Shown in pieces: positions 1 through 64,000 of a stretch of 64,000 nt of DNA. The translations under genes were made by a program, and so were the position numbers. The DNA lies in the NCBI GenBank assembly GCA_023230585.1, contig JALNXB010000005.1:6489-70488 (forward strand), read 5' to 3'. The notes below the pieces were generated by a model that made no database searches, was not told the DNA's origin, and saw only the letters and a list, made by a program, of their open reading frames with translations. This stretch comes from a bacterium (GTDB lineage: Bacteria > Ratteibacteria > UBA8468 > B48-G9 > JAFGKM01). Every line of letters begins with the position of its first letter. Position 1 is the stretch's first letter.

Positions 1-2
1 AT

Positions 3-917
3 ATGATGAAAATGAAAATAAAAAAACTAAAAAAAGAGGTTCTACATTTATCTATCTTTATAAATTCTGTTATATTCTTCTATTTTTTGAAGGCAATGCC
101 AATATTTACCTACAAAACAATTAGTAGGTTTCTTGGAGTGTTATCTTTTGCTTTTATGGGCTCTACAAAAAAGAGAATCATAAATAATTTAAAGATATCT
201 TATGGTGACAAATTTAGTCTGGAAGAAAGAAAAGAGATTGGTAAGGATATATTTTCTAATATAGTTTTTTCTTTTTGTGAGTTGGTTGGAACAACAAAAC
301 TTAACACCCAACAAATTATAGATATGGCTGAAATAGAAGGCGAAGAAATACTAAAAAGCGCCTTAAAAACTGGTAAAGGTGTTGTTGGGGTATGCTCACA
401 TATGGGTAACTTTCCTTTACTTCAATATATCCTTGTAAAAAAAGGTTACCCTGCAAACGTTATAATTAAAGCTCCATCGGCGTCTCTTTTTGCTAAATTC
501 TGCGATAAACTTATAAGGGGAGCAGGGGTAACATATATTTCAAAACAAAACGCAAGAAAAACCATTACAGAAGCTCAAGATTGGATGGCAGCCAATAGAG
601 GTGTCCTCTCTTTTTACCTTGACCAGCACGCAAGCAACGGAACTCCTACTCAATTTTTTGGGAAGAAGGTCTTTGCTCCAAATGGGGCTGCTCTCTTTGC
701 AAAAAAATATAATTGCCTTGCTCTTGGGATTTTTTCTTATAGAATGAAAAGCGGTAAACATAAGATAATCATCGAAGGACCTTACCCATTGAAGGAGACC
801 AACAACATAAATGAAGACCTAATAGCAAACACCTCTTACTTTATGGAGAGAGTTGAGCATTATGTAAAAGCAGCTCCAGAACAATGGTTTTCGTGGCTCC
901 ACCGACGTTTTAGATAG
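3..917 (+). CDS. Lipid A biosynthesis (Kdo2-lipid IVA) acyltransferase family protein, LpxL/HtrB-like
   Basis: N-terminal TM helix followed by an acyltransferase domain with an H(X)4-type motif (CSHMGNFP) typical of the LpxL/LpxM lysophospholipid acyltransferase family; the 304-aa length fits. Confidence 0.55.
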   Translation: MMKMKIKKLKKEVLHLSIFINSVIFFYFLKAMPIFTYKTISRFLGVLSFAFMGSTKKRIINNLKISYGDKFSLEERKEIGKDIFSNIVFSFCELVGTTKLNTQQIIDMAEIEGEEILKSALKTGKGVVGVCSHMGNFPLLQYILVKKGYPANVIIKAPSASLFAKFCDKLIRGAGVTYISKQNARKTITEAQDWMAANRGVLSFYLDQHASNGTPTQFFGKKVFAPNGAALFAKKYNCLALGIFSYRMKSGKHKIIIEGPYPLKETNNINEDLIANTSYFMERVEHYVKAAPEQWFSWLHRRFR

Positions 918-963
918 CCATATATTCTTTTAAGCAAAACACTACAAATATCCTAAAAATTAG

Positions 964-1752
964 TTACCATTCCAACAGTTCTGGAGGATTATTTCCAATC
1001 TTTACCCACCAGAACGGTGTAGCAGTTTTGCGATGTTTTCTTGTTGCTTCAATAAAACGGACAGTATTTACTGACTCAACGTGTCCATCAACAAATAGAA
1101 GGTTCTGATGCCCTGAATGCCTGAAATGCGTCATTCCTGTCGCCGAGTAAGGAGCATCAATAGACCCAGAGTCAGCTTCAAAATTTTGGTGGTTGTAATA
1201 CGGGTGACCTGGTTTAAAGTAATTCTCCTCGGCAATTGCTTCTCCTATAATCCAGGCGTCAGACTGGTACTGAGTAATACGCCCTAAATTTATATATCCT
1301 GCAGTCCATAAAAGAGTCCATGTGCCAGAAACATACCCACCATTAAAGGGGTCTGCATTCCGTTCACTACGTCTTGCATAAGTCGCATTTGGTTTATTTG
1401 AGTCGGCTTGATAAGGCAAAGCTGATGGGCAAACGACTATATCAGGGGATATATATCCTTTAAGGGGTCCTGACCATACAGAATTTATCTTTATATGCAT
1501 CCAGTTTTCCCAATCCTCAGCATACATAGCAAGCCCCAAACCTACCTGTTTGAGGTTGTTTATACAGACGGCAGATTTTGCCCGTGCCCGTGCTTTAGAG
1601 AGTGCAGGCAGAAGCATACCTGCAAGGATAGCTATAATCGCTATGACTACCAGTAGTTCTATTAAAGTAAAACCTTGCCTTAAAAGGTTTAAAGTATTAG
1701 GTGCCTTAGATTTTTTTGAATGACATAAGATCGGCACTTTTGATTTTTTCAT
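964..1752 (-). CDS. Prepilin-type N-terminal cleavage/methylation domain protein, H-X9-DG (DUF1559) family
   Basis: Class III signal ...LLRQ|[33 protein letters not shown] and C-terminal [12 protein letters not shown] (H-X9-DG). Start taken at the internal Met (MKKSKVP...); the ORF extends upstream to 1812. Confidence 0.8.
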
Positions 1753-1851
1753 TTTTATCACCTCGCTTATTTTTTCAAATAATACAATTTTCACTTGAAA
1801 ACTCCCCTCCAATATATTACAGGGAAGTTTTAACTCTGTTTATACTCAACA

Positions 1852-2633
1852 TCAATACCCATCATTAAGGGTTCTTAATCTTCCATCACGGTTTGTCATA
1901 GATGTTGTGCTTCTGGTATTGTTAGGGACTGCCTCTTGAGGTATTTCTCTATATAGATGGCTGTCGCTACCACTGCGAGGCAAGGTAGATACCCATTTTG
2001 CGTGACCTCCAACATACAATATGTTTACGCCATCCCACCCATGGTTATGGTTTTTATGTGTGAAAAGATAACCGCTACCTGCTGGCTTTTCCCAGAATAC
2101 TTGAGAAAAATTGTAAGCCGCCTTAGTATCTGCCATAATAGCAGTGTCAGGGTGAGTCTGTATGTTTAACCCATAAGCATAAGCGTAAGAACAGGTCGGA
2201 GTTAAGTTAGATGCTACAGGGTCAGCAGCAGTGATGAGTTTACCAGGGATATTAACATCAGGTTTATGTGTAGTGCTTGGACATATAAATAGTTTGTAGT
2301 TTGTTACGTATGGTGTGGTGTGGTGTCAAGTTCAGGTGAATCGTTCCCTTCAGAGTCTTCAGGATATATCTGCCCGGTAAGTAGTGCAAGAGAAACATTT
2401 GTTACAGACCTGTCTACTTCGTGGTCGTGTGTAGGAAACCATCCATCCCAATCTTGAGCATAGATATATAAAACTACACCAAGCTGTTTAAGATTATTCA
2501 AGCAAGTAGCCCTGTTTGTCTTCTCTTTTGCTTTTGCCAACGCTGGAAGGAGCATTGCAGCAAGAATAGCTATAATAGCAATAACAACAAGTAGTTCGAT
2601 AAGAGTAAACCCGATATTTTTTTTATTTCTCAT
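1852..2633 (-). pseudogene. H-X9-DG/DUF1559 prepilin-like paralog disrupted by a frameshift (5-bp tandem duplication in a (TGGTG)3 tract at 2311-2326)
   Basis: ORF 2304..2633 encodes the prepilin N-terminus ([37 protein letters not shown]...ELDTTPHHT*). An offset frame from 2325 down to 1852 encodes the remainder ([12 protein letters not shown]...NHNHGWDGVNILYVGGH...), collinear with the intact paralog at 5428..6228. Deleting one ACACC unit (minus sense) gives a continuous ...[17 protein letters not shown]... Confidence 0.75.
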
Positions 2634-2698
2634 ACTGTGTCACCTCCTCTTATTATTGTTTTGTTAATATTTTTTTACCTTTTTACAAACAAATCTAT

Positions 2699-2736
2699 AT
2701 AAAAATTCGCCCTTGCTTATATTATAAAACAAGGGC
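2699..2736 (-). terminator. Rho-independent terminator candidate downstream of pcm
   Basis: Hairpin gcccttg-(14 nt loop)-caagggc at 2709-2736, followed on the minus strand by a U-rich run (plus-strand aaaaatt at 2701-2707). Confidence 0.5.
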
Positions 2737-2858
2737 GTGATTCGCTATTATTTTACCCTATCTATCAATTTTGTCAAAAATTCTAATTCCTATTAACCCC
2801 ACTTCTCGTTTCGTTTTTGTAGGAAGAGAAACTATAAAAGAACATCATTATATGTTTA

Positions 2859-3491
2859 CTACCAACCTTCTTTTCCTTCAAGATTTACAAATCGACACCC
2901 TCCAAGTTCCTCTATTACTCTTTTACCTTTAACTTTTTTTATAAGGGTCAATTCTTGATAATGTAAATCTCCGATAGGAATTACCATTCTACCTTCCTCT
3001 CTCAATTGGTTAAAGAGAGAGTTAGGCATAGTAGGTCCTCCGGCAGTAACTATTATTCCATCATAAGGGCTAAACTCCTGCCAACCGAGGGTTCCATCGC
3101 CAACTTTTATTTTTACATTGTAACCAAGTTGTTTCAAAACCTTTTCTGCTCTTTGGGCAAGTTCAGAACGTTTTTCAATTGAATATAGAACGCACCCCAT
3201 CTCTGCAAGTATAGCTGATTGGTAACCGCTTCCAGTTCCAATCTCAAGAATTTTATCATTCTTAGAAATGTTTAATGCCTGAGTCATAAGAGCAACAATA
3301 TAGGGTTGGCTTATTGTCTGACCTTCTCCTATAAGAACAGGCGAATCATTATAAGCAAAATGTCTTAAATCTTTTGGGACAAACAGTTCGCGAGGTACTC
3401 TTAAGAAAGCGTTTAGAACATTTTTATCTCTTATACCTCGAGGTATAAGTTGAGAATCTACCATCTCTTTTCTAAGTTTTAAAAAATCCAT
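2859..3491 (-). CDS. pcm: Protein-L-isoaspartate O-methyltransferase
   Basis: Motifs ISQPYIVALMTQAL and LEIGTGSGYQSAILAEM (SAM-binding); the 210-aa length is typical of PCMT. Confidence 0.9.
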   Translation of the reverse strand: MDFLKLRKEMVDSQLIPRGIRDKNVLNAFLRVPRELFVPKDLRHFAYNDSPVLIGEGQTISQPYIVALMTQALNISKNDKILEIGTGSGYQSAILAEMGCVLYSIEKRSELAQRAEKVLKQLGYNVKIKVGDGTLGWQEFSPYDGIIVTAGGPTMPNSLFNQLREEGRMVIPIGDLHYQELTLIKKVKGKRVIEELGGCRFVNLEGKEGW

Positions 3492-3587
3492 ATTTTATTA
3501 AAAATACTTTCATAATTATAAAATTACTAATTTTAGGTTTGTTACAGTAATAATTATTAAAATGTTTAATTAGACAAAATAAATCAA

Positions 3588-4631
3588 TTATTTTTTGGAG
3601 TCAAAAACTCTTAGGGCATTTTCAAAAAATATATCTTCTTTCAACTGCAAAGTTTCTTCTTTACTTAAACTGAGGGACTCTATATTATCTTTAATGGCTT
3701 TTATAACGTGGTAGGTATTATAGGTAAGCATACTCCTTTCTTGAGCAAATTGTGCCTGTATTGCAGGATCTGACCAGATATAGTCGTCCCGAGTAATAAA
3801 GGTCCATTCTTTATCAATCCCGGTAATCAACCCAAAAGGGAAATCCGACGCAAAAAGAAGTTTCTTTCTCATCATTTTATCTGCAAATGCTTTTGCGTAC
3901 ACACTATGTACTGCCGCACATGAAACATCGAAAAAAACTTGTTCAAGTTCAGAAATACCTGAATCCATAAACTTGAAAAATTGTTCAGGGTAAACATACC
4001 TACCCATATGAGCAAGTATAACTTTTATTTGTGGAAAGTTTTTGGTAAGATTTTTTATAAATTTTTGGTTGGTCTCTTCGCACATACCTTCACCAGATGT
4101 ATGTAGCATCAATACAAGTTTTTCTTTATTCATAAATTCCAACAAAGAAGTAGGTACAAACTCTTCAGTTCTTGTCTGGATATTGGGTTTACCCAAAAAA
4201 TCAAAGTACGGCTTTATACCGCTAAACAGAATACCCGAATCTTTCATATAATAAAACTGGTCAACAGTCTTATCTATGTTAAACGGGTCTGTAAGTAGAA
4301 ACCCATATATATTATTGTTAACTGCCAGAAGGTCCCCAACATATCGGTTTGCTGCATCTATATCTACTTCCATAAGAGGGAATCCGAAAGCACAAATATT
4401 CAAAATCTTTTTACCGTTATACAAGTTTTTATATGCAAACAAAAGTTCTTCGATAGTAAATGATGTAAAAAAGCACAAAGGTTTCTCTGCTCTCTCTGGA
4501 CTGATTTTTTTCATAATACCTACAGGGCCAATATGAGTATGAGCATCAAAAATCTTTTCAGGTACCCATTCCCGTAACTCATTTTCCCAAAGACCTATAT
4601 GGTCCTGATACCTACTTGTTTGTTTGTCCAT
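3588..4631 (-). CDS. Amidohydrolase-2 family metal-dependent hydrolase (TIM barrel)
   Basis: DAHTHIG near the N-terminus, ILAHMG and FASDFPF motifs; an Amidohydro_2/ACMSD-like signature. Confidence 0.55.
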   Translation of the reverse strand: MDKQTSRYQDHIGLWENELREWVPEKIFDAHTHIGPVGIMKKISPERAEKPLCFFTSFTIEELLFAYKNLYNGKKILNICAFGFPLMEVDIDAANRYVGDLLAVNNNIYGFLLTDPFNIDKTVDQFYYMKDSGILFSGIKPYFDFLGKPNIQTRTEEFVPTSLLEFMNKEKLVLMLHTSGEGMCEETNQKFIKNLTKNFPQIKVILAHMGRYVYPEQFFKFMDSGISELEQVFFDVSCAAVHSVYAKAFADKMMRKKLLFASDFPFGLITGIDKEWTFITRDDYIWSDPAIQAQFAQERSMLTYNTYHVIKAIKDNIESLSLSKEETLQLKEDIFFENALRVFDSKK

Positions 4632-4655
4632 TATGCCAAAGATTACAAAAAATCC

Positions 4656-5405
4656 TTAGTCTCCCCAGGAAAGTTTTTTTTGTGTTTGATCTTGCAAAAG
4701 TATCCACCAAAAGCGGTAATTAGCAACTTCCCCTGTGTGAGTCATAGTTGCTTCTTGGAATCTATTTTCTGTTGCGGTTTCCACATGTCCATCCATAAAA
4801 AGAAGGTTTATTAAACCGTTATGCCGAAAATGTGCAGTTCCATAAGCACTCGGCGCAGTCATAGTCCCTTGCTGTGTGTTCATACGTTGGCATAGATAAT
4901 AAGAACCACCAGGCAAAGAATTCGCCCAGCCACCAGGTATTGGTATTGTAAAAGAATCAGCAAAAATCCATAAATCACTTCTTTTATAGTCTATTGCAGA
5001 AGGACGAAACCATCCACTTGACGCATTAAAATAAGTATTAGTATTCCCACCATAAAGATAACCGCTTCTCCACCCATAATAACTGTCAGCCGGGCTTCTT
5101 GTATATTCATAAGGTTTTGCTGAAGGGCAACATATAACCTTTGGGTCTATATATCCTGTATAATTCCCGTATGTTTTGCCTTCTTTTGGGTGTCCAGTAT
5201 TTATACGAGTGTTAGCCCATCCATCCCAATCCTCTGCATACATAAGGATACCTAAACCGACCTGTTTTAAGTTGCTAACACAGGTTGCTGCTTTAGCTCT
5301 TGCCCTTGCTTTACTCAAAGCAGGTAACAACATCCCTGCCAAAATTGCTATTATAGCAATAACCACAAGCAACTCTATTAGAGTAAAACCTTTTTTTCTT
5401 TTCAT
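4656..5405 (-). CDS. Prepilin-type N-terminal cleavage/methylation domain protein, H-X9-DG (DUF1559) family
   Basis: [38 protein letters not shown] leader plus pilin N-terminus; C-terminal [12 protein letters not shown] (H-X9-DG). Confidence 0.8.
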
Positions 5406-5427
5406 TAAATATCACCTCACTTGTTTT

Positions 5428-6228
5428 TTAATCCCACCATTTAGGAGAAGGCATCATCAAACGTGTTGGGCTATTATCCACTAAACTTTCGCCTTGATAA
5501 GGAGAAAAATAAAATTGTGATCTGTTGATAGCTAACCATTGGGCTATTCCAGGATTTCTTTTTGGTAAAGCGGCAGTAGATATTGTTGTGGCTCTACCAT
5601 CAACATAAAGAACATTTAACCCATCACAACCGTGGTTCTCATTCCTCTCGTACAGACGCCAGCCATACCCAGAACCAAAATCTGCTGCTGGTGCATCCAC
5701 CATAATAACAGTTTCTGGGTGTGTTTGCACGCTTAGACCAGCTGCATACATATAGGTTAGTGAGCACCCCTCTGGGGTTTTGTCTGCACTTAAACGAGTC
5801 GAAACATCCCTATATAGAGCGCCTTTAGGGTTTGTTGATGGTTTCCACCCGCTCTTATTTCCTGGGCAGATAAAGAGCCGATAATCTGATACATATTTTG
5901 GGGTTTCAAGAGATGGTTCTTCGGGGTTAGGCATACCTACAAGAAGTCCAAGAGAACAGTTGGTTTTTGATGAAAAATGTCCATAACCTGATGCAGAAGC
6001 CCAGTATGTATCATCAAAATTATAGTAAGGGAACCAGCCGCCCCAATCTTGAGCGTACATATTTAAAGCAAGACCTAATTGCCTCAAGTTATTCATACAA
6101 GCTGTCATCCGTGCTCTTGCCCTTGCTCTGTCGAGGGCTGGTAACAACATAGAAGCTAAAATCCCTATAATAGCAATAACAACAAGCAATTCTATAAGAG
6201 TAAACCCTCTTTTTTGTTTTTCTCTCAT
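5428..6228 (-). CDS. Prepilin-type N-terminal cleavage/methylation domain protein, H-X9-DG-like (DUF1559) family
   Basis: [40 protein letters not shown]; C-terminal [16 protein letters not shown]. Confidence 0.8.
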
Positions 6229-6444
6229 ACTTATATCACCTCCTTATTTTTTTCAATAAACCTGCCTGTATAATCTCTGTTGGTATTACTCAAACAGAGT
6301 TATATTTAATATATTAGTACAGATGCACAGAGGTCAAAAAAAGTAGAGACTCACTCAAATTTTTAAACTTAACTCTAATTCTATTCTACCTTTTTACATT
6401 AAATTTTGTCAAGTTTTAGGTATAGGAAGGTGAATACCACCGTT

Positions 6445-7137
6445 TTATTTTTTTATTTTACGTATCGGCGGAAAAAGTATTGAAGCAAGCATTATAAAAA
6501 ATCTTTTGGTATCAGTAAGGGGTCTTATTTTACTTTTTTCATCATCATAAATGGTTGAAATTAATACCGAAGATATCCCAAAACCTTTCCAGGAAGCTTT
6601 TATAAGAATCTCTGATTCTGTCTCAAAATGTGAGGTGTTAAGTTTTATTGAAGATAGAACCTCTTTTTTTATCAACCTAAACCCGCTCTGAGTGTCTGGT
6701 ATCCATTGGCAAGCAACCCCAGAGATTAAAACAGACATACTTATATTTGTTAACCGTCTTATAAGAGGCATTTTTGTGCCTTTAATTTTTCGTTTCCCTA
6801 CCCATATACTTGCCCTTTGATTTCTTTTGTATGCCCTTAAAAATCCCGGTATATCTTCAATTGGGTGTTGACCATCTCCATCAAGGGTAATAACTGCAGG
6901 TATACCTTTTTCAAGAATATATCTAAACCCTGTTTTTAAAGCCTCACCTTTACCTTTGCATACAGGATGACTCAACACTAACGCCCCACCCTCTTTTGCA
7001 TAAATATTTGTATTATCTGTTGACCCATCATCTACAACTATAACATTTGAATATTCTTTCTTAAGTTTTGATACCAACGCCCCAATATTCTTCTCTTCGT
7101 TATGTGCTGGTATAAGAATACCTATCTTATCCTTCAT
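6445..7137 (-). CDS. Family 2 glycosyltransferase (dolichyl-phosphate mannosyltransferase-like)
   Basis: ILIPAHNEEKNI...VVDDGSTDNT...TLDGDGQHP, a GT2 DxD-type signature; overlaps the recG end by 11 nt. Confidence 0.8.
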   Translation of the reverse strand: MKDKIGILIPAHNEEKNIGALVSKLKKEYSNVIVVDDGSTDNTNIYAKEGGALVLSHPVCKGKGEALKTGFRYILEKGIPAVITLDGDGQHPIEDIPGFLRAYKRNQRASIWVGKRKIKGTKMPLIRRLTNISMSVLISGVACQWIPDTQSGFRLIKKEVLSSIKLNTSHFETESEILIKASWKGFGISSVLISTIYDDEKSKIRPLTDTKRFFIMLASILFPPIRKIKK

Positions 7138-9142
7138 TTATGCTCCTTATCAAAAATTTTTTCATAATCTCTTCTTCTGGCATAGTTTCAAATAGTTCTT
7201 CTGCTTTTAATCTTGCGATTTTTAATACCTCAAGGTCTCTGACTATGTTGCCAATTTTTAAAGGTGGGATACCGTGTTGCCTTGTTCCCATTAGGTCGCC
7301 CTGCCCTCTTATTTTGAGGTCTATTTCTGCTATTTCAAACCCGCTCTGAGAAGTAGCAAAGTTTTCTAACCTTTCCATTATTTCGTCTTGTTGAGTATAT
7401 GAAATAAGCATACAATACCCAGTATCTCCACTCCTTCCAACTCTACCTCTAAGTTGATGAAGTTGAGCAAGCCCAAACCTTTCTGCCTGTTCGATAATTA
7501 TATATGAAGCTTCAGGCACATCTATACCCGACTCAATAACCGTTGTAGAAACAAGGATAGATGTTTTTCCTGCCCTAAAATTTTTCATTATCTCTTCTTT
7601 TTCCTGATATGGGATTTTTCCGTGTATTAGTGAAATAGAAGTAGATGGTAACCTTCTTTTTATTCTCTCGTATTCTTTAACTGCCGACTCAATATCTTCT
7701 TTTGTATCAATAGCCGGAGTAACCACATAACCCTGCTTGCCTTCTGAAGACTGGTACTCAAGAAACTGATATATTTTTTCTTTCTCATCTTTCTGGAACA
7801 GGTAGGTTGCAACTTTCCTTTCACCTTTAGGAAGTTCTCCTATAGTGGAAATATCAAGAGCTCCGTAAAAAGTCATAGCAACACTTCTTGGTATAGGGGT
7901 AGCGCTCATAACAATATAGTGAGGGTTATCGCCTTTCTGTTTAAGAACTTCTCGTTGCTCTACGCCAAACTTGTGTTGTTCATCCACCACTACCATCTTA
8001 AGGTTTTTAAAAGAGAGTTTTTCGGTAATAATTGAATGGGTTCCTATAACAACATTAATTTCACCATTGTTAAGTTGGTCTCTAACATTTCTCTTCTCTT
8101 TTTCTGACATCTGCCCTAACAGAATTGCAACAGATAAGTTTTCCTTCATAAAGAAATCTTGCCAATTAAGATAATGTTGTTCAGCAAGTATTTCTGTTGG
8201 AGCCAAGAAAGCCGATTGGTACCCCTGTTTAGCAAAAAGCCATAAAGCAAAGATTGCCACCACAGTCTTCCCTGAACCTACTTCTCCGTGTATCAATCGT
8301 CTTATTGATTTACCTTGGTTAATATCAGAAACAATCTCTTCCATAACTATCTTTTGAGATTTGGTTAATTTAAAAGGTAGTAGAGATTCAAATTTTTTGA
8401 TTGATTTCTTTTCTATGACAGTAAAAGAACCAGCAGGTAAAGCCTGTTCAGCTTTTTTATTTATAAGTAGGTTAAGTTGTAGTATAAAAAACTCTCTAAA
8501 AATAAGGTAACTTCTTGCTTTTTCAAGGTTCATATCAGATAAAGGAAAATGTATGTTTTGTAAAGCAAACCTTATACTTGTAAGTCCAAGTTCTTGTCTT
8601 TCTTTTAATGAAAACATCTCAACAATTTCATCGTCGAGTGTACTTAAAACAAGTTTTACCAGTTTTCTCATATACTTTTGGGTTAGCCCTCCTGATAAAG
8701 AATACAAAGGCAAAAGCCAATCTCTTCTACCAGGCTGTTCCTCTTCATAGAGAGGGTTGCTCATCTGAGCAACACCTTTATAAACACCTACCTTACCGTG
8801 TAAAAAAAATTCTTTACCTACCTGAAAAACATCTTTTAGGTACGGTTGGTTAAAAAACATTACTGGAATAAAACCTGTATTGTCAGAAATTATAACTTTA
8901 AGATAACTAACTCTACCTCTTACCCTTCTTTCTTCTCTTCCTAAAACCTTCCCTTTTATTGAAGCCATCTCGTAAGGAATAAGTGCGGAGATTTTTTTAA
9001 AATTGCGTAGGTCAAGATATCTACGAGGGTAAAAAAATAGTAGGTCTTCTGCTATTTTAATATTTAATTTTCCGAGGTCTTTTTCTCTTTTTGGACCTAC
9101 TGAATTGAGTTGTGAAAAAGGAGTTTTAAGATTTAGATTCAT
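7127..9142 (-). CDS. recG: ATP-dependent DNA helicase RecG
   Basis: Walker A GEVGSGKT, DEQHKFGV, MSATPIPRS; 671 aa with an N-terminal wedge-type region; canonical RecG rather than TRCF, given the length. Confidence 0.85.
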   Translation of the reverse strand: MNLNLKTPFSQLNSVGPKREKDLGKLNIKIAEDLLFFYPRRYLDLRNFKKISALIPYEMASIKGKVLGREERRVRGRVSYLKVIISDNTGFIPVMFFNQPYLKDVFQVGKEFFLHGKVGVYKGVAQMSNPLYEEEQPGRRDWLLPLYSLSGGLTQKYMRKLVKLVLSTLDDEIVEMFSLKERQELGLTSIRFALQNIHFPLSDMNLEKARSYLIFREFFILQLNLLINKKAEQALPAGSFTVIEKKSIKKFESLLPFKLTKSQKIVMEEIVSDINQGKSIRRLIHGEVGSGKTVVAIFALWLFAKQGYQSAFLAPTEILAEQHYLNWQDFFMKENLSVAILLGQMSEKEKRNVRDQLNNGEINVVIGTHSIITEKLSFKNLKMVVVDEQHKFGVEQREVLKQKGDNPHYIVMSATPIPRSVAMTFYGALDISTIGELPKGERKVATYLFQKDEKEKIYQFLEYQSSEGKQGYVVTPAIDTKEDIESAVKEYERIKRRLPSTSISLIHGKIPYQEKEEIMKNFRAGKTSILVSTTVIESGIDVPEASYIIIEQAERFGLAQLHQLRGRVGRSGDTGYCMLISYTQQDEIMERLENFATSQSGFEIAEIDLKIRGQGDLMGTRQHGIPPLKIGNIVRDLEVLKIARLKAEELFETMPEEEIMKKFLIRSINEG

Positions 9143-9202
9143 TGTGTTTGTGTAAGAAGTTTTTCAAAAACGGAAAGTTCTACTTATATTTGCTGAGAAG
9201 TC

Positions 9203-9979
9203 TTAATTAATAAGAAATCCCATAAAGGTTAAACCTTTGTAGAAGAGTGAAATAATAGCCCCTATACCAAGATAGGGTCCAAAAGGCACATAATCTTCGA
9301 CCGTCTTCTTTTTTGTTACTATAAGAAAAAGACTTATAATTGTCCCTAAAAGAGAAGCAAAAAAGAGTGTTAAAAAGACGCTTTTCCAACCCAGAAAAGC
9401 CCCTATCATAGCAAGAAGTTTTACGTCTCCACCTCCCATTGCTTCTTTTTTAAAAAGAAACTTTCCAAACAAACTTAAAAAAATAAGAAGTCCACCACCT
9501 AATAAGATACCGAAAACAGAATATAGCAAACTTTGGATATTTGAAAGGCCGGTATGCATACTTGGGAAAAGAAAAGATAAGATAGGTCCTAAAACAACCA
9601 ACGGTAGAACAAAAACATCCGAAATAAGAAACGTGTCTATATCAATAAACCCTACTATTAAAAGAGAGTAAACAAAAAGTGTGTAAATAAAAAAGGCGGG
9701 ACTTAAACCAAACTTGTTAAATATAAGAAGAAATAGTATACCACTTAGAAGTTCAACCAAAAAATATCTTGCAGAAATTTTTTCACCACAAAATCTACAT
9801 TTTCCTTTTAATATAAGAAAACTCAAAAGTGGGATGTTGTCATAAAATTTTATGCTCTTACCACATTTAACACAAGATGAACCAGGGTTTATAAGAGATT
9901 TCCCTTTTGGTAATCTTAAAATAACAACATTAGCAAAACTTCCAAAAATAAGACCAAGTATAAATATAAGTATTTCCAT
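9203..9979 (-). CDS. pilD: Type IV prepilin peptidase / N-methyltransferase (A24 family)
   Basis: N-terminal CVKCG...CRFCG zinc-binding tetracysteine motif and a multi-TM A24 peptidase body (GGGDVKLLAMIGAFLGW). Confidence 0.85.
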   Translation of the reverse strand: MEILIFILGLIFGSFANVVILRLPKGKSLINPGSSCVKCGKSIKFYDNIPLLSFLILKGKCRFCGEKISARYFLVELLSGILFLLIFNKFGLSPAFFIYTLFVYSLLIVGFIDIDTFLISDVFVLPLVVLGPILSFLFPSMHTGLSNIQSLLYSVFGILLGGGLLIFLSLFGKFLFKKEAMGGGDVKLLAMIGAFLGWKSVFLTLFFASLLGTIISLFLIVTKKKTVEDYVPFGPYLGIGAIISLFYKGLTFMGFLIN

Positions 9980-10017
9980 AATGATATATAATAAATTAAA
10001 AAAAAGATAAAGTCAAT

Positions 10018-10722
10018 TTAAATTTTTTTAATAACGTCTAAAAGAATGTTAGGCATATTTGTGGTAATAAGGTTGATACCGTTATCTATTAATTCTTTCA
10101 TTTTTTTTATGTCGTCAACTGTCCAAAGAGCAAGCGTAACTCCTCTTGAAAAAAATTCTTTGGCTATTTCATAGTTCCAACTTTTGTAGTTTACATCTAA
10201 TATAGGGATTCCGTTCTCAAGTAAAACATCAGGTGTTTCAGGGAACCTTGAAGAGATAAGGGTTGTTGAGATAGAAGGAAAAACCTTTCTTATTTCTTTA
10301 ATATAATCTAAATTAAATGAGCCTACAATAACATTCTGTAGCATACCTGATTTTTCAATTAAACGACCTACTTTTGTAGGAGAAGCTTCTTTTATTTCTA
10401 TTAAAATTTTAACTCTATCTTTCATTCTTTCCAAAACTTCGTCAAGAAAAGCAACCTTAACGTTCTGGAATCCTTTCCAGCTACCCGCATCAATTAAACT
10501 TAGATCTTCACGGGTCACATCTGATACCTTGCCTTTACCATTGGTCGTTCTATCAAGGGTTGCATCGTGCATAACAACTATCTCACCATCTTTTGTTTCT
10601 CTAACATCCAACTCAATAAAATCAACTTTGAGTTGAACCGCCTTATCAAATGCAAGCATAGTATTTTCTGGGTATATACTTGAAAACCCTCTATGCGCAA
10701 CAACTATTATTTGTGTGTTCAT
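10018..10722 (-). CDS. Glycerophosphodiester phosphodiesterase
   Basis: IVVAHRGFSSIYPENTMLAF...ELDVRETKDGEIVVMHD, a GDPD signature. Start set at MNTQIIVVAHRG; the longer ORF to 10797 runs into the repeat element. Confidence 0.8.
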   Translation of the reverse strand: MNTQIIVVAHRGFSSIYPENTMLAFDKAVQLKVDFIELDVRETKDGEIVVMHDATLDRTTNGKGKVSDVTREDLSLIDAGSWKGFQNVKVAFLDEVLERMKDRVKILIEIKEASPTKVGRLIEKSGMLQNVIVGSFNLDYIKEIRKVFPSISTTLISSRFPETPDVLLENGIPILDVNYKSWNYEIAKEFFSRGVTLALWTVDDIKKMKELIDNGINLITTNMPNILLDVIKKI

Positions 10723-10734
10723 TTTCAATTCCTT

Positions 10735-10965
10735 CCGAAGGTCAGACCTTCGTTTTCTCTTAGTTGCAAGCCTCTGCAAAGACAACTCCCCCTCCACCTA
10801 TGCCAAGGCATACCTGCCGAAGCTTGTATTTTAGAGTAGGTTGGCTTCGGTGGATAAACCTCGCAAGACAAAATACAAAAGACGGAATGGGGCAAAGACG
10901 TAAAGACCCCCTCACCCTTAATCCCTCTCCCCCAAGGGTAGAGGGCAAAAATGGGGAGTGAGTAG
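10735..10965. repeat. GC-rich composite intergenic repeat element, copy A (modules M5 palindrome, M1, M2, M3)
   Basis: Shares 35-50 nt near-identical modules with 25400-25677, 50590-50793 and 62560-62930. Examples: ccaagg.atacctgccgaagcttgtattttag.gtaggttgg; ctcgcaagac.aa.tacaaaagacggaatgggg; ccctcaccctt.atccctctccc.caaggg.aga.ggcaaaaa. Also contains the palindrome cgaaggtcagaccttcg at 10736-10752. Confidence 0.8.
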
Positions 10966-10988
10966 ACACCTCTTACTTTTTTATCACT

Positions 10989-13268
10989 TTATTTGTACCA
11001 ATAAGGAGTCTTTTTAGCCCAACTGCTATTAGGATATCTTTTATGTAACAATTGGAACGCTTCACGGGAATAATCCCCAGTTTTTAAATTCTTCGACCTT
11101 GGGTATCTTGTTGACCTAACCGCAAGGTGTAAAGATTCAGGAACCCTTTTGTTATTGGGATTTTTTTTAGCATACTCTATTACCGCATTAGATAGGTAGT
11201 TTGGCGCTATTAGAGATAAGATTAGTTTATTCTCTTCTTTTGCCTTTTTTATATCTGTTTCAGATAAAAAATCGAGCATATATTTAATTTTAGGGAACCC
11301 GTACTTGGATTCATTCAACTTACGGAAACCTCCACCTACTCCCAAAATAGGTTTTCCCCACCAATGCCTACGAAAATTATCCATTTCATTCATCTTAATT
11401 TTTTCAATTATTATCTCGTCTGTGTAAGAATCCAGATGTGTGTTTATTCTAAGGTATTTTAAAATAAAAAATACTGCCTCAAACTTCTTCTCTTCCAAAT
11501 TCCTACTTTTTAAAAACCTGTTTAAATCCTTTTTTAATCTTATATCTGTTTCAGATAGTTTTAGAGCAACCTTTTCAGTTGCGGAAATATCATCAAGGAG
11601 TACACTTCTTAAAAAAGTAGCAAAACGTATCTGTTCTCTTATATTTGGAGTAAAAAGGTTGTCGTTTAATGAGACCTCTACCCATCTATTTAAAGGTAAA
11701 TATATATTAAAGAAATCTTTTACTTTATTATCAAGCACAACTTCTTGTCCAGGGGCAATTGAGTAGCATGATTCCTCATAATAAACAAGGTGTGTTTTTC
11801 TTAAAGAATGATTTAAAGCGTCTTCCATATTTGAAGATACCTGAGCTCTCAAGTCCATAAAAGAATCCCATAAAGCCCAATCTTTTTTATCGTTTAAACC
11901 TTTTAATAAACTTTCAAGTTCATTTTTAATTTCTTCTCTATTCTTTTCATATTTTACCTTATATAAAAGAAGGTAATACATTACACTAAAATATGCTGGA
12001 GAATCTTCTTTAATACGATAGGCAGACTGAATAATTTCTGTTTTGCTGGTATCGTAAGGACGTAGGTGTTTCAAAGCAACAATAAGCCAAGGTAAAGATT
12101 TTTCTCTAAGATAAACAGACGCTGAGTGTCCTGTCTTTTCTTCATACTCAGTTTGAAAAGATAACAACCATCTGGAAAAATCTCCCCCTCTTCTCATTAT
12201 AAAATTGGTATCATTTTTTTTAAAACGGTTATACAGTTGTGTAAAGTCATATATATTTAACCTTAAATTTTCTGAATAAGAGAGTGCAGAAAGTAGTTCT
12301 TTTTCAGTATCAAGCATTCTTTCATAGGGTGCAATTCTAAAATTTACATACCCAATAAGGTTTTTTGCTGAAGGATGCACAGATTTAAGTGTTTTATCTC
12401 TCAAAATATTTTCAAACTGCCGATTTGCTTTCTTCATCCACTTTTGTTTAACTTTATTTGATTTATTGATAGATGTTCTCCTATCTTTAATATTTTTCAA
12501 TACCAAATCTCCTTCAAAATGAGCTCGCCTCAAAAGAGTTCTACCAACGGCGAGGGCAGAATAATCTCTCCAGGGATGTTGTTGATTTTTAGAAATTTCT
12601 CTAAAACGTTTTTCTGCCTCCTCATATTTTCCAGAGTAAAAGCATGCCGCTGCTCTCTGATACTCTCTATCTTGTTTTAAGAGAGGGTTTTTAATGTTCA
12701 TATCTAAGGTTTTTTCAAATGGTTCTAAACGACCATCTCCAAAAACAGCGTCCTGACCATCAAGCCATATTTCTATTTCTTCTTTACTATAGATTTTTAT
12801 ACGTTGATTTAATGTTTTTGTGGCTGTATAAAAAGCGTCATCACCAATATTATAAAAATAATCAAAAAATGCACCTTGATGCCATTTGTCTATACGAACA
12901 TCTTTTGTTGTGATTTTTTTCCTTGCTTCACGCCATTCCGCTTCAGGTGAAAGAGGTTCAGAGTTAGATAAAGGCTTTTCATTTGACCAGAAACTATAAA
13001 CCTCAGGTTTTGGTATCTCTATATTACCAGTAGTTAGACCTTTGTATGCTTGGTATAAAGAAGAGATTTGCCAATTTGGAGATAAAATACCTGGTGAGGT
13101 GCCTGAAAAATCAGATTTATAATAGTGTGGTTTATGCACTTCAAATATTCCCTCAGTGTTACTAACAAACGTAGGGAAGTAAGGACCGCACGCTTGCAAA
13201 GTTAAGGAAGTGTGTAGAAAAAGTAAAAAAAAGATTGTTCTCTTGATAAGAAAACTATTTCTTCTCAT
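10989..13268 (-). CDS. Hypothetical exported protein / lipoprotein (759 aa), no recognisable domain
   Basis: Signal peptide with lipobox-like LTLQAC; start codon overlaps the upstream stop (TAATG), giving translational coupling with 13268..14089. Confidence 0.5.
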   Translation of the reverse strand: MRRNSFLIKRTIFFLLFLHTSLTLQACGPYFPTFVSNTEGIFEVHKPHYYKSDFSGTSPGILSPNWQISSLYQAYKGLTTGNIEIPKPEVYSFWSNEKPLSNSEPLSPEAEWREARKKITTKDVRIDKWHQGAFFDYFYNIGDDAFYTATKTLNQRIKIYSKEEIEIWLDGQDAVFGDGRLEPFEKTLDMNIKNPLLKQDREYQRAAACFYSGKYEEAEKRFREISKNQQHPWRDYSALAVGRTLLRRAHFEGDLVLKNIKDRRTSINKSNKVKQKWMKKANRQFENILRDKTLKSVHPSAKNLIGYVNFRIAPYERMLDTEKELLSALSYSENLRLNIYDFTQLYNRFKKNDTNFIMRRGGDFSRWLLSFQTEYEEKTGHSASVYLREKSLPWLIVALKHLRPYDTSKTEIIQSAYRIKEDSPAYFSVMYYLLLYKVKYEKNREEIKNELESLLKGLNDKKDWALWDSFMDLRAQVSSNMEDALNHSLRKTHLVYYEESCYSIAPGQEVVLDNKVKDFFNIYLPLNRWVEVSLNDNLFTPNIREQIRFATFLRSVLLDDISATEKVALKLSETDIRLKKDLNRFLKSRNLEEKKFEAVFFILKYLRINTHLDSYTDEIIIEKIKMNEMDNFRRHWWGKPILGVGGGFRKLNESKYGFPKIKYMLDFLSETDIKKAKEENKLILSLIAPNYLSNAVIEYAKKNPNNKRVPESLHLAVRSTRYPRSKNLKTGDYSREAFQLLHKRYPNSSWAKKTPYWYK

Positions 13269-14089
13269 TATTTATCTCCGTTTATATGGTTTTCAACTTT
13301 TGAAATAATTTCTTTAAAATTTTCTTCTGTCCAGGGTTTTGAGTTAAAAATACAAAATTTTCTATTTCTAAGATATTTAGCAGGCGGCAAAGGTTCATCT
13401 GTGGATATACCAACAAATTCTTTAGTAACCTTTGAACCCATAAAAGATTCTCCCACCAACATATTTCTAATAGAAAAATCGTCAACTCCCATCCTAAAAA
13501 ACATTGGAGTGGCATATTTTACTGGTAAACTGTCAAGCCAACTGCCCTCATAACTCCAAGAGGCAAGTGCTGTCATTGTTAAAATTTTATAATAAGGAAG
13601 ATTTTTCTTTAAAGAAGTAAGAAGTTGTTTATAAAAAACCTGTTCTGAAACTTTAGCATCAAAATCTATCTGACAACCAGAGATTCTTTTATTGTTACAT
13701 ACATTAAGAATGTTTTTTACCGTCTCTTCAAGTTGGTTAGAAGTAGGTATAAAACTTTGCCTGTTTTCTATTCTAAAAACAGCAATAAGATAAACATCAT
13801 CTGGAACAATAAGAGGGTTTCTTCTGGGAGTGAAAGAGGTTATCCCGTTTTTATATAATGTAATACCAGCATAAAAGTTTATCTCAACGTCAGACCCTTC
13901 TAAAAAAAGGAGGTTTTCTGTTCTCTCCCAAGCCCAGATAGCAGTTTTAAAAGTTTCATTTTTTAGGGTAGAAGAATAAAGAAGGTTTGGTTTAAAGAAC
14001 AATAGCCCGGCAAAAAGAATTAAAAAATATTTTTTAATCATTAACCCCTTTAAAATCTTACTTAACAATTTATCATTATACGAAAACAA
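13268..14089 (-). CDS. Hypothetical exported protein (about 257-273 aa)
   Basis: Hydrophobic signal-like segment MIKKYFLILFAGLLFF; alternative start at 14041 with a weak AAGGGG RBS; 11-nt gap to the upstream thioesterase gene. Confidence 0.45.
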   Translation of the reverse strand: MFSYNDKLLSKILKGLMIKKYFLILFAGLLFFKPNLLYSSTLKNETFKTAIWAWERTENLLFLEGSDVEINFYAGITLYKNGITSFTPRRNPLIVPDDVYLIAVFRIENRQSFIPTSNQLEETVKNILNVCNNKRISGCQIDFDAKVSEQVFYKQLLTSLKKNLPYYKILTMTALASWSYEGSWLDSLPVKYATPMFFRMGVDDFSIRNMLVGESFMGSKVTKEFVGISTDEPLPPAKYLRNRKFCIFNSKPWTEENFKEIISKVENHINGDK

Positions 14090-14100
14090 ATAAATTTAAC

Positions 14101-14484
14101 CTAACGGAGGTTTTCTTTAACGGATAGTGGAAGCCGTTTGGGTTTAAAATCTTTACCGACACAGGCAAGGACAACATCTGCTTCAACAAGAAGTGTTTCC
14201 CCTTTAAAGACTTTTTGTTTGAAATGGATAGTGGAAGCGGTAAAATTTTCTACCTCTGCTGATATGTCTATCTCGTCAAGGTATCTTGCTGGTCTTTTAT
14301 ATTTTATCTCCACAGAGATAATCACAAACTGTGTACCTTCTTCTGAGTGTAATCCAACATCTATGTTTTTAGAATAAAAAAACTCGGTTCTTGCGTCTTC
14401 AAGAAACTCAAGATACCTTCCATAATAAACCACTCCAACTGTGTCTGTGTGGTGATAGTAGACCTTTTTTTTGAGTAGAAACAT
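14101..14484 (-). CDS. Acyl-CoA thioesterase, 4HBT/YbgC-like hotdog fold
   Basis: YHHTDTVGVVYYGRYLEFLEDARTEFF, a YbgC/4-hydroxybenzoyl-CoA thioesterase N-terminal signature; 127 aa. Confidence 0.65.
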   Translation of the reverse strand: MFLLKKKVYYHHTDTVGVVYYGRYLEFLEDARTEFFYSKNIDVGLHSEEGTQFVIISVEIKYKRPARYLDEIDISAEVENFTASTIHFKQKVFKGETLLVEADVVLACVGKDFKPKRLPLSVKENLR

Positions 14485-14628
14485 TTTATTTAATGAACCT
14501 TTTTGTTGACCTGCTAATAACCTTCTTCATTATTTTTTAAAATTTTACTTTCTCGTAGTCTTAATGTCAAATAATGTTTAAATAAAAAAGAGATTTATAA
14601 TGTTAGACAAAATAATTATTCTCTTTTG

Positions 14629-14657
14629 TTGACGAAAATAAATATTAAGTGTAGAAT
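14629..14657 (+). promoter_or_regulatory. Sigma70-type promoter candidate upstream of tRNA-Pro
   Basis: TTGACG (14629-14634), 17-nt spacer, TAGAAT (14652-14657). Confidence 0.45.
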
Positions 14658-14704
14658 ATTATTTTGTTAATCTTGCTCCATTTAAATTAAGTATATATAT
14701 TATA

Positions 14705-14780
14705 CGGGGCGTGGCGCAGTCCGGTTTAGCGCGCATGGTTTGGGACCATGAAGTCCTCGGTTCAAATCCGAGCGCCCCGA
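14705..14780 (+). tRNA. tRNA-Pro (anticodon UGG)
   Basis: Hand-folded cloverleaf: acceptor CGGGGCG/CGCCCCG plus discriminator A, anticodon stem CATGG/CCATG with loop TTTGGGA, T-arm CTCGG-TTCAAAT-CCGAG; followed by a T8 run. Confidence 0.85.
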
Positions 14781-14795
14781 TTTTTTTTGTTAAGG

Positions 14796-14823
14796 TTGAC
14801 ATTTTTTTAAAAACCATTATAAT
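14796..14823 (+). promoter_or_regulatory. Sigma70-type promoter candidate upstream of tRNA-Lys
   Basis: TTGACA (14796-14801), 16-nt spacer, TATAAT (14818-14823); the tRNA starts 19 nt downstream. Confidence 0.5.
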
Positions 14824-14841
14824 TTATAGCATACATATTTT

Positions 14842-14914
14842 GGGCCGCTAGCTCATCCGGTAGAGCACCGCCCTTTTAAGGCGGGCGCGACAGGTTCGAG
14901 TCCTGTGCGGCCTA
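14842..14914 (+). tRNA. tRNA-Lys (anticodon UUU)
   Basis: Acceptor GGGCCGC/GCGGCCT, D-arm GCTC-ATCCGGTA-GAGC, anticodon stem CCGCC/GGCGG with loop CTTTTAA, T-arm ACAGG-TTCGAGT-CCTGT. Confidence 0.85.
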
Positions 14915-15273
14915 CTCCCCTTTAGTTCACCTCAAAACAATGCTTTTATAAAAACTAATAATTTGACAAAAAATCTTAATAGAATTATTATAATTTAATG
15001 AGAATAATAAACAAGAATTACCAAAATTTTTCTGCAAACCTAAAGTCAAGAATCAGAAACCAGTTATCAAGTCGCTTGGATAAACCGCCCTCTTTGTACT
15101 ACATTGGCTAAAGTGTTAAGTTACCCAAAATAATCTTTACTTAAGCACTTTTGTTGTTATAAAAACCACGCAAAAACACCTTGCTTCTCTACCTAAATGT
15201 AAATTGAGTTATAAGTTTTACAAAAATACAATAACGAATTTGACAGAAGCAGGTAATACACAGGAGGTGAAAT

Positions 15274-16257
15274 ATGAAAAAAAACTTTATACCTATAAAA
15301 GAGTTTATCAAAAACAATTTTAAACATTTTAACTCGGCTGTTCTTGCTGATGCTTCAGAGGCGTATGTGGAACATTTAAATAATGATGGAAAGATGATGA
15401 TAACCTTAGCTGGAGCTATGAGTACTGCTGAATTAGGTATTACATTGTCTGAGATGATTAGGAAGGATAAGGTGCACTCAATAACCTGTACAGGCGCCAA
15501 TCTTGAAGAAGATATCTTTAATCTTATTGCTCATAATCATTACGAAAGGATACCTCATTATAGAAATTTAACACCACAAGATGAAGTTGAACTTTTAAAT
15601 AGAAAACTTAGCAGGGTAACTGATACTTGTATACCAGAAGACGAAGCTATGAGATGTATTGAACAGCATATCTTAAAATTCTTTTTAAAAGCAGAGAAAG
15701 AGAATAAAAGGTACTTCCCTTATGAATTTATTTATCAAATCATTGAAAGCGGTGTGTTAAAAAATGACTACCAGATTGATCCAAAAAACTCTTGGGTTAT
15801 TGCTGCGTGTGAAAAAAACTTACCTATATTTGTTCCAGGTTGGGAAGATTCCACTTTAGGTAATACCTTTGTGGCTTTTGTAACAAAGGGCGCTATTAAA
15901 AACATATCTACTGTAAAATCTGGTCTTGAAACTATGACTTTTTTAATAGATTGGTACAAAAAAGTTTCAGCAAATCATAAAATGGGGTTTTATCAGATTG
16001 GGGGCGGGATATCTGGAGATTTTCCTATATGTGTGGTCCCTTTAATAAGGCTTGACCTTGAAGATACTTCATGTAGACTATGGGACTATTTTTGTCAAAT
16101 TTCAGACAGCACAACCTCTTATGGGTCTTATAGTGGTGCCATCCCTAATGAGAAGATAACCTGGGAAAAAATCAGTATTGATACCCCCAGTTTTGTAATA
16201 GAAAGCGATGCAACTATTGTAGCGCCTCTTATGTTTGCCTACATACTTGCAGAATAA
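15274..16257 (+). CDS. Deoxyhypusine synthase family protein (DHS-like NAD-dependent aminobutyl transferase)
   Basis: Collinear with eukaryotic DHS: ITCTGANLEEDIFNLIA aligns with VTTAGGVEEDLIKCLA, QIGGGISGD with ILGGGVVKH, SGAIPNEKITWEKIS with SGARPDEAVSWGKIR (the catalytic Lys is conserved), and DATIVAPLMFAYIL with DASLVFPLLVAETF. Confidence 0.85.
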   Translation: MKKNFIPIKEFIKNNFKHFNSAVLADASEAYVEHLNNDGKMMITLAGAMSTAELGITLSEMIRKDKVHSITCTGANLEEDIFNLIAHNHYERIPHYRNLTPQDEVELLNRKLSRVTDTCIPEDEAMRCIEQHILKFFLKAEKENKRYFPYEFIYQIIESGVLKNDYQIDPKNSWVIAACEKNLPIFVPGWEDSTLGNTFVAFVTKGAIKNISTVKSGLETMTFLIDWYKKVSANHKMGFYQIGGGISGDFPICVVPLIRLDLEDTSCRLWDYFCQISDSTTSYGSYSGAIPNEKITWEKISIDTPSFVIESDATIVAPLMFAYILAE

Positions 16258-16286
16258 GGTTTGAGTTGTTCCATTATATCTTTTTA

Positions 16287-17981
16287 TCAAGATGATTTTA
16301 TGTTTAATTCTAAAGAACCTTCAAACTCTGGTATATCAACAGATTTTTCTACTATATCTTCGCCGTTTTGAGTAAAAAGATATACTTTTTGTTCCATACA
16401 ACTTTTCCCTTTTAAGGTAATTGTAAGTTCTCTATTAGATTCATTGTAAGACGCTTGGCTAATATTAGAAAAAAGACGGTTTTCTGCATATCTTGAGATA
16501 TGATCATAACTTGCCATAATGTGTGGAATGCTTCTCAATTTATCTGAGATACCTTTTATTATTAGTTCCCAATCCTGTGGATTTACTTGGGCTATTCTCT
16601 GTTCATGGGTAGCTATACAACCAAAAAAACCTCTATCTATACCCTGCTTAATTCTGTTGAATGCTTTATCTATAGATTTTTCTACGTTGGTGTAAGGACT
16701 TTCTTTGTGAAGAGTTGTGCATCCATACAACATATCTGTATGAGGAACTAAATAGTTCTTACCTTTGGACGTAGAGAGCACATTAAAAAAATGGTTATCT
16801 TCTGGAATATAGCCAAAACAGTAATCCCTATTAGCATACGGAGATAACTTCCAAGAACGTGCGTCAGGGTCAAAATATGATTTACCCACTCTAATACTTG
16901 TCATTAAGTATTTGTGTCCTCTTTCCTTTAGAAAAGGTAAGGAGTTTATCCCTATCTCTGCATAATGAACATTTACTGTTTGAGAGTAGTTTATCCCCCA
17001 TTTTTTAAATTTTGTGTCAACTCTTTCAAAATTTCTTTTCAACTCTTCATTTGTAAATTCTTCACCATTATGCTTTAAATATATCGGGCATAAATCTTCG
17101 TTATCCATATAAGCAAAATCAACAAAACCATGAGGTGAAAACTCCACAAGCCCTAACTCTTCTTTCTCTTTAAATCTTTTGGCATCTTCATCTAAAATGT
17201 CGTCAATAAAAAGACCAGCGTTTGGTATAAACCCGTAATCATTTAATATATCGAGCCATTTTAAGCCAGAAAGGGTTTCTTTATATTTCAAAACACGGCT
17301 CCCGCCAAAAGATATATCGTCTATTCTTCCTGTAACAAATGGAGGCATTATTTTCATTATATAAGGTTTTTTTGCTACCCAAACAATCGAGTCTCTAAAA
17401 ACTCTATCGAGAGGACCTGCAAATCCAATATACTCATTCTGCCAAATAAGAGAAGATATAGAAAATAGTATAACCCTACCTGCACCAAAAAACCTGAATG
17501 AAGCAGATGGGATACCTTCTTCATTAGTTAAAAAAACTGACCAGTCTTCTTTTGCTACATTCGGCAAAGAAGGGACAGGGGTTTCAAGTATAACTTCTTC
17601 TTCAACGATACTACTAAATGTACTCCCTTCTTTTAACTTTAGAGAAGTTATTTTTGTATCTTTCCCAGGAATAATGTTTAGACTCTTTAAAACAGTTGTG
17701 GGATATAAGGATAGGTTTCCGTCTAAAGACAAAAGCCCCATACCCTCTGATACAGAATTCAGAATCGCTTGCCACTCTGTACTATCTATGTTTTTACCAA
17801 TATTCTCTTGGGCAAAAATTAACAGATGAGCGTCTTTGAGAATTTCAGAAGAAACGCTTGTCTGACTTAGGTCAACTATTTCAAAAAATATACCAAAATG
17901 TTTAAGTGCCCTTAAAACTGAATTTTTAAAACCTTCATACTCAAAAACTTGAGAAGAATCTACTATTACATAAGTCTTCAT
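16287..17981 (-). CDS. Hypothetical protein (564 aa), possibly carbohydrate-processing
   Basis: No firm motif; the context (adjacent Gfo/Idh/MocA oxidoreductase and large secreted glycan-type proteins) suggests a carbohydrate role. Confidence 0.35.
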   Translation of the reverse strand: MKTYVIVDSSQVFEYEGFKNSVLRALKHFGIFFEIVDLSQTSVSSEILKDAHLLIFAQENIGKNIDSTEWQAILNSVSEGMGLLSLDGNLSLYPTTVLKSLNIIPGKDTKITSLKLKEGSTFSSIVEEEVILETPVPSLPNVAKEDWSVFLTNEEGIPSASFRFFGAGRVILFSISSLIWQNEYIGFAGPLDRVFRDSIVWVAKKPYIMKIMPPFVTGRIDDISFGGSRVLKYKETLSGLKWLDILNDYGFIPNAGLFIDDILDEDAKRFKEKEELGLVEFSPHGFVDFAYMDNEDLCPIYLKHNGEEFTNEELKRNFERVDTKFKKWGINYSQTVNVHYAEIGINSLPFLKERGHKYLMTSIRVGKSYFDPDARSWKLSPYANRDYCFGYIPEDNHFFNVLSTSKGKNYLVPHTDMLYGCTTLHKESPYTNVEKSIDKAFNRIKQGIDRGFFGCIATHEQRIAQVNPQDWELIIKGISDKLRSIPHIMASYDHISRYAENRLFSNISQASYNESNRELTITLKGKSCMEQKVYLFTQNGEDIVEKSVDIPEFEGSLELNIKSS

Positions 17982-18023
17982 AATACCTCCAAAGTATTGT
18001 TAAGTTATAAAACTATTTTTAAT

Positions 18024-19301
18024 TTATTCTTTACCATATTTTGCCTGCTCTTTTTCCCTATATCCCTCTGCAGCCCATATCTTCTTTGCAAAAACAACAC
18101 CTTCTTTTGAGGGCTTAATATCTCCTAAAATGCTTGGAAGCGGATAACCCTCTTTATATCTTGTAGGGTCGGGGTTCCAGTCGTCCTTTGCATATTTTGC
18201 TCTTTCGCTTTTCTTTCTTAAATCAGGAACCTCCAGAGTATTTGAATCGTTCAACGCCGACCGGTATGCCAGAATGCCTGTTATAGACATTGCCACTCCC
18301 TTGTAAACATCCAGATACGGCTGTTCACCGGTCTTTATTGCTTGCGCAAAAAAGTAGTTGGTAAAGAAATCGCCACCTGCATGCCCGTACTTACCAGCGT
18401 CTCTTGCGTAAGATGGAAATTCGGGTTTATATATTTTCTCAATAGGTTCATCAGGATTCTTGTCAAAAGGTTCCTTTCTTACTCTAAGCATATTACTGTC
18501 TCCAACACGCAAGTTTTCCATTAGCCCTCTGTTACAGTGGATACGTACCCAGTTACCGTGCCCCCTAAGCCCACCGTGTACTGCTTTGACAATTGCTCCG
18601 TTATCCATCCTTGTAATTATGGAACAAGCCATATCTCCTACCCTAACTGTTTTCTTACGGTTCTTATCATAAAAATCATACGGTACCACAAAACCATTAA
18701 CCTTTACTGGCAAAGTATCGGTAATAAACATTACAGGACCTAATGAATGCGTGCAATAGTAAGTTGCAGGATGCCAGTTTCTCCAATGGTTCATCCCCGG
18801 AGAAATGGAGTTGGCCGAAGATGCTTTCATAGGGTGTACATATTCGCCTTCACCATAAAGAAATTTCCCCATATCTCCTTTCTGGTAAAGTCTACGCATT
18901 TCTTGATTGAAAACCATATAAGGATAGTTTTCAGCAAAACTATATATTTTCCCGCTCTTCTCTACTGCTTCAATGAGAGCCACTCCTTCCGCCAACGTAA
19001 AACATGCCGATGTTTCACTCATAACATGTTTATCTGCTTTAAGAGCTTTTATAGCAAAAGGAGCGTGCTGGTGAAAATAGTTCGCCAACACCACAGCATC
19101 CATATCGTGTTCAAGAAATTTATCATAGTCTGTATAGGTTGAAACATTTAGTTCTTTACCCAAACTATTCAATCTTTCTTCCCATATATCACATAAAGCA
19201 ACAAGTTCCATACCAAGGGGTTCAACCGCTCCTCTCGCAAACCCAGCTCCTCTTCCTACACCAACAACCCCTACTCTTATCATTTTTTCTTTTTTTGCCA
19301 T
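18024..19301 (-). CDS. Gfo/Idh/MocA family NAD(P)-dependent oxidoreductase
   Basis: N-terminal Rossmann IRVGVVGVGRGAGFARGAV...LVALCD and the overall architecture of this family. Confidence 0.75.
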   Translation of the reverse strand: MAKKEKMIRVGVVGVGRGAGFARGAVEPLGMELVALCDIWEERLNSLGKELNVSTYTDYDKFLEHDMDAVVLANYFHQHAPFAIKALKADKHVMSETSACFTLAEGVALIEAVEKSGKIYSFAENYPYMVFNQEMRRLYQKGDMGKFLYGEGEYVHPMKASSANSISPGMNHWRNWHPATYYCTHSLGPVMFITDTLPVKVNGFVVPYDFYDKNRKKTVRVGDMACSIITRMDNGAIVKAVHGGLRGHGNWVRIHCNRGLMENLRVGDSNMLRVRKEPFDKNPDEPIEKIYKPEFPSYARDAGKYGHAGGDFFTNYFFAQAIKTGEQPYLDVYKGVAMSITGILAYRSALNDSNTLEVPDLRKKSERAKYAKDDWNPDPTRYKEGYPLPSILGDIKPSKEGVVFAKKIWAAEGYREKEQAKYGKE

Positions 19302-19349
19302 TTATCCTCCTGTAAAGAAAAATTTATATATTTAACATAAGAATATCTT

Positions 19350-19652
19350 TTAAAGAATATTCTCAAGCAGACCTGCTTGCTGTGCTCCGTAAACATCTCT
19401 ATCGCCTGGAGCACCTGAACTAATTTGCCTTGGAAATACCACCTTAACAGCTAGTGCAGCTGAAAAATAGTATATTTTCACGCTATCTTTTTTCAGGCCA
19501 TAAGATTTAGCAATAACAGATTGGTCTATTTGTTTTGTGTTAAGAGCCCTTTCAAAGTCATCTTCTGTGTTAAAGATTATATCTATAGTAATAAAGAATG
19601 GTCCTGCGTTTTTACTCCGAAAAACATCCGCTCTTTCATACAGTTTTTTCAT
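19350..19652 (-). CDS. DUF4387-like small protein, AtuA-associated
   Basis: FRSKNAGPFFITIDIIF and GDRDVYGAQQ motifs as recalled for DUF4387; immediately follows a DUF1446-like gene, the usual pairing. Confidence 0.45.
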   Translation of the reverse strand: MKKLYERADVFRSKNAGPFFITIDIIFNTEDDFERALNTKQIDQSVIAKSYGLKKDSVKIYYFSAALAVKVVFPRQISSGAPGDRDVYGAQQAGLLENIL

Positions 19653-19655
19653 ATA

Positions 19656-21026
19656 TCATATCTCCTTAAATTCAACGGGAAACAAGTAACCTGCATCCTT
19701 AACTTCCATAAGATGATAAACACTAAACTCATATACAGGACCTCCTGAAAAATCTGATGGAGAAAAAGGGAAAGCAACATTACCGGCAGTAGATTTCCTT
19801 CCCTCAAACCCATAATGTAATATCAGAGAGCGAGCAAGAGCACACACAGTGTCGGCTTTATCTTGAGTCTGAGCTATTCCTTCTATAACGATACCTACTT
19901 CATAGGGCGTCTTATCAATTTCTGGTTCAAGTTCACCCAGCACTCCATCTCTACCATAAAATAGAAAATTTAAGAGATAACCTTCTTTAATAATATCAGA
20001 TGGCAACATCTCCTTGATTTTTTCAGAAACATCTTTTTCCATATTAGGAATGTTCTTAATTACATCTTGGCTCCTTATCCCTCCTACAGCAATTGTATGA
20101 TAACCCCGTTTAACAACTCCTTCAAGTTTTATCGTCTGGTTTCCTTGTGCTGGTTTGAAAAAACTACCCGTTACTCTAACACAACAGTTACTCTTCTGCA
20201 CAAATTTGCATCCAGAAAGATCAACATATCCTTCTGGCTCATAAAACCCAAATGGGCTTAACTGTTCATAAAGACTATGGGCAGCGACCGAAATTTTTGT
20301 ACATTTTCTTAAAGGATTTGTAGGTTCAACCTCAAAATAGTCTTTTCCGATTATTCCGAACATACAATCGCTGGCTGAAGCAGGAACACTTGCAAGAGCG
20401 CCACACTCAAGTATTTTTGCAAGGTGGTATGATAGACCTACATCAAACCCCTCCATTATAGGGTAAGATGCAAAAATTGCCGTATCGCAGGCACGACCCG
20501 CAAGTATTATATCAGGTTTGGCTTTTAGTGCATCAATAAATGGAGCAACACCCATCTGCCCCACAATCCTTACAGATTCATCAACAATTTTCGGAGTAAG
20601 ATCAGGAACCGTTTCTCCAAGAGGTTTGACTCTATTTTTTTTTAACGCCTGTTTTACTATTTTTTTATTTATATCTGCCGGTATTAAAGCAATTTTTAAT
20701 GATAAAGACTCTTCTTCTGATATTTCTTTTATTATTTTTTCAGTAAAATTAAGATGAACTTTGCTCCCAGAAGTTCCTGCACTACCAATAATCAGAGGTA
20801 TTTTTGCCGTAACAGCGGCTTCTATTGCCAATTGAAGATCTCGCTTGATTTGAAGTTTTTTGGTAAGAGATTTTCCGCTACCAAGGTAGAATGGTCCAGG
20901 ATCGGAAGAACCTGCATCAACACCAATAAAATGAGGGTTTTTTTTCATACCTTCTTTTAAACTTTCAGCCGGATATCCGTACCCAAGAAGCCCAGTCAAA
21001 GATAAAATCCTTACTTCTTTATTCAT
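19656..21026 (-). CDS. AtuA-like (DUF1446) family protein
   Basis: About 456 aa with a pattern of Gly-rich loops (IGVDAGSSDPGPF, IIGSAGTSGSK); pairing with the downstream DUF4387 gene supports the assignment, which rests on memory of the family. Confidence 0.4.
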   Translation of the reverse strand: MNKEVRILSLTGLLGYGYPAESLKEGMKKNPHFIGVDAGSSDPGPFYLGSGKSLTKKLQIKRDLQLAIEAAVTAKIPLIIGSAGTSGSKVHLNFTEKIIKEISEEESLSLKIALIPADINKKIVKQALKKNRVKPLGETVPDLTPKIVDESVRIVGQMGVAPFIDALKAKPDIILAGRACDTAIFASYPIMEGFDVGLSYHLAKILECGALASVPASASDCMFGIIGKDYFEVEPTNPLRKCTKISVAAHSLYEQLSPFGFYEPEGYVDLSGCKFVQKSNCCVRVTGSFFKPAQGNQTIKLEGVVKRGYHTIAVGGIRSQDVIKNIPNMEKDVSEKIKEMLPSDIIKEGYLLNFLFYGRDGVLGELEPEIDKTPYEVGIVIEGIAQTQDKADTVCALARSLILHYGFEGRKSTAGNVAFPFSPSDFSGGPVYEFSVYHLMEVKDAGYLFPVEFKEI

Positions 21027-21070
21027 TTCTTGTTGTCTCCGTAAAAATTAGTTGAACAAAATTTATGCAT

Positions 21071-24000
21071 CTATTTTAAAAATTTAATAAATCCTGCGTT
21101 TTCAATCCGCCAAATAGCGTCACCTGTTGGTATCCATGCAGACCAGCCGCCTCTTTTAGAAATACCTATATTGAAAGATAGTTTATCAACTTCATTAGAG
21201 TTTATACCGATTTTTTTGAGAGGTATCTTCATCTCTGCTTGCCAACTCAAATTTTCTTCATCAATAATATGTGATTTATATTCTATCGATTGTTCAATAT
21301 CTTTTACAACATTAAACGGCATATTAAACATATTTACCAACCCATAATTACCTTCAAAATCTCCTTTAAAAATGTATATAGGACCTGTTGGCATATCTTC
21401 AAGCCACCAACCTCTATTATGAAACCCAAACTGACTTTCTATTGATACCTCCAATATTGGAATATGTTTCTTTAGACGTTCTGGCATATTTTCCAACCAT
21501 GGGTCAACCTCATTCTGCACACCTATATACAGGTAATCTGTGTCATAATTTAACCAGACGTACGAATTTGGACCTTTCTCTTCGCCACTTTTAAAATGTT
21601 TGTTTATCGATATTCCATTATTTTTATCTAAATCTCCCCATTCTTCTTTTTTCAATTCTCCATCTATGTTTATAGAAGATGCTCGGAGCGGAACATTGAA
21701 AGTGAGAGTTGGGCTGATTCTTTTCAAAACCTGCATAGATTCACTTATACCAGAAATGGCTTTAAAATCGGTATAAAAATATCTACCAATATCTTCTTTT
21801 GTTCTGCTGACAGGCCAACTTGCCCTTAAAACATCTTTGTATACTCCTATATTGTTCATACATACAGGGTCACATCCTGTTAAACCATAAATAGGCGAAC
21901 CTAATCTGAGTTGAAAATCCATCTCTTCAACATTCAAAAAGATAGGGTCTTGTCCATCCCAGTTGTTCTCAAACAATGTTGTACCTCTGGTATCTCGTCC
22001 AAAGGTAACAAAACGTCCTTGGGTATTGATATTTCTTTCAATTATACTGCCTTTTATTTTTCCCCATCCTGATGGTTGGTTCTTCATCAGTTCAAAGATT
22101 GGAGGGTATCTATAACTCCAAGGTGGTTGTTTAGTCCTAAATTTCTTATGCTGGGCTGATAATCTGTTCATTGAATTTATATTTGGTCCTGCATCTATAT
22201 CTTGACCTACACAAAAAATATTTGACCTGTCGCCCTGAGATATACTTGTACCTTCTCCCTCAATAAAGATGTTATTGGTAAGATAATTGCCGGGAAAAGT
22301 ACTGGATATCCCATTAGGGAATTTATAGAAAATATTTTTATCTACTACAAGTCCAGAGTTCATTGCGTCAATATGTATAGCATTTATACCGTGTGAAAAA
22401 TTTGGCGAGGAATGGTTGCTTATATGGTGAAAGAAATTATTCTTGATAATAGTGCCACGGTTCATAAGAGCTGTTGATTCGCCATAAATATACATTGCAC
22501 CAAGTTCTTGACCTTCAGAAAGCACGTCGTGTATCTCGTTGTATTCAATTATATGGTCGTTTTCATTAAAATATATTGCCTGCATAGGGGTATCATTTAT
22601 TAAGTTATGGGAAACTATTTGCCCAATACCTTCTATCCAGACAGCCATTCTGTACCCACCGCAAAATCTGTTGTAATGGTGTATATGATTATTTTCAACA
22701 GTATGTTGTGCAGGTATAAGTTTTGTTCTGTCGCCACCGTTAAGAGCCACACCGCCTTCGCCCATATCGTACATATCACAACCAACAACTTTATGTGCCC
22801 AACCGCTCTCTATCCTAATAGCAAACTGGCCAGTATTTCTTATAGTGCAACCTGCTATAAGGTTGTTGGTTCCTTTCTTTATTTCTATTCCGTTTCGCCA
22901 GGTCCCTTCAAATAGAAGCCCAGACAAAACAATGTTAGACGTACTGTTAAAAGATACAATAGGTTTATCTAAAGTTGTAACTATTATCTCATTTTTTGAG
23001 ATATCACTGGGTGGATAAAAATATAGTTTTCCTGTATCTCTATCAAGATAAAACTCTCCAGGAGAATCGAGTTCACTTAAAATATTATAAACAAAATACG
23101 GATGTTTTTTAGCTACAGGCGCTACTGCTAACCAAGAGCAAGCATCAGGCAAAATATCAGGTAGAAGGTTTATTACTTTTTTTTCTGTATCTATTGAACC
23201 TATCTTAACATGTATAAGAGAATAAGGTTGGTTTATACCAAGGTATCCTTTCACCCACATATCTTTTTCTTCTTTCCATCTTTCAGGTCTATCTCCAGAG
23301 TATATAAATTTTCCCCGCTGATACTCTGTCTTTCGATAAATTCCTTCAACTTCAGTCAACCCAGCAACCCTTTCCCAACCTTCGTTAGGCCATCGAGCCA
23401 GTTTCATTATTTTCCCGTCACATATAAGTTCAAGAGCACCAGGACGCGGTTTTCTTATATGCCTCCCTCGAGGCAACAATTGACCATATTCTGTTATTCC
23501 TGCTTCTTTTAGGTCTGCAACCCAAACTTTTCCTCTTGCTTCCTCTGGGAGCCTTTCAAGAATTTTTACCTCATCAACCAACTTAAAATTTCTAACCTGT
23601 TTACCTCCAATAATCCGTACCTCTTCTCCTTGATAGTTGCGATAAACAACAGGTGCATCTTGCTCTCCTGAGTCTTGTTTTCCAAAAACAATGGTATCTG
23701 TTAAAAAATATTTTCCTCCCCTAAAATATACGTTTATACCACCTGCAGGCATCCCCTTCTCTTTGATTTTTTTTACCTCTTCTTGTGCCCGTCTTATTGT
23801 TGCAAAAGGTTTTTCTTTCGTCCCAGCATTTAAGTCGTTACCTTCCAAAGAAACGTATAAGGAATAGTTTGGGCAATTTACCCATTCTGCTCTTTTCTGC
23901 CTAATATTTTTTATTGTTGCTCCATCAGGTACCCCTTCTATCTCTTCAAGTCTTCTTCTTATATCAAAACGATAGCCATCATTGGGAAAAGAAGAAGATT

Positions 24001-25228
24001 CCTCTTCTCTTAAAAGTTCTTCATAAAGCGGTTTTGAAAAAGAATAATTTCCTTGAGATTTGTATATATCTGCTATAAAGAGTCGTGCATTAAAAATATG
24101 GTGTTTTGAAGCGTTTTTAGATTTGATTATATCAAGATATGCCTGCCGTGCTTTTTCGTAGTCTTTCTGTTCCGTATATACTTCTGCTTGTTTGAATAAA
24201 CCATATATGCGATAATAAGGAGACAGATTCTTTAGTTCAAATATTTTTTTAAATGTGCTATGAGTATTCTTATAGTCTTTTTCTAACCTATAACTTTCAG
24301 ATATATTAAATAGAGCCAATTCCAATCCATTATTTGGGAATCTTTTAAGTTTTTCGTATTCAGAGCGAACTTTATTATAATCTCTATTTTTAATAAAGGT
24401 ATCGGCTTTTTCAAAAATTTCTTTTTGCGAAAACCCTTCTGGACCTTTACTAAGTTCTTCTACTTCTTTTCCTGTTAAAACTCTGTTGTACAAAATTATC
24501 TCATCTATATCTACTATAATTGAACCAACTCCAAGTTCAGAGAAACCTACCTTAAACTGGTTAGGATTACCTACCGCAATATATTCTTCTTCATACCCTG
24601 TTGAAGAAATAAGCATACCGTTAAGATAAAGATTTATTGTTTTTCCATCCCAAGTAAAAACAAGATGTTGCCATTGATTATCTGTTATAGCGGCGTTAAT
24701 TCTTATATTGCAACCACCTTTTTTTCCTACACCTAAAATTACACCAGATACAGGATCGTAAGTGGTGTATATACGCCACCCTTGTGTATAACCTGAGACA
24801 GACATAATGTGCCCGTCTTTTCTTTTACTTGCAGGAACAATACTACCAGGTGCTATTCTACGGAACCATACCTCTGCTGTAAACTGTCTGTTTTCTATAT
24901 TGTATGTTGGTCCTTGATAAAAACCTCTATCAAGCCGTACAGCATTTTTCTCAGACCATCTGCCTTCAACTACCTTAATATCGTCAAAAATTTCTTTTGT
25001 ACTTCTATCAATATAAGGAACATACTTTAAATCTCCTCCGTTACCGCTTAAATCTTTTACTACACTTTCGCTACCAGAAACATTTTCGAAAGTATAATAC
25101 CTTACAACGTTTTTATCTTGTTTTAGAGCGTCTCGTTTTTTCAACCATTCTTGATAACCAATACTTTCAGGTTTTGCTATATAAAGAATAGAAAAAATAA
25201 AAAAAAGAGTGTATCTTAAGATTCTCAT
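21071..25228 (-). CDS. Large secreted multidomain protein (1385 aa): signal peptide, LamG/concanavalin-like domain, TPR-like repeats, right-handed parallel beta-helix (pectate-lyase fold)
   Basis: N-terminal signal MRILRYTLFFIFSILYIAKP; LamG-like block DLSGNGGDLKYVPY...WQHLVFTWDGKTINLYLNG; TPR-like helical repeats (YEKARQAYLDII); PbH1-type repeats NNHIHHYNRFCGG...NNFFHHISNH...NNIFIEGEG. Confidence 0.55.
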   Translation of the reverse strand: MRILRYTLFFIFSILYIAKPESIGYQEWLKKRDALKQDKNVVRYYTFENVSGSESVVKDLSGNGGDLKYVPYIDRSTKEIFDDIKVVEGRWSEKNAVRLDRGFYQGPTYNIENRQFTAEVWFRRIAPGSIVPASKRKDGHIMSVSGYTQGWRIYTTYDPVSGVILGVGKKGGCNIRINAAITDNQWQHLVFTWDGKTINLYLNGMLISSTGYEEEYIAVGNPNQFKVGFSELGVGSIIVDIDEIILYNRVLTGKEVEELSKGPEGFSQKEIFEKADTFIKNRDYNKVRSEYEKLKRFPNNGLELALFNISESYRLEKDYKNTHSTFKKIFELKNLSPYYRIYGLFKQAEVYTEQKDYEKARQAYLDIIKSKNASKHHIFNARLFIADIYKSQGNYSFSKPLYEELLREEESSSFPNDGYRFDIRRRLEEIEGVPDGATIKNIRQKRAEWVNCPNYSLYVSLEGNDLNAGTKEKPFATIRRAQEEVKKIKEKGMPAGGINVYFRGGKYFLTDTIVFGKQDSGEQDAPVVYRNYQGEEVRIIGGKQVRNFKLVDEVKILERLPEEARGKVWVADLKEAGITEYGQLLPRGRHIRKPRPGALELICDGKIMKLARWPNEGWERVAGLTEVEGIYRKTEYQRGKFIYSGDRPERWKEEKDMWVKGYLGINQPYSLIHVKIGSIDTEKKVINLLPDILPDACSWLAVAPVAKKHPYFVYNILSELDSPGEFYLDRDTGKLYFYPPSDISKNEIIVTTLDKPIVSFNSTSNIVLSGLLFEGTWRNGIEIKKGTNNLIAGCTIRNTGQFAIRIESGWAHKVVGCDMYDMGEGGVALNGGDRTKLIPAQHTVENNHIHHYNRFCGGYRMAVWIEGIGQIVSHNLINDTPMQAIYFNENDHIIEYNEIHDVLSEGQELGAMYIYGESTALMNRGTIIKNNFFHHISNHSSPNFSHGINAIHIDAMNSGLVVDKNIFYKFPNGISSTFPGNYLTNNIFIEGEGTSISQGDRSNIFCVGQDIDAGPNINSMNRLSAQHKKFRTKQPPWSYRYPPIFELMKNQPSGWGKIKGSIIERNINTQGRFVTFGRDTRGTTLFENNWDGQDPIFLNVEEMDFQLRLGSPIYGLTGCDPVCMNNIGVYKDVLRASWPVSRTKEDIGRYFYTDFKAISGISESMQVLKRISPTLTFNVPLRASSINIDGELKKEEWGDLDKNNGISINKHFKSGEEKGPNSYVWLNYDTDYLYIGVQNEVDPWLENMPERLKKHIPILEVSIESQFGFHNRGWWLEDMPTGPIYIFKGDFEGNYGLVNMFNMPFNVVKDIEQSIEYKSHIIDEENLSWQAEMKIPLKKIGINSNEVDKLSFNIGISKRGGWSAWIPTGDAIWRIENAGFIKFLK

Positions 25229-25399
25229 ATAACCTCCTTTTTAACAGTTTCGTTCTACTAAATTTGACTAAGCGATATCTTTTGTCTTTTCTTCGTTAAA
25301 AAAATATGTGTCTATGAACGCCCAAATTTGTTGTCCTGAACTTGTTTCAGGATCTCTCACTTAACCCACACAGTTTGTCATTGCTAAGGCATGTCTGCC

Positions 25400-25677
25400 T
25401 AAGCCAACCTACGCTAACCTACAAGCTTCGGCAGGTATACCTTGACGCAGGTTGAAACGCTTTATGTGACTGGGCAGTCTCTCTTTTATCTTATACACTA
25501 TTGTTTATTCCCATTCCTTTTTCGCCTTCGGCGGGATTGCCACGCCAAAAAACGCCCTCCTACGCCAAGGCTTTGGTGGATAAAGCTCGCAAGACAAACT
25601 ACAAAAGACGGAATGGGGGAAAACTAACAGCCCATCCCCATACGCTACACTTGACTAAGACGAAGGTCTGACCTTCG
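25400..25677. repeat. GC-rich composite intergenic repeat element, copy B (inverted M1, M4, M2, M5 palindrome)
   Basis: 25404-25441 is the reverse complement of module M1 (ccaacctacgctaacctacaagcttcggcaggtatacc); 25487-25545 matches 62628-62687 (tatc.tatacactattgt...cattcctttt.cgcct.cggcg.gattgccacg); 25586-25619 is module M2; palindrome cgaaggtctgaccttcg at 25660-25676. Confidence 0.8.
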
Positions 25678-25688
25678 TATTCAGTTAA

Positions 25689-28298
25689 TTAAAAGAAGAG
25701 TTTTACAGAACAACTCTTTTTGAAATTATCAATTTCAACCGTTTCGGTATCTGAACAATAAGAACCGCCTTTCACCTTTACTGGCTTTATACCTTTAGGA
25801 TGTGGAACTCTTATCTTTACTTTGTTTAGTTTTTTATTGTTTTTACACTCAAAGTAAGCGGTTATACTATTATTCTCTTCAAGTTCTGAAATAGTTCCAA
25901 AAGATATTTTACCAAAATAACTTGTAGCGTTTTCAATCTTTATTTCTTTGCCGTTCTCAAGCCATTTTCTTGGGATTGCTGAAAAAAGATTAAGAGTATC
26001 GCCATCTTCAAGATAAAGCATCCAACGTGTTTGCATAAGAAACCAGGCTTCTTCATGAGTTTTATGTTGACCTGCCTCAAAATAGTGTTCCCAAAAAGTG
26101 TATGTTTCTCTATCTATGAGAGCCGTCAGTTGGTTATAATAGCATTTTAGAAAAGATTTAACTTCACCTCTTTTAATATGAGCAAAATCGTGTCTTGAAT
26201 AGTAGGGTTGGCTTAAAGCTGCATTCTCAAGTGTAACCGGAAACTGGTTAACCTTTAAAAGAAAATTGGACCCAAGTTCATCAGGGGCTAAAACCTCGCT
26301 TATTATAAGCCATAGAGAACCAGTTGTTACTCCTCTAACAGCAAAAGCGCCGTGAGAGAACCAGTTCCCGCCGTCTGCAAAAAGAATAATATTGCCGTTA
26401 TGTTCCACCCAGGGAGGCATAAAAGGCGCCCAAGAACCATCACCTACTGGGACTAATGGAGCGTTAGACATAGCAAAATAGAAACCGTTCCTAATATCTT
26501 CTTTATATTTCTCAACTTCTACTTTCAATTTATTAGAGTATTTTGGCTCAATATTTTGTGTCATTTCTACCACTCTTTTTAAACCAATATAACTGCCAGC
26601 ATTAAGAAAAAATGAATGGTAATAATCGTTTGGATCGGCTACTTTTCCATCTAACATTCCGTAAAACCCTCTCTTTCGGTTATCTTCTGTCTTGTTTTTT
26701 TCTCTCCATTTTAGTATATATTCAACAGCTTTCTTTATATTTGGTAAAACTTTTTTTACCCACTTCTCATCTCCTGTGTATCTAAAATGCTCTCCGGCTG
26801 TCCATAAGAGAGGACCTGTTTCACTTTCGTATCTACCAAAGTTCTGTATGAAACCGTTCTCATACTGTCTTTCAAAGAAAAACTGGATAGATCTTTCTGC
26901 AAGTTTATGCCAACCTACAGAATCAAAATATTGTATAATAGGCGAACTCTCTGTTCCTATCGGACTATACCAACCTATATGGGGCGCAACCGGCTCGTTT
27001 GGCTCTTTTCCGAGAGCTACTATATCACAATGAAAAAGACCTGCTTTTATTATCTCGTTTATCTTTTTTTCTGGGACATCAAAGGATGCAGTATTATCAA
27101 GTTTCTCTTTCCAATAACTTCGAGCTCCATTGAGATGAGTATCAAAATCAATTTTCAACAGGTTATCACCTCTTTTTTCTGGTAAAGGTGAGTGAGGAAT
27201 AAACATATCAAAAACCGTTTTATCTCCGGGCGGTACAAGAATTGCCACCTCTTGTTGAGGGATTGGTCTTTGGTTAAGAAGGGTTAATGAGAGTATTTTA
27301 TCATTAATGTAAGTAAACCCGTTTGAACCATCAAACCTTATCCCTTCTAAATCTTTTCCAACAAGAAAATATGGACTTTTAAACCATGCATAACAAGGGG
27401 TTTTTCCCATATTAACTGCCTCAACCCTACAACATAAAACCACCTCTTCTTCTCTACCGTACATCTCTTTTTCAAGAAAATCCTTTATTTTTTCTTTACC
27501 ATCTTCACCCAACATATTTCCACCTGAATTTGCGTAAGCAGCAAGCCAATCCGTACCCCTTACCTTATCTTTTTTTAGTACGCTTTTTTCAAGTGAAGCA
27601 AAAGCAGTAATATGGTACTCCATAAATTTCTCTTTCTGAACACCTCTAAGGATAGGCAAGAAACCTTCATCAAGTCTTCTTGTAACATCATACCGGCACG
27701 AGGATCCTTGTCCAGTCGCAAAAAGAAGGTCTCTCTGCCACAATGGGCTTTTATAAGCAAGATAAGAAGGCGTTATTTTTCCAAAAAAACCATATCTTTC
27801 CTGATAACCAAAACGGAATATTCTCATATCTCTCGATATACCCAACCAGGTTGGGGCATATTGTTCTCTATTTTTTGATGCACTATTTTCAAAGGTCTCT
27901 TCCTGCTGATTCTCAAAATCTGTAAAATCTGCTACTATCTGTTTTGCTTCAATATCTTTTATTACCTCTTGGTAAGAACGATTATCTTCTGCAGGCAACA
28001 CTACCACTTGATATTCAGATATCCAGATAGGGTTTTCAGAACATAAAACGTCCCTGAGAAAAAAAGAGAAAGGGGTCTTACCACGAATATTAACTATTGT
28101 AGCAAATGCACCAAGAGAAACCATAGACTCTGATATTAAAATTTCAATAACTGCTGAACCTGGCTCAAAAGAAAAATTTTTATTATGAGTTTTGCCTTTC
28201 CCTGATACAACACGAACAGATTTTATCTTGCCATTAACTGCTTCAACCCTACCCTCACCAGATATATTATTCCATAATACCTTTATTTTTTTATTCAT
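25689..28298 (-). CDS. Hypothetical protein (869 aa), possibly an (alpha/alpha)6-toroid glycoside hydrolase/lyase-like enzyme
   Basis: Trp/Tyr/acid-rich segments (WTAGEHFRYTGDEKWVKKVLPNIKKAVEYI; FWEHYFEAGQHKTHEEAWFLMQTRWMLYLEDGD) reminiscent of six-hairpin glycosidases; no firm family call. Confidence 0.3.
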   Translation of the reverse strand: MNKKIKVLWNNISGEGRVEAVNGKIKSVRVVSGKGKTHNKNFSFEPGSAVIEILISESMVSLGAFATIVNIRGKTPFSFFLRDVLCSENPIWISEYQVVVLPAEDNRSYQEVIKDIEAKQIVADFTDFENQQEETFENSASKNREQYAPTWLGISRDMRIFRFGYQERYGFFGKITPSYLAYKSPLWQRDLLFATGQGSSCRYDVTRRLDEGFLPILRGVQKEKFMEYHITAFASLEKSVLKKDKVRGTDWLAAYANSGGNMLGEDGKEKIKDFLEKEMYGREEEVVLCCRVEAVNMGKTPCYAWFKSPYFLVGKDLEGIRFDGSNGFTYINDKILSLTLLNQRPIPQQEVAILVPPGDKTVFDMFIPHSPLPEKRGDNLLKIDFDTHLNGARSYWKEKLDNTASFDVPEKKINEIIKAGLFHCDIVALGKEPNEPVAPHIGWYSPIGTESSPIIQYFDSVGWHKLAERSIQFFFERQYENGFIQNFGRYESETGPLLWTAGEHFRYTGDEKWVKKVLPNIKKAVEYILKWREKNKTEDNRKRGFYGMLDGKVADPNDYYHSFFLNAGSYIGLKRVVEMTQNIEPKYSNKLKVEVEKYKEDIRNGFYFAMSNAPLVPVGDGSWAPFMPPWVEHNGNIILFADGGNWFSHGAFAVRGVTTGSLWLIISEVLAPDELGSNFLLKVNQFPVTLENAALSQPYYSRHDFAHIKRGEVKSFLKCYYNQLTALIDRETYTFWEHYFEAGQHKTHEEAWFLMQTRWMLYLEDGDTLNLFSAIPRKWLENGKEIKIENATSYFGKISFGTISELEENNSITAYFECKNNKKLNKVKIRVPHPKGIKPVKVKGGSYCSDTETVEIDNFKKSCSVKLFF

Positions 28299-28431
28299 AC
28301 ATTCACTCCTTTTTTTGGTTGAACATATATAACAATTGCAAATAAATATAAACTACCCAGTTTTTTTACAAACTAATAAATAAACCACAATCAATTGAAA
28401 TTATATCATTTTAACCTTTTTTATCAATAAG

Positions 28432-28461
28432 ATTGACAAAACAAAGAATAGGTTGTATAAT
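28432..28461 (+). promoter_or_regulatory. Consensus sigma70 promoter upstream of tRNA-Glu
   Basis: TTGACA (28432-28437), 17 nt, TATAAT (28455-28460); the tRNA starts about 50 nt downstream. Confidence 0.6.
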
Positions 28462-28511
28462 AGTTAATTGGTTCTTGTGTTAATGTAAATATACATTTTG
28501 TTTAAAGATAC

Positions 28512-28583
28512 GCCCCCATCGACTATTGGTTAGGTCACCACTCTTTCAAGGTGGCAGGAGGGGTTCGAATCCCCTTGGGGGCG
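28512..28583 (+). tRNA. tRNA-Glu (anticodon UUC)
   Basis: Acceptor GCCCCCA/TGGGGGC plus G, a 3-bp D-stem (GAC/GTC) as in bacterial tRNA-Glu, anticodon stem CCACT/GGTGG with loop CTTTCAA, T-arm AGGGG-TTCGAAT-CCCCT; followed by CTTTTTT. Confidence 0.8.
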
Positions 28584-28634
28584 CTTTTTTAATGTCCTTA
28601 GTAGTTAGAAAGTTTAAACCTTTTGGAGAAACAA

Positions 28635-29672
28635 ATGAAACGAAAGATTCTGACTATTGACGGAGCAGGAAGATTTGAAGTGGAACTGCAAGATGTACCC
28701 TCTTTAAATGAGTATGATGTTCTTGTGGAAGTCAAAGCATCAGGAATAAGCCCCGGTACCGAACTTGGCGGTATAAAACACTTAAGAGCTAACCCTTCTA
28801 ATTCAACTAATAGCAGAGCTTTTGGATATCAGAATAGTGGAATAGTTGTAGAAATAGGTAAACAAGTAAAAAACCTTAAAGAAGGAATGAGGGTTGCCTG
28901 CATGGGTAGCGGTGCAAGACATGCAAGCATTGCTGTTGTTCCACAAAATCTATGTATTCCTATCCCTGAAAACGTTTCATTCCAAGAGGCTGCCTTCACA
29001 AACCTTGCAGGAACTGCTGTCCAAGCAATAAGAAGAGCTCAAACAGAATTTGGAGAAAACTTTTTTATTGCAGGCTTAGGTATCGTTGGAAATATGATAG
29101 GTCAACTGGCATCTTTATGTGGTTGCCATACTGTTGGTATTGATTTCTTTGAAAATCGAAGAGTTATATCCAAAAAAGTAGGGTTTGAACTTGTTTTAAC
29201 TCCTGAGAATGATAGTTGGATTGAAGAGTGTCAAAACTTTTCTGCCCCGTACGGGATAGATGCAGTCTTTTTATGTTTTGGAGGAGACGCTACCCTATTT
29301 TTTCAAAAGATTCTTAAGATAATGAAAGTATCTCAGGATGGACATTTGATGGGTAGAATTGTTATACCGGGTGGATGCGAAATAAAAACAAGGTTTGCCT
29401 CCACATTAGGTAACCTTGATATAAGAAGTTCCGCAAGAACTGGCCCCGGATACCACGACGACTCTTATGAACAAGGTAACGATTATCCAAAAGTGTTTGT
29501 TCCGTGGACAACAAGACGTAATATTGAAGAGTTTTATAAAGCAGTATCAAAAAGGTCTTTAAATATCAACTCAATTATAAGTCACTCGTTTTCTTTAGAT
29601 GAAGGAGCAGAGGCTTGTAACCTTCTGGTAGACTATCCAGAAAAAGCTTTGGGTGTAGTTCTACAACCTTAA
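28635..29672 (+). CDS. MDR-superfamily (alcohol dehydrogenase-like) oxidoreductase, catalytic zinc site apparently not conserved
   Basis: GroES-like N-terminal domain (DVLVEVKASGISPGTE) and Rossmann FFIAGLGIVGNMIGQLA; start at the ATG at 28635, preceded by GGAG (the ORF opens at a TTG at 28623). Confidence 0.5.
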   Translation: MKRKILTIDGAGRFEVELQDVPSLNEYDVLVEVKASGISPGTELGGIKHLRANPSNSTNSRAFGYQNSGIVVEIGKQVKNLKEGMRVACMGSGARHASIAVVPQNLCIPIPENVSFQEAAFTNLAGTAVQAIRRAQTEFGENFFIAGLGIVGNMIGQLASLCGCHTVGIDFFENRRVISKKVGFELVLTPENDSWIEECQNFSAPYGIDAVFLCFGGDATLFFQKILKIMKVSQDGHLMGRIVIPGGCEIKTRFASTLGNLDIRSSARTGPGYHDDSYEQGNDYPKVFVPWTTRRNIEEFYKAVSKRSLNINSIISHSFSLDEGAEACNLLVDYPEKALGVVLQP

Positions 29673-29729
29673 TTGTTTCTTGACCTTTTAAAAAGTGGCT
29701 ATCTATTATTATATATCAAAAAAACAATA

Positions 29730-30638
29730 TTAAGGGATTGTAAGTTTTTGCCCTACAAAGATTTTGTCGGTTTGAAGGTTGTTAAGTTTTTTTATTGCTT
29801 GAGATGTTGTGTTGAAGCGGCTTGCAATCACACCTATACTATCTCCCTTTTTTACAATATAGGTTTTTGTCCTATTTGAAGAGTTCTCTTCTTTGATTGT
29901 TTTTTCTTCGTCTTTATTCTCAGTATACGTAGCAGGCAAACTGTTTGTCTTTGACAATTCTGTCTTTAATCTATAAAGTTCGCTCTCTTGCCTTGTAAGT
30001 TCATCTATAAAAATCTGAAAATTCTTTCCGGTTGTTTCTTCCATTTGTGAAATTTGTGAAGAGTTCTTTTCAACCTCAGATAATATTTTATTCAAAGAAT
30101 CAGCAACTTTCAGTTGAGATTGGTTTATTTCTAAAACATCACCTTGTATAGAAGAAAAGTTTTTACTAAGTGAAGATATGGAAATAATAATATCGTTATA
30201 AGTTTCTTTCAACCCTTTAATATCTCTACGTATTTCAAAATCTTTCTGCTGATTCACAAGGTTTTCCTTTTTCATCTCTTCTGCAAACTTATAATCCAAC
30301 TCATCTATCTTCCCAATAAGTTTTCTGATATCTTCTTCCATTGTAGAGATTTTTGTTGAAAGAAGTGCCTTCTCATTTGATAAGTCTTCTACATCTTTTG
30401 ATAGTCTGTCATTTTTTTCTGACAAAATCTTAATATTGTTAGAAAAAATCGAGTTGTTTTCATTGATATTTGTTTCAAGAGCTTTTATACGTTCACCTAT
30501 AACTTTTGAAGTAGCATAAAAATCATCTTGAACGTTTGTCACTTTACTCTGAACAAACCCTATATCATCTTTTGTAGCAACACAACCTGAAAAAAGCAGT
30601 AAGACTACACATAAAAATAGAAGACTTAATCGTTTCAT
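29730..30638 (-). CDS. Lipoprotein with long coiled coil and C-terminal LysM peptidoglycan-binding domain (occupies the CpoB/YbgF position of the Tol-Pal cluster)
   Basis: Lipobox LLLFSGC; about 230 aa of heptad-rich sequence; C-terminal YIVKKGDSIGVIASRFNTTSQAIKKLNNLQTDKIFVGQKLTIP matches LysM. Confidence 0.6.
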   Translation of the reverse strand: MKRLSLLFLCVVLLLFSGCVATKDDIGFVQSKVTNVQDDFYATSKVIGERIKALETNINENNSIFSNNIKILSEKNDRLSKDVEDLSNEKALLSTKISTMEEDIRKLIGKIDELDYKFAEEMKKENLVNQQKDFEIRRDIKGLKETYNDIIISISSLSKNFSSIQGDVLEINQSQLKVADSLNKILSEVEKNSSQISQMEETTGKNFQIFIDELTRQESELYRLKTELSKTNSLPATYTENKDEEKTIKEENSSNRTKTYIVKKGDSIGVIASRFNTTSQAIKKLNNLQTDKIFVGQKLTIP

Positions 30639-30640
30639 AT

Positions 30641-31303
30641 TTACTCCGCTATTTTAAATTCTACCCTTCTGTTTTTCGCCCAAGCTTCTTCGTTACTTCT
30701 TGGATCAACAGGATTATCTTTACCGTAACTCACAGTATATAGTCTTTTTGGAGAAACTCCTTGTTCAACAAGAAACCTTCTAACACTTAACGACCTCTGT
30801 TCTCCAAGAACAAGGTTATATTCTCGGGTACCTCTTTCATCACAGTGACCTTCTATCAAAATCTCCATATTGGGGTTTTGGAGAAGATATTGGCTTATCT
30901 TTATCAAAACTGGCACATCCGCAACTCCTATATCATATCTATCGTAGTTGAAATATACATTACTAAATATTTGTGCTAATTCAGGAGAAAACTCCGAAGG
31001 TGACTTAAATTTCTTATCTAAAGGGATAGGTTGTAAAGGGATGGATTCTCCTTTAACTGCTTGCTGTTTTTCTTGTGCAGTAGCCATACCTTTCCCAGTA
31101 GAAACGTCTGTGGTTCCTGTTGATTCAGGTGTTACAGTTGTTAAAGGGGTTACGTCTTCAGTAAAAATAGATAACGCAGAAGGTTTGGTTATATCTGTTT
31201 CTCCCTTCTCTTTCAAATGCTTGTCTCTTACGTCTTTAGAAGACTGGCACCCTACAAAAAAAGATATAATTAAACATATTGATAAGATTTTAAGAACTCT
31301 CAT
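30641..31303 (-). CDS. pal: Peptidoglycan-associated lipoprotein Pal (OmpA-like domain)
   Basis: Lipobox ISFFVGC; OmpA-like C-terminal domain NVYFNYDRYDI...LIEGHCDERGTREYNLVLGEQRSLSVRRFL...NRRVEFKI. Confidence 0.85.
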   Translation of the reverse strand: MRVLKILSICLIISFFVGCQSSKDVRDKHLKEKGETDITKPSALSIFTEDVTPLTTVTPESTGTTDVSTGKGMATAQEKQQAVKGESIPLQPIPLDKKFKSPSEFSPELAQIFSNVYFNYDRYDIGVADVPVLIKISQYLLQNPNMEILIEGHCDERGTREYNLVLGEQRSLSVRRFLVEQGVSPKRLYTVSYGKDNPVDPRSNEEAWAKNRRVEFKIAE

Positions 31304-31361
31304 TTTACCTCCTATCGTTTAAAAAATGGTTTACTTTATTATACAATAAGACTTTGTTTTG

Positions 31362-32591
31362 TCAAAAAGGACTCCAATTTGGGCTGAACGCATTATATTT
31401 ACTACTTGTTATTCTTCTCCTATCTCCTGTGAGTATATCTATAACCATAATCGTATGAGGACGCCTTTTAATATCAGAATATACTATGTGTCTACTGTCT
31501 GGTGCCCAAGAGATCTCTTCGCTTCCAAGTGTTTCGCTTACTATTTTCGTTTCCCCTGAAGATACATCATAGATAGCTATACCAAAATTACCTGCTTTCA
31601 TAAAAACATACGCAATATAGGTTCCATCAGGAGACCAACTAGGCGAGGTTGAATACCCAGAAACATAACTTATCCTTTTAATTTTTGTTCCGTCTCTTGT
31701 CATAGTATATACCTGAGCAGTTCCTTGTCTGTCAGAAACAAAAGCAATCATTTTACCAGAAGGAGATAAAGACGGTGATGCATCAGTGGTTTTACTATAT
31801 GTCACTCTTTTAAGGATTTTACCATTAAAATCTGTAATATATATTTCAGGATGTCCTGTCTTGCTTAAAACTACTGCCATCTCTTCTGTTTTTTTGCAAG
31901 GAGAAGCACAAGCGTTTAACCCTGGTTCTGCAAGGATTATAGTTTCAACGCCTGTTAAAATATTTTTTTTAACAAGTTTAGGCCACCCATCTTTATAAGA
32001 AATCAAAAGAATTTCTTTGTAAGGGGTAAGCCACTTAGGGTAGTGAACAAGAAACTCTGAGTTGGTCAACTTTGTTAGATTGTCTCCATCATAATCTATT
32101 TGATAAATCTGGTATTTACCAGAAGAATCAGATACAAAAAGAATCTTACTTTCAGCAATACCTGGTTTACCTGTTAGGTGTAGCATAATATCATTACAAA
32201 TTTTATGTGCCAAAATATGTGGGAACTTTGTTTTTTTATAATTTTTTTCAAAAAGAAGTTTCTCGTCAAGCCTATCTTCAATACTTATCTTTACACCGTC
32301 AGATAGTTTGTCGCCAAGTAGAAGGATTTGGGTAGTATACTTCTTCTTTGCAACAGAAATATTGTCCGTAAATATAGATTCGTTCACAGAAAAATATCCA
32401 GAGTATTCAAGATCTCTACCTAAAACCGAAACAAGTTTTTCCCAGTAGTTATCTTTATTTTGTGAAAAAAGAATCGATATATCAGCTTTCTCTTTAAAAT
32501 TTTTTGTTATTTTAAGAAATATCGGGGAAGACGCATAAAGATTTACCGAAAATAATAATATAAAAAATAGTACGCAACTTTTTATTTTCAC
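31362..32591 (-). CDS. tolB: Tol-Pal system beta-propeller protein TolB
   Basis: Signal peptide, N-terminal TolB domain and repeated SPDG/WSPDG propeller blades (SPSWSPDGTYIAYV, ISWAPDSRHIVYS). Confidence 0.85.
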   Translation of the reverse strand: MKIKSCVLFFILLFSVNLYASSPIFLKITKNFKEKADISILFSQNKDNYWEKLVSVLGRDLEYSGYFSVNESIFTDNISVAKKKYTTQILLLGDKLSDGVKISIEDRLDEKLLFEKNYKKTKFPHILAHKICNDIMLHLTGKPGIAESKILFVSDSSGKYQIYQIDYDGDNLTKLTNSEFLVHYPKWLTPYKEILLISYKDGWPKLVKKNILTGVETIILAEPGLNACASPCKKTEEMAVVLSKTGHPEIYITDFNGKILKRVTYSKTTDASPSLSPSGKMIAFVSDRQGTAQVYTMTRDGTKIKRISYVSGYSTSPSWSPDGTYIAYVFMKAGNFGIAIYDVSSGETKIVSETLGSEEISWAPDSRHIVYSDIKRRPHTIMVIDILTGDRRRITSSKYNAFSPNWSPF

Positions 32592-32593
32592 TG

Positions 32594-33367
32594 TTACACC
32601 TCCGTGCTAAATTCAATAACAATATCTAAATATGGTTGTTTTATATCAGAAGGAAAGTTGGGTATGTTTTTTGTTGATTTGACAGCTTCAACAACAGAGA
32701 TATCAAACCCTCTATTTCCTGAACTTAACTCAAGAGAAACACTTTCTATCACGCCACTTTTGTAAACCCTAAAAGAAACGGTAGTCTTCCTGATACCCAG
32801 AACATTGGGCACCTTCCAATTCTCTTTTATCTTACTTTTTAAAAGCATAACATACCAGTCTGGAATAGCATCTCGTTGTCTTACAACTGACATCTCTAAA
32901 GAAGTACCTTGTAGTTTTTCAATCTGTACAGATTTTCCTTTATAGACTTCCTTTTCTGTTTTAACTGGTCTACTTTCTATTTTAGCAATTAGTTTTTCTT
33001 TGAAACTTTCGCTTGAAAAAGAAGAAACTTCTTTCTTTTCTGTGCTTATAGAAGTTTTTTTAGATTTTTGTTCTTCAGAAGTTTTTTTGGATTTTGGTCC
33101 TTCTTTGGCTCTGGAAGGTTCAGGAACAATCTTTTTTTTCTGAATCTCTTCTTTTGTTTCGACCACTTGACTGGTCTCTGATAATATTTTTGATATAGGG
33201 ATATTTATTAACTGAATATCTATCACTTGATGAGAAATTATATTATTTTTTTTCCACGGTGAACCAACAAGGATAAAAAGCCCAAAACAATGGATTAGAA
33301 AAGTTATACCTAAACTCTTCTTTTTTATTCTATCTGTGTAGCCAGTCCAATCTTCTCTATTTTGCAT
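32594..33367 (-). CDS. tolA: TolA-like protein (TM anchor, Lys/Glu-rich linker, TonB/TolA C-terminal domain)
   Basis: N-terminal TM helix ITFLIHCFGLFILVG, a K/E/S-rich central region and a TonB_C-like C-terminus; its position between tolR and tolB. Confidence 0.6.
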   Translation of the reverse strand: MQNREDWTGYTDRIKKKSLGITFLIHCFGLFILVGSPWKKNNIISHQVIDIQLINIPISKILSETSQVVETKEEIQKKKIVPEPSRAKEGPKSKKTSEEQKSKKTSISTEKKEVSSFSSESFKEKLIAKIESRPVKTEKEVYKGKSVQIEKLQGTSLEMSVVRQRDAIPDWYVMLLKSKIKENWKVPNVLGIRKTTVSFRVYKSGVIESVSLELSSGNRGFDISVVEAVKSTKNIPNFPSDIKQPYLDIVIEFSTEV

Positions 33368-33738
33368 TTTTTGGATATATCGAGGACTTTTATAATATTT
33401 TTGTAAGAGACTTCTTCATCTCCTTTTACTATAACAGAGATGTCTTCCCCTTCGTTGACCCTTTTTTGAAGTATATTGTGTATCTCTCTCAAGGTAGCTT
33501 TTTTACCTTCAAGGTAATACGTATTATTGGAAGCGACAGTAATAACTACGCTTTTTTCAATCTTTATCTCCGCAGGAGAAGAAGCTGGAAGATTAACTTC
33601 TATACCTTGCTCAATAAATGGAGATATGATAAGCAAGATGACAACAAGTGTTAAAGCCACATCAACAAGGTTGGTTATATTTAACTGAGGTAGTGTTGTA
33701 TTATTATTTCTTCTGCTTAACATATTAATACTCTCCAA
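33325..33738 (-). CDS. tolR: Biopolymer transport protein TolR/ExbD
   Basis: Single TM segment (LTLVVILLIISPF) plus the ExbD periplasmic domain; 137 aa; follows tolQ. Confidence 0.8.
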   Translation of the reverse strand: MESINMLSRRNNNTTLPQLNITNLVDVALTLVVILLIISPFIEQGIEVNLPASSPAEIKIEKSVVITVASNNTYYLEGKKATLREIHNILQKRVNEGEDISVIVKGDEEVSYKNIIKVLDISKKCKIEKIGLATQIE

Positions 33739-33748
33739 TACTGTATTT

Positions 33749-34351
33749 CTATTCAGTATGCTTCAAGTAGTTCACTATAAAAGGAAGAACAGATTCCATT
33801 CTGTCTAAAATGTTGATAACGCGTCCTCTATAATAATTATATCCTACTGAGGCAGGAATAGCGACTATCAAACCAGCAACAGTTGTAATCAGAGCCTCCG
33901 AAACCCCAGCAGCAACAACCTTGACAGAAGAAGAACCTGCAACAGAAATACCCATAAACGACAACAGAAGCCCCCAAACCGTACCAAGAAGTCCAAGGAA
34001 GGGCGCAATTGTTGCTATGGTTGCAAGAGAGGTAATGTTTTTTTCAAGTTTAGACTGCACTTGTAAGAAAGCTTTTTGAAGGTATATATCTATCTGCTCC
34101 AATCCTGTTTTTTGTTTAAGTTCTATTCCATATTCAAGAACTGAGTTTAAAGGGGATTTTGTAAAATTTTTTACTTTACCGCTCTTAAGATTCTTTTCAA
34201 AAAGTCTATTTTTTTTCTCTACGTCTTTCAGAAAAAAGAGTTTTTCTATAAGTATATACCAAGAATAGAATGAAAGTACGCCGAGAGATACCATTATAAT
34301 TTTTCCCGCAATATCACAATGTTGCCACGAAGCAATCCATATATTTCCCAT
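33749..34351 (-). CDS. tolQ: MotA/TolQ/ExbB proton-channel protein TolQ
   Basis: Three TM segments with the conserved C-terminal region GLLGTVWGLL...VAAGVSEALITTVAGLIVAIP. Confidence 0.8.
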   Translation of the reverse strand: MGNIWIASWQHCDIAGKIIMVSLGVLSFYSWYILIEKLFFLKDVEKKNRLFEKNLKSGKVKNFTKSPLNSVLEYGIELKQKTGLEQIDIYLQKAFLQVQSKLEKNITSLATIATIAPFLGLLGTVWGLLLSFMGISVAGSSSVKVVAAGVSEALITTVAGLIVAIPASVGYNYYRGRVINILDRMESVLPFIVNYLKHTE

Positions 34352-34566
34352 AATTAAATATTATATACGATTTATAAGTTTAAGTCAATAAATTTCCTTG
34401 TTTTACAAGGTTTTAAATGGTTATTTTATGGTGCTTTATAAGAAATAAAAGATATAAAAATAAAAGTGATACCTTTACCCTCAATTTTGATAAGTAAACT
34501 TGACAACACTTGACAGATTGACTACACTTAAAACAGTTCATTATAAAAAATAATATGGAGGGAAGT

Positions 34567-35898
34567 ATGAAAGAGAAATTAGCTATAGAAGGTGGTAAAC
34601 CTGTTTTAGAAAGAAGTGATTATAAAAACTGGCCTATTGTTAACAACGCAACCCGTGCTTACATTAACGAAGTAATGGATAGCGGTGTTTTCGCTGGTGG
34701 AACTGCTCCGCAGGTTTCTGCACTTGAGAAAGAATGGGCAGAGTATCTTGGTATAAAACATTGTCTTACAACATGTAGTGGTACTGCTGCATTGCATATG
34801 GCTCTTTCAGCTATAGGGATAAAACCAGGTGATGAAGTTATCACCTCTGCATTTACTTTTCTTGCTTCTGCTTCGTGTGCTATACATCAGAACGGTGTGC
34901 CAGTATTTGTTGATATTGATAACAGAACATACAATATAGACCCTTCTAAAATTGAAGCAGTTATAACTGAACGAACAAAAGCTATAATTCCAGTACATAT
35001 ACAGGGATTATCAGCAGATATGGACCCTATCCTTAAAATAGCAGAAAAACATAACCTGTTTGTAATAGAAGATGCCTGTCAAGCGCACGGAGCCACATAT
35101 AAAGGTAAGAAAGTAGGCACTATGGGCGATGCTGCTGCTTTTAGTCTTAATAACTATAAAAACCTGTCTGGAGGCGAAGGTGGTCTATTTGTAACCAACG
35201 ATGAGGTTCTATTACAGAAAGGTAACCTAATAAGATGTTTTGGTGATGAAATTGACGAAGTTAGCCACAGAAGAAAATATAATGCATCTATCCTTGGGTA
35301 TATGTATAGAAACCATGAGTTGCCTGCAGCGTTTACCAGAGGTCAACTTAAACATCTTGATGAATATAATGAAATAAGAATTAAAAATGCCAACTATCTT
35401 ACAGAACAACTAAGTAGAATACCAGGAGTTATCCCTCCATATTGCCCGCCAGAATGTAAACACGTATATTTTATGTATAATGTAAGGTTTGACCCACAGG
35501 CGGTTGGTATAAATTGTTCCCCTTTAAGGTTTAGGACAGCCATAGAAAAATCTCTATATAAAGAAGGTGTTTTAGTAGGACAGTGGCAAACTATGCCTGT
35601 TCCAGCACAAGATTTGTTTCAAAGTAAGCTTGGGTACGGTGGTTCAAAATATCCTTGGTCATTAAATGAAGATAAAGGAATCGATTATAACTATAATGTT
35701 GACCAATTCCCTGTTGCTAAAAAACTATGTGAAAATTATAGCGTAGTTCACGGTGTTCATGCACCTAACGACTTAAAACTGATGGAAAAGATAGTTTGTG
35801 CTTTCAAAAAAGTTTTTGCAGATATAGATACTGCTCTTAAACACGTTGACGACCCTGTTTATCCGGGAGCTGACGGTAAATTATATGGAGCAGGTTGA
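34567..35898 (+). CDS. DegT/DnrJ/EryC1/StrS family PLP-dependent sugar aminotransferase
   Basis: MKEKLAIEGGKPV..., CLTTCSGTAALHMAL, FVIEDACQAHGATYKGKKVGTMGDAAAFS (PLP lysine region); GGAGGG RBS ahead of the ATG at 34567. Confidence 0.85.
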   Translation: MKEKLAIEGGKPVLERSDYKNWPIVNNATRAYINEVMDSGVFAGGTAPQVSALEKEWAEYLGIKHCLTTCSGTAALHMALSAIGIKPGDEVITSAFTFLASASCAIHQNGVPVFVDIDNRTYNIDPSKIEAVITERTKAIIPVHIQGLSADMDPILKIAEKHNLFVIEDACQAHGATYKGKKVGTMGDAAAFSLNNYKNLSGGEGGLFVTNDEVLLQKGNLIRCFGDEIDEVSHRRKYNASILGYMYRNHELPAAFTRGQLKHLDEYNEIRIKNANYLTEQLSRIPGVIPPYCPPECKHVYFMYNVRFDPQAVGINCSPLRFRTAIEKSLYKEGVLVGQWQTMPVPAQDLFQSKLGYGGSKYPWSLNEDKGIDYNYNVDQFPVAKKLCENYSVVHGVHAPNDLKLMEKIVCAFKKVFADIDTALKHVDDPVYPGADGKLYGAG

Positions 35899-35926
35899 GT
35901 ATTGAATAAAGATAAAGGAGATGAGA

Positions 35927-36955
35927 ATGGAAAGTAAAGGACTTTATGGCAAAAAACATCTTGATATTCAAACAAGAACAATAAATATTCCACCACCTGA
36001 TGAAAACCATGTTATAGTTAAAATACATGCTTGTGGTGTATGCGGAACAGATATAAATTTTGTTAATGATTGGGATGGTGACCCTATGGCTCTTGGGCAC
36101 GAAATTGCAGCAGAAGTTGTTGAAATTGGAAAAAATGTAAAGAATATCAAGGTTGGGGATTCTGTAATAGTTGAAGATTGCTCTATGTGTGGGGTCTGTA
36201 AAGATTGTAAAAGTGGGCATGTTGAGTTTTGTAGAAATATGTATGATATGGAAGGTCAACCTGGTATGGCTGAATATATGTCGGTCAACTTTAACTCTCT
36301 TAACAAGTTTGATGGTCTTGACTATGTATCAGCATCTTTAACTGAACCTCTCGCGGTTTCTCTCACCTCTGTGCTTAACGCTGAAATACCTTTAGGGGGG
36401 AGTGTTGTAGTGCTTGGACCTGGTCCATTGGGATTGATGTCAGCCAAAATTGCAAAGTTGAGAGGTGCAGGATTTGTCGGAATAACTGGGTTACCTAAAG
36501 ATAACCCAAGAGAGGAAGCAAGACTCAATCTGGCGCAAAAATGGGGTTGCGACCTTGTCCTAGAAAACGGAAAACATAATATTGAAGAAGAAATTAAGAA
36601 AGTTTTTCCTGATGGCGTGGATAGGGTAATAGTCTCTTCTCCACCACAAAGTATGGAAGATGCGTTTAAGATTATACGGTTTGGAGGTATTATTACTTTT
36701 TATGGTCTACATTTCGGAGGAAAAAATAAAATTAGTGTAGATATAAATGATATGATATTTAGAAAAATCACTCTGAAACCCACTTTTGCTGAGCCAGCAA
36801 TAAATTTTCCTGTAGCTATAAACCTTCTTAAAGAAGGTCTTTTACCAGCTGCTGATATTATTACTAATACATTCGGTTTTACTCAGGCAAAAGAAATAAT
36901 GTCTTCTATTATTGATGGTTCTCAACCTATTATAAAAGCTGTTTTTGTTCCATAA
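35927..36955 (+). CDS. Zinc-dependent medium-chain alcohol/polyol dehydrogenase
   Basis: [12 protein letters not shown], structural-zinc cysteines [18 protein letters not shown] and Rossmann GPGPLG; start at the second ATG, 6 nt after AGGAG. Confidence 0.8.
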
Positions 36956-36978
36956 TTAAAAGAAAGGAATATGAATAT

Positions 36979-37398
36979 ATGAAAAGTTGGAGAAAAGAAC
37001 TCTATTTCAATATACCTCAACGGGTAGGATTGGTTAATATAACAGAGGAAGTACAGAAAGCTATTGATGAAAGTGGAATAAAAGAAGGGTTATGCCTCGT
37101 TAATGCTATGCATATAACAGCCAGTGTTTTTGTGAATGATGACGAAAGTGGTCTACATAAAGACTATAAGGTTTGGCTTGAAAAAATTGCTCCTCATCAG
37201 CCTATTTCTCAGTATGCACATAACAACACAGGCGAAGATAATGCTGACGCCCATATAAAAAGACAAATTATGGGCAGAGAAGCGGTGTTAGCTGTAACCA
37301 AAGGAAAACTTGACTTTGGACCTTGGGAACAGATTTTCTACGGTGAATTTGATGGAAATAGAAGAAAACGGGTATTAATAAAAATTATAGGGGAATAA
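36979..37398 (+). CDS. YjbQ/UPF0047 family protein (secondary thiamine-phosphate synthase-like)
   Basis: The 139-aa length and the pattern [26 protein letters not shown]...[35 protein letters not shown] are typical of YjbQ. Confidence 0.6.
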
Positions 37399-37776
37399 TC
37401 ACCCTTTAATAGCAATACATTCTATCTCAACCAAAGCTTTTTTAGGAAGGCAAGCAACCTGGACTGTGCTTCGTGCTGGTTTATGTTTAAAAAAACTTGC
37501 GTATACAAGGTTCATCTCATTAAAATCTTGCATATCTTGTAAAAAAACCGTTGTTTTAATCACGTTTTCAATCTCACATTTTGCTTCTTTTAGTATTACT
37601 ATTATATTGTTTATAACTTGTTGGGTTTGTGCTGAAATATCTCCCTTAATTATCTCGTTAGTAGAAGGGTCTATAGGAATCTGACCTGATAGAAAAACAA
37701 GGTCCCCAGAGACTACTGCTTGAGAATAAGGACCTATTGCCCACGGCGCTTTGTCTGTTGAAATTGTTTTAAACAT
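37399..37776 (-). CDS. ridA: RidA family reactive-intermediate deaminase (YjgF/TdcF)
   Basis: MFKTISTDKAPWAIGPYSQAV...FLSGQIP...PARSTVQVACLP, a canonical RidA signature. Confidence 0.85.
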   Translation of the reverse strand: MFKTISTDKAPWAIGPYSQAVVSGDLVFLSGQIPIDPSTNEIIKGDISAQTQQVINNIIVILKEAKCEIENVIKTTVFLQDMQDFNEMNLVYASFFKHKPARSTVQVACLPKKALVEIECIAIKG

Positions 37777-38240
37777 TCTTTGATGCCTCCTTGTATAGTA
37801 GGAAATTCTTCATCTACTTTTCTTCCTTTTACAAATCTTTTACCTAAAACTTCTGCACCTTTTTTGTTAGATAAATTTTCAAAATTGTTCATTGCTCTAT
37901 CTTTCCCTTTTCCGCTTCCATAAGTTAAAATAAGAAAAACTTGCTTTCCTGATAAATCTAACTGTTCAATGAAAGAACGCATAGCAGGGGAGATATCAAA
38001 AGCCCACACAGGACTACCCAAAAATATAAGGTCTGTCTCTTTTACGTCAGGTATTGATTCAAGGGTAACACTTTTCTGCTTAAAAGCATCTATACAATTT
38101 TTCACAAAAGAACCAGTATTTTTTGTTTCTAAACTTGATATTGAAACATTAAATTCTTGTTCCTCAAGTGTCTCTTTGAGTAAATACGATAACTTTCTTG
38201 TTCGCCCTGATAAAGAAAAGTAGATAATAGCAATTTTCAT
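37734..38240 (-). CDS. Flavodoxin-like fold FMN-binding protein
   Basis: MKIAIIYFSLSGRTRKLS (flavodoxin phosphate-binding loop) and LFLGSPVWAF; the 3' end overlaps ridA by 43 nt. Confidence 0.55.
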   Translation of the reverse strand: MKIAIIYFSLSGRTRKLSYLLKETLEEQEFNVSISSLETKNTGSFVKNCIDAFKQKSVTLESIPDVKETDLIFLGSPVWAFDISPAMRSFIEQLDLSGKQVFLILTYGSGKGKDRAMNNFENLSNKKGAEVLGKRFVKGRKVDEEFPTIQGGIKECLKQFQQTKRRGQ

Positions 38241-38300
38241 ATTTATATGGTAATATATATGTTGACATATTTCAATTTAATTTTCAACAGGAGCAGAATA

Positions 38301-39413
38301 ATGGTAAGTGATAACAATTTGATTTTTGCGTTAATGAAAAAATCTAAAGAGATTGGTGCATCTGATATACATATTCACGTTGGTTCTCCCCCTGTAATGA
38401 GGATAAAGGGAGCTCTAATTAGGGTTGATGATGTGCCACTTCTTACCAATGAAAAAATAGACGAAATTGTGAAAGATGTGTTGGTAAAAGAGAGAGATAA
38501 GGTAACTCTTGAAGAACAAGGTAGTATAGATATTTCTCTTAGCGCACAAGGTATTGGAAGATTTAGAGTTAATTTTTATCGCCAAAGAGGCTCAACATCT
38601 ATTGTTGCTCGTAGAATTTCTGATAAGATTCCTGATTTTCACTCCCTACACCTACCAGAATCTATGGCAAACACTTCTCGTTTTATTAATGGACTTGTCT
38701 TGGTAACTGGTCCTACTGGAAGCGGAAAATCTTCAACTCTTGCAGCTATAATCAATGATGTAAACAAGAAGAAGGCGTGCCATATATTATGTATTGAAGA
38801 CCCTATAGAGTTTCTTTATACAAACGATAAGGCAATTATTACCCAGAGAGAAATAGGAATAGATGTAGATTCTTTCCGTGGTGCTCTTAAATATGCTGTG
38901 AGAGAAGATCCTGATATTATACTCATAGGAGAGATAAGAGACACTGATACAGTAGAGTTTGCTCTTCACGCAGCTGAAACAGGGCACCTTGTGTTGGGGA
39001 CTTTACACAGTTCTAACGCTACACTTACTGTTTCAAGATTACTCAATTTTTTCCCCCAGAACAGACAACCACAAGTAAGAAAAGACCTTGCTTTACACTT
39101 GAGAGCCGTATATTCTCAGTTACTATTGCCTTCAATTAAGGAAGATATACAGAGAGTACCGGCTTGCGAAATTATGTTTGTAAACTCTCTTATTTCCCGC
39201 CTTATAACAGAAGAGAAGGATGAAAAAATAATTAAAGCAATCAAAGCAGGTAAAGAAGAAGGTATGGTTGATTTTGAGAATTCTCTTGTAAACCTTGTGA
39301 ATACTGAGTTTATAGATAAAGATACTGCTCTTCTACATGCAGAAAATCCTCAAAGCGTAGAAATGAAATTGAGAGGTATATATTTAAGCGAAGAGGGCGG
39401 CATAGTAAATTAG
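38301..39413 (+). CDS. pilT: Type IV pilus retraction (twitching motility) ATPase PilT/PilU family
   Basis: ASDIHIHVGSPPVMRIKG, Walker A GPTGSGKSST, ILCIEDPIEF, ILIGEIRD, and His box LVLGTLH; start at the ATG at 38301 preceded by AGGAG. Confidence 0.85.
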   Translation: MVSDNNLIFALMKKSKEIGASDIHIHVGSPPVMRIKGALIRVDDVPLLTNEKIDEIVKDVLVKERDKVTLEEQGSIDISLSAQGIGRFRVNFYRQRGSTSIVARRISDKIPDFHSLHLPESMANTSRFINGLVLVTGPTGSGKSSTLAAIINDVNKKKACHILCIEDPIEFLYTNDKAIITQREIGIDVDSFRGALKYAVREDPDIILIGEIRDTDTVEFALHAAETGHLVLGTLHSSNATLTVSRLLNFFPQNRQPQVRKDLALHLRAVYSQLLLPSIKEDIQRVPACEIMFVNSLISRLITEEKDEKIIKAIKAGKEEGMVDFENSLVNLVNTEFIDKDTALLHAENPQSVEMKLRGIYLSEEGGIVN

Positions 39414-39491
39414 TTCTTTCCCTATTACACAAACTTATTGTTGTAACTTTAGCCATAAGAAAAACAGGTTATCTATTGTAATTTATAAACC

Positions 39492-40814
39492 TTATTTCGT
39501 ATAGTTGTGAACCGTTTTCTTAAAGGTTTTCTCCTGAATAGCAAGGTATTCTTCTTTTGTAAAGGGCATTTTTGCTTCTTTTATTATCGTTTTTGCTTCC
39601 ACAGCACCGTCCCATAGCAAGTCAATTGCACATAAAGCAAGCATTTTAGCAGATGTTACATAAGCCATTTTTTTATCTTTTATATTATAATTGTTCCCAT
39701 GGGATGAGCCTTCAGCACCGCCCAGATAAGGATGAATTGAAGGAATTACTTGAGAAACATCTCCCATATCTGTAGAAGAGGCTCTCGGTGGACTATAGAA
39801 AAAATTTTCTTCAGGTATAAAAGATAAAACATTCTTTTTATAAATTTCTATCAACTTTTTATTCTGAACCGTCGGCATATATCCAGGGATTGTTTGTATA
39901 GAAACCTTCGCACCTAAAGCAAGGGCTCCTGCTTTTAAAGCCCTATCTGTTTTGTTAGCTGTTTCGATTATAGATTCAACGCTTGACGCTCTCACCTGAG
40001 TTTCCATAATAACTTTAGGTGGCACCACATTTACAGCTGGATTAAGTATTTCATATACTGAATGAACTCTAACCCTATCATTATCTTTAAATGTTTCGTT
40101 CTGAGCATTAAGAGCAGTAAGTGCTATATTTGCCGCCTGTAAAGTATTTATACCTGAGTGGGGACCAGCAGCGTGAGCCGCTTTACCTTCAAAAGAAGAA
40201 AATTTAAATACAAACCCATTATGAGATTCCGTAAACCCTGCTTTGTTACCCATTGTTGTATGTATCATCATTGCCATATCTACATCATCGAAACATCCAA
40301 TTTTTATAAATTCTTGTTTACCTGCAAGAAATGATATTTTCCCCTTTTTTCTAAGTGATAACCTATACTCAATATCATTAAGTTCTTCTGCAGGGACAGC
40401 CATAAAAGAAATATTGCCTGACAAATAAGGCATAATACCGCTATTTTTAAAAGCAATAGCAGCTCCAAGCAGACCTGCTATCTGAGCGTTATGTCCGCAC
40501 GCATGAGCTGCTCCTGTTTGTTTATCAGCTAAAGGATGGTCAGGAACAGGTAGAGCGTCCAATTCTCCAAGCAGAGCAAGAGTTGGACCCTTTTTACCAC
40601 CTTTCAAATCAGCACGCACGCCTGTTATTGCTAGCCCTGAACGAAAAGGTATATCTTTTTTTTCTAATATTTCCTGGACATAGGAAGAGGTTTTAAATTC
40701 TTGAAACCCTTTTTCTGGCATCCTAAAAATCTTCTCCCCAATTTCTATTATTTCTTTAGAGTGTTTATCTATAACCTTACATATCTCTTTTTTTGCTTTT
40801 TCTCTCTTTTTCAT
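39492..40814 (-). CDS. M20 family metallopeptidase / amidohydrolase (M20D-like)
   Basis: AHACGHNAQIAGLLGAA, GELDALP and a dimerisation-domain pattern typical of M20 aminoacylase/hippurate hydrolase-like enzymes. Confidence 0.65.
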   Translation of the reverse strand: MKKREKAKKEICKVIDKHSKEIIEIGEKIFRMPEKGFQEFKTSSYVQEILEKKDIPFRSGLAITGVRADLKGGKKGPTLALLGELDALPVPDHPLADKQTGAAHACGHNAQIAGLLGAAIAFKNSGIMPYLSGNISFMAVPAEELNDIEYRLSLRKKGKISFLAGKQEFIKIGCFDDVDMAMMIHTTMGNKAGFTESHNGFVFKFSSFEGKAAHAAGPHSGINTLQAANIALTALNAQNETFKDNDRVRVHSVYEILNPAVNVVPPKVIMETQVRASSVESIIETANKTDRALKAGALALGAKVSIQTIPGYMPTVQNKKLIEIYKKNVLSFIPEENFFYSPPRASSTDMGDVSQVIPSIHPYLGGAEGSSHGNNYNIKDKKMAYVTSAKMLALCAIDLLWDGAVEAKTIIKEAKMPFTKEEYLAIQEKTFKKTVHNYTK

Positions 40815-40850
40815 AAAATCTCCACTTTTTAGAAGAGCAATTCAAAAATA

Positions 40851-41468
40851 TTAGATTTCTGTATATTTGTAATCTAAAGGAATTCGATTTTTATCATATA
40901 CCTGTTTAAGTTTATCTTTTGAACTAACAACAATATTATTAAAATAGTTGTTACCTTTACTATCAATATCTACAAGGAAAGGACCAAAATTTTTTACATC
41001 AAAAATCCACGTCGCTTCGGTGGCACCTATATCTTCAAGAAAAAACACTCTCTCTACCCTCACAATCTGTCTTGCTAAAAGAACAGGGTATATAGCTATA
41101 GGGGCAAGGTGTACCGCACCAATTTTTTTCATAGCGTCCGTAGTTGTCTTTCCCATTGTTCCTTTCCCTATAAGAGCCCTTGTTTTTAGTTTTTCAATAA
41201 GAATACCTGCATACTTTTCCATTCTTATGCTTGTTGTGGGAGTTAAACCTAATACCTCCCAACTCGAATTATCCTTTTTCATCACAGGACCTACGTGCAT
41301 CATTACATTTATATTTGAATAATCCAGTTCAGGAAGAATGTTTTCCTCCACCGCTCTTATATAAAAGGACTCTCTACCGGTAAATATTTTTCCAGTAAGA
41401 ACAACCTGTTCTCCAACATTTAGGTCTCTTGTCTGTTTTTCATCAAGAGGTAAAATAAGTTCTCTCAT
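40851..41468 (-). CDS. Class I fumarate hydratase / L(+)-tartrate dehydratase beta subunit
   Basis: LTGKIFTGRESFYIRA...GPVMKK...GLTPTTSIRMEKY, the Fe-S hydro-lyase beta-type signature; 4-nt overlap with the alpha subunit gene. Confidence 0.7.
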   Translation of the reverse strand: MRELILPLDEKQTRDLNVGEQVVLTGKIFTGRESFYIRAVEENILPELDYSNINVMMHVGPVMKKDNSSWEVLGLTPTTSIRMEKYAGILIEKLKTRALIGKGTMGKTTTDAMKKIGAVHLAPIAIYPVLLARQIVRVERVFFLEDIGATEATWIFDVKNFGPFLVDIDSKGNNYFNNIVVSSKDKLKQVYDKNRIPLDYKYTEI

Positions 41469-42406
41469 TGGGTTTCTCCTCTTTCAAACCAATCTGGATA
41501 ATCAGCAAATTCAATTTTTCCATCAGGGTATATTCTCGCAGTAGCACGACGGCATACTGAACACTGACAGTTGAAAGCAACCGGAAGAGCAGCAGTATGA
41601 GAAGCAGCATATTCTATATGGAGATCCAGAAGCGAAACTCCTCCCCCCAGCCCCATTGAACCTATCATAAGAGAGTTTATATCTTCCATTAAAGAAATCT
41701 CCATATCTGAAATAAGTTTTTCAGGGTGCCTGCTACCAACAGGTATTAGAAGTGCAGATTCTTTTGCCAGTTTCATGCATAAATCAGCTGTACCTCCTAT
41801 GCCTACGCCTATAAGATTGGGCGGACAACTCTTCCCCGCTTCCATTGCCCTTAAAGCAGAATCTATAATAAATTTTTTTATACCTTTAATTCCATCCACA
41901 GGTGTTGTCATTCTATAAAATGTGCCAAAAATTTCTGACCCCCCACCTTTAGGAGTAAATGTTGCTTCTATATAATCTATCTCTGAAGAAAACTTTATCT
42001 CTATTTTTGGAAGAAACTGTATCACATTAGTTCCTGGATTATACCTTGTTAAAGGATGTACCATAGTTTTACGCAAGTAATTTTTTTGTGTTGCTTTTTT
42101 TACAGCGTCGCAACATATTTCATATATAGAAGAGAATCCTTTTTCAAGTAAAACATTGTTACCTACCCTGAAATAAAAAAGAGGATACCCAGTATCGGGA
42201 CACGCCAACAAAGATTCTTTTTCACAAGTATTCAGATTATCAAGGGTTGTTTTTATGCTATATTCGGCCATACTACCTGAAACTTCTTCGTTGGCAATTG
42301 TCTTGATACAATCTTTCACATCTTCAGGGACAGTTGTAACACTCTTTACAATAAGGTTATCCAACACTTCTTCGATTCTTGAATTAAGTATTACATTTTT
42401 TTTCAT
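41465..42406 (-). CDS. Class I fumarate hydratase / L(+)-tartrate dehydratase alpha subunit (Fe-S hydro-lyase)
   Basis: CPDTGYPLFYF and clustered cysteines (CQCSVC) typical of the Fe-S type hydro-lyase alpha domain; paired with the beta subunit. Confidence 0.7.
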   Translation of the reverse strand: MKKNVILNSRIEEVLDNLIVKSVTTVPEDVKDCIKTIANEEVSGSMAEYSIKTTLDNLNTCEKESLLACPDTGYPLFYFRVGNNVLLEKGFSSIYEICCDAVKKATQKNYLRKTMVHPLTRYNPGTNVIQFLPKIEIKFSSEIDYIEATFTPKGGGSEIFGTFYRMTTPVDGIKGIKKFIIDSALRAMEAGKSCPPNLIGVGIGGTADLCMKLAKESALLIPVGSRHPEKLISDMEISLMEDINSLMIGSMGLGGGVSLLDLHIEYAASHTAALPVAFNCQCSVCRRATARIYPDGKIEFADYPDWFERGETQ

Positions 42407-42412
42407 AATTTC

Positions 42413-43684
42413 TCACATTAATTTTCTTAGTTCTTTATACGCTTCTTTTAAAAGAGAGGATGTATCATTCTTTAAATTGAACGCATCTTCTTCCCATTTG
42501 TTTATCTGGGATAATAGTTTTTCGTTATCTATATCTCCTGAATATTGTTTGTTTTTAAAAGAGAAAAACCCGTTAAGTAAAGGAAGATAAGTATTAGTGT
42601 AAGAGACAGGGATAGGAATAAAAAAAGAATATAATGGATTGCTACAACAAGCATAATTTAAAGAATTCATTGGGTTTTCTTTATCAATAATTTGAAATTG
42701 AGCCGATACTGTATCAAACATATTGCATCTACCATTTTTACATAAACTGTTAGGAAGATTTTTTGTGTCTCTTGTAAAAGAAGAGATAACTTTTGGTGAA
42801 AGGGTATCAATATTTTTTTTAAGAAGGTATTTTAACCTTTTTCTACGGGTAAGAGTATTTTCTGATGGTGGTTTAGATTCCCATTTTTTTGCCGTAGGAG
42901 TTGTAAAATTGTTAGTAGTAACCCAACTTCCTTCTAAAATAAATTTAGAAGTATATTCCTGAAAATTGTTTTCTACCAGAAGCCCTTTTTGAGTATCTGT
43001 AAATAAAAATATATTACCTTTCTTACCGCTAGCGCCTCCTAAAACTTTTTCATCGATCAGTTTTTCTATCAAAGGAGGGATATCATCTACCGAACTTGCT
43101 CTCTCAGAAATATATCTCATTATATGGCATTGGTTTAGTAAAGGTTTACCAGAAGGGTCTTTAACAAAAGAACCCGTATTATTAGCCCCAGCTAAACACT
43201 TCTCATTAAAAAAATGAGCATATCCCATATTTCCTATATCTCTACCTGCTTGAGAAGATAAAAACCCTTTACTCTTCAAAGAAAAAAACGATTGAGGGAA
43301 GTTTTTTTGATCTCTTATTTTAAGCAGTATATTTCTTTTTGGTTCGACAAGTAGAAAAGAAGAACAATTTAAAAAGTTATCTTGATAAAAATTTGGAGGT
43401 AAATTAGAATAAAATCCGTGAGGCAAACAATTTAACAAAATTAAGTTATCTACATCAATACCAGTAATATCTGATTGACCTTTAATTTCCTCAAGCCAAT
43501 GAGGTGAGATACGAGAGAGTATGGAAGTAAAATCTTTTATCCGAGCATTTAAAATATTGGTAGGAAGTTTTTTTATACTCTGTATTTTTTTAATTAACTT
43601 GACATGTAATAAAAGTGTTTCTTTTGTATACTTACCTATTTTTTTACCGTTTTGATAAGCAGTACCACTTAATTCAATGAACAT
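42413..43684 (-). CDS. Hypothetical protein, possibly a C45-family Ntn-hydrolase/acyltransferase-like enzyme
   Basis: The internal NCSSFLL segment resembles the Cys nucleophile context of C45 peptidases; weak. Confidence 0.3.
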   Translation of the reverse strand: MFIELSGTAYQNGKKIGKYTKETLLLHVKLIKKIQSIKKLPTNILNARIKDFTSILSRISPHWLEEIKGQSDITGIDVDNLILLNCLPHGFYSNLPPNFYQDNFLNCSSFLLVEPKRNILLKIRDQKNFPQSFFSLKSKGFLSSQAGRDIGNMGYAHFFNEKCLAGANNTGSFVKDPSGKPLLNQCHIMRYISERASSVDDIPPLIEKLIDEKVLGGASGKKGNIFLFTDTQKGLLVENNFQEYTSKFILEGSWVTTNNFTTPTAKKWESKPPSENTLTRRKRLKYLLKKNIDTLSPKVISSFTRDTKNLPNSLCKNGRCNMFDTVSAQFQIIDKENPMNSLNYACCSNPLYSFFIPIPVSYTNTYLPLLNGFFSFKNKQYSGDIDNEKLLSQINKWEEDAFNLKNDTSSLLKEAYKELRKLM

Positions 43685-43775
43685 TTTTCACTCCAATTGA
43701 ACTACATCAAAAGGTTTTATTCTTTTAATATTTCAAGTAATAAACCTTTTACTCACACTTAGCAATTCAAAAAAA

Positions 43776-43847
43776 GTAGCGGGATGGGGATTCGAACCCC
43801 AGACGGGCCGGGTATGAGCCGACTGCTCTGCCACTGAGCTATCCCGC
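43776..43847 (-). tRNA. tRNA-Met (anticodon CAU; elongator or tRNA-Ile2-like not distinguishable)
   Basis: Minus-strand cloverleaf GGCGGGA-TA-GCTC-AGTGGC-AGAGC-A-GTCGG-CTCATAC-CCGGC-CCGTC-TGGGG-TTCGAAT-CCCCA-TCCCGCT-A; followed by a U-run. Confidence 0.8.
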
Positions 43848-43888
43848 CAAAAAATAAATCTTTTATTTATTATTATATGAGATTTACT

Positions 43889-43917
43889 ATTTTACTCTTT
43901 TTTTATTATTTTTGCAA
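43889..43917 (-). promoter_or_regulatory. Sigma70-type promoter candidate for tRNA-Met (overlaps the rdgB 3' end)
   Basis: On the minus strand: TTGCAA (43917-43912), 17 nt, TAAAAT (43894-43889). Confidence 0.4.
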
Positions 43918-44493
43918 ATAAAGGGCAAGTTGTTTAAACGCATTTGCTCTATGGCTTCTAATATTTTTCTCTACACTGGTTAGTTGTGCAAAAGTTTTTC
44001 TTTCAGGTAAAACCATAAAGACAGGGTCGTATCCAAACCCATTGTTGCCTTTGGGTTCAAAAGAAATAAACCCTAAAACCTCACCTTTAAAAATTTTTAT
44101 CCCTTTTGAGTCAATAAAAGCGATTACTGTCACAAATTTTGCTACCCTATCTTCAATGTTTTTATAGGTTGATAGCAAGTTAAGAAGTTTTTTTATATTT
44201 TCCTGGTCATTACCGTGTTCTCCAGAAAACCTTGCAGAATTAACCCCCGGTAAACCACCAAGTTTATCAACCTCAAGTCCAGAATCTTCACCAGCAACCG
44301 GTTCTGTATGAAGTTTTTCTTTCAAATGTAAAGCTTTCGTAAGAGCGTTCTCTTCAAAAGTTTTCCCTGTCTCTTCAGGAAAAAATATATCTGAAGGTGT
44401 TGGTAGAACGGCAATATTTGTTAATTGCATTATCTTCTCAACTTCTTTAATCTTATTAAGGTTTTTAGTAGCCAAGTAAAAATAGGATTTCAT
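43906..44493 (-). CDS. rdgB: Non-canonical purine NTP pyrophosphatase (dITP/XTP pyrophosphatase) RdgB/HAM1 family
   Basis: LATKNLNKIKE...SGLEVDKLGGLPGVNSARF...GFGYDPVF, a Ham1 signature. Confidence 0.85.
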   Translation of the reverse strand: MKSYFYLATKNLNKIKEVEKIMQLTNIAVLPTPSDIFFPEETGKTFEENALTKALHLKEKLHTEPVAGEDSGLEVDKLGGLPGVNSARFSGEHGNDQENIKKLLNLLSTYKNIEDRVAKFVTVIAFIDSKGIKIFKGEVLGFISFEPKGNNGFGYDPVFMVLPERKTFAQLTSVEKNIRSHRANAFKQLALYLQK

Positions 44494-45205
44494 CTTTCAG
44501 TATCTCTCGCTCAATTTCAATAATCTCTTTTATACCCTTTTCTGATATTTCAAGAAGTGAAGAGAGTGATTTTTTATCAAAAGGCGCTCCCTCTGCTGCA
44601 CCTTGTATTTCAATAAATTCACCATTACCTGTCATAACAACATTAAAATCAACAGACGCAACTGAATCTTCTGAATAATCAAGGTCTATCAAATGTTTTC
44701 CATAAACTATGCCAACACTTATAGCAGCAAGGTAATCCCTTAAAATCGGCAACTTAATCTTGCCTGATTTTTTAAGTTTTGAAAGTGCCTCTACAAGAGC
44801 TATAAATGCTCCTGTTATTGCTGCTGTTCTTGTGCTGCCATCTGCCTGTAAAACATCACAATCAACATAAAGTGTTCTTTCTCCGATTTTTTGCAAATCA
44901 AGAATTCCTCTCAAAGAACGACCTATCATTCTTTGTATCTCTTGGCTTCTACCTGCAAGATTAGAGTTTCTTTGGCTTCGCTGGTTTGTTGAGGCTGGAA
45001 GTAACGAATACTCAGCAGTAAGCCAACCGTTCCCAGTATCTCGTAAAAAAAACGGGACTTTATCCTCTTGGTTAACAGCACATATAACCTTAGTGTCTCC
45101 AAGTTCTATCAAACATGACCCGAGAGCATATTTAAGAAAACTTTTTGTAATTTTTAGTTCTCTTATTCCCGATTCACTTCTGTTGCCTCGTCTTTTCAAT
45201 TCCAT
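44465..45205 (-). CDS. rph: Ribonuclease PH
   Basis: IRELKITKSFLKYALGSCLIELGDTKVICAV and CDVLQADGSTRTAAITGAFIAL, a canonical RNase PH signature. Confidence 0.9.
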   Translation of the reverse strand: MELKRRGNRSESGIRELKITKSFLKYALGSCLIELGDTKVICAVNQEDKVPFFLRDTGNGWLTAEYSLLPASTNQRSQRNSNLAGRSQEIQRMIGRSLRGILDLQKIGERTLYVDCDVLQADGSTRTAAITGAFIALVEALSKLKKSGKIKLPILRDYLAAISVGIVYGKHLIDLDYSEDSVASVDFNVVMTGNGEFIEIQGAAEGAPFDKKSLSSLLEISEKGIKEIIEIEREILKDEILFLLGY

Positions 45206-45227
45206 TTTATTAATTCCTTATATAGTT

Positions 45228-47135
45228 TTAAAGAAAAATAGGAGACAAAAAAATATAGAAAGAAAAATCTTCATCATTCTTTCTTATCTTCATATTCAAC
45301 TCCCAACAATGTAACTTCTTCCATATTTCAATTGTCCTACGGTTAAAAGAGGCATCGTTCACATCATAACAAAGGTTGATAGCATATTTCCAACTACTAC
45401 CTACGCTATGATTGAATCCTGCATTAATACCTGATATATCTCCTTGCTCATCATACCTTGTTCCAAATGAAAATTGTTTATCTTTATAGTCTACAACCAT
45501 ATCATTTGCACCAAAAACATATTTACCTTTCACCATATCCCATTGATTGTCTCCTAATAAAGATATATTTTTGGTTATTTTAAAATCGTATTTTAAGGTT
45601 GTTTCTTCAAAATCTTTATTGGTTATATTATATAGGTTCTCAAACGAAATAATCTGAGGGTATTTTTCATAACGCCATATTGACCAGTCCAATGCGGTTT
45701 TTGCATAAAGACCATTGTTTATGTTCTCCACTCTATCAAAATATTCAAGCTTATCTTTATTGTATTTTGCTGTTCTGTATAAGAGAGAAAATGATGGGTT
45801 CAAATATCCTACAAAATCTGTCTCTTCTCTTTTTAATAGGATTGAACTTTTTAATCCTATCTCACCCAAAAGATTCAATCTGTTTTCTTCAGAATTTCTA
45901 TAGTCAACCCCTGCCAATGATATGTATGGTGAAAAAACAAAATATCCAGATTCATTACGAGTAGAAAGAGTTAAAGACTCAACACTTCTTAAGGTATACT
46001 CTTTATCTTTATAAAAATTTGTTATACGGAAATCATTTTCTAAATATATGGGGGTTTGAGGCACTTTTAATATTGGAGTATAAAACCTCAACTCTGGTAT
46101 TTTTTCTATATTTAAAAAATCGTCTCCTGCACTATCTCTAAATCCTATATGAAAAATTCCACTTTCAAAATTCTTAGTTAATGCAATATGGTTGTAGGTT
46201 CTACTTTTATTGTAGTATGTGTCTTTAAAGAAATCATAAAAAAAATCTTTATCATACATCCATCTCCAATCAATAATAACATTAAAAGGTATACTGGAAA
46301 GAGAAAAAGGTTTAGATAGTTCAGTAAATCCACCATATTCAAATTCACCCTTATCAAATTGATAAGAAAGAAATGCAGATAGTTTAAAATTCTTATCTTC
46401 AGAAACAACCTCAGGACCAGCACCTATACTTTTTGTGCCAATATTAACTTTTGTGGCTAATGAGATATCAGAAGTTTCTGAGACTCTATGATTAAATATC
46501 ATCTCCAATGTTTTACCCACACGGGAAGTATGCCCTGTACTTATCAAGAAAGGTGATGACTTGGTCTTATAATCAATGGTAATACGCGGAAAATAAAAGA
46601 CAGCAAATTTTTCTCCAAGAAAAAGTTTCATCTTTTCTGCTTTCAAGTAATCTTTATGCACATACTTAATCTTCTCCACAGCCAACCTATAATGAGGGTT
46701 CTCTTTATCGCAACTTGTTATATACCCTTTATACAAAAAAAGTGTTGTTTTATCTCTCTCTACTTTTTCTGCTTTTCCATATAAAGGTGGAACTTTAAAG
46801 GTAGAGTTAAGCATTACTCCTTCTTCTTGGTACACATTATAAAAAAAACTTTCAGCCCTAAAAGTTCCTTCTATGGTTTCAACATCAACAACCCCTTCTA
46901 TATTTATTTCACCTGTAGATTGGTTAAATATTGCTTCGTTACATATAATATTTATATCATCCAAAACAACTTTTACGTTGCCTGAAAGAATAAATTTATA
47001 AGGTTCACTTGACTCATCAAACTCAACATTCAGGTTGTCTGAAGTATAATAGATGGTCTTACCGGCAGGAAACAGCGAGCTACAAAAAAAAAGAAAAACC
47101 AATATAAGAAAAGATGTTATAAACTTTATCTTCAT
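45228..47135 (-). CDS. LptD/OstA-like outer-membrane protein (LPS-assembly), tentative
   Basis: Signal peptide; N-terminal OstA-like jellyroll (YTSDNLNVEFDESSEPYKFILSGNVKV...INIEGVVDVE) followed by a long beta-rich region. Confidence 0.4.
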   Translation of the reverse strand: MKIKFITSFLILVFLFFCSSLFPAGKTIYYTSDNLNVEFDESSEPYKFILSGNVKVVLDDINIICNEAIFNQSTGEINIEGVVDVETIEGTFRAESFFYNVYQEEGVMLNSTFKVPPLYGKAEKVERDKTTLFLYKGYITSCDKENPHYRLAVEKIKYVHKDYLKAEKMKLFLGEKFAVFYFPRITIDYKTKSSPFLISTGHTSRVGKTLEMIFNHRVSETSDISLATKVNIGTKSIGAGPEVVSEDKNFKLSAFLSYQFDKGEFEYGGFTELSKPFSLSSIPFNVIIDWRWMYDKDFFYDFFKDTYYNKSRTYNHIALTKNFESGIFHIGFRDSAGDDFLNIEKIPELRFYTPILKVPQTPIYLENDFRITNFYKDKEYTLRSVESLTLSTRNESGYFVFSPYISLAGVDYRNSEENRLNLLGEIGLKSSILLKREETDFVGYLNPSFSLLYRTAKYNKDKLEYFDRVENINNGLYAKTALDWSIWRYEKYPQIISFENLYNITNKDFEETTLKYDFKITKNISLLGDNQWDMVKGKYVFGANDMVVDYKDKQFSFGTRYDEQGDISGINAGFNHSVGSSWKYAINLCYDVNDASFNRRTIEIWKKLHCWELNMKIRKNDEDFSFYIFLSPIFL

Positions 47136-47157
47136 AGTAGAAAAACTTCACATAACC

Positions 47158-48564
47158 TTAGAATGACACCAATGAAAAATTGAGATATTTTTCAAATGCC
47201 TCCTTAATTGGAGCAAGCACATTATCAGGAACAACACTTACATGGTGACGATGTCCAAGGTAGCCTATAGTCTGAAGAATCTTCTGTAGGTTTTCTATCT
47301 TTGCAACGCCAGCACATCCAAAAAAATCGGCTGGTATAGGGTCATCAGTAAACTGGGCTTCACCAGCATAAAATTCAAGTTTCCCATCACGGGTTAGCAT
47401 ACCACCATAAGTAAATGGTCCTTCGGATATTATTCCTTGATTACACCCAAACGAACACCCTTGCCCAACACTGTTTGCTAAAATAACGTGGTCAACAATT
47501 TTACCTTCGGTTTTCATCATCTTTTTTGGAACAGGGCCACAATGAAAAAGTATACACTTATCTTCTTCTTCACCATAATTATTGTTCCAATCAAGGCATG
47601 TAACAACATTTCCAGAAGCCCTGCTTAAAGCGTACATAGTCACAGCATTACCTACATCTACCTCACAAGCGGCGGGTATTCCCCGATTGTTCAGTTCACT
47701 CAAGACTACACAAGGAGAAATATTAAGCACCTCTTGCATCTCAGTCCAACAACGTAGAGCGATTGCGTCAAGTTGATACTCTTCTATTATCTCATCAAGC
47801 ACAACGGCAAGTTTAACAATAGTTTCAAAAGAAGAATGAGGTACACCCTGCCAATCAGAATAACTGCTTAAGACCGATTTTTTCTTTTTAATAGAAGAGC
47901 AGTTAGATTTAAGAAGTTTCATACGGTGAAAAATAGACGATAAATCAAAAGTTTCCACAGTAATACCGTGACTCTGTAAAGCTACCTCATCTATCCTAAC
48001 TGTCTTAAAAGGGGTTGTTCGAGCACCTATAGCTCCAACTGTCATTTTTCTCATTCCTTTGACAACCCTGCAAAGTCTATCAAAATAATCAATATGAGCT
48101 TTAAAAGCATTGTTTTTAGGATGGATGGTGTGGGGAGTTAAAGCTGTAAAAGGTAAATTATATTGACGAAAAAGATCCATAATAGATAATTTTCCACAAA
48201 AAGCATCTCTTCTGAGTTCAGGTCTCATCTTATCAAGTTCATCTGGGTATGCCTGAACCAATATTGGAACACCTGCTTCTTCAAGTGCGTTAATTGCCCC
48301 TGATTCATCTCCAAAATTGGGAAGAGAAAGAATTACTCCATCAAATTTCCCTCTATTTTTTTTCAGAAATTCTGCATATATTTTACCTTCAGCAACAGTC
48401 TCTACTGCTCCAAATCTGGTAAGTTTTTCATCAAGAACTATACTTTTATGGCCTGCCTTTTTTAAGGTATCGGACATTTCTTTCCTTGCCGATTCAATAA
48501 GAGAACCAGGAAAGAAACCTCTATTGCCAAAAAATAATGCAAACGTTGATTTTTGTGAAAACAT
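47158..48564 (-). CDS. L-fucose/L-arabinose isomerase family protein
   Basis: About 470 aa with N-terminal FFGNRGFFPG...GVILSLPNFGDE, recalled as a COG2407-type sugar isomerase pattern. Confidence 0.4.
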   Translation of the reverse strand: MFSQKSTFALFFGNRGFFPGSLIESARKEMSDTLKKAGHKSIVLDEKLTRFGAVETVAEGKIYAEFLKKNRGKFDGVILSLPNFGDESGAINALEEAGVPILVQAYPDELDKMRPELRRDAFCGKLSIMDLFRQYNLPFTALTPHTIHPKNNAFKAHIDYFDRLCRVVKGMRKMTVGAIGARTTPFKTVRIDEVALQSHGITVETFDLSSIFHRMKLLKSNCSSIKKKKSVLSSYSDWQGVPHSSFETIVKLAVVLDEIIEEYQLDAIALRCWTEMQEVLNISPCVVLSELNNRGIPAACEVDVGNAVTMYALSRASGNVVTCLDWNNNYGEEEDKCILFHCGPVPKKMMKTEGKIVDHVILANSVGQGCSFGCNQGIISEGPFTYGGMLTRDGKLEFYAGEAQFTDDPIPADFFGCAGVAKIENLQKILQTIGYLGHRHHVSVVPDNVLAPIKEAFEKYLNFSLVSF

Positions 48565-48641
48565 ATCATTCCCTCCCTATGTAGAGAGATAGTATATAAA
48601 AAAAAGAAGAAGACTTGTTTTAAAGTATAACGTTTTCTCTT

Positions 48642-49661
48642 TTATAAAGGTTTAACATCAACAGGAGCATCCTTTTTATAGGATTCCATTATTGCTTCAA
48701 TAACATTTACAGCGCTAATCATATCATCGAGAGGCATAACAAATTTTTTCTTATTAATGATAGCGTCAATAAAATGGTCAATTTCAGCTTTAAGAGCACC
48801 GCCAACTATACCGTTATACTCTGGCCAATGAGAAATATCTGGCAACTCATAAGGCACATCTGTATCTTTTTCTCTATATATTTCTACCCCTTGGTTAAAC
48901 TTATTAAGGATTGCTGTTGCTTTAGAGCCATATATCTCAAGGTTTGATTTCAAACCACAAGGAAAATTGGCTGGTAGTACCCAACTAAATTCAAGGTGAG
49001 CTACTGCATCTTTTCCAAGATTAGCAAGAACGTAGATACAGTCTTCACTCTTCCATTTTTTGTTAACTTTAACTACCCGTTGAGCAAAAACACGGGTAAT
49101 TCTTTTTCTTGTACACCACTGTAACGCATCTATATCGTGTATCCCCACATAAAAAAGCATAGAAGTAGAATCTTTTAACCGTTTTGCAATAAGTCTGCTA
49201 TTTCTTCTTCCAGCAGAAACATGTATAACATCTCCTATCTCTTTATTCTTTACAGATTCATACATTCTTACATAACCCGGTTCAAAACGGAGTAGATGCC
49301 CTACCATTATTCTTACACCGTTTTCTTTGCACACTTCCTTAATTTTTTTACAATCTTTCACAGTTCTTGCCATAGGTTTTTCAAGCAAAATATGTTTTCC
49401 TGCTTTTGCTGAGGCAACTACCGGTTCAACATGATTATCATCAGGTAGACAGATATCAACAGCATCAAGATCTTCATTAGCAAGCATCTCCCGATAATCG
49501 GTGTAAAAAGCAGCACCGAGACTCTTCTTTAATTCTGCCCCTCTGCTTTTATCAACATCTGCAATTGCTACAAGTTCAGCACCGTGAGATTCAGCATAAA
49601 TACGAGCATGGTAAGTACCTATAAAACCAGCTCCTATAACTCCTACTCTCAATTTCCCCAT
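48642..49661 (-). CDS. Gfo/Idh/MocA family NAD(P)-dependent oxidoreductase
   Basis: LRVGVIGAGFIGTYHA Rossmann motif plus the EKP motif (ILLEKPMA) typical of the family. Confidence 0.8.
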   Translation of the reverse strand: MGKLRVGVIGAGFIGTYHARIYAESHGAELVAIADVDKSRGAELKKSLGAAFYTDYREMLANEDLDAVDICLPDDNHVEPVVASAKAGKHILLEKPMARTVKDCKKIKEVCKENGVRIMVGHLLRFEPGYVRMYESVKNKEIGDVIHVSAGRRNSRLIAKRLKDSTSMLFYVGIHDIDALQWCTRKRITRVFAQRVVKVNKKWKSEDCIYVLANLGKDAVAHLEFSWVLPANFPCGLKSNLEIYGSKATAILNKFNQGVEIYREKDTDVPYELPDISHWPEYNGIVGGALKAEIDHFIDAIINKKKFVMPLDDMISAVNVIEAIMESYKKDAPVDVKPL

Positions 49662-49705
49662 TTCTTCCTCCTTTTAGCTTGTTAACAAAACAGTTAAAGA
49701 TTGTA

Positions 49706-50569
49706 TCAGACCAAATCAAAAACTCTTTCAAGAAACTTTTTACATTCAGGGATACCAACCTCTGGGTCAGGAAGGTTATATTCAGGATGCCATGCTTCGT
49801 ACTCTATAGAAACAAAACCTGTATAATTAATGCTTTTAAGGTTTCTTACTATCCACGGAATATCAAGTTTACCTAAACCATAAACTGTACAATAGAGAGT
49901 ATTAACTATATTTCCTTGAAACCAGAACGGATACCCATCTTTAAGGTGTGTATGAACAATGTAGTCTTTCTGGTCAAAAAAACCTTGCCTATAATCTTTA
50001 AGGTTTCCATAAAGATTTCCCGGTTCATATATAACTCCAAAATTGTTAGAGCCAACAGTAGAACAAAATTTAGCAAGTTTATCTGTATAAACGCTCATAG
50101 AAAGGCAATGGTTCTCCATCCCCATTTTTACATCCTTTTCCTCAGCATAAACGACTGCTTCTCTAATATAGGGTAATACCCTCTCCACTATAACAGGGTC
50201 AAAAGGAGCAGCAGGGTCTGGGTTGTAGGGAATACCTGTGCCAACTCTAATCACCGAAGCACCAAGGTCTACTGCAAGGTCTATCTCTTTCTTCATCTCT
50301 TGTAGTTCATTATCTCTTACCTTTTCATCTTCGGAAGAAAATTTACTACCAACAGAACCAGCAAGTGAACATATCTCTACATTATACTTTTTAGCAAGAG
50401 CTACAACATTTTTCCTTTCATCTGTACTCATACTTCTTAACACATGCCCTGAAGGATTTGAGGCTCTTGCGTCAGCATACTTTAACCCAACCGTATTCAT
50501 AAATTTTAAAACCTGTTCAAAATCTTCCGTATGTTTTGTTAAACTTATTGTGCAAAAAGAAATTTTCAT
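49706..50569 (-). CDS. Sugar phosphate isomerase/epimerase (xylose isomerase-like TIM barrel)
   Basis: The 287-aa length and the pattern of conserved E/H/D metal-ligand residues (GMENH, IEYE) of the AP-endonuclease-2/TIM family. Confidence 0.65.
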   Translation of the reverse strand: MKISFCTISLTKHTEDFEQVLKFMNTVGLKYADARASNPSGHVLRSMSTDERKNVVALAKKYNVEICSLAGSVGSKFSSEDEKVRDNELQEMKKEIDLAVDLGASVIRVGTGIPYNPDPAAPFDPVIVERVLPYIREAVVYAEEKDVKMGMENHCLSMSVYTDKLAKFCSTVGSNNFGVIYEPGNLYGNLKDYRQGFFDQKDYIVHTHLKDGYPFWFQGNIVNTLYCTVYGLGKLDIPWIVRNLKSINYTGFVSIEYEAWHPEYNLPDPEVGIPECKKFLERVFDLV

Positions 50570-50589
50570 TTTCCTCTCCTAATCCTTTA

Positions 50590-50793
50590 TGTTTTTATCT
50601 GCCAAACTTGGCTATGCTTTAAGCGTTAATTACGCAGGAAAGCCTTATGTGCCTGCGGCAATCCTCGTTTTCCCTTAACCTGCATACAGCCCCTCCTCCT
50701 ACGCTAAAATACAAGCCTCATCCCATTAACCACTCTGCAAACCCCTGAGGACATACTATCCCAAGCACCTCCAAGGGGTAGAAGGCAAAAAAG
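50590..50793. repeat. GC-rich composite intergenic repeat element, copy C (degenerate: inverted M1 fragment plus M3 fragment)
   Basis: cctcctacgctaaaatacaagc at 50695-50716 is the reverse complement of the M1 3' half as seen at 62726-62745; cacctccaaggggtagaaggcaaaaaag at 50767-50794 matches M3. Confidence 0.65.
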
Positions 50794-52068
50794 TTAAGGT
50801 TTAATAACTTCCATTCCACCCATATATTTCTGCAAAACCTCAGGTACAATAACAGAACCGTCAGGCTGTTGATATTGCTCAAGAATAGCAATTATCACTC
50901 TCGGTAAAGCAACCCCTGAACCGTTCAATGTATGTAGATATTCTTTAGCACCACTCTTCTTCCTATATCTAATATTCCCTCTTTTAGCTTGAAAATCCTC
51001 AAAATTAGAACAAGAGGAAACTTCCAACCATTTTTCAGTCCCTGAAGCCCAAACTTCAATATCATAACATTTGCTTGCTGAAAAACTTAGGTCACCAGTA
51101 CAGAGTTTTAATACTCTATAAGATAACTTTAAAGATTGAAGAATACTTTCGGCTTCAGAAAGAAGAGTTTCAAGTTCATTATAGGAAGTTTCTGGTTTTA
51201 CAAATTTAACAAGTTCCACCTTATCAAACTGATGTAGTCTCATTAAACCTTTTGTATCTTTTCCATAAGCACCCGCTTCTCTCCTAAAGCAAGGAGTGTA
51301 AGCAACATAATATATTGGAAGATTTCCTTCATCCACAAGGTCGCCTCTATGTAGATTTGTAACCGGAACCTCTGCAGTAGGTATAAGGAATAGATCGTCC
51401 TCCTGCACAAAATACATATCTTTTTCAAGTTTAGGTATCTGTCCTGTTGAAAACATACTATCTCTATTTACAACTGCAGGGACCCATACTTCTTTAAAAC
51501 CATTTTTCAAATGAGTCTCTATCATAAAATTTATAAGAGCCCTAACAAGAGAAGCACCTGCTCCCATAAAAACAGGGAAAAAACTTCCAGAAATTTTAGC
51601 GCCTTTAGGAAAATCAAGAATACCAAGATTAGTTCCTACTTCCCAATGTGGAAGAACCTTAAACGAAGGAGTAACTCCTAATTGCCATTCTTTTATAGTT
51701 TCATTATCGGCAGCGTTTTTACCTATAGGAACAGAATTATGTGAAATATTGGGAATCATTGAGATAATAAGTTCAAACTCTTTCTCTATCTCTTTAAGTT
51801 CTGCTTCCCTCTCTCTTATCTCATCAGAGTACTCTTTTGCCTGCTTAACCATTTCTTTAAAAGAGTCTTCATTTTTTTCATCTTTTCTGTTGGAAATTTT
51901 TAGGCTTATATCTTTCTGCATTTTTTTTCTTTCCTCAACAAAAGATATTATCTCCCTTCTTGAATTATCCAGTTCTTCAAGTTTTTCCCAATCTATCTTT
52001 TCGCCTTTATTAAAAGATGCAACCTTTAATAGTTCAAGATTATCTCTTACAAACTTCGCAGAATACAT
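50794..52068 (-). CDS. serS: Seryl-tRNA synthetase
   Basis: N-terminal coiled-coil arm and class II motifs (FRREAGAYGKDTKGLMRLHQFDKVE; GSGVALPRVIIAILE). Confidence 0.9.
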   Translation of the reverse strand: MYSAKFVRDNLELLKVASFNKGEKIDWEKLEELDNSRREIISFVEERKKMQKDISLKISNRKDEKNEDSFKEMVKQAKEYSDEIREREAELKEIEKEFELIISMIPNISHNSVPIGKNAADNETIKEWQLGVTPSFKVLPHWEVGTNLGILDFPKGAKISGSFFPVFMGAGASLVRALINFMIETHLKNGFKEVWVPAVVNRDSMFSTGQIPKLEKDMYFVQEDDLFLIPTAEVPVTNLHRGDLVDEGNLPIYYVAYTPCFRREAGAYGKDTKGLMRLHQFDKVELVKFVKPETSYNELETLLSEAESILQSLKLSYRVLKLCTGDLSFSASKCYDIEVWASGTEKWLEVSSCSNFEDFQAKRGNIRYRKKSGAKEYLHTLNGSGVALPRVIIAILEQYQQPDGSVIVPEVLQKYMGGMEVIKP

Positions 52069-52091
52069 ATTTCTCTCCTCATTTAGCTTTT

Positions 52092-52379
52092 TTAACGCCC
52101 CTCAGGTTCCTGGTCTTGAATCCTATATATATATTCCCCTTCTTTCACATATCCATAATTCTCACGCAAAAGTTTTTCGGTAAAATATGGGTCCTGCTGA
52201 AGGGACTCAAGGTAATTTAAAAGTTGAGTATTATCTTCTTCAAGTTTGGATATCTCATTCAAATAATGTCGGTATAAATTTCGTTGTTTAATAAGATTGT
52301 TTAAACGAGGCAAATTTAACACTGTAAGAATAATAGACAAAAACAAAACACGCTTCTTATTCTTATTTCTTCTTTTCAT
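52092..52379 (-). CDS. ftsB: Cell division protein FtsB/DivIC family (septum formation initiator)
   Basis: TM segment followed by a leucine-zipper coiled coil; conserved position immediately downstream of eno. Confidence 0.65.
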   Translation of the reverse strand: MKRRNKNKKRVLFLSIILTVLNLPRLNNLIKQRNLYRHYLNEISKLEEDNTQLLNYLESLQQDPYFTEKLLRENYGYVKEGEYIYRIQDQEPEGR

Positions 52380-52386
52380 ATTTCTC

Positions 52387-53658
52387 CTATTTTAAAAGAA
52401 GTTTGCCTGCATAATCCGCATTTTCACCGAGAGAATCCTCAATTCTTAATAGTTGATTATATTTACACAAACGTTCCGACCTACTTAAAGAACCTGTCTT
52501 AATTTGACCAGCATTAACACCAACCGACAAATCAGCTATAAAGGTATCTTCTGTTTCTCCGCTTCTATGAGAAATAACTACACCATAACTGTTCTGCTGA
52601 GCCATCTCTATTGTTTCAAGTGTTTCTGTTAGAGTTCCTATCTGGTTCACTTTTATAAGTATTGCGTTTGCAACCTTTTTCTCAATACCTTCTTTAAAAA
52701 TTACAGGATTCGTAACAAATATATCGTCACCTACAATCTGAGTTTGATTTCCTATCCTTCTTGTCATATCATACCAACCATCCCAATCATTTTCAGCTAA
52801 ACCATCTTCAATTGAAAATATAGGGTATTTTTTTATTATTGTTTCGTAATAATCTACCAGTTCGCTCGAAGTTTTTTTCTTACCTTCAAATAGATATGAA
52901 CCTTTCTCAAATATTGATGAAGCAGCAACATCAAGAGCTATATAAATATCTTTTCCTTCAACATAACCTGCTTTTTGTATAGATTCTACTATCAAAGATA
53001 ATGCTTCCTCGTTGGTGTTAAGGTTAGGAGCAAAACCGCCTTCATCTCCCACCGAAGTGATATGCCCTTTTTCTTTAAGAATGTTTTTCAAAACCTGAAA
53101 AACTTCTGCTGTCATCCTGTACCCGTCTTTAAAAGTTTTTGCACCTAAAGGTGCTATCATAAACTCTTGTATATCAAGATTGTTGTCAGCGTGCATACCT
53201 CCATTAATTATATTACAGAGTGGCACAGGTAAAATATTTGCTCTAAGCCCACCAAGATAAAAATAGAGAGGTAAACAGAGAGACTCTGCAGCGGCTCTTG
53301 CAACAGCAAGACTTACACCAAGCATAGCGTTGGCACCAAGTTTTGATTTGTTTTCTGTTCCATCAAGTTCTATAAGAAATTTATCTATTGCTCTCTGTTC
53401 AGTAACTAAAAACCCTTCACTGATAAGTTCAGGTGCAATAATTTCATTAACATTATCAACAGCTATCTGAACACCTTTCCCAAGAAACCTTTCTCCACCA
53501 TCTCTAAGTTCTAAAGCCTCCCTCTCACCTGTAGACGCACCCGACGGGACAGCTGCCCTTTCAAGTGTACCATCTTCTAACATTACTTCAACCTCTACTG
53601 TGGGGGTACCTCTTGAATCAAGTATTTCTCGAGCGCTAATATCAATAATTTCCATCAA
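52387..53658 (-). CDS. eno: Enolase (phosphopyruvate hydratase)
   Basis: [37 protein letters not shown] and KYNQLLRIE, a canonical enolase signature. Confidence 0.95.
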
Positions 53659-53664
53659 AGCCTC

Positions 53665-54318
53665 CTATTGTTTCAAATTATCCTTTATATATTTTTTAAA
53701 ATCTATTAAATTTGCAAAAATCTTAATATCTTTTATCTTTTTTAAATCTTCGTAAGGGGTAGACCCAGTTGAAAGTAAAAATGTGTCAACCCCTGCCCTT
53801 GTTCCTGCTAAAAAATCTACATCCATATCTCCAACATAAAAAGTTTCTTCTGGTTTAACTTTATGAAAATCCATTATATGCAATATCATATCAGGGGAAG
53901 GTTTTGCTTTAGACACATCGTCTTCGGTACATATTATATCAAAATATCTTCTCATATTCAATTCATTTAATAGTTCACCAGCTGACACTTTTGACCTGTT
54001 GGTTGCAACTCCCAAAAGTAGGTCTCTATCTAAAAGGAATTTCAGTAGTTCCTCACCACCCTGAAAAAGTTTTACGTTCCCTTTTAAAAACCTTTTATGG
54101 TTATCTTTGTAAATTGCCATCAATTCAGAAACATGTTCCTCTTTTACAAATTTTGATGCAAGATTTCTGCTACCTCCACCAACTGCTCTTTTCACTGTTT
54201 CAACAGAAACTGTAGGGTACCCTAAAATACCCAAAGAATAATTAAAAGTTGCTGATATAGCGTTATAAGCATCCACCAAAGTTCCATCTAAATCAAAAAT
54301 TCCAAGTTTTTTATTCAT
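53665..54318 (-). CDS. HAD-superfamily hydrolase (phosphoglycolate phosphatase-like)
   Basis: Motif I FDLDGTLVD, motif II (VATN) and motif IV GDxxxD (VGDMDVD). Confidence 0.8.
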   Translation of the reverse strand: MNKKLGIFDLDGTLVDAYNAISATFNYSLGILGYPTVSVETVKRAVGGGSRNLASKFVKEEHVSELMAIYKDNHKRFLKGNVKLFQGGEELLKFLLDRDLLLGVATNRSKVSAGELLNELNMRRYFDIICTEDDVSKAKPSPDMILHIMDFHKVKPEETFYVGDMDVDFLAGTRAGVDTFLLSTGSTPYEDLKKIKDIKIFANLIDFKKYIKDNLKQ

Positions 54319-54503
54319 TAATATTACTTTACACTAAACTATATCTATTGTCAATCGTCTAACAATTAAAAGAAAGAAAAACTGCTGGTTTTATTATAAA
54401 AATCTTGTTTTAGTAAAAACATTCGTTTCTAAATAGCACGTTAGAGTTTCTCTTGTTCTATTTTTTACTGGTAATAGAGCAATGGGAAAGAAGGAGGTGA
54501 AAA

Positions 54504-54854
54504 GTGAAAAAAATATTTAAAATTGCTATACCCCTAATTTTTATATCCTCTACGATTTCTCTGTTTGCCCAAGAACCGCAAGTGCAAAAACAACTTAAAG
54601 AAACTTTAGAGATGAGACAACAGATGAGAGAGATAGAAAAAAATATTATAGAAAATGATTCTGAATTAAAAAGTATTGCGGAAGAATTAAAAAATACAAG
54701 CAACAGATTACGCGAAAGATTAAACGCTAAACTTGCTGGGCATACAGAGTATCAAGAACTCAAGAAAAAAACTGAAAAAATGAAAGAAGACTGGAGGAAA
54801 GAACGTCCAGAAAGAAGAAAAAGAAGACCTAGCGAAAGACCCCCAATAAAATAG
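54504..54854 (+). CDS. Hypothetical small secreted protein (coiled coil, basic C-terminus)
   Basis: GTG start after GAAGGAGGTG; signal peptide MKKIFKIAIPLIFISSTISLFAQE; the rest is a charged helical sequence. Confidence 0.4.
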   Translation: MKKIFKIAIPLIFISSTISLFAQEPQVQKQLKETLEMRQQMREIEKNIIENDSELKSIAEELKNTSNRLRERLNAKLAGHTEYQELKKKTEKMKEDWRKERPERRKRRPSERPPIK

Positions 54855-54933
54855 CGTTACAATTTATAAATAATTTATCTTCCAAACATTAAAATAATTT
54901 TTTTCTTTTTAAAAAAATGTGGTAATATATGGT

Positions 54934-55797
54934 ATGACTGGAATAGATATTATAATTATCCTTATTTTCTGTTTTAGTGTTTTAATTGGTTACCATAGGG
55001 GTTTTGTATGTAGTGTTGGTGACATATTGGGCATAGTTTTAGGTTCAATTATAGCTTCCTTTGCCTACCGTGCTCCCTTAAAACTTATGACCCAATTTGA
55101 TATTACTGGTATTGCAGTAGAGTTGGTCTTTTTCATTCTTACACTCCTCTTTTTTTCACTCCTTTTGATAATACTAATAGAGTCATTAAGAAAGCGTATC
55201 GATGCTAAACATTTTATAGACAGATACGCAGGTCTTATTTTAGGCGCTTTTGAAGGCTTTATTTTTACTGGGTTGCTTCTATTTATAATGAGCGCTTCTT
55301 TTAATTCAGCAACAGAGGTACAAAATAGCAAACTTTCAAAAAATGTTATACGTTTTATGCCTGCCGTTTATGAAAAGAGCGAACAATTTGGTATTATTTT
55401 TCCTAAAATGATACTCCTCTCAACAGAGTATATTGACGAGTTTAAACAGAGTAAGAAGGATATACAATTTTCAAAACTAAACTTTTCATCTTTTGATGGC
55501 TACACTTGTATGGAGTGCGGAGGTAAAGTTAAATTTGAAGGTTATTTTCAAAGAGTTGGAGCTACTTTTATACCAAAATTCACCTGTTTAGAGTGTGAAA
55601 GAACATCTTGTGGTTGCCAAACCTATCAAGGTTTTCATAATTTATATAACAAATGCCCCATAGAAATAGCAAAAACAAAACTGAGATTTGATTGTGGACA
55701 CTGGAGCAATCATAAACTTATTACACCAAAAGGACCTTGTCCAATAGATAACCAGACTATTGAATTCTGGTTATGGGAACCGCCTCAAGAATATTAA
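54934..55797 (+). CDS. CvpA family membrane protein with C-terminal Cys-rich zinc-ribbon-like extension
   Basis: N-terminus IDIIIILIFCFSVLIGYHRGFVCSVGDILGIVLGSIIASF resembles CvpA (colicin V production protein); C-terminal CMECGG...CLECERTSCGC...CGHW cysteine clusters. Confidence 0.5.
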   Translation: MTGIDIIIILIFCFSVLIGYHRGFVCSVGDILGIVLGSIIASFAYRAPLKLMTQFDITGIAVELVFFILTLLFFSLLLIILIESLRKRIDAKHFIDRYAGLILGAFEGFIFTGLLLFIMSASFNSATEVQNSKLSKNVIRFMPAVYEKSEQFGIIFPKMILLSTEYIDEFKQSKKDIQFSKLNFSSFDGYTCMECGGKVKFEGYFQRVGATFIPKFTCLECERTSCGCQTYQGFHNLYNKCPIEIAKTKLRFDCGHWSNHKLITPKGPCPIDNQTIEFWLWEPPQEY

Positions 55798-55807
55798 GTA
55801 GAAATTT

Positions 55808-57088
55808 TCACTCATGACGTAGAGCCTCTATAGGGTCAAGCCAAGCAGCTTTTCTTGCAGGATATATTCCAAACGTAATTCCTATTGCAACTGATATTCC
55901 AAAAGCTATAAGTACCGACCAGTATGTAACTATTGTTACCATACCAGCTAATTTAGTAACAACTGCTGGAATAGTTATTCCAAGAAAGACACCTATTAAC
56001 CCGCCAACAGACGATAGAATAACAGCTTCAATTAGAAACTGGTTTATTATATCTCTCCTTTTTGCACCGAGCGCCCTTCTAATACCTATCTCTCTAGTCC
56101 TTTCGGTCACGGTTGCAAGCATAATATTCATAATCCCTATACCACCAACAATAAGAGATATGGCAGCTATAGCCCCTAAAACAATATTAAAGATTTTTGT
56201 TGTATGTTCAGCTTGTTTAAGCAGTTGTAAAGGCACAAGTATTTCATAATCTGGTTGTTTGTGAGTTGTAGTAAGAATATCTTCAATTATAGCAGCAGTA
56301 GTAACTATTTTCTGTGCATCTGCAACTTTTATTATAAAACGATGGTATTTTACCCAACTTTTATCAGAAGACCGTCGCCCTGCTCCTGTTTCGCCTAAAG
56401 TATATTCACCATAATATGCTCTTTGAGTTGTGAGAGGCATATAAACATCAAAATTGATATCTTCTGCTTCAAATCCTACCCCTGAAACAATTGCCCTTTC
56501 ACTCGCAACCCCCACAACCGTAAAATAGTTCTGCCCTATTCTAATCTCTTTTCCAATAGCGTTGTCCAGAGGAATTAATTGTTTTTTTACAGATGACCCT
56601 ATTATTACATAAGGTTTTGAGAGGTTGTAATCTACATAATTAAAGAACCGTCCATTTATAATTTCAAGGTTCATAACACCAGGATACTCAGGGTATGTTC
56701 CAACAAGTTTTACACTCATACTTTTATCCAAATACCATACATCTCTCTTATCTTCCCAAGCAGGTATAACCTTTTCAACTGATGGCACGCTTTCAATCTT
56801 AGCTAAATCCTCTGGAGTTAACCCGTAAGCTACAAGAGACACTGTTTGCTGAGCTCCTGACTCTCTTGGAGGTTTTACTGCTTTAATTATTACATTGTGG
56901 CTACCTAACTCTTTAATCTTTTCTCTTGCCTCAAAACTTGCTCCCTCTCCAATCGCAAGCATTGATATCACAGATGCAACACCAAAAACTATACCAAGAA
57001 TTGTCAACAAAGAGCGGAGTTTATGCATATATATATTTTTCCACCCTGCTTTAATAATTCTATTTATATGAAATATATTTATATTCAT
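55808..57088 (-). CDS. ABC transporter permease, MacB/FtsX family
   Basis: N-terminal TM segment, MacB-like periplasmic core domain, C-terminal FtsX 3-TM domain; last gene of the efflux operon. Confidence 0.85.
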
Positions 57089-57121
57089 TTTTTATACTAA
57101 GAGATATGGTCTCTTGCTCCT

Positions 57122-57796
57122 TTATCCACTAACTATTTCTCCATCAAGTATCCTGACAATTACCTTACCATATTCTGCTATTTTACTGTCGTGGGTAATA
57201 ACAAAAAGGGTGGTACCCTTCTCATTAAGGTTTGTCAGTAGGTTCATTATCTCTACACCTGTTTTAGTATCAAGGTTCCCTGTAGGTTCATCGGCAAGTA
57301 TAAATGTTGGTTCATTTATAAGAGCCCTTGCTATTGCTACTCTCTGTTGTTGCCCACCTGAAAGTTCAGTAGGTTTATGTCGCACCCTATCTTTTAGTCC
57401 AACAAGTTCAGCCATCTGAAGCGCCTTCTCCGAAACCAATCTATCATCAACCCCTTGATAAAATAATGGTAGACCGATATTTTCAACAACTGTAAGATGT
57501 TGTATCAGATTATACGATTGAAATATAAAACCTATCTTAGTACTTCTTATTATTGAAAGTTTATCGTCATCTAAAGAAGATACCTCATGGTTCTCTAAAA
57601 GATATCTACCCGATGTCGGTGTATCCAAACACCCAAGTATATTAAGCATAGTTGTTTTGCCGCTTCCAGAAGGACCCATCAAAGATATATGTACACCTTT
57701 TTCAATCTCAAGACATATATCTTTCAAGACAGGAATCTTTATCTTACCAATTTCATAAGTTTTAGTGATATTTTCAAGTTTGATTATAGGTTCCAT
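57122..57796 (-). CDS. ABC transporter ATP-binding protein (MacB/LolD-type)
   Basis: Walker [10 protein letters not shown], signature [15 protein letters not shown], Walker [12 protein letters not shown]. Confidence 0.9.
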
Positions 57797-59574
57797 TATT
57801 CTCTTTCCATCGCTGGTCTTCTACGCCTACCGCTTCCTGTTCGTTGGACAGGTGCAGAGTTATCAGAATCGGGAACCACATTCGCAGGTTGACTGTTTAA
57901 AGACGGTCTTTCAACTTCTCTCTCAGGTTCAGTTTGTGCTGGAACACTTTCTTGAGATGATGTATCTGTCTTAAAAACCCCTTTTTCTTCTAACTCAGCT
58001 TTTTTTATTTTAGAAGTTAAAGAAACCCCTGGTTTAATTATTACTGTTTCGCCTTCTTTTAATCCTTCCTTTATCTCTACCAATGTTTCGCTACTATCCC
58101 CAAGTTCAACCTCTTTTTCTATAATATGCCCTTCTTTTAAAACAGATAGAAATGAACTGTTCCCTTTAAAATAGACAGCATTTATTGGTACTGCTACAAC
58201 ATCTTTCAACTCTTTTATTAAAATTTCTACTTTAGCTGTCATCCCCGGCTTCAGAAACTCCATATTATCGCTAAGATTATTAAGGGTTATCTGGGTAAGA
58301 TAAATATTAATATCTGGATTTTGAAATTTTATGGCAGCATCAGGCATAATAGCAACCTTTTTTACTGTTCCAGTAAGTGGTACGTCAGGAAAAGCATCTA
58401 CTCTTATATTTGCCAACATACCTGTTTGAACTTTTTTTATTGAAGATTCGTGTATCTTAACCTCAACCCCCATACTTCTAAAATCAGGCAGATTAAAAAG
58501 TTCTTGATACATTCTTATACTTGTACCCGGTTGAATAGGGCTCTGACTTGCCCAAGGTCTTGAACTGGTTGCATAAGTAACAAACCCTTGTTTGGTTGCT
58601 CTTATTGTGCAGTTTTCTATATTTTGTTCAACATCTCTAAGATTCCCCCTTGTTTGTATATATGCAGATTTTCTATTTCTTAGGTTTGCTTCAATTTGTA
58701 TCATCCTTGCTCTTGCTGTATCTTTTGTTCGTTCAAACTGATTCATAGCCACTTTATAGTTTGACATATAAGTCTCAACCGCTTTAACAAAATCATATTT
58801 AAGAAAAAGCTGGTATTCAAGTTCTGCTTGTTGCTGTGCAACTTCTTTCTGTTTGAGAGCAAGTCTATCTGCTTCAAGTTCCATTTTTGTTACATACCCT
58901 TTTTCAGAAAGTTTCTGACTCCACTCAACCTTATCTCTTGCTCTTACAACTTCTTCTTTTGCAAGGTCAATCTTGTTTTCGAGAGAACTTTTTTTGTTTA
59001 ACGCTTCCCCACCTAAATTATCGCTTCTAATCAAAACTGCATAATTTATATCTTCACTTTTATCAAGAATACTCTTAGAAAGGATAGCGCCAAGGTACTT
59101 GTCGAGGTCCATCTCTGCAAACTTAACCTTCAATTCTGCCTGAGAGATATCGTTATCATTCTGTTTTTTTTGTATCTCAAGGTTCTGCCCTGCTTCTGTA
59201 TATGCAGCCAGAGTATTTTCAACATTAAGAGTCAACTGCTCCTTTCTATCTTCCAGATCTTTTGAATCAAGACTAATAAGAATTCTTCCGTTTGCAATAT
59301 CCTGTTCTGTTATTTCTGTTCCTTCATCTATTACATCAAGAATAGTTCTATTACCTGGTACTTCGTTCCTAATTTTTTGTGATTCTAAAGCAACAAGGTT
59401 ACCGCCTTCTATGACAGAAATAAGTAGGTCCTGTTTTTTCACAACAAAAGTCACAAGTTCTCCACTTTTTCTTTTATCTACAATTCTTTTATTAACAAAA
59501 AATATTACAACTATTATTAGCAAGACCAGATAAAAAATCTTGTTTTTAAATATTCTGTTTAGTAATTTTTTCAT
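57796..59574 (-). CDS. Efflux pump periplasmic adaptor (membrane fusion protein, HlyD/MacA-like) with disordered C-terminal tail
   Basis: N-terminal TM anchor, long coiled-coil hairpin, beta-barrel/lipoyl segments; about 70-aa low-complexity C-terminus ending RRRRPAMERE. Confidence 0.7.
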   Translation of the reverse strand: MKKLLNRIFKNKIFYLVLLIIVVIFFVNKRIVDKRKSGELVTFVVKKQDLLISVIEGGNLVALESQKIRNEVPGNRTILDVIDEGTEITEQDIANGRILISLDSKDLEDRKEQLTLNVENTLAAYTEAGQNLEIQKKQNDNDISQAELKVKFAEMDLDKYLGAILSKSILDKSEDINYAVLIRSDNLGGEALNKKSSLENKIDLAKEEVVRARDKVEWSQKLSEKGYVTKMELEADRLALKQKEVAQQQAELEYQLFLKYDFVKAVETYMSNYKVAMNQFERTKDTARARMIQIEANLRNRKSAYIQTRGNLRDVEQNIENCTIRATKQGFVTYATSSRPWASQSPIQPGTSIRMYQELFNLPDFRSMGVEVKIHESSIKKVQTGMLANIRVDAFPDVPLTGTVKKVAIMPDAAIKFQNPDINIYLTQITLNNLSDNMEFLKPGMTAKVEILIKELKDVVAVPINAVYFKGNSSFLSVLKEGHIIEKEVELGDSSETLVEIKEGLKEGETVIIKPGVSLTSKIKKAELEEKGVFKTDTSSQESVPAQTEPEREVERPSLNSQPANVVPDSDNSAPVQRTGSGRRRRPAMERE

Positions 59575-61129
59575 ATAGGTCTCCCTTCCATAAACCTGTA
59601 TCGTCTAATTCAAGGTTTTCTGTGGCATAAAGAAATTTTAGATGAGAAATCAAGAAGTTAACAACTGAAGATGATAAAGCATTTTTTGCTTGAAGATACG
59701 ATTCTTCAGCTTCAAGCAAATCTCTTGTTGTAGCTCTACCGGCTTGCAGTAAAAGATTGGTACTCTCTATTCTTTTTTCTGCAAGGTTTAAACTATTCAA
59801 CTGTATAAGATAACTCTGATAAAACTCCTCAAGGTTATTATATTGTTGCGAAACTTCCAGAATAATATTGTTACGCATAGACTCAAAATCTCTTTCTTTC
59901 CTGTTAAGGTCAAGTAGTGCTCTCTTATATTTATTTCTTTCAGGAAGTTTATTTAGAGGCAAATTAAATGTTATTCTTGTATTATAGGTAGGATCTTTAA
60001 TATCTAAATCAGGGAAAGATTTTGTTTCTAATGAACTCTTAACCCCTAATCTTACATTAACCTCTGGTTTTAGTTCATCCAGAGCTATATTTATTCCTCT
60101 TTTAGCATCTTCCACCCTATCATAATAAGTTAGTAAATCTAATCTTTTCTGTAATGTTGTAGCAAGATACTCCGAAATTTTTATTTCAGGTTTATCTATA
60201 CCTACATTTATAAGGTGCTCAAGAAGTTGTCCATCCATAATTAGGTTGCTTTCAGCAGGTAAACCAAGAAATATTTTAAAACTATCAAGAGACGTTATAT
60301 AAGAATTATTCGCACGGACCCAGTTTTGGTATGCAGCAAACTCTGACTGTTTTGCTTGGTCAACCTGAAATGGTGGCAACCTACCTGCTTCAGAAAGGTT
60401 CTCAACCCTTTCTCTTGTTGCTTTTAAACTTTCGTAGTTATTATAAATATTTTCAGCACTATTTTTCTTAAGTAATAAAGATAGATACCTCTCAGTAGTA
60501 TCAACTGAAAAACTATTCTGATACCTTATAAAATTTCTTACCGAATATATAGCATCTCTTTCAGTTTGAACAAGATTTTCTTGGGCAATAGTTCGCCCTG
60601 CGCCTTTCAAGAGCGGCTGAAGTAAATTCAAAGATATTATTGTTGGTAGGTCGCTACTTTTATCACCTGTAAGATAATGCAAAAAATCTTTTGTCATATC
60701 AAAAGTAATCTGAGCTCCAGTTGCTAACCAACGAAATATATTTAGCCCAAGAGAACCAGAAACAGTTTCATCGTCTGCTTTATTCCATCCAACGTTTCCT
60801 GATATATTGTATCTAGTTCTAAAAAGGTACCGCTGGTATGTTAGGTTAAGAATATTTAGATAAACATCTTCCTGTTTTGACTTATAGTCTCTATTATTTT
60901 TTACAGCAAAAATAATAGCGTCCTTCATATTCACAAAAATTGTTTCACCAGAAGAGTCATCATCAAGTTTAACAAGTTCTTCAGGAACAAGTTCCTTAGA
61001 AATCTCTATCTTTTTTTCTTCAATAATACCGTATACCTCTTTATCAGCGTTTTTTTCAAGGTCTTTCAACGAACATCCAGAAAAAAATAAAAAAACAAAA
61101 ATAGCAGAGACCTTTATTATTCTTTTCAT
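59546..61129 (-). CDS. TolC-family outer membrane efflux protein (lipoprotein-type signal)
   Basis: Lipobox LFFSGC; two OEP repeats with coiled-coil segments; position upstream of the MFP and ABC genes. Confidence 0.7.
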   Translation of the reverse strand: MKRIIKVSAIFVFLFFSGCSLKDLEKNADKEVYGIIEEKKIEISKELVPEELVKLDDDSSGETIFVNMKDAIIFAVKNNRDYKSKQEDVYLNILNLTYQRYLFRTRYNISGNVGWNKADDETVSGSLGLNIFRWLATGAQITFDMTKDFLHYLTGDKSSDLPTIISLNLLQPLLKGAGRTIAQENLVQTERDAIYSVRNFIRYQNSFSVDTTERYLSLLLKKNSAENIYNNYESLKATRERVENLSEAGRLPPFQVDQAKQSEFAAYQNWVRANNSYITSLDSFKIFLGLPAESNLIMDGQLLEHLINVGIDKPEIKISEYLATTLQKRLDLLTYYDRVEDAKRGINIALDELKPEVNVRLGVKSSLETKSFPDLDIKDPTYNTRITFNLPLNKLPERNKYKRALLDLNRKERDFESMRNNIILEVSQQYNNLEEFYQSYLIQLNSLNLAEKRIESTNLLLQAGRATTRDLLEAEESYLQAKNALSSSVVNFLISHLKFLYATENLELDDTGLWKGDLYEKITKQNI

Positions 61130-61259
61130 TTTTACCCTATTATTGATTATTCTACCAAAAAATTTTACGTATAATAATTTGACAGGAATTTATTGATTTT
61201 AGTTTAGTCAACTCAATATTTGATTCCTTGTCACTGTTTCACAAAATTGTTGCAATATA

Positions 61260-62507
61260 CTATAAACCTATATCTTTACGAAAGTGGTTCCCTTCAAAAG
61301 ATATTGTCGAAACGACTTTATATGCTGATTCCCTCGCTTTATCAATAGTGTCATCAAGTGCTGTAACTCCCAAAACCCTTCCGCCAGAAGTTATCAATTT
61401 TCCATCCTTTACATCAGTACCAGCGTGAAACACAAAGGCGTTTTTCACCAAATTCAACCCAGTTATTATTCTACCTTTCTTATAGTCTCCAGGGTACCCT
61501 TCAGAAGCCATTATAACACATATGGAATCTTTTTTACTCCACTTTATGTCAACATCCGAAATTCTTTGATTTATAACCCCATCTATAACATCCATCAAAG
61601 AAGAGTCCATCCTTGGGAGAATTACCTGTGTTTCTGGATCTCCAAACCTAACATTATACTCTAACACATATAGGCCCTTTTCTGTTAACATAAGACCAAA
61701 ATATAATACTCCTCTATAGTCGATATTCTCTTGTTTTAGCCCTTCAATGGTTGGGATAACTAAACTATTTTTAATTTCTTCTTCAAGGGGTTCATTAATA
61801 AGGCTATCAGAAGAAAAACATCCCATTCCACCAGTATTAGGTCCTTGATTACCATCAAAGACCCGTTTATAGTCTCTTGCAGGCACCATAGGAGCATAAC
61901 CCTTTGTATCAGTAAAAATTAGATACGACAATTCAATACCTTTTAAATACTCTTCAATAATTACTTTACTGTTATCCTTTCCAAAAACTAAATCTTTATA
62001 TACTTTTTTAAGAAAATCGAGTGCACTCTCTAAATCCTCAGCAACTTTTACTCCTTTACCTGCAGCAAGCCCGTCGTATTTCAAAACTATGGGAAAGTTG
62101 CTTTTTTGCAGAACTTCATACCCCATATTATAATTATCGATTACCTGAAAATCAGAAGTTTTAATATTATATTTTTTCATAAAATTCTTCGCAAAAATTT
62201 TAGATGATTCTAGTTTAGCGCCTTCTTTATCAGGTCCAAAAATCTTTAACCCTTTTTCTCTGAACAAATCTGTTATACCGATAGCAAGAGGTGCTTCAGG
62301 ACCAACAATGGTATAATCTACTTTATTGTCCAATGCGAACCTTAAAAGAGCCTCTCGATTCCCTATATCCAAACTAACACATTCAGATAAACCCCTCATA
62401 CCTCCGTTACCTGGTATTGAGATAATATTGAGTGTCTTATCTTCATTTTTAAGTTTCCATGCAATAGTATGTTCTCTACCACCACCTCCAATAATGAGCA
62501 CAACCAT
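61260..62507 (-). CDS. purD: Phosphoribosylamine--glycine ligase
   Basis: MVVLIIGGGGREHTIAWKL N-terminus, ATP-grasp motifs; start at the internal ATG preceded by AGGAGG (the ORF opens at 62546). Confidence 0.9.
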   Translation of the reverse strand: MVVLIIGGGGREHTIAWKLKNEDKTLNIISIPGNGGMRGLSECVSLDIGNREALLRFALDNKVDYTIVGPEAPLAIGITDLFREKGLKIFGPDKEGAKLESSKIFAKNFMKKYNIKTSDFQVIDNYNMGYEVLQKSNFPIVLKYDGLAAGKGVKVAEDLESALDFLKKVYKDLVFGKDNSKVIIEEYLKGIELSYLIFTDTKGYAPMVPARDYKRVFDGNQGPNTGGMGCFSSDSLINEPLEEEIKNSLVIPTIEGLKQENIDYRGVLYFGLMLTEKGLYVLEYNVRFGDPETQVILPRMDSSLMDVIDGVINQRISDVDIKWSKKDSICVIMASEGYPGDYKKGRIITGLNLVKNAFVFHAGTDVKDGKLITSGGRVLGVTALDDTIDKARESAYKVVSTISFEGNHFRKDIGL

Positions 62508-62559
62508 AATACCTCCTAAAATATAAAATTTCTTCAAATTTAGCAACCGACGTTATTTG

Positions 62560-62930
62560 CTTGTCTTACGAGGAGCGTCTTAGCCCGAATGCTTTCTGAG
62601 GGATTGCGACGTGGTAATCCTCGTCTTTATCCTATACACTATTGTCCCCACCCTCATTCCTTTTCCGCCTACGGCGAGATTGCCACGTTACGAAGCCCCT
62701 CCTACGCCAAGGTATACCTGCCGAAGCTTGTATTTTAGCGTAGGTTGGCTACGGCGGGTAAAACTCGCAAGACTAACTACAAAAGACGGAATGGGGGTAA
62801 CGTAAAAAAACAAAAGCATAAAGCCCCCTCACCCTTGATCCCTCTCCCTCAAGGGGAGAAGGCAAAAAAAAGGGAAGGTGTATGCGCCGTAGTCCCAGAG
62901 TGAGTAAATAACACCCCATACGCCTTTCTT
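62560..62930. repeat. GC-rich composite intergenic repeat element, copy D (most complete: M4, M1, M2, M3 plus flanking inverted repeats)
   Basis: 62628-62687 is M4; 62701-62748 is M1 (with a cctacgc...gcgtagg stem); 62764-62797 is M2; 62824-62871 is M3. Internal inverted repeat acgagga(62570)...tcctcgt(62618); ctacggcg appears at 62669 and 62749 and as cgccgtag at 62886. Confidence 0.8.
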
Positions 62931-62974
62931 TTATGTTTTTATCCTTGCCTTTGTTTTTTCTTCCAGTAAAATAC

Positions 62975-63736
62975 TTAAATATTCAATTGATTAATATCTA
63001 CGATATTTGTAAATCTTAGTACAAGAAGAACAAGACTTGCAAAAAAGTTGTTAAAAAAATGTACCCCAATTGAGACCCATAAATTATTATACTTTTCAAA
63101 CAAGAAGGCAAGCACCATTCCTAAAAAAAATAGAGCAGGAAAGTATGAAAACTCAAAGTGAAGTGATGCAAAAACAGCTGAACTTATAAATATTGATTGT
63201 GTTACAGAGAACTTCCGTTTTAAAGCTTTATATACAACGCCTCTATAAATAATTTCTTCCGCAATTGGTGCAATAAAAACACTTACAATAAAAAAGAGTA
63301 TAAGAGAAATATTCGAGTCTAATTGTAGAGAAAGCAATACCACATCTTGCAATTTAGGGGATATGCCTACAGATTTCAGAAAAGAATGGGTGCTTAATGT
63401 AATTAGAATTAAAAAGGGGATTAGTAGTAAATAAAAAAGAAATCCTTTAAAAAAATTTTCGACTGGCTTTTTCAATATTGAAAAAAAATATTTCTTAAAC
63501 CTAAACAAGATTGATGCAATTAAAAAAAAATTTAGGTATGCTGTAAACAACAGAGAGAGGATAAAACTGTTACTTTGAGCATCTTGTGAAAAGTTAAAAA
63601 TTTCTCCCAAAGCAACACGAGATAATATAACAAATTCTATTAAGATTGCACATATTATAAAAAATATTACCTTCGCATCTGGAAGTTCTTCCTTATAAAA
63701 TATTTGGTTTATCTCCATCCGGGTTAAAACATCCAC
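62975..63736 (-). CDS. CPBP family intramembrane glutamic endopeptidase (CAAX protease / Abi)
   Basis: Motif 1 APIAEEIIYRG, motif 2 FxxxH (SAVFASLHF), motif 3 H (GVHFFNN), multiple TM segments. Confidence 0.7.
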   Translation of the reverse strand: MDVLTRMEINQIFYKEELPDAKVIFFIICAILIEFVILSRVALGEIFNFSQDAQSNSFILSLLFTAYLNFFLIASILFRFKKYFFSILKKPVENFFKGFLFYLLLIPFLILITLSTHSFLKSVGISPKLQDVVLLSLQLDSNISLILFFIVSVFIAPIAEEIIYRGVVYKALKRKFSVTQSIFISSAVFASLHFEFSYFPALFFLGMVLAFLFEKYNNLWVSIGVHFFNNFFASLVLLVLRFTNIVDINQLNI

Positions 63737-63747
63737 GTTGGTATATC

Positions 63748-63957
63748 TTAGGGTGTAACATCTTCTACATCTTTAATCTCTTCTACATCTTCAATATCTT
63801 CAAATTCGTCAAGTATGGGTGTTGCCTCAGTTTCTTCTTCTAAATTAAGTTTTTCTTTCATTGCTAAGTCAGAAAACTCTTCATCTCTTATTGTTTTTCC
63901 AGAAGAAACAAATATTGAAAAAAGAGTATGAGCACTCTCTGATAGTTCGTTTACCAA
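63748..63957 (-). CDS. Hypothetical small acidic protein (Glu/Asp-rich C-terminus)
   Basis: The ORF ends in ILDEFEDIEDVEEIKDVEDVTP, encoded by a short imperfect codon repeat; close to the window edge, weak. Confidence 0.25.
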   Translation of the reverse strand: MVNELSESAHTLFSIFVSSGKTIRDEEFSDLAMKEKLNLEEETEATPILDEFEDIEDVEEIKDVEDVTP

Positions 63958-64000
63958 TTTGTAGATGTTATCCTCTTTATCATATCTATCTAAAAGTTTG

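Follow-up and report, generated by a model that had tools for sequence, protein, structure and literature searches.

A 5-bp tandem duplication within a short pentanucleotide repeat interrupts a type-A pilin-like gene on the minus strand of the window (here, the whole 64-kb stretch of DNA that was analysed). The disrupted gene is very probably a recent, ordinary loss-of-function pseudogene generated by slippage within an accessory cassette of pilin-like paralogues, and no dedicated contingency switch.

A one-unit pentamer expansion splits a pilin-like gene

The features needed to describe the lesion are as follows.

1852..2633, minus strand: whole disrupted type-A pilin-like gene, 258 aa when repaired, with the class III (prepilin) leader MRNKKNIG/FTLIE
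2304..2633, minus strand: 5′ fragment ORF of 109 aa, encoding leader, alpha-1 helix and a further short helix before ending in HHT and the stop codon
2311..2326, minus strand: tandem pentamer tract carrying the frame-shifting 5-bp duplication, (ACACC)3+A on the coding strand and (TGGTG)3+T on the plus strand
1852..2310, minus strand: remaining 3′ portion, about 150 codons lying in the -1 frame, assigned from the sequence and the homologue alignment
1852..2136, minus strand: 94-aa ORF inside the 3′ part, NCBI hypothetical protein MCK9265643.1
4656..6228, minus strand: second, intact A-B cassette used as the collinear reference (type A, 266 aa, 5428..6228; type B, 249 aa, 4656..5405)

On the plus strand, positions 2311-2326 read TGGTGTGGTGTGGTGT, i.e. 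three perfect TGGTG units (2311-2325) followed by one base of a fourth. The coding strand at the break reads CTT GAC ACC ACA CCA CAC CAT ACG TAA (minus), and ORF 2304..2633 (minus) accordingly ends after 109 aa with ELDTTPHHT and the stop. The -1 frame is open from approximately 2325 down to a stop at 1852 (minus), and its product includes HNHGWDGVNILYVGGH / HNHGWDGVNILYVGGHAKW. No second stop or indel was found in the 3′ part of the gene (1852..2310, about 150 codons). Removing one ACACC unit in silico yielded a continuous 258-aa protein that aligned without a gap at the junction to 26 homologues (the neighbour 5428..6228 and 25 database sequences), among which the junction consensus is xLETPxYVTDYKLFICPS, and that retained 37 of the 37 invariant columns of this alignment.

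The initial annotation had described a split gene at these positions, collinear with the intact neighbour 5428..6228 and interrupted by the expansion of a pentamer repeat by one unit (5 bp). Because the break coincides exactly with the tract, and because the alignment is gap-free with all 37 invariant columns retained, that observation was correct: the coordinates and reading frames agree with the sequence and the ORF translations, the junction aligns to the neighbour without a gap, and unit removal restores the frame of a gene with no other visible lesion.

We computed the reading frame as a function of unit number. Two or five units give a full-length product, while one, three, four or six units give a truncated one. 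The tract at 2311-2326 is the single three-unit pentamer tract in the 64-kb window, where a first-order Markov model gives an expectation of 0.15. Two-unit pentamer tracts number 67 of ten bases and 14 of eleven bases in the window, and the putative ancestral sequence, (ACACC)2A, would be one of these. The three-unit tract is a product of the duplication and not a pre-existing hotspot.

In the source metagenome-assembled genome at NCBI, which carries locus tags beginning M0P98_, the 94-aa ORF is recorded as MCK9265643.1; for the 109-aa piece, NCBI yielded no protein record. For annotation, the 109-aa and 94-aa ORFs should be treated as one pseudogene and not as two proteins.

The lesion is present in assemblies of five samples

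The exact 109-aa product is encoded in contigs of five samples (ERZ27247376, ERZ27247346, SRR6484323, SRR8449813 and JGI 3300028603). The five carrier contigs come from ENA, Logan and JGI assemblies, and over stretches of up to 1.9 kb (1,900 bp) they show 100% identity to the window; being identical over the compared region, they constitute one population sample and not independent evolutionary replicates. Since the same three-unit sequence stands in five assemblies, the 5-bp lesion is genuine and not an assembly error.

It is scarcely credible that the true genome contains two units and an intact gene, with the third unit introduced during sequencing or assembly. Short tandem repeats are prone to miscalling and the source is a metagenome-assembled genome; however, the identical three-unit sequence occurs in contigs from all five samples, the tract is built of a 5-bp unit and is not a homopolymer, and no comparable split ORF occurs elsewhere in the window. 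Long, closely spaced ORFs cover 92% of the window with no other split region apparent, as judged by ORF spacing and not by homology.

The truncated product lacks the predicted globular domain

The repaired protein matched PF07963 with 35.9 bits (cut-off 21.2) and TIGR02532 with 26.7 bits (cut-off 16.3), and it possesses a class III signal peptide, consisting of G/F-x-x-x-E followed by the hydrophobic alpha-1 helix. A predicted structure model of the repaired protein places a helix at 11-61, and the fold is modelled as a long alpha-1 helix followed by a beta-sheet globular domain. The 109-aa stub is without the entire predicted beta-sheet domain. Lost with it are C116, H196 and G208, which are invariant in the family, and C146 and G207, which are nearly so. 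The full-length gene product is probably surface-exposed.

Against PF07596 (DUF1559, SBP_bac_10), the repaired protein scored 20.5 bits, below the threshold of 23.3, with only approximately the first 45 profile positions matching, whereas the neighbour 5428..6228 scored 36.5 bits and exceeded the same threshold. The broken gene had initially been assigned an H-X9-DG motif; the motif is actually H-X10-GG (H196...G207 G208), the C-terminal motif of the subfamily, which is invariant or nearly so in the alignment. In type-A genes the motif takes the form H-X10-GG or H-X10-DG. The GG is common to the homologues and so does not represent a defect. TIGR04294 matched neither the C-terminal half of the broken gene nor that of the neighbour 5428..6228, even at E<=10.

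DUF1559/prepilin-type proteins are expanded in Planctomycetes, Verrucomicrobia and candidate phyla. With the proteins of this set (PF07596 and PF07963) the repaired protein shares the G/FTLIE class III leader, a C-terminal His...Gly-Gly/Asp-Gly motif and an N-terminal DUF1559 match, and its genome, like theirs, carries several paralogues. It differs from them in its sub-threshold PF07596 score, in having H-X10-GG and not H-X9-DG, in leaving TIGR04294 unmatched, and in belonging to a fixed A-B pair. A literature search on DUF1559 returned no paper that ties the family to prepilins or to phase variation.

The sequence around the break does not resemble a recoding site

The three-unit allele might still yield full-length protein if ribosomes changed frame at the tract, either by a programmed -1 frameshift or by a 5-nt hop. 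The repeat renders take-off and landing codons 5 nt apart identical (ACC to ACC, ACA to ACA, CCA to CCA), and the downstream frame is fully intact. However, an X XXY YYZ slippery heptamer is absent from the 24-nt overlap of the two frames, and the 116-nt RNA that spans the site and extends 3′ of it has a predicted stability of -5.9 kcal/mol (z = +1.21), less stable than its shuffled counterparts. Moreover, 0 of the 26 aligned homologues need a frameshift, and the orthologue is without the repeat. The heptamer, the downstream structure and the conserved shift that characterize programmed -1 frameshifting are therefore all missing, the homologues being single ORFs, and we regard recoding of the three-unit allele as highly improbable.

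Phase variation of the tract is unlikely

The initial annotation had interpreted the tract as a candidate slipped-strand switch, by which changes in unit number would toggle a surface pilin-like protein between ON (two or five units) and OFF (three or four units). Several observations are in keeping with such a switch. The frameshift lies within a perfect tandem repeat in which a one-unit change restores the frame, the gene is otherwise intact, its product is pilin-like and likely to reach the surface, and both ON and OFF alleles of the orthologue likewise occur in a sister-species population. As in contingency loci, the unit number of a simple sequence repeat sets the reading frame. The arrangement also recalls Neisseria opa (CTCTT/CTTCT repeats), where a pentamer repeat likewise lies in the 5′ coding region of a surface-protein gene and changes in unit number shift the frame.

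The length of the tract speaks against this mechanism. Pentanucleotide tracts count as phase-variable at five units or more, and opa alleles with one to four pentamers are classed as non-variable (PMC5953494, PMC6321876). Phase-variable pentamer tracts in Neisseria span 5-24 units (PMC5953494), in contrast to the three units found here (two in the working state), which show no length polymorphism and are not conserved.

At the level of assemblies, the tract had three units in 5/5 cases and no two-unit variant was seen, a comparison of consensus sequences in which minority two-unit reads are invisible. Exact look-ups of the products expected from one, two, four, five and six units in a collection of 15 billion proteins found none, and all contigs recovered via the partner gene or the 94-aa ORF show the 109 + 94 aa split upstream of the partner. 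We relied on these exact and neighbour-gene context look-ups to judge absence because a homologue search with the repaired protein missed the known 109-aa fragment, although this exact sequence serves as a cluster representative in that collection. A search for related loci, in which the repaired protein was compared with genome and metagenome contigs, recovered near-full-length relatives at no more than 57% identity, with short N-terminal segments reaching 70%; no second strain of the broken locus was found in those two collections, both of which exclude the source genome. An exact DNA pattern allowing a variable gap at the tract gave 0 hits among the metagenome contigs, from which even known carriers of the locus are evidently missing.

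The tract is also not retained among orthologues and paralogues. The closest orthologue (74% amino acid identity) reads GAT ACT CCT CCA TAC at the corresponding site and contains no pentamer repeat, and no tandem repeats of 4-7-bp units were found in the 11 homologous loci scanned. Furthermore, the OFF alleles of relatives are a point nonsense mutation and a deletion, neither of which is a reversible switch.

Taken together, these findings make slipped-strand phase variation of this gene unlikely. The phase-variation headline of the initial annotation is not supported, given the shortness of the tract, the lack of length variants in assemblies, the lack of conservation and the non-reversible losses in relatives, whereas the real 5-bp expansion stands, as does the fallback that the annotation had offered, a fresh pseudogene within a paralogue array, which fits the evidence. 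More generally, a frameshift in a three-unit repeat is no evidence of phase variation unless the tract varies in length or is conserved.

Relatives have lost the type-A gene by other routes

Three knock-outs of the type-A gene are found among close relatives: the 5-bp duplication described here, an AAG to TAG substitution, and a deletion of 1.8 kb. The segment affected by the deletion, in a strain (L014) that is approximately 95% identical, corresponds to the following part of the window.

1042..2851: segment missing in L014, which removes the broken gene and most of its partner gene

The deletion spans 1,810 bp between two AAACAT microhomologies and leaves the 3′-terminal 26 codons of the partner gene, indicating that the cassette was once present in L014 and was later lost.

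In the sister species, the type-A orthologue exists as two alleles, an intact one beginning ATG AAA AAG (245 aa; one assembly, L038) and one beginning ATG AAA TAG, with a stop at codon 3 (four assemblies, L007-L010). The L038 contig differs from the TAG contigs at 2 of 3,460 bases (99.94% identity). Reassignment of TAG was considered for the stop in the orthologue and rejected, since TAG terminates the PCMT gene both in the window and in L016, and since the AAG allele exists.

The ratio dN/dS between the repaired gene and its sister-species orthologue is approximately 0.06, with dS saturated, and that of the intact partner genes is approximately 0.13. The low value indicates that the gene was constrained until recently and that both lesions, the duplication and the nonsense mutation, are young. 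From these sequence comparisons, the type-A gene looks expendable, as it is lineage-specific and is deleted or knocked out in close relatives.

Origin and persistence of the three-unit allele

According to the model that we favour, the ancestral sequence GAC ACC ACA CCA (D-T-T-P) would by chance have constituted an 11-bp direct repeat, (ACACC)2A. As the structure of the repeat suggests, one 5-bp unit may then have been duplicated by misalignment in the course of replication or repair. The duplication puts everything downstream of it in the -1 frame, where a stop four codons on yields the 109-aa stub, and the three-unit allele is now the consensus state in this clone. Its persistence would follow if the gene is dispensable, or if losing it is favoured. 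Contraction from three units to two would restore the gene, and with three units this is expected to occur near background indel rates, no sign of a useful rate having been seen; for this reason the tract is not regarded as a dedicated contingency switch.

The absence of a second inactivating lesion fits a very recent event, and it also fits a maintained reversible OFF state. Switches evolve where selection fluctuates, and selection of that kind could account for the repeated knock-outs among relatives. Because three knock-outs have arisen despite long and strong purifying selection (dN/dS about 0.06), loss may be under positive selection in these communities, for example through a phage or predator that uses the protein as its receptor. 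The repeat would then provide a low-rate but genuinely reversible escape route, i.e. a proto-contingency locus; we consider this a minor possibility.

Recent, ordinary slippage remains the preferred reading, and it places the gene among the frameshift pseudogenes that arise by short tandem duplication in expanded families. As in these, one unit of a direct repeat is duplicated, a stop follows within a few codons, the remainder of the gene is intact, and the affected gene is an accessory paralogue that is absent from or deleted in relatives. Nothing material differs from this class, the unusual element here being the independent losses in two relatives (a nonsense codon and a deletion). The direct importance of the finding is small.

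A lineage-specific A-B cassette

The broken gene and its partner occupy a cassette; the cassette and features near it are as follows.

3..917: Lip_A_acyltrans gene flanking the cassette
917..2847: lineage-specific cassette insertion (approximate extent) between the convergent PCMT and Lip_A_acyltrans genes
964..1752, minus strand: intact type-B partner gene, 262 aa, with canonical H-X9-DG spacing and a weak TIGR04294 match (12.4 bits; cut-off 19)
2859..3491: PCMT gene flanking the cassette
9203..9979: probable prepilin peptidase, so assigned because the nucleotide sequence matches the Peptidase_A24 gene in L016

In relatives whose PCMT is 81% and 69% identical, the PCMT and Lip_A_acyltrans genes are directly convergent and 6-30 bp apart, with no pilin-like genes between them. 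This adjacency indicates that the broken gene and its partner are a lineage-specific insertion. When closer variants of the partner gene (B2) were sought, nothing was found beyond B2 and relatives at 69% and 66% identity, and hence no intermediate cassette-bearing strain. An Rfam scan of the window found four tRNAs, none of them near the broken gene.

The window contains four pilin-like paralogues in two A-B pairs, one of 266 + 249 aa and the other formed by the broken gene and its 262-aa partner. Pilin-like genes were always found paired, with a type-B gene (H-X9-DG) lying 22-110 bp downstream of the type-A gene (YVGGH / H-X10-GG or H-X10-DG). Such pairs were located at 964-2633 and 4656-6228 in the window, and at 1110-2684 in L007, 1-1507 in L011, 5060-6632 in L013 and 194-1766 in L038. 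The constancy of the pairing suggests a two-gene functional module.

In L013 (ERZ27247376 k141_1120589), a strain of approximately 90% identity recovered in the same sample, the cassette of 266 + 249 aa lies 3′ of leuA-leuC-leuD-leuB-like genes. This counterpart of window 4658-6245 is not downstream of GT2/RecG, and a copy of an interspersed repeat of about 100 bp follows the cassette. On this comparison of gene order, the second cassette appears to have moved, or its region to have been rearranged, relative to L013. Copies of the intergenic repeat, 90-94% identical to one another, are found in the window at 10784-10892, 62701-62796, 25401-25444 and 25569-25618, and further copies lie at 6782-6975 in L013 and at 1557-1594 in L014. 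Among strains of this uncultivated lineage, DUF1559-like pilin genes travel as A-B pairs that undergo gain, relocation, mutation and deletion, a turnover that may interest those who study expanded DUF1559-like families.

Window 2708-2777 (minus), in the interval that separates the PCMT stop from the broken gene's start, contains a promoter-like TTGACA-16-TAAAAT (11/12 matches) followed by a terminator-like hairpin (11 pairs and a T-run). These elements are candidates for a PCMT terminator or for a leader element of the cassette. Three short, independent contigs (L003, L004 and L005) start within 5 bp of one another, at window positions of about 2684-2688, just 5′ of the ribosome-binding site of the broken gene; their coincidence hints at a branch in the assembly graph, such as would arise from upstream strain variation.

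Finally, the type-B partner (window 964-1812, minus) has a leader before G/FTLIE of 25 aa when read from the ATG, or of 45 aa if translation starts at an upstream TTG. Leaders in the paralogues and the orthologue are about 5-8 aa in length, and that of the partner is therefore unusually long.

Follow-up and report, generated by a model that had tools for sequence, protein, structure and literature searches.

The four GC-rich islands (A to D) that lie between genes in the 64,000-nucleotide stretch of DNA analysed here (the window) raise the question of what kind of element they are. From the letters of the window alone, they had been described as mosaic elements of the BIME/REP type or MITE-like elements, rather than simple duplications, and this description has held up through the finding of dozens of copies, hairpin modules, CGTC-tagged REP dimers and turnover by recombination. 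What the description did not foresee is how large the family is, how its polarity relates to gene direction, and its connection with dRS3/NTS-type REPs. The islands are likely members of a family of palindromic mosaic repeats that is specific to the lineage, non-coding and present in high copy number, and that belongs to the REP/BIME/NIME kind; its units would be non-autonomous, with recombination at hairpins reshuffling them. What is new is the lineage-specific mosaic family, the REP/BIME/NIME kind being already known, and two of its features are notable, namely a uniform array polarity tied to the direction of the neighbouring genes and the presence of dRS3/NTS-type REP dimers in a candidate-phylum host.

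Four islands between genes

When each island was compared with the window by blastn, all four islands and the modules common to them were recovered, at 85–95% identity and with E-values down to 2e-29. Islands A and D align over 96 nt at 90.6% identity (E 2e-29), and their copies of module M3 over 45 nt at 91%. M2 is common to A, B and D (85–94% over 54 nt, with individual matches of 50 nt at 94% and 39 nt at 95%), and M4 is common to B and D (33 nt at 91% and 20 nt at 95%). The same comparison agrees with the claim that M1 is inverted in B and C relative to A and D: in B the inverted copy lies at 25401–25444 (44 nt, 91–95% identical to A and D), and C holds an inverted 19-nt fragment (50698–50716). 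M2 and M3 had been said to keep a single orientation, which is true inside the window but fails in the wider family, where M3 and a g-h-e block are also flipped. Island C is the weakest and most decayed copy, with only the M1 fragment, a 13–16 nt tail of M3 and module s.

The islands are as GC-rich as had been noted, with 48.6% in A, 44.6% in B, 47.1% in C and 48.5% in D against 34.9% for the window. Each of them also fills, as described, the entire gap between co-directional minus-strand genes. The gap of island A runs from the start of the glycerophosphodiesterase (GDPD) gene (10722) to the stop of a 759-aa ORF (10989), that of B from the start of the ORF for a 1385-aa beta-helix protein (25228) to the stop of an 869-aa ORF (25689), and that of D from the start of purD (62507) to the stop of a CPBP protease-like gene (62975). 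Together with an AP_endonuc_2/epimerase-like gene at island C, the adjoining GDPD, beta-helix and purD genes are all ordinary and mutually unrelated. The islands had been located correctly but drawn too tightly, as B starts at about 25280 rather than 25400, A ends at about 10983 and D at about 62951 (Table 1). A scan with the repeat-bearing gaps as queries found no fifth island in the 64-kb window.

Other repetition in the window is unrelated to the islands. A 27-nt unit is present in two tandem copies (88% match) at 33050–33103, in the region of a minus-strand ORF (32594–33367). A minus-strand cluster of paralogues (964–1812, 2304–2633, 4656–5405 and 5428–6228) encodes type IV pilin-like proteins with an N-terminal methylation motif and DUF1559, and gives rise to D1 and D2, two families of direct repeats in the repeat scan.

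Table 1. Coordinates and module content of the islands, in window positions
Feature	Position	Strand	Description
Island A	10735..10983	.	array r - J' - M1 - M2 - M3 - e-tail
Module r, island A	10736..10752	.	7-bp palindromic hairpin CGAAGGT-CAG-ACCTTCG, 13 nt upstream of start codon
J' + M1 + M2, island A	10789..10892	+	J' = CCCCTCCACCTATGCCAAGG; M1 10809-10844; M2 10845-10892
M3, island A	10908..10949	+	CCCTCT...AGAGGG hairpin
Island B	25280..25680	.	i - p - inverted J/M1 unit - b - M4 - J - M2 - r
Module p, island B	25334..25352	+	REP-like hairpin TCCTGAA-CTTGT-TTCAGGA then TCTC
Inverted J/M1 hairpin unit, island B	25397..25451	-	stem CCTACGC/GCGTAGG, M1 interior flipped
Closed unit U1 without M1, island B	25509..25620	+	M4 25512-25544, J 25554-25570, M2 25571-25618
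Module r, second copy, island B	25661..25677	.	CGAAGGT-CTG-ACCTTCG
Island C	50590..50793	.	decayed array between sugar-phosphate epimerase-like gene and serS
Island C modules			a-like GGCAATCCTCG 50657-50667; J + flipped M1 fragment 50690-50716; s 50717-50742; M3 3' half 50771-50793
Island D	62560..62951	.	most complete array: a - b - M4 - J - M1 - M2 - M3 - e - f
Closed unit U1 with M1, island D	62652..62799	+	M4 62655-62687, J 62696-62712, M1 62713-62748, M2 62749-62796
Island D modules			a 62603-62632; M3 62825-62866; e 62874-62912; f 62925-62951

The wider family and its host

The proposal of a multi-copy repeat family is strengthened beyond the window, where dozens of copies were found that are built from recurrent modules and belong to no known RNA family. 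A metagenome scan for the core of M2 returned 19 loci (L008–L026; 191 kb, 33–39% GC), none of which overlaps the window. With the repeat-bearing gaps as queries, these loci were found to hold about 70 islands, or roughly one per 3 kb, made up of about 20 recurrent hairpin modules; overall, the density of islands ranges from about one per 3 kb to one per 16 kb. The islands had been described as intergenic and non-coding, and in a census of 210 matches to modules of defined polarity, none lies inside an ORF of at least 100 aa. The genes that adjoin islands in the sampled loci are ordinary metabolic genes. When a 19-mer, TACAAAAGACGGAATGGGG, was searched for in a collection of genome contigs, only five chance matches were obtained, all inside coding sequence.

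The ENA contig L036 overlaps the start of the window and thus comes from the same genome, and it adds two more islands, which include p, q and the closed unit U1 described below. The nearer one (L036:5778–6453) is 676 nt long, ends 36 nt before window position 1 and consists of 14 modules that all run antisense to the acyltransferase gene (window positions 3–917). The other (L036:11774–12116), about 6 kb further out, holds p, two copies of q and a short U1. Short-read contigs of the same organism (L001, L002, L027, L028, L036 and L037; ENA ERZ27247376 and Logan SRR6484323) end inside or at the edge of islands, for instance within M3 of island D, and other assemblies of the window organism are likewise interrupted within islands A, C and D, as happens to assemblies at multi-copy repeats.

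The nearest relatives of the purD product are 55–61% identical and are named Candidatus Omnitrophica or Ratteibacteria. DUF1559/N-methyl pilin-like paralogues, such as those in the window, are typical of the PVC group. Taken together, these place the host as an uncultured AT-rich bacterium in the neighbourhood of Omnitrophica and Ratteibacteria.

Module order and the closed unit U1

A library of about 20 modules was assembled from a k-mer map and by hand, including M1–M4, a, b, J, g, h, h2, e, f, k, r, s and the hairpins p and q. The modules are 20–190 nt long and form arrays of up to about 680 nt, in which they follow one another in a set, recurrent order; L036, for example, has p q J M1 s f k a M4 g h h2 e. 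One closed unit, U1 (M4-J-[M1]-M2), has M4 at one end and M2 at the other, with terminal inverted repeats of 9–12 bp: the opening part of M4 (CCCATTCC) pairs with the closing part of M2 (GGAATGGG), and M1 is the tip of the rod between them. For the U1 copy with M1 in island D, a long imperfect rod closed by CCTCATTCC and GGAATGGGG is predicted. The unit is found as a 152-nt form with M1, as a form of 116–117 nt without M1 and in short forms of 66–86 nt.

Three kinds of change relate the variants: M1 has flipped, DNA between short direct repeats has been deleted, and whole composites have been duplicated in tandem. What appeared as an inversion of M1 is the stretch flanked by the inverted repeats CCTACGC/GCGTAGG in flipped orientation, and in L023, and partly in island C, the DNA between two direct GCTTCGG repeats was then lost from the flipped form. 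In L021, tandem composite units with a period of 299/342 and 97–98% identity were detected by the repeat search; the array was missed by TRF, and its units differ by a 43-nt indel. The same locus is represented from another metagenome by L017, in which two composite units of about 300–340 nt are followed by unique DNA, against at least 2.5 units up to the end of the contig in L021. This difference may be either copy-number variation or an effect of assembly. In L020, two tandem paralogous oxidoreductase-like genes (4050–4958 and 5604–6512; 78% identical) have a 645-nt repeat island between them, which raises the possibility that islands bring about local gene duplications or mark them.

Array polarity and gene direction

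The polarity of the modules is nearly always uniform within one island, and in 36 of the 40 islands with an unambiguous flanking gene direction it is antisense to the flanking genes (binomial p = 1.9e-7). The polarity switches with the local direction of the genes inside single loci; L025 flips three times, and the two halves of the island in a divergent gap of L022 each run antisense to the gene that lies nearer to them. Exceptions to the rule include the array at L011:12639–12980, a rare sense array just downstream of an RNase P RNA gene. Another array (L019:10963–11036) adjoins a tRNA gene. The placement of the islands in the 5' leader of the downstream gene is a positional statement only, as arrays also lie 3' of genes in convergent gaps and beside the RNase P RNA and tRNA genes.

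Several causes of the polarity were considered and set aside. A replication-linked orientation, as in IS200/IS605, is ruled out by the flips with gene direction inside single loci of 14 kb. Avoidance of terminators in the sense direction is also ruled out, terminator-like sites being commoner on the gene-sense strand (20 against 9); 14 of these 20 are a q hairpin followed by CTCGTTTTT. A C-rich strand for Rho loading is unsupported, with the GC skew of the islands ranging from -0.11 to -0.29 and mostly near the window average of -0.11.

We know of no report of a strong polarity relative to transcription as a property of REP, BIME or NIME elements. The polarity of the arrays counts against a reading of the islands as elements of this kind, and it fits a role at the level of RNA equally well. 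Its simplest cause would be selection on the read-through transcript, because the arrays sit in tight co-directional gene clusters. More tentatively, and in our view doubtfully, the antisense polarity could be functional rather than a by-product, with a recruited REP/NIME-like family marking transcription units as a genome-wide layer of punctuation that is read on one strand. The arrays might then work at the level of the transcript, serving between genes as cassettes for processing, stabilisation or termination, or at the level of DNA, where the displaced non-template strand might offer sites for a strand-specific, single-strand nuclease or recombinase of the Ssn type.

Structure in DNA or RNA

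The alternative that survives best is that the elements act as RNA, either as structured cis-acting segments of mRNA (5' leaders, intercistronic spacers and 3' UTRs) that control processing, stability or termination, or as small RNAs antisense to genes. The polarity described above speaks for it, as do the gene-sense q hairpins with their following CTCGTTTTT (14 copies), and the islands lie in tight co-directional clusters with no convincing terminator ahead, so that they are probably transcribed. Copies of U1 with M1 also fold better than shuffled sequences (z -2.8 to -4.9), although those without M1 barely do so (z +0.4 to -2.75).

The comparison of copies points the other way. The stems of the modules are maintained with some compensatory variants, such as ATTTCGGA..TCCGAAAT and CCTTCT..AGAAGG. 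In an RNAalifold analysis of 14 U1 copies, none of the 23 pairs had a compensatory change and the covariation term was +0.14; the unpaired columns of the alignment are as invariant as the paired ones. Mismatches in stems are balanced between G-T (35) and A-C (30). Folding is also no better on one strand than on the other, with a mean z of -2.07 for the M2 strand and -1.90 for the gene-sense strand (Wilcoxon p = 0.46), and U1 of island D has a z of -2.8 on the gene-sense strand, -4.75 on the plus strand and -3.25 as DNA. The lack of covariation, the balance of G-T and A-C mismatches and the equal z on both strands rule out an RNA structure confined to one strand; the hairpin potential is thus symmetric and belongs to the DNA itself. 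In appearance the copies are repeats that were propagated or homogenised recently rather than a conserved RNA.

Nor do the islands fall into any known RNA family. The original prediction had called for a check against Rfam, and at gathering score Rfam 15 found only tRNAs and RNase P RNA in the window and 132 kb of the loci, none of them in islands, while an E-value scan of island D returned only noise. Scans of islands A, B and D for sigma-70 promoters and terminators gave results at the level of shuffled sequences, and a shared promoter-like CCAAATTTGG motif near gene starts was rejected as not enriched in the window (4 found, 3.8 expected). The downstream genes (purD, GDPD, beta-helix protein and epimerase) are unrelated, and module content differs between strains at one site. 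Lacking both covariation and strand asymmetry, the structured regulatory or small RNA once offered as an alternative is now unlikely.

The hairpins p and q

In contrast to the window modules M1–M4, which have no REP tag and to that extent count against a REP reading, the hairpins p and q resemble a published class. REPs of the CGTC class have a CGTC or TGTC (or CCTC) tag, a stem of 8–9 bp starting A-T, a loop of 4–5 nt and a short tail that is mostly CCA, and they mostly form head-to-head dimers 20–100 bp apart with a conserved spacer (PMC3733652). Module q reads TGTC-ATTCCGGA-CTTGA-TCCGGAAT-CTC and p reads GTC-ATCCTGAA-CTTGT-TTCAGGAT-CTC, so that both have an 8-bp stem beginning with AT and a 5-nt loop. 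The tag is present in 27 of the 32 copies of q (TGTC in 26, CGTC in one); in p, TGTC is found in only 5 of the 19 copies and TGTT in 7. The tail is CTC in 29 of 32 copies of q and 18 of 19 copies of p, and shares only its first C with CCA. In 16 of the 19 copies of p, q follows at a distance of 37–46 nt with the tags outside, which makes the pair a head-to-head heterodimer, and the spacer between them is conserved (CTCTAAC.TAACCCACG..GTAG..AAAAACGAG). Judged by these sequences, p and q fit the published definition of CGTC-tagged REPs except in the tail.

Identical copies of both hairpins are also found in viral contigs, and thus in widely different hosts or phages. The q 25-mer GATTCCGGATCAAGTCCGGAATGAC occurs verbatim in 7 viral contigs and the p 24-mer ATCCTGAACTTGTTTCAGGATCTC in 10 (IMG/VR; L029–L035 and L038–L047), these contigs having GC contents of 35–63%, while the related host copies are those of L008–L026 and L036. 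The viral copies carry the CCA tail, and often lie beside NTS-like variants (such as GTCATTCCCGCGGAGGGGGGAATCCA) and variants with compensatory stem changes (GTCATGCCGGACTTGATCCGGCATCCA and GTCATTCCGGGCTTGACCCGGAATCCA). The patterns of M1, M2 and M4 had no match in viral contigs. The REP-type modules therefore belong to a class that crosses phyla, and M1–M4 are lineage-specific.

The Neisseria repeat dRS3 belongs to the CGTC REP class. It has a longer form, NTS, and SsnA, a GIY-YIG nuclease of 94 aa, cuts NTS when it is single-stranded (PMC11893778). By analogy, a small GIY-YIG nuclease specific for single-stranded DNA could cleave at the REP-like hairpins and so limit or direct how such DNA, whether incoming or exposed, recombines, with the remaining modules as passengers, as in NIMEs. 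Consistent with this, q and canonical copies of p have GTC before the AT-starting palindrome and C right after it, the positions critical for SsnA cleavage and binding (PMC11893778), and the verbatim viral copies, 17 contigs in all, lie beside NTS-like variants. The Ssn system consists of a cd10448 GIY-YIG gene (~94 aa) that is typically flanked by the SRM motif, and hundreds of SRM copies usually accompany an ssnA gene (PMC11893778). Against it, the SRM motif HGTCWYN(0-2)YYVSBRHN(0-5)WNVSBRGN(0-2)RNCYNB matches neither the window nor the 191 kb of loci (0 in each; shuffle means 0.07 and 0.23), and no GIY-YIG gene was matched in about 270 kb of host sequence, either by tblastn with GIY-YIG queries or by a motif regex. 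The four window islands hold one degenerate p, in island B, which is without the GTCAT head and has lost its q partner, and no q. We consider this reading distinctly improbable. Because SsnA has 94 aa, a minus-strand ORF of 94 aa at window positions 1852–2136, which is also a gene call in the ENA and Logan contigs, was examined; it has no Pfam match and no GIY-YIG signature.

Turnover and mobility

The turnover of the islands can be followed at one comparable site, in two loci from different metagenomes (L020 and L023) whose flanking proteins are 97–99% identical. The same intergenic site holds a 66-nt short U1 in L020 and a 260-nt composite in L023. Both versions start with CCCCATTCCGTCTTT and both end before TAAACAATAATAAGG, so that the difference is an internal replacement and not that of a filled and an empty site. 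Replacement between shared borders is what recombination or gene conversion among copies would give. No target-site duplication was found around U1 copies or at this site, and exact-protein look-ups of the genes beside islands A, C and D revealed no empty site, returning only contigs of the same strain that are broken inside the islands, which leaves transposition as such only putative. In the roughly 270 kb of host sequence there is no transposase, RAYT or multi-copy transposase-like ORF; with no GIY-YIG gene there either, mobilisation in trans is something that we only infer.

The view that the islands are classical MITEs, that is, deletion derivatives of an IS that are cut and pasted by its transposase via terminal inverted repeats, is very unlikely, since inverted repeats of 9–12 bp, (T)CCCCATTCC ... 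GGAATGGGG(A), do bound U1 (66–152 nt) and ACTCTGAG/CTCAGAGT bound an h-h2 unit, but no target-site duplication surrounds U1 copies, no parent IS or transposase was found in the ~270 kb, the units occur almost only in ordered arrays of one polarity rather than as dispersed single insertions, and the L020/L023 variant is an internal replacement with shared borders.

Under the favoured reading, that of mosaic repeats of the REP/BIME/NIME kind, the modules would be non-autonomous. They would spread and be reshuffled at the DNA level, through template switches or recombination events at hairpins and through gene conversion among copies in different places. Members of the REP type would probably be nicked or mobilised by a single-strand-specific enzyme acting in trans, with its gene in another part of the genome, such as a GIY-YIG nuclease of the Ssn type or an enzyme of the RAYT or IS110 type.

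Implications

With this family, a densely repeat-laden genome of an uncultured PVC-related lineage joins the short list of bacteria with mosaic REP arrays, and dRS3/NTS-type (CGTC/TGTC-tagged) REP dimers are now placed in this lineage. The identical 24–25-nt hairpins in viral contigs of very different GC content bear on how such hairpins, and their presumed Ssn-type partners, spread. What selects for or against such repeats might be learned from the strong tie between polarity and gene direction, a clue that can be tested. In practical terms, the islands account for broken contigs in the metagenome-assembled genomes of this group and might be used to tell strains apart.

Comparison with known systems

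The BIMEs of E. coli and the REPINs mobilised by RAYT are, like the islands, mosaics of palindromic units and linker motifs that are extragenic, present in high copy number and probably transcribed with their neighbours. They differ in their GTAG-headed palindromes, which are absent from the modules, in their alternating orientation, where the modules share one polarity, and in the RAYT Y1 transposase gene with flanking REPs, for which no counterpart was found in the ~270 kb; there are also many more module types here, about 20. The BOX elements of pneumococci (boxA-boxB-boxC) and the SNRs of Deinococcus are composites of a few modules in fixed order, variable in presence or number and with predicted stable hairpins, as are the islands. 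To our knowledge the islands have no sequence relation to either of them, and the host lineage differs. The island arrays are also longer (up to about 680 nt) and more varied.

The likeness to the REPIN-like CGTC REP dimers (Di Nocera et al., 2013) is limited to modules p and q. The NIMEs of Neisseria, with dRS3/NTS, differ from the islands in several respects. The stems here are ATTCCGGA and ATCCTGAA rather than ATTCCCGC, and the tail is CTC rather than CCA/CYRG; the arrays have one polarity that is tied to the neighbouring gene; no ssnA was found in the ~270 kb and the SRM motif is unmatched; and the host is an AT-rich, uncultured bacterium resembling Omnitrophica or Ratteibacteria. The combination of intergenic units with dRS3-type palindromes that marks NIMEs is nevertheless present in the wider family, island B alone having p within the window. 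In both cases, intergenic arrays are formed of CGTC-class palindromes of 20–30 nt interleaved with repeat units of 50–150 nt, and, as here, the arrays of Neisseria hardly ever lie within genes, gather near ordinary genes and are credited with promoting recombination (PMC11893778; PMC3733652).
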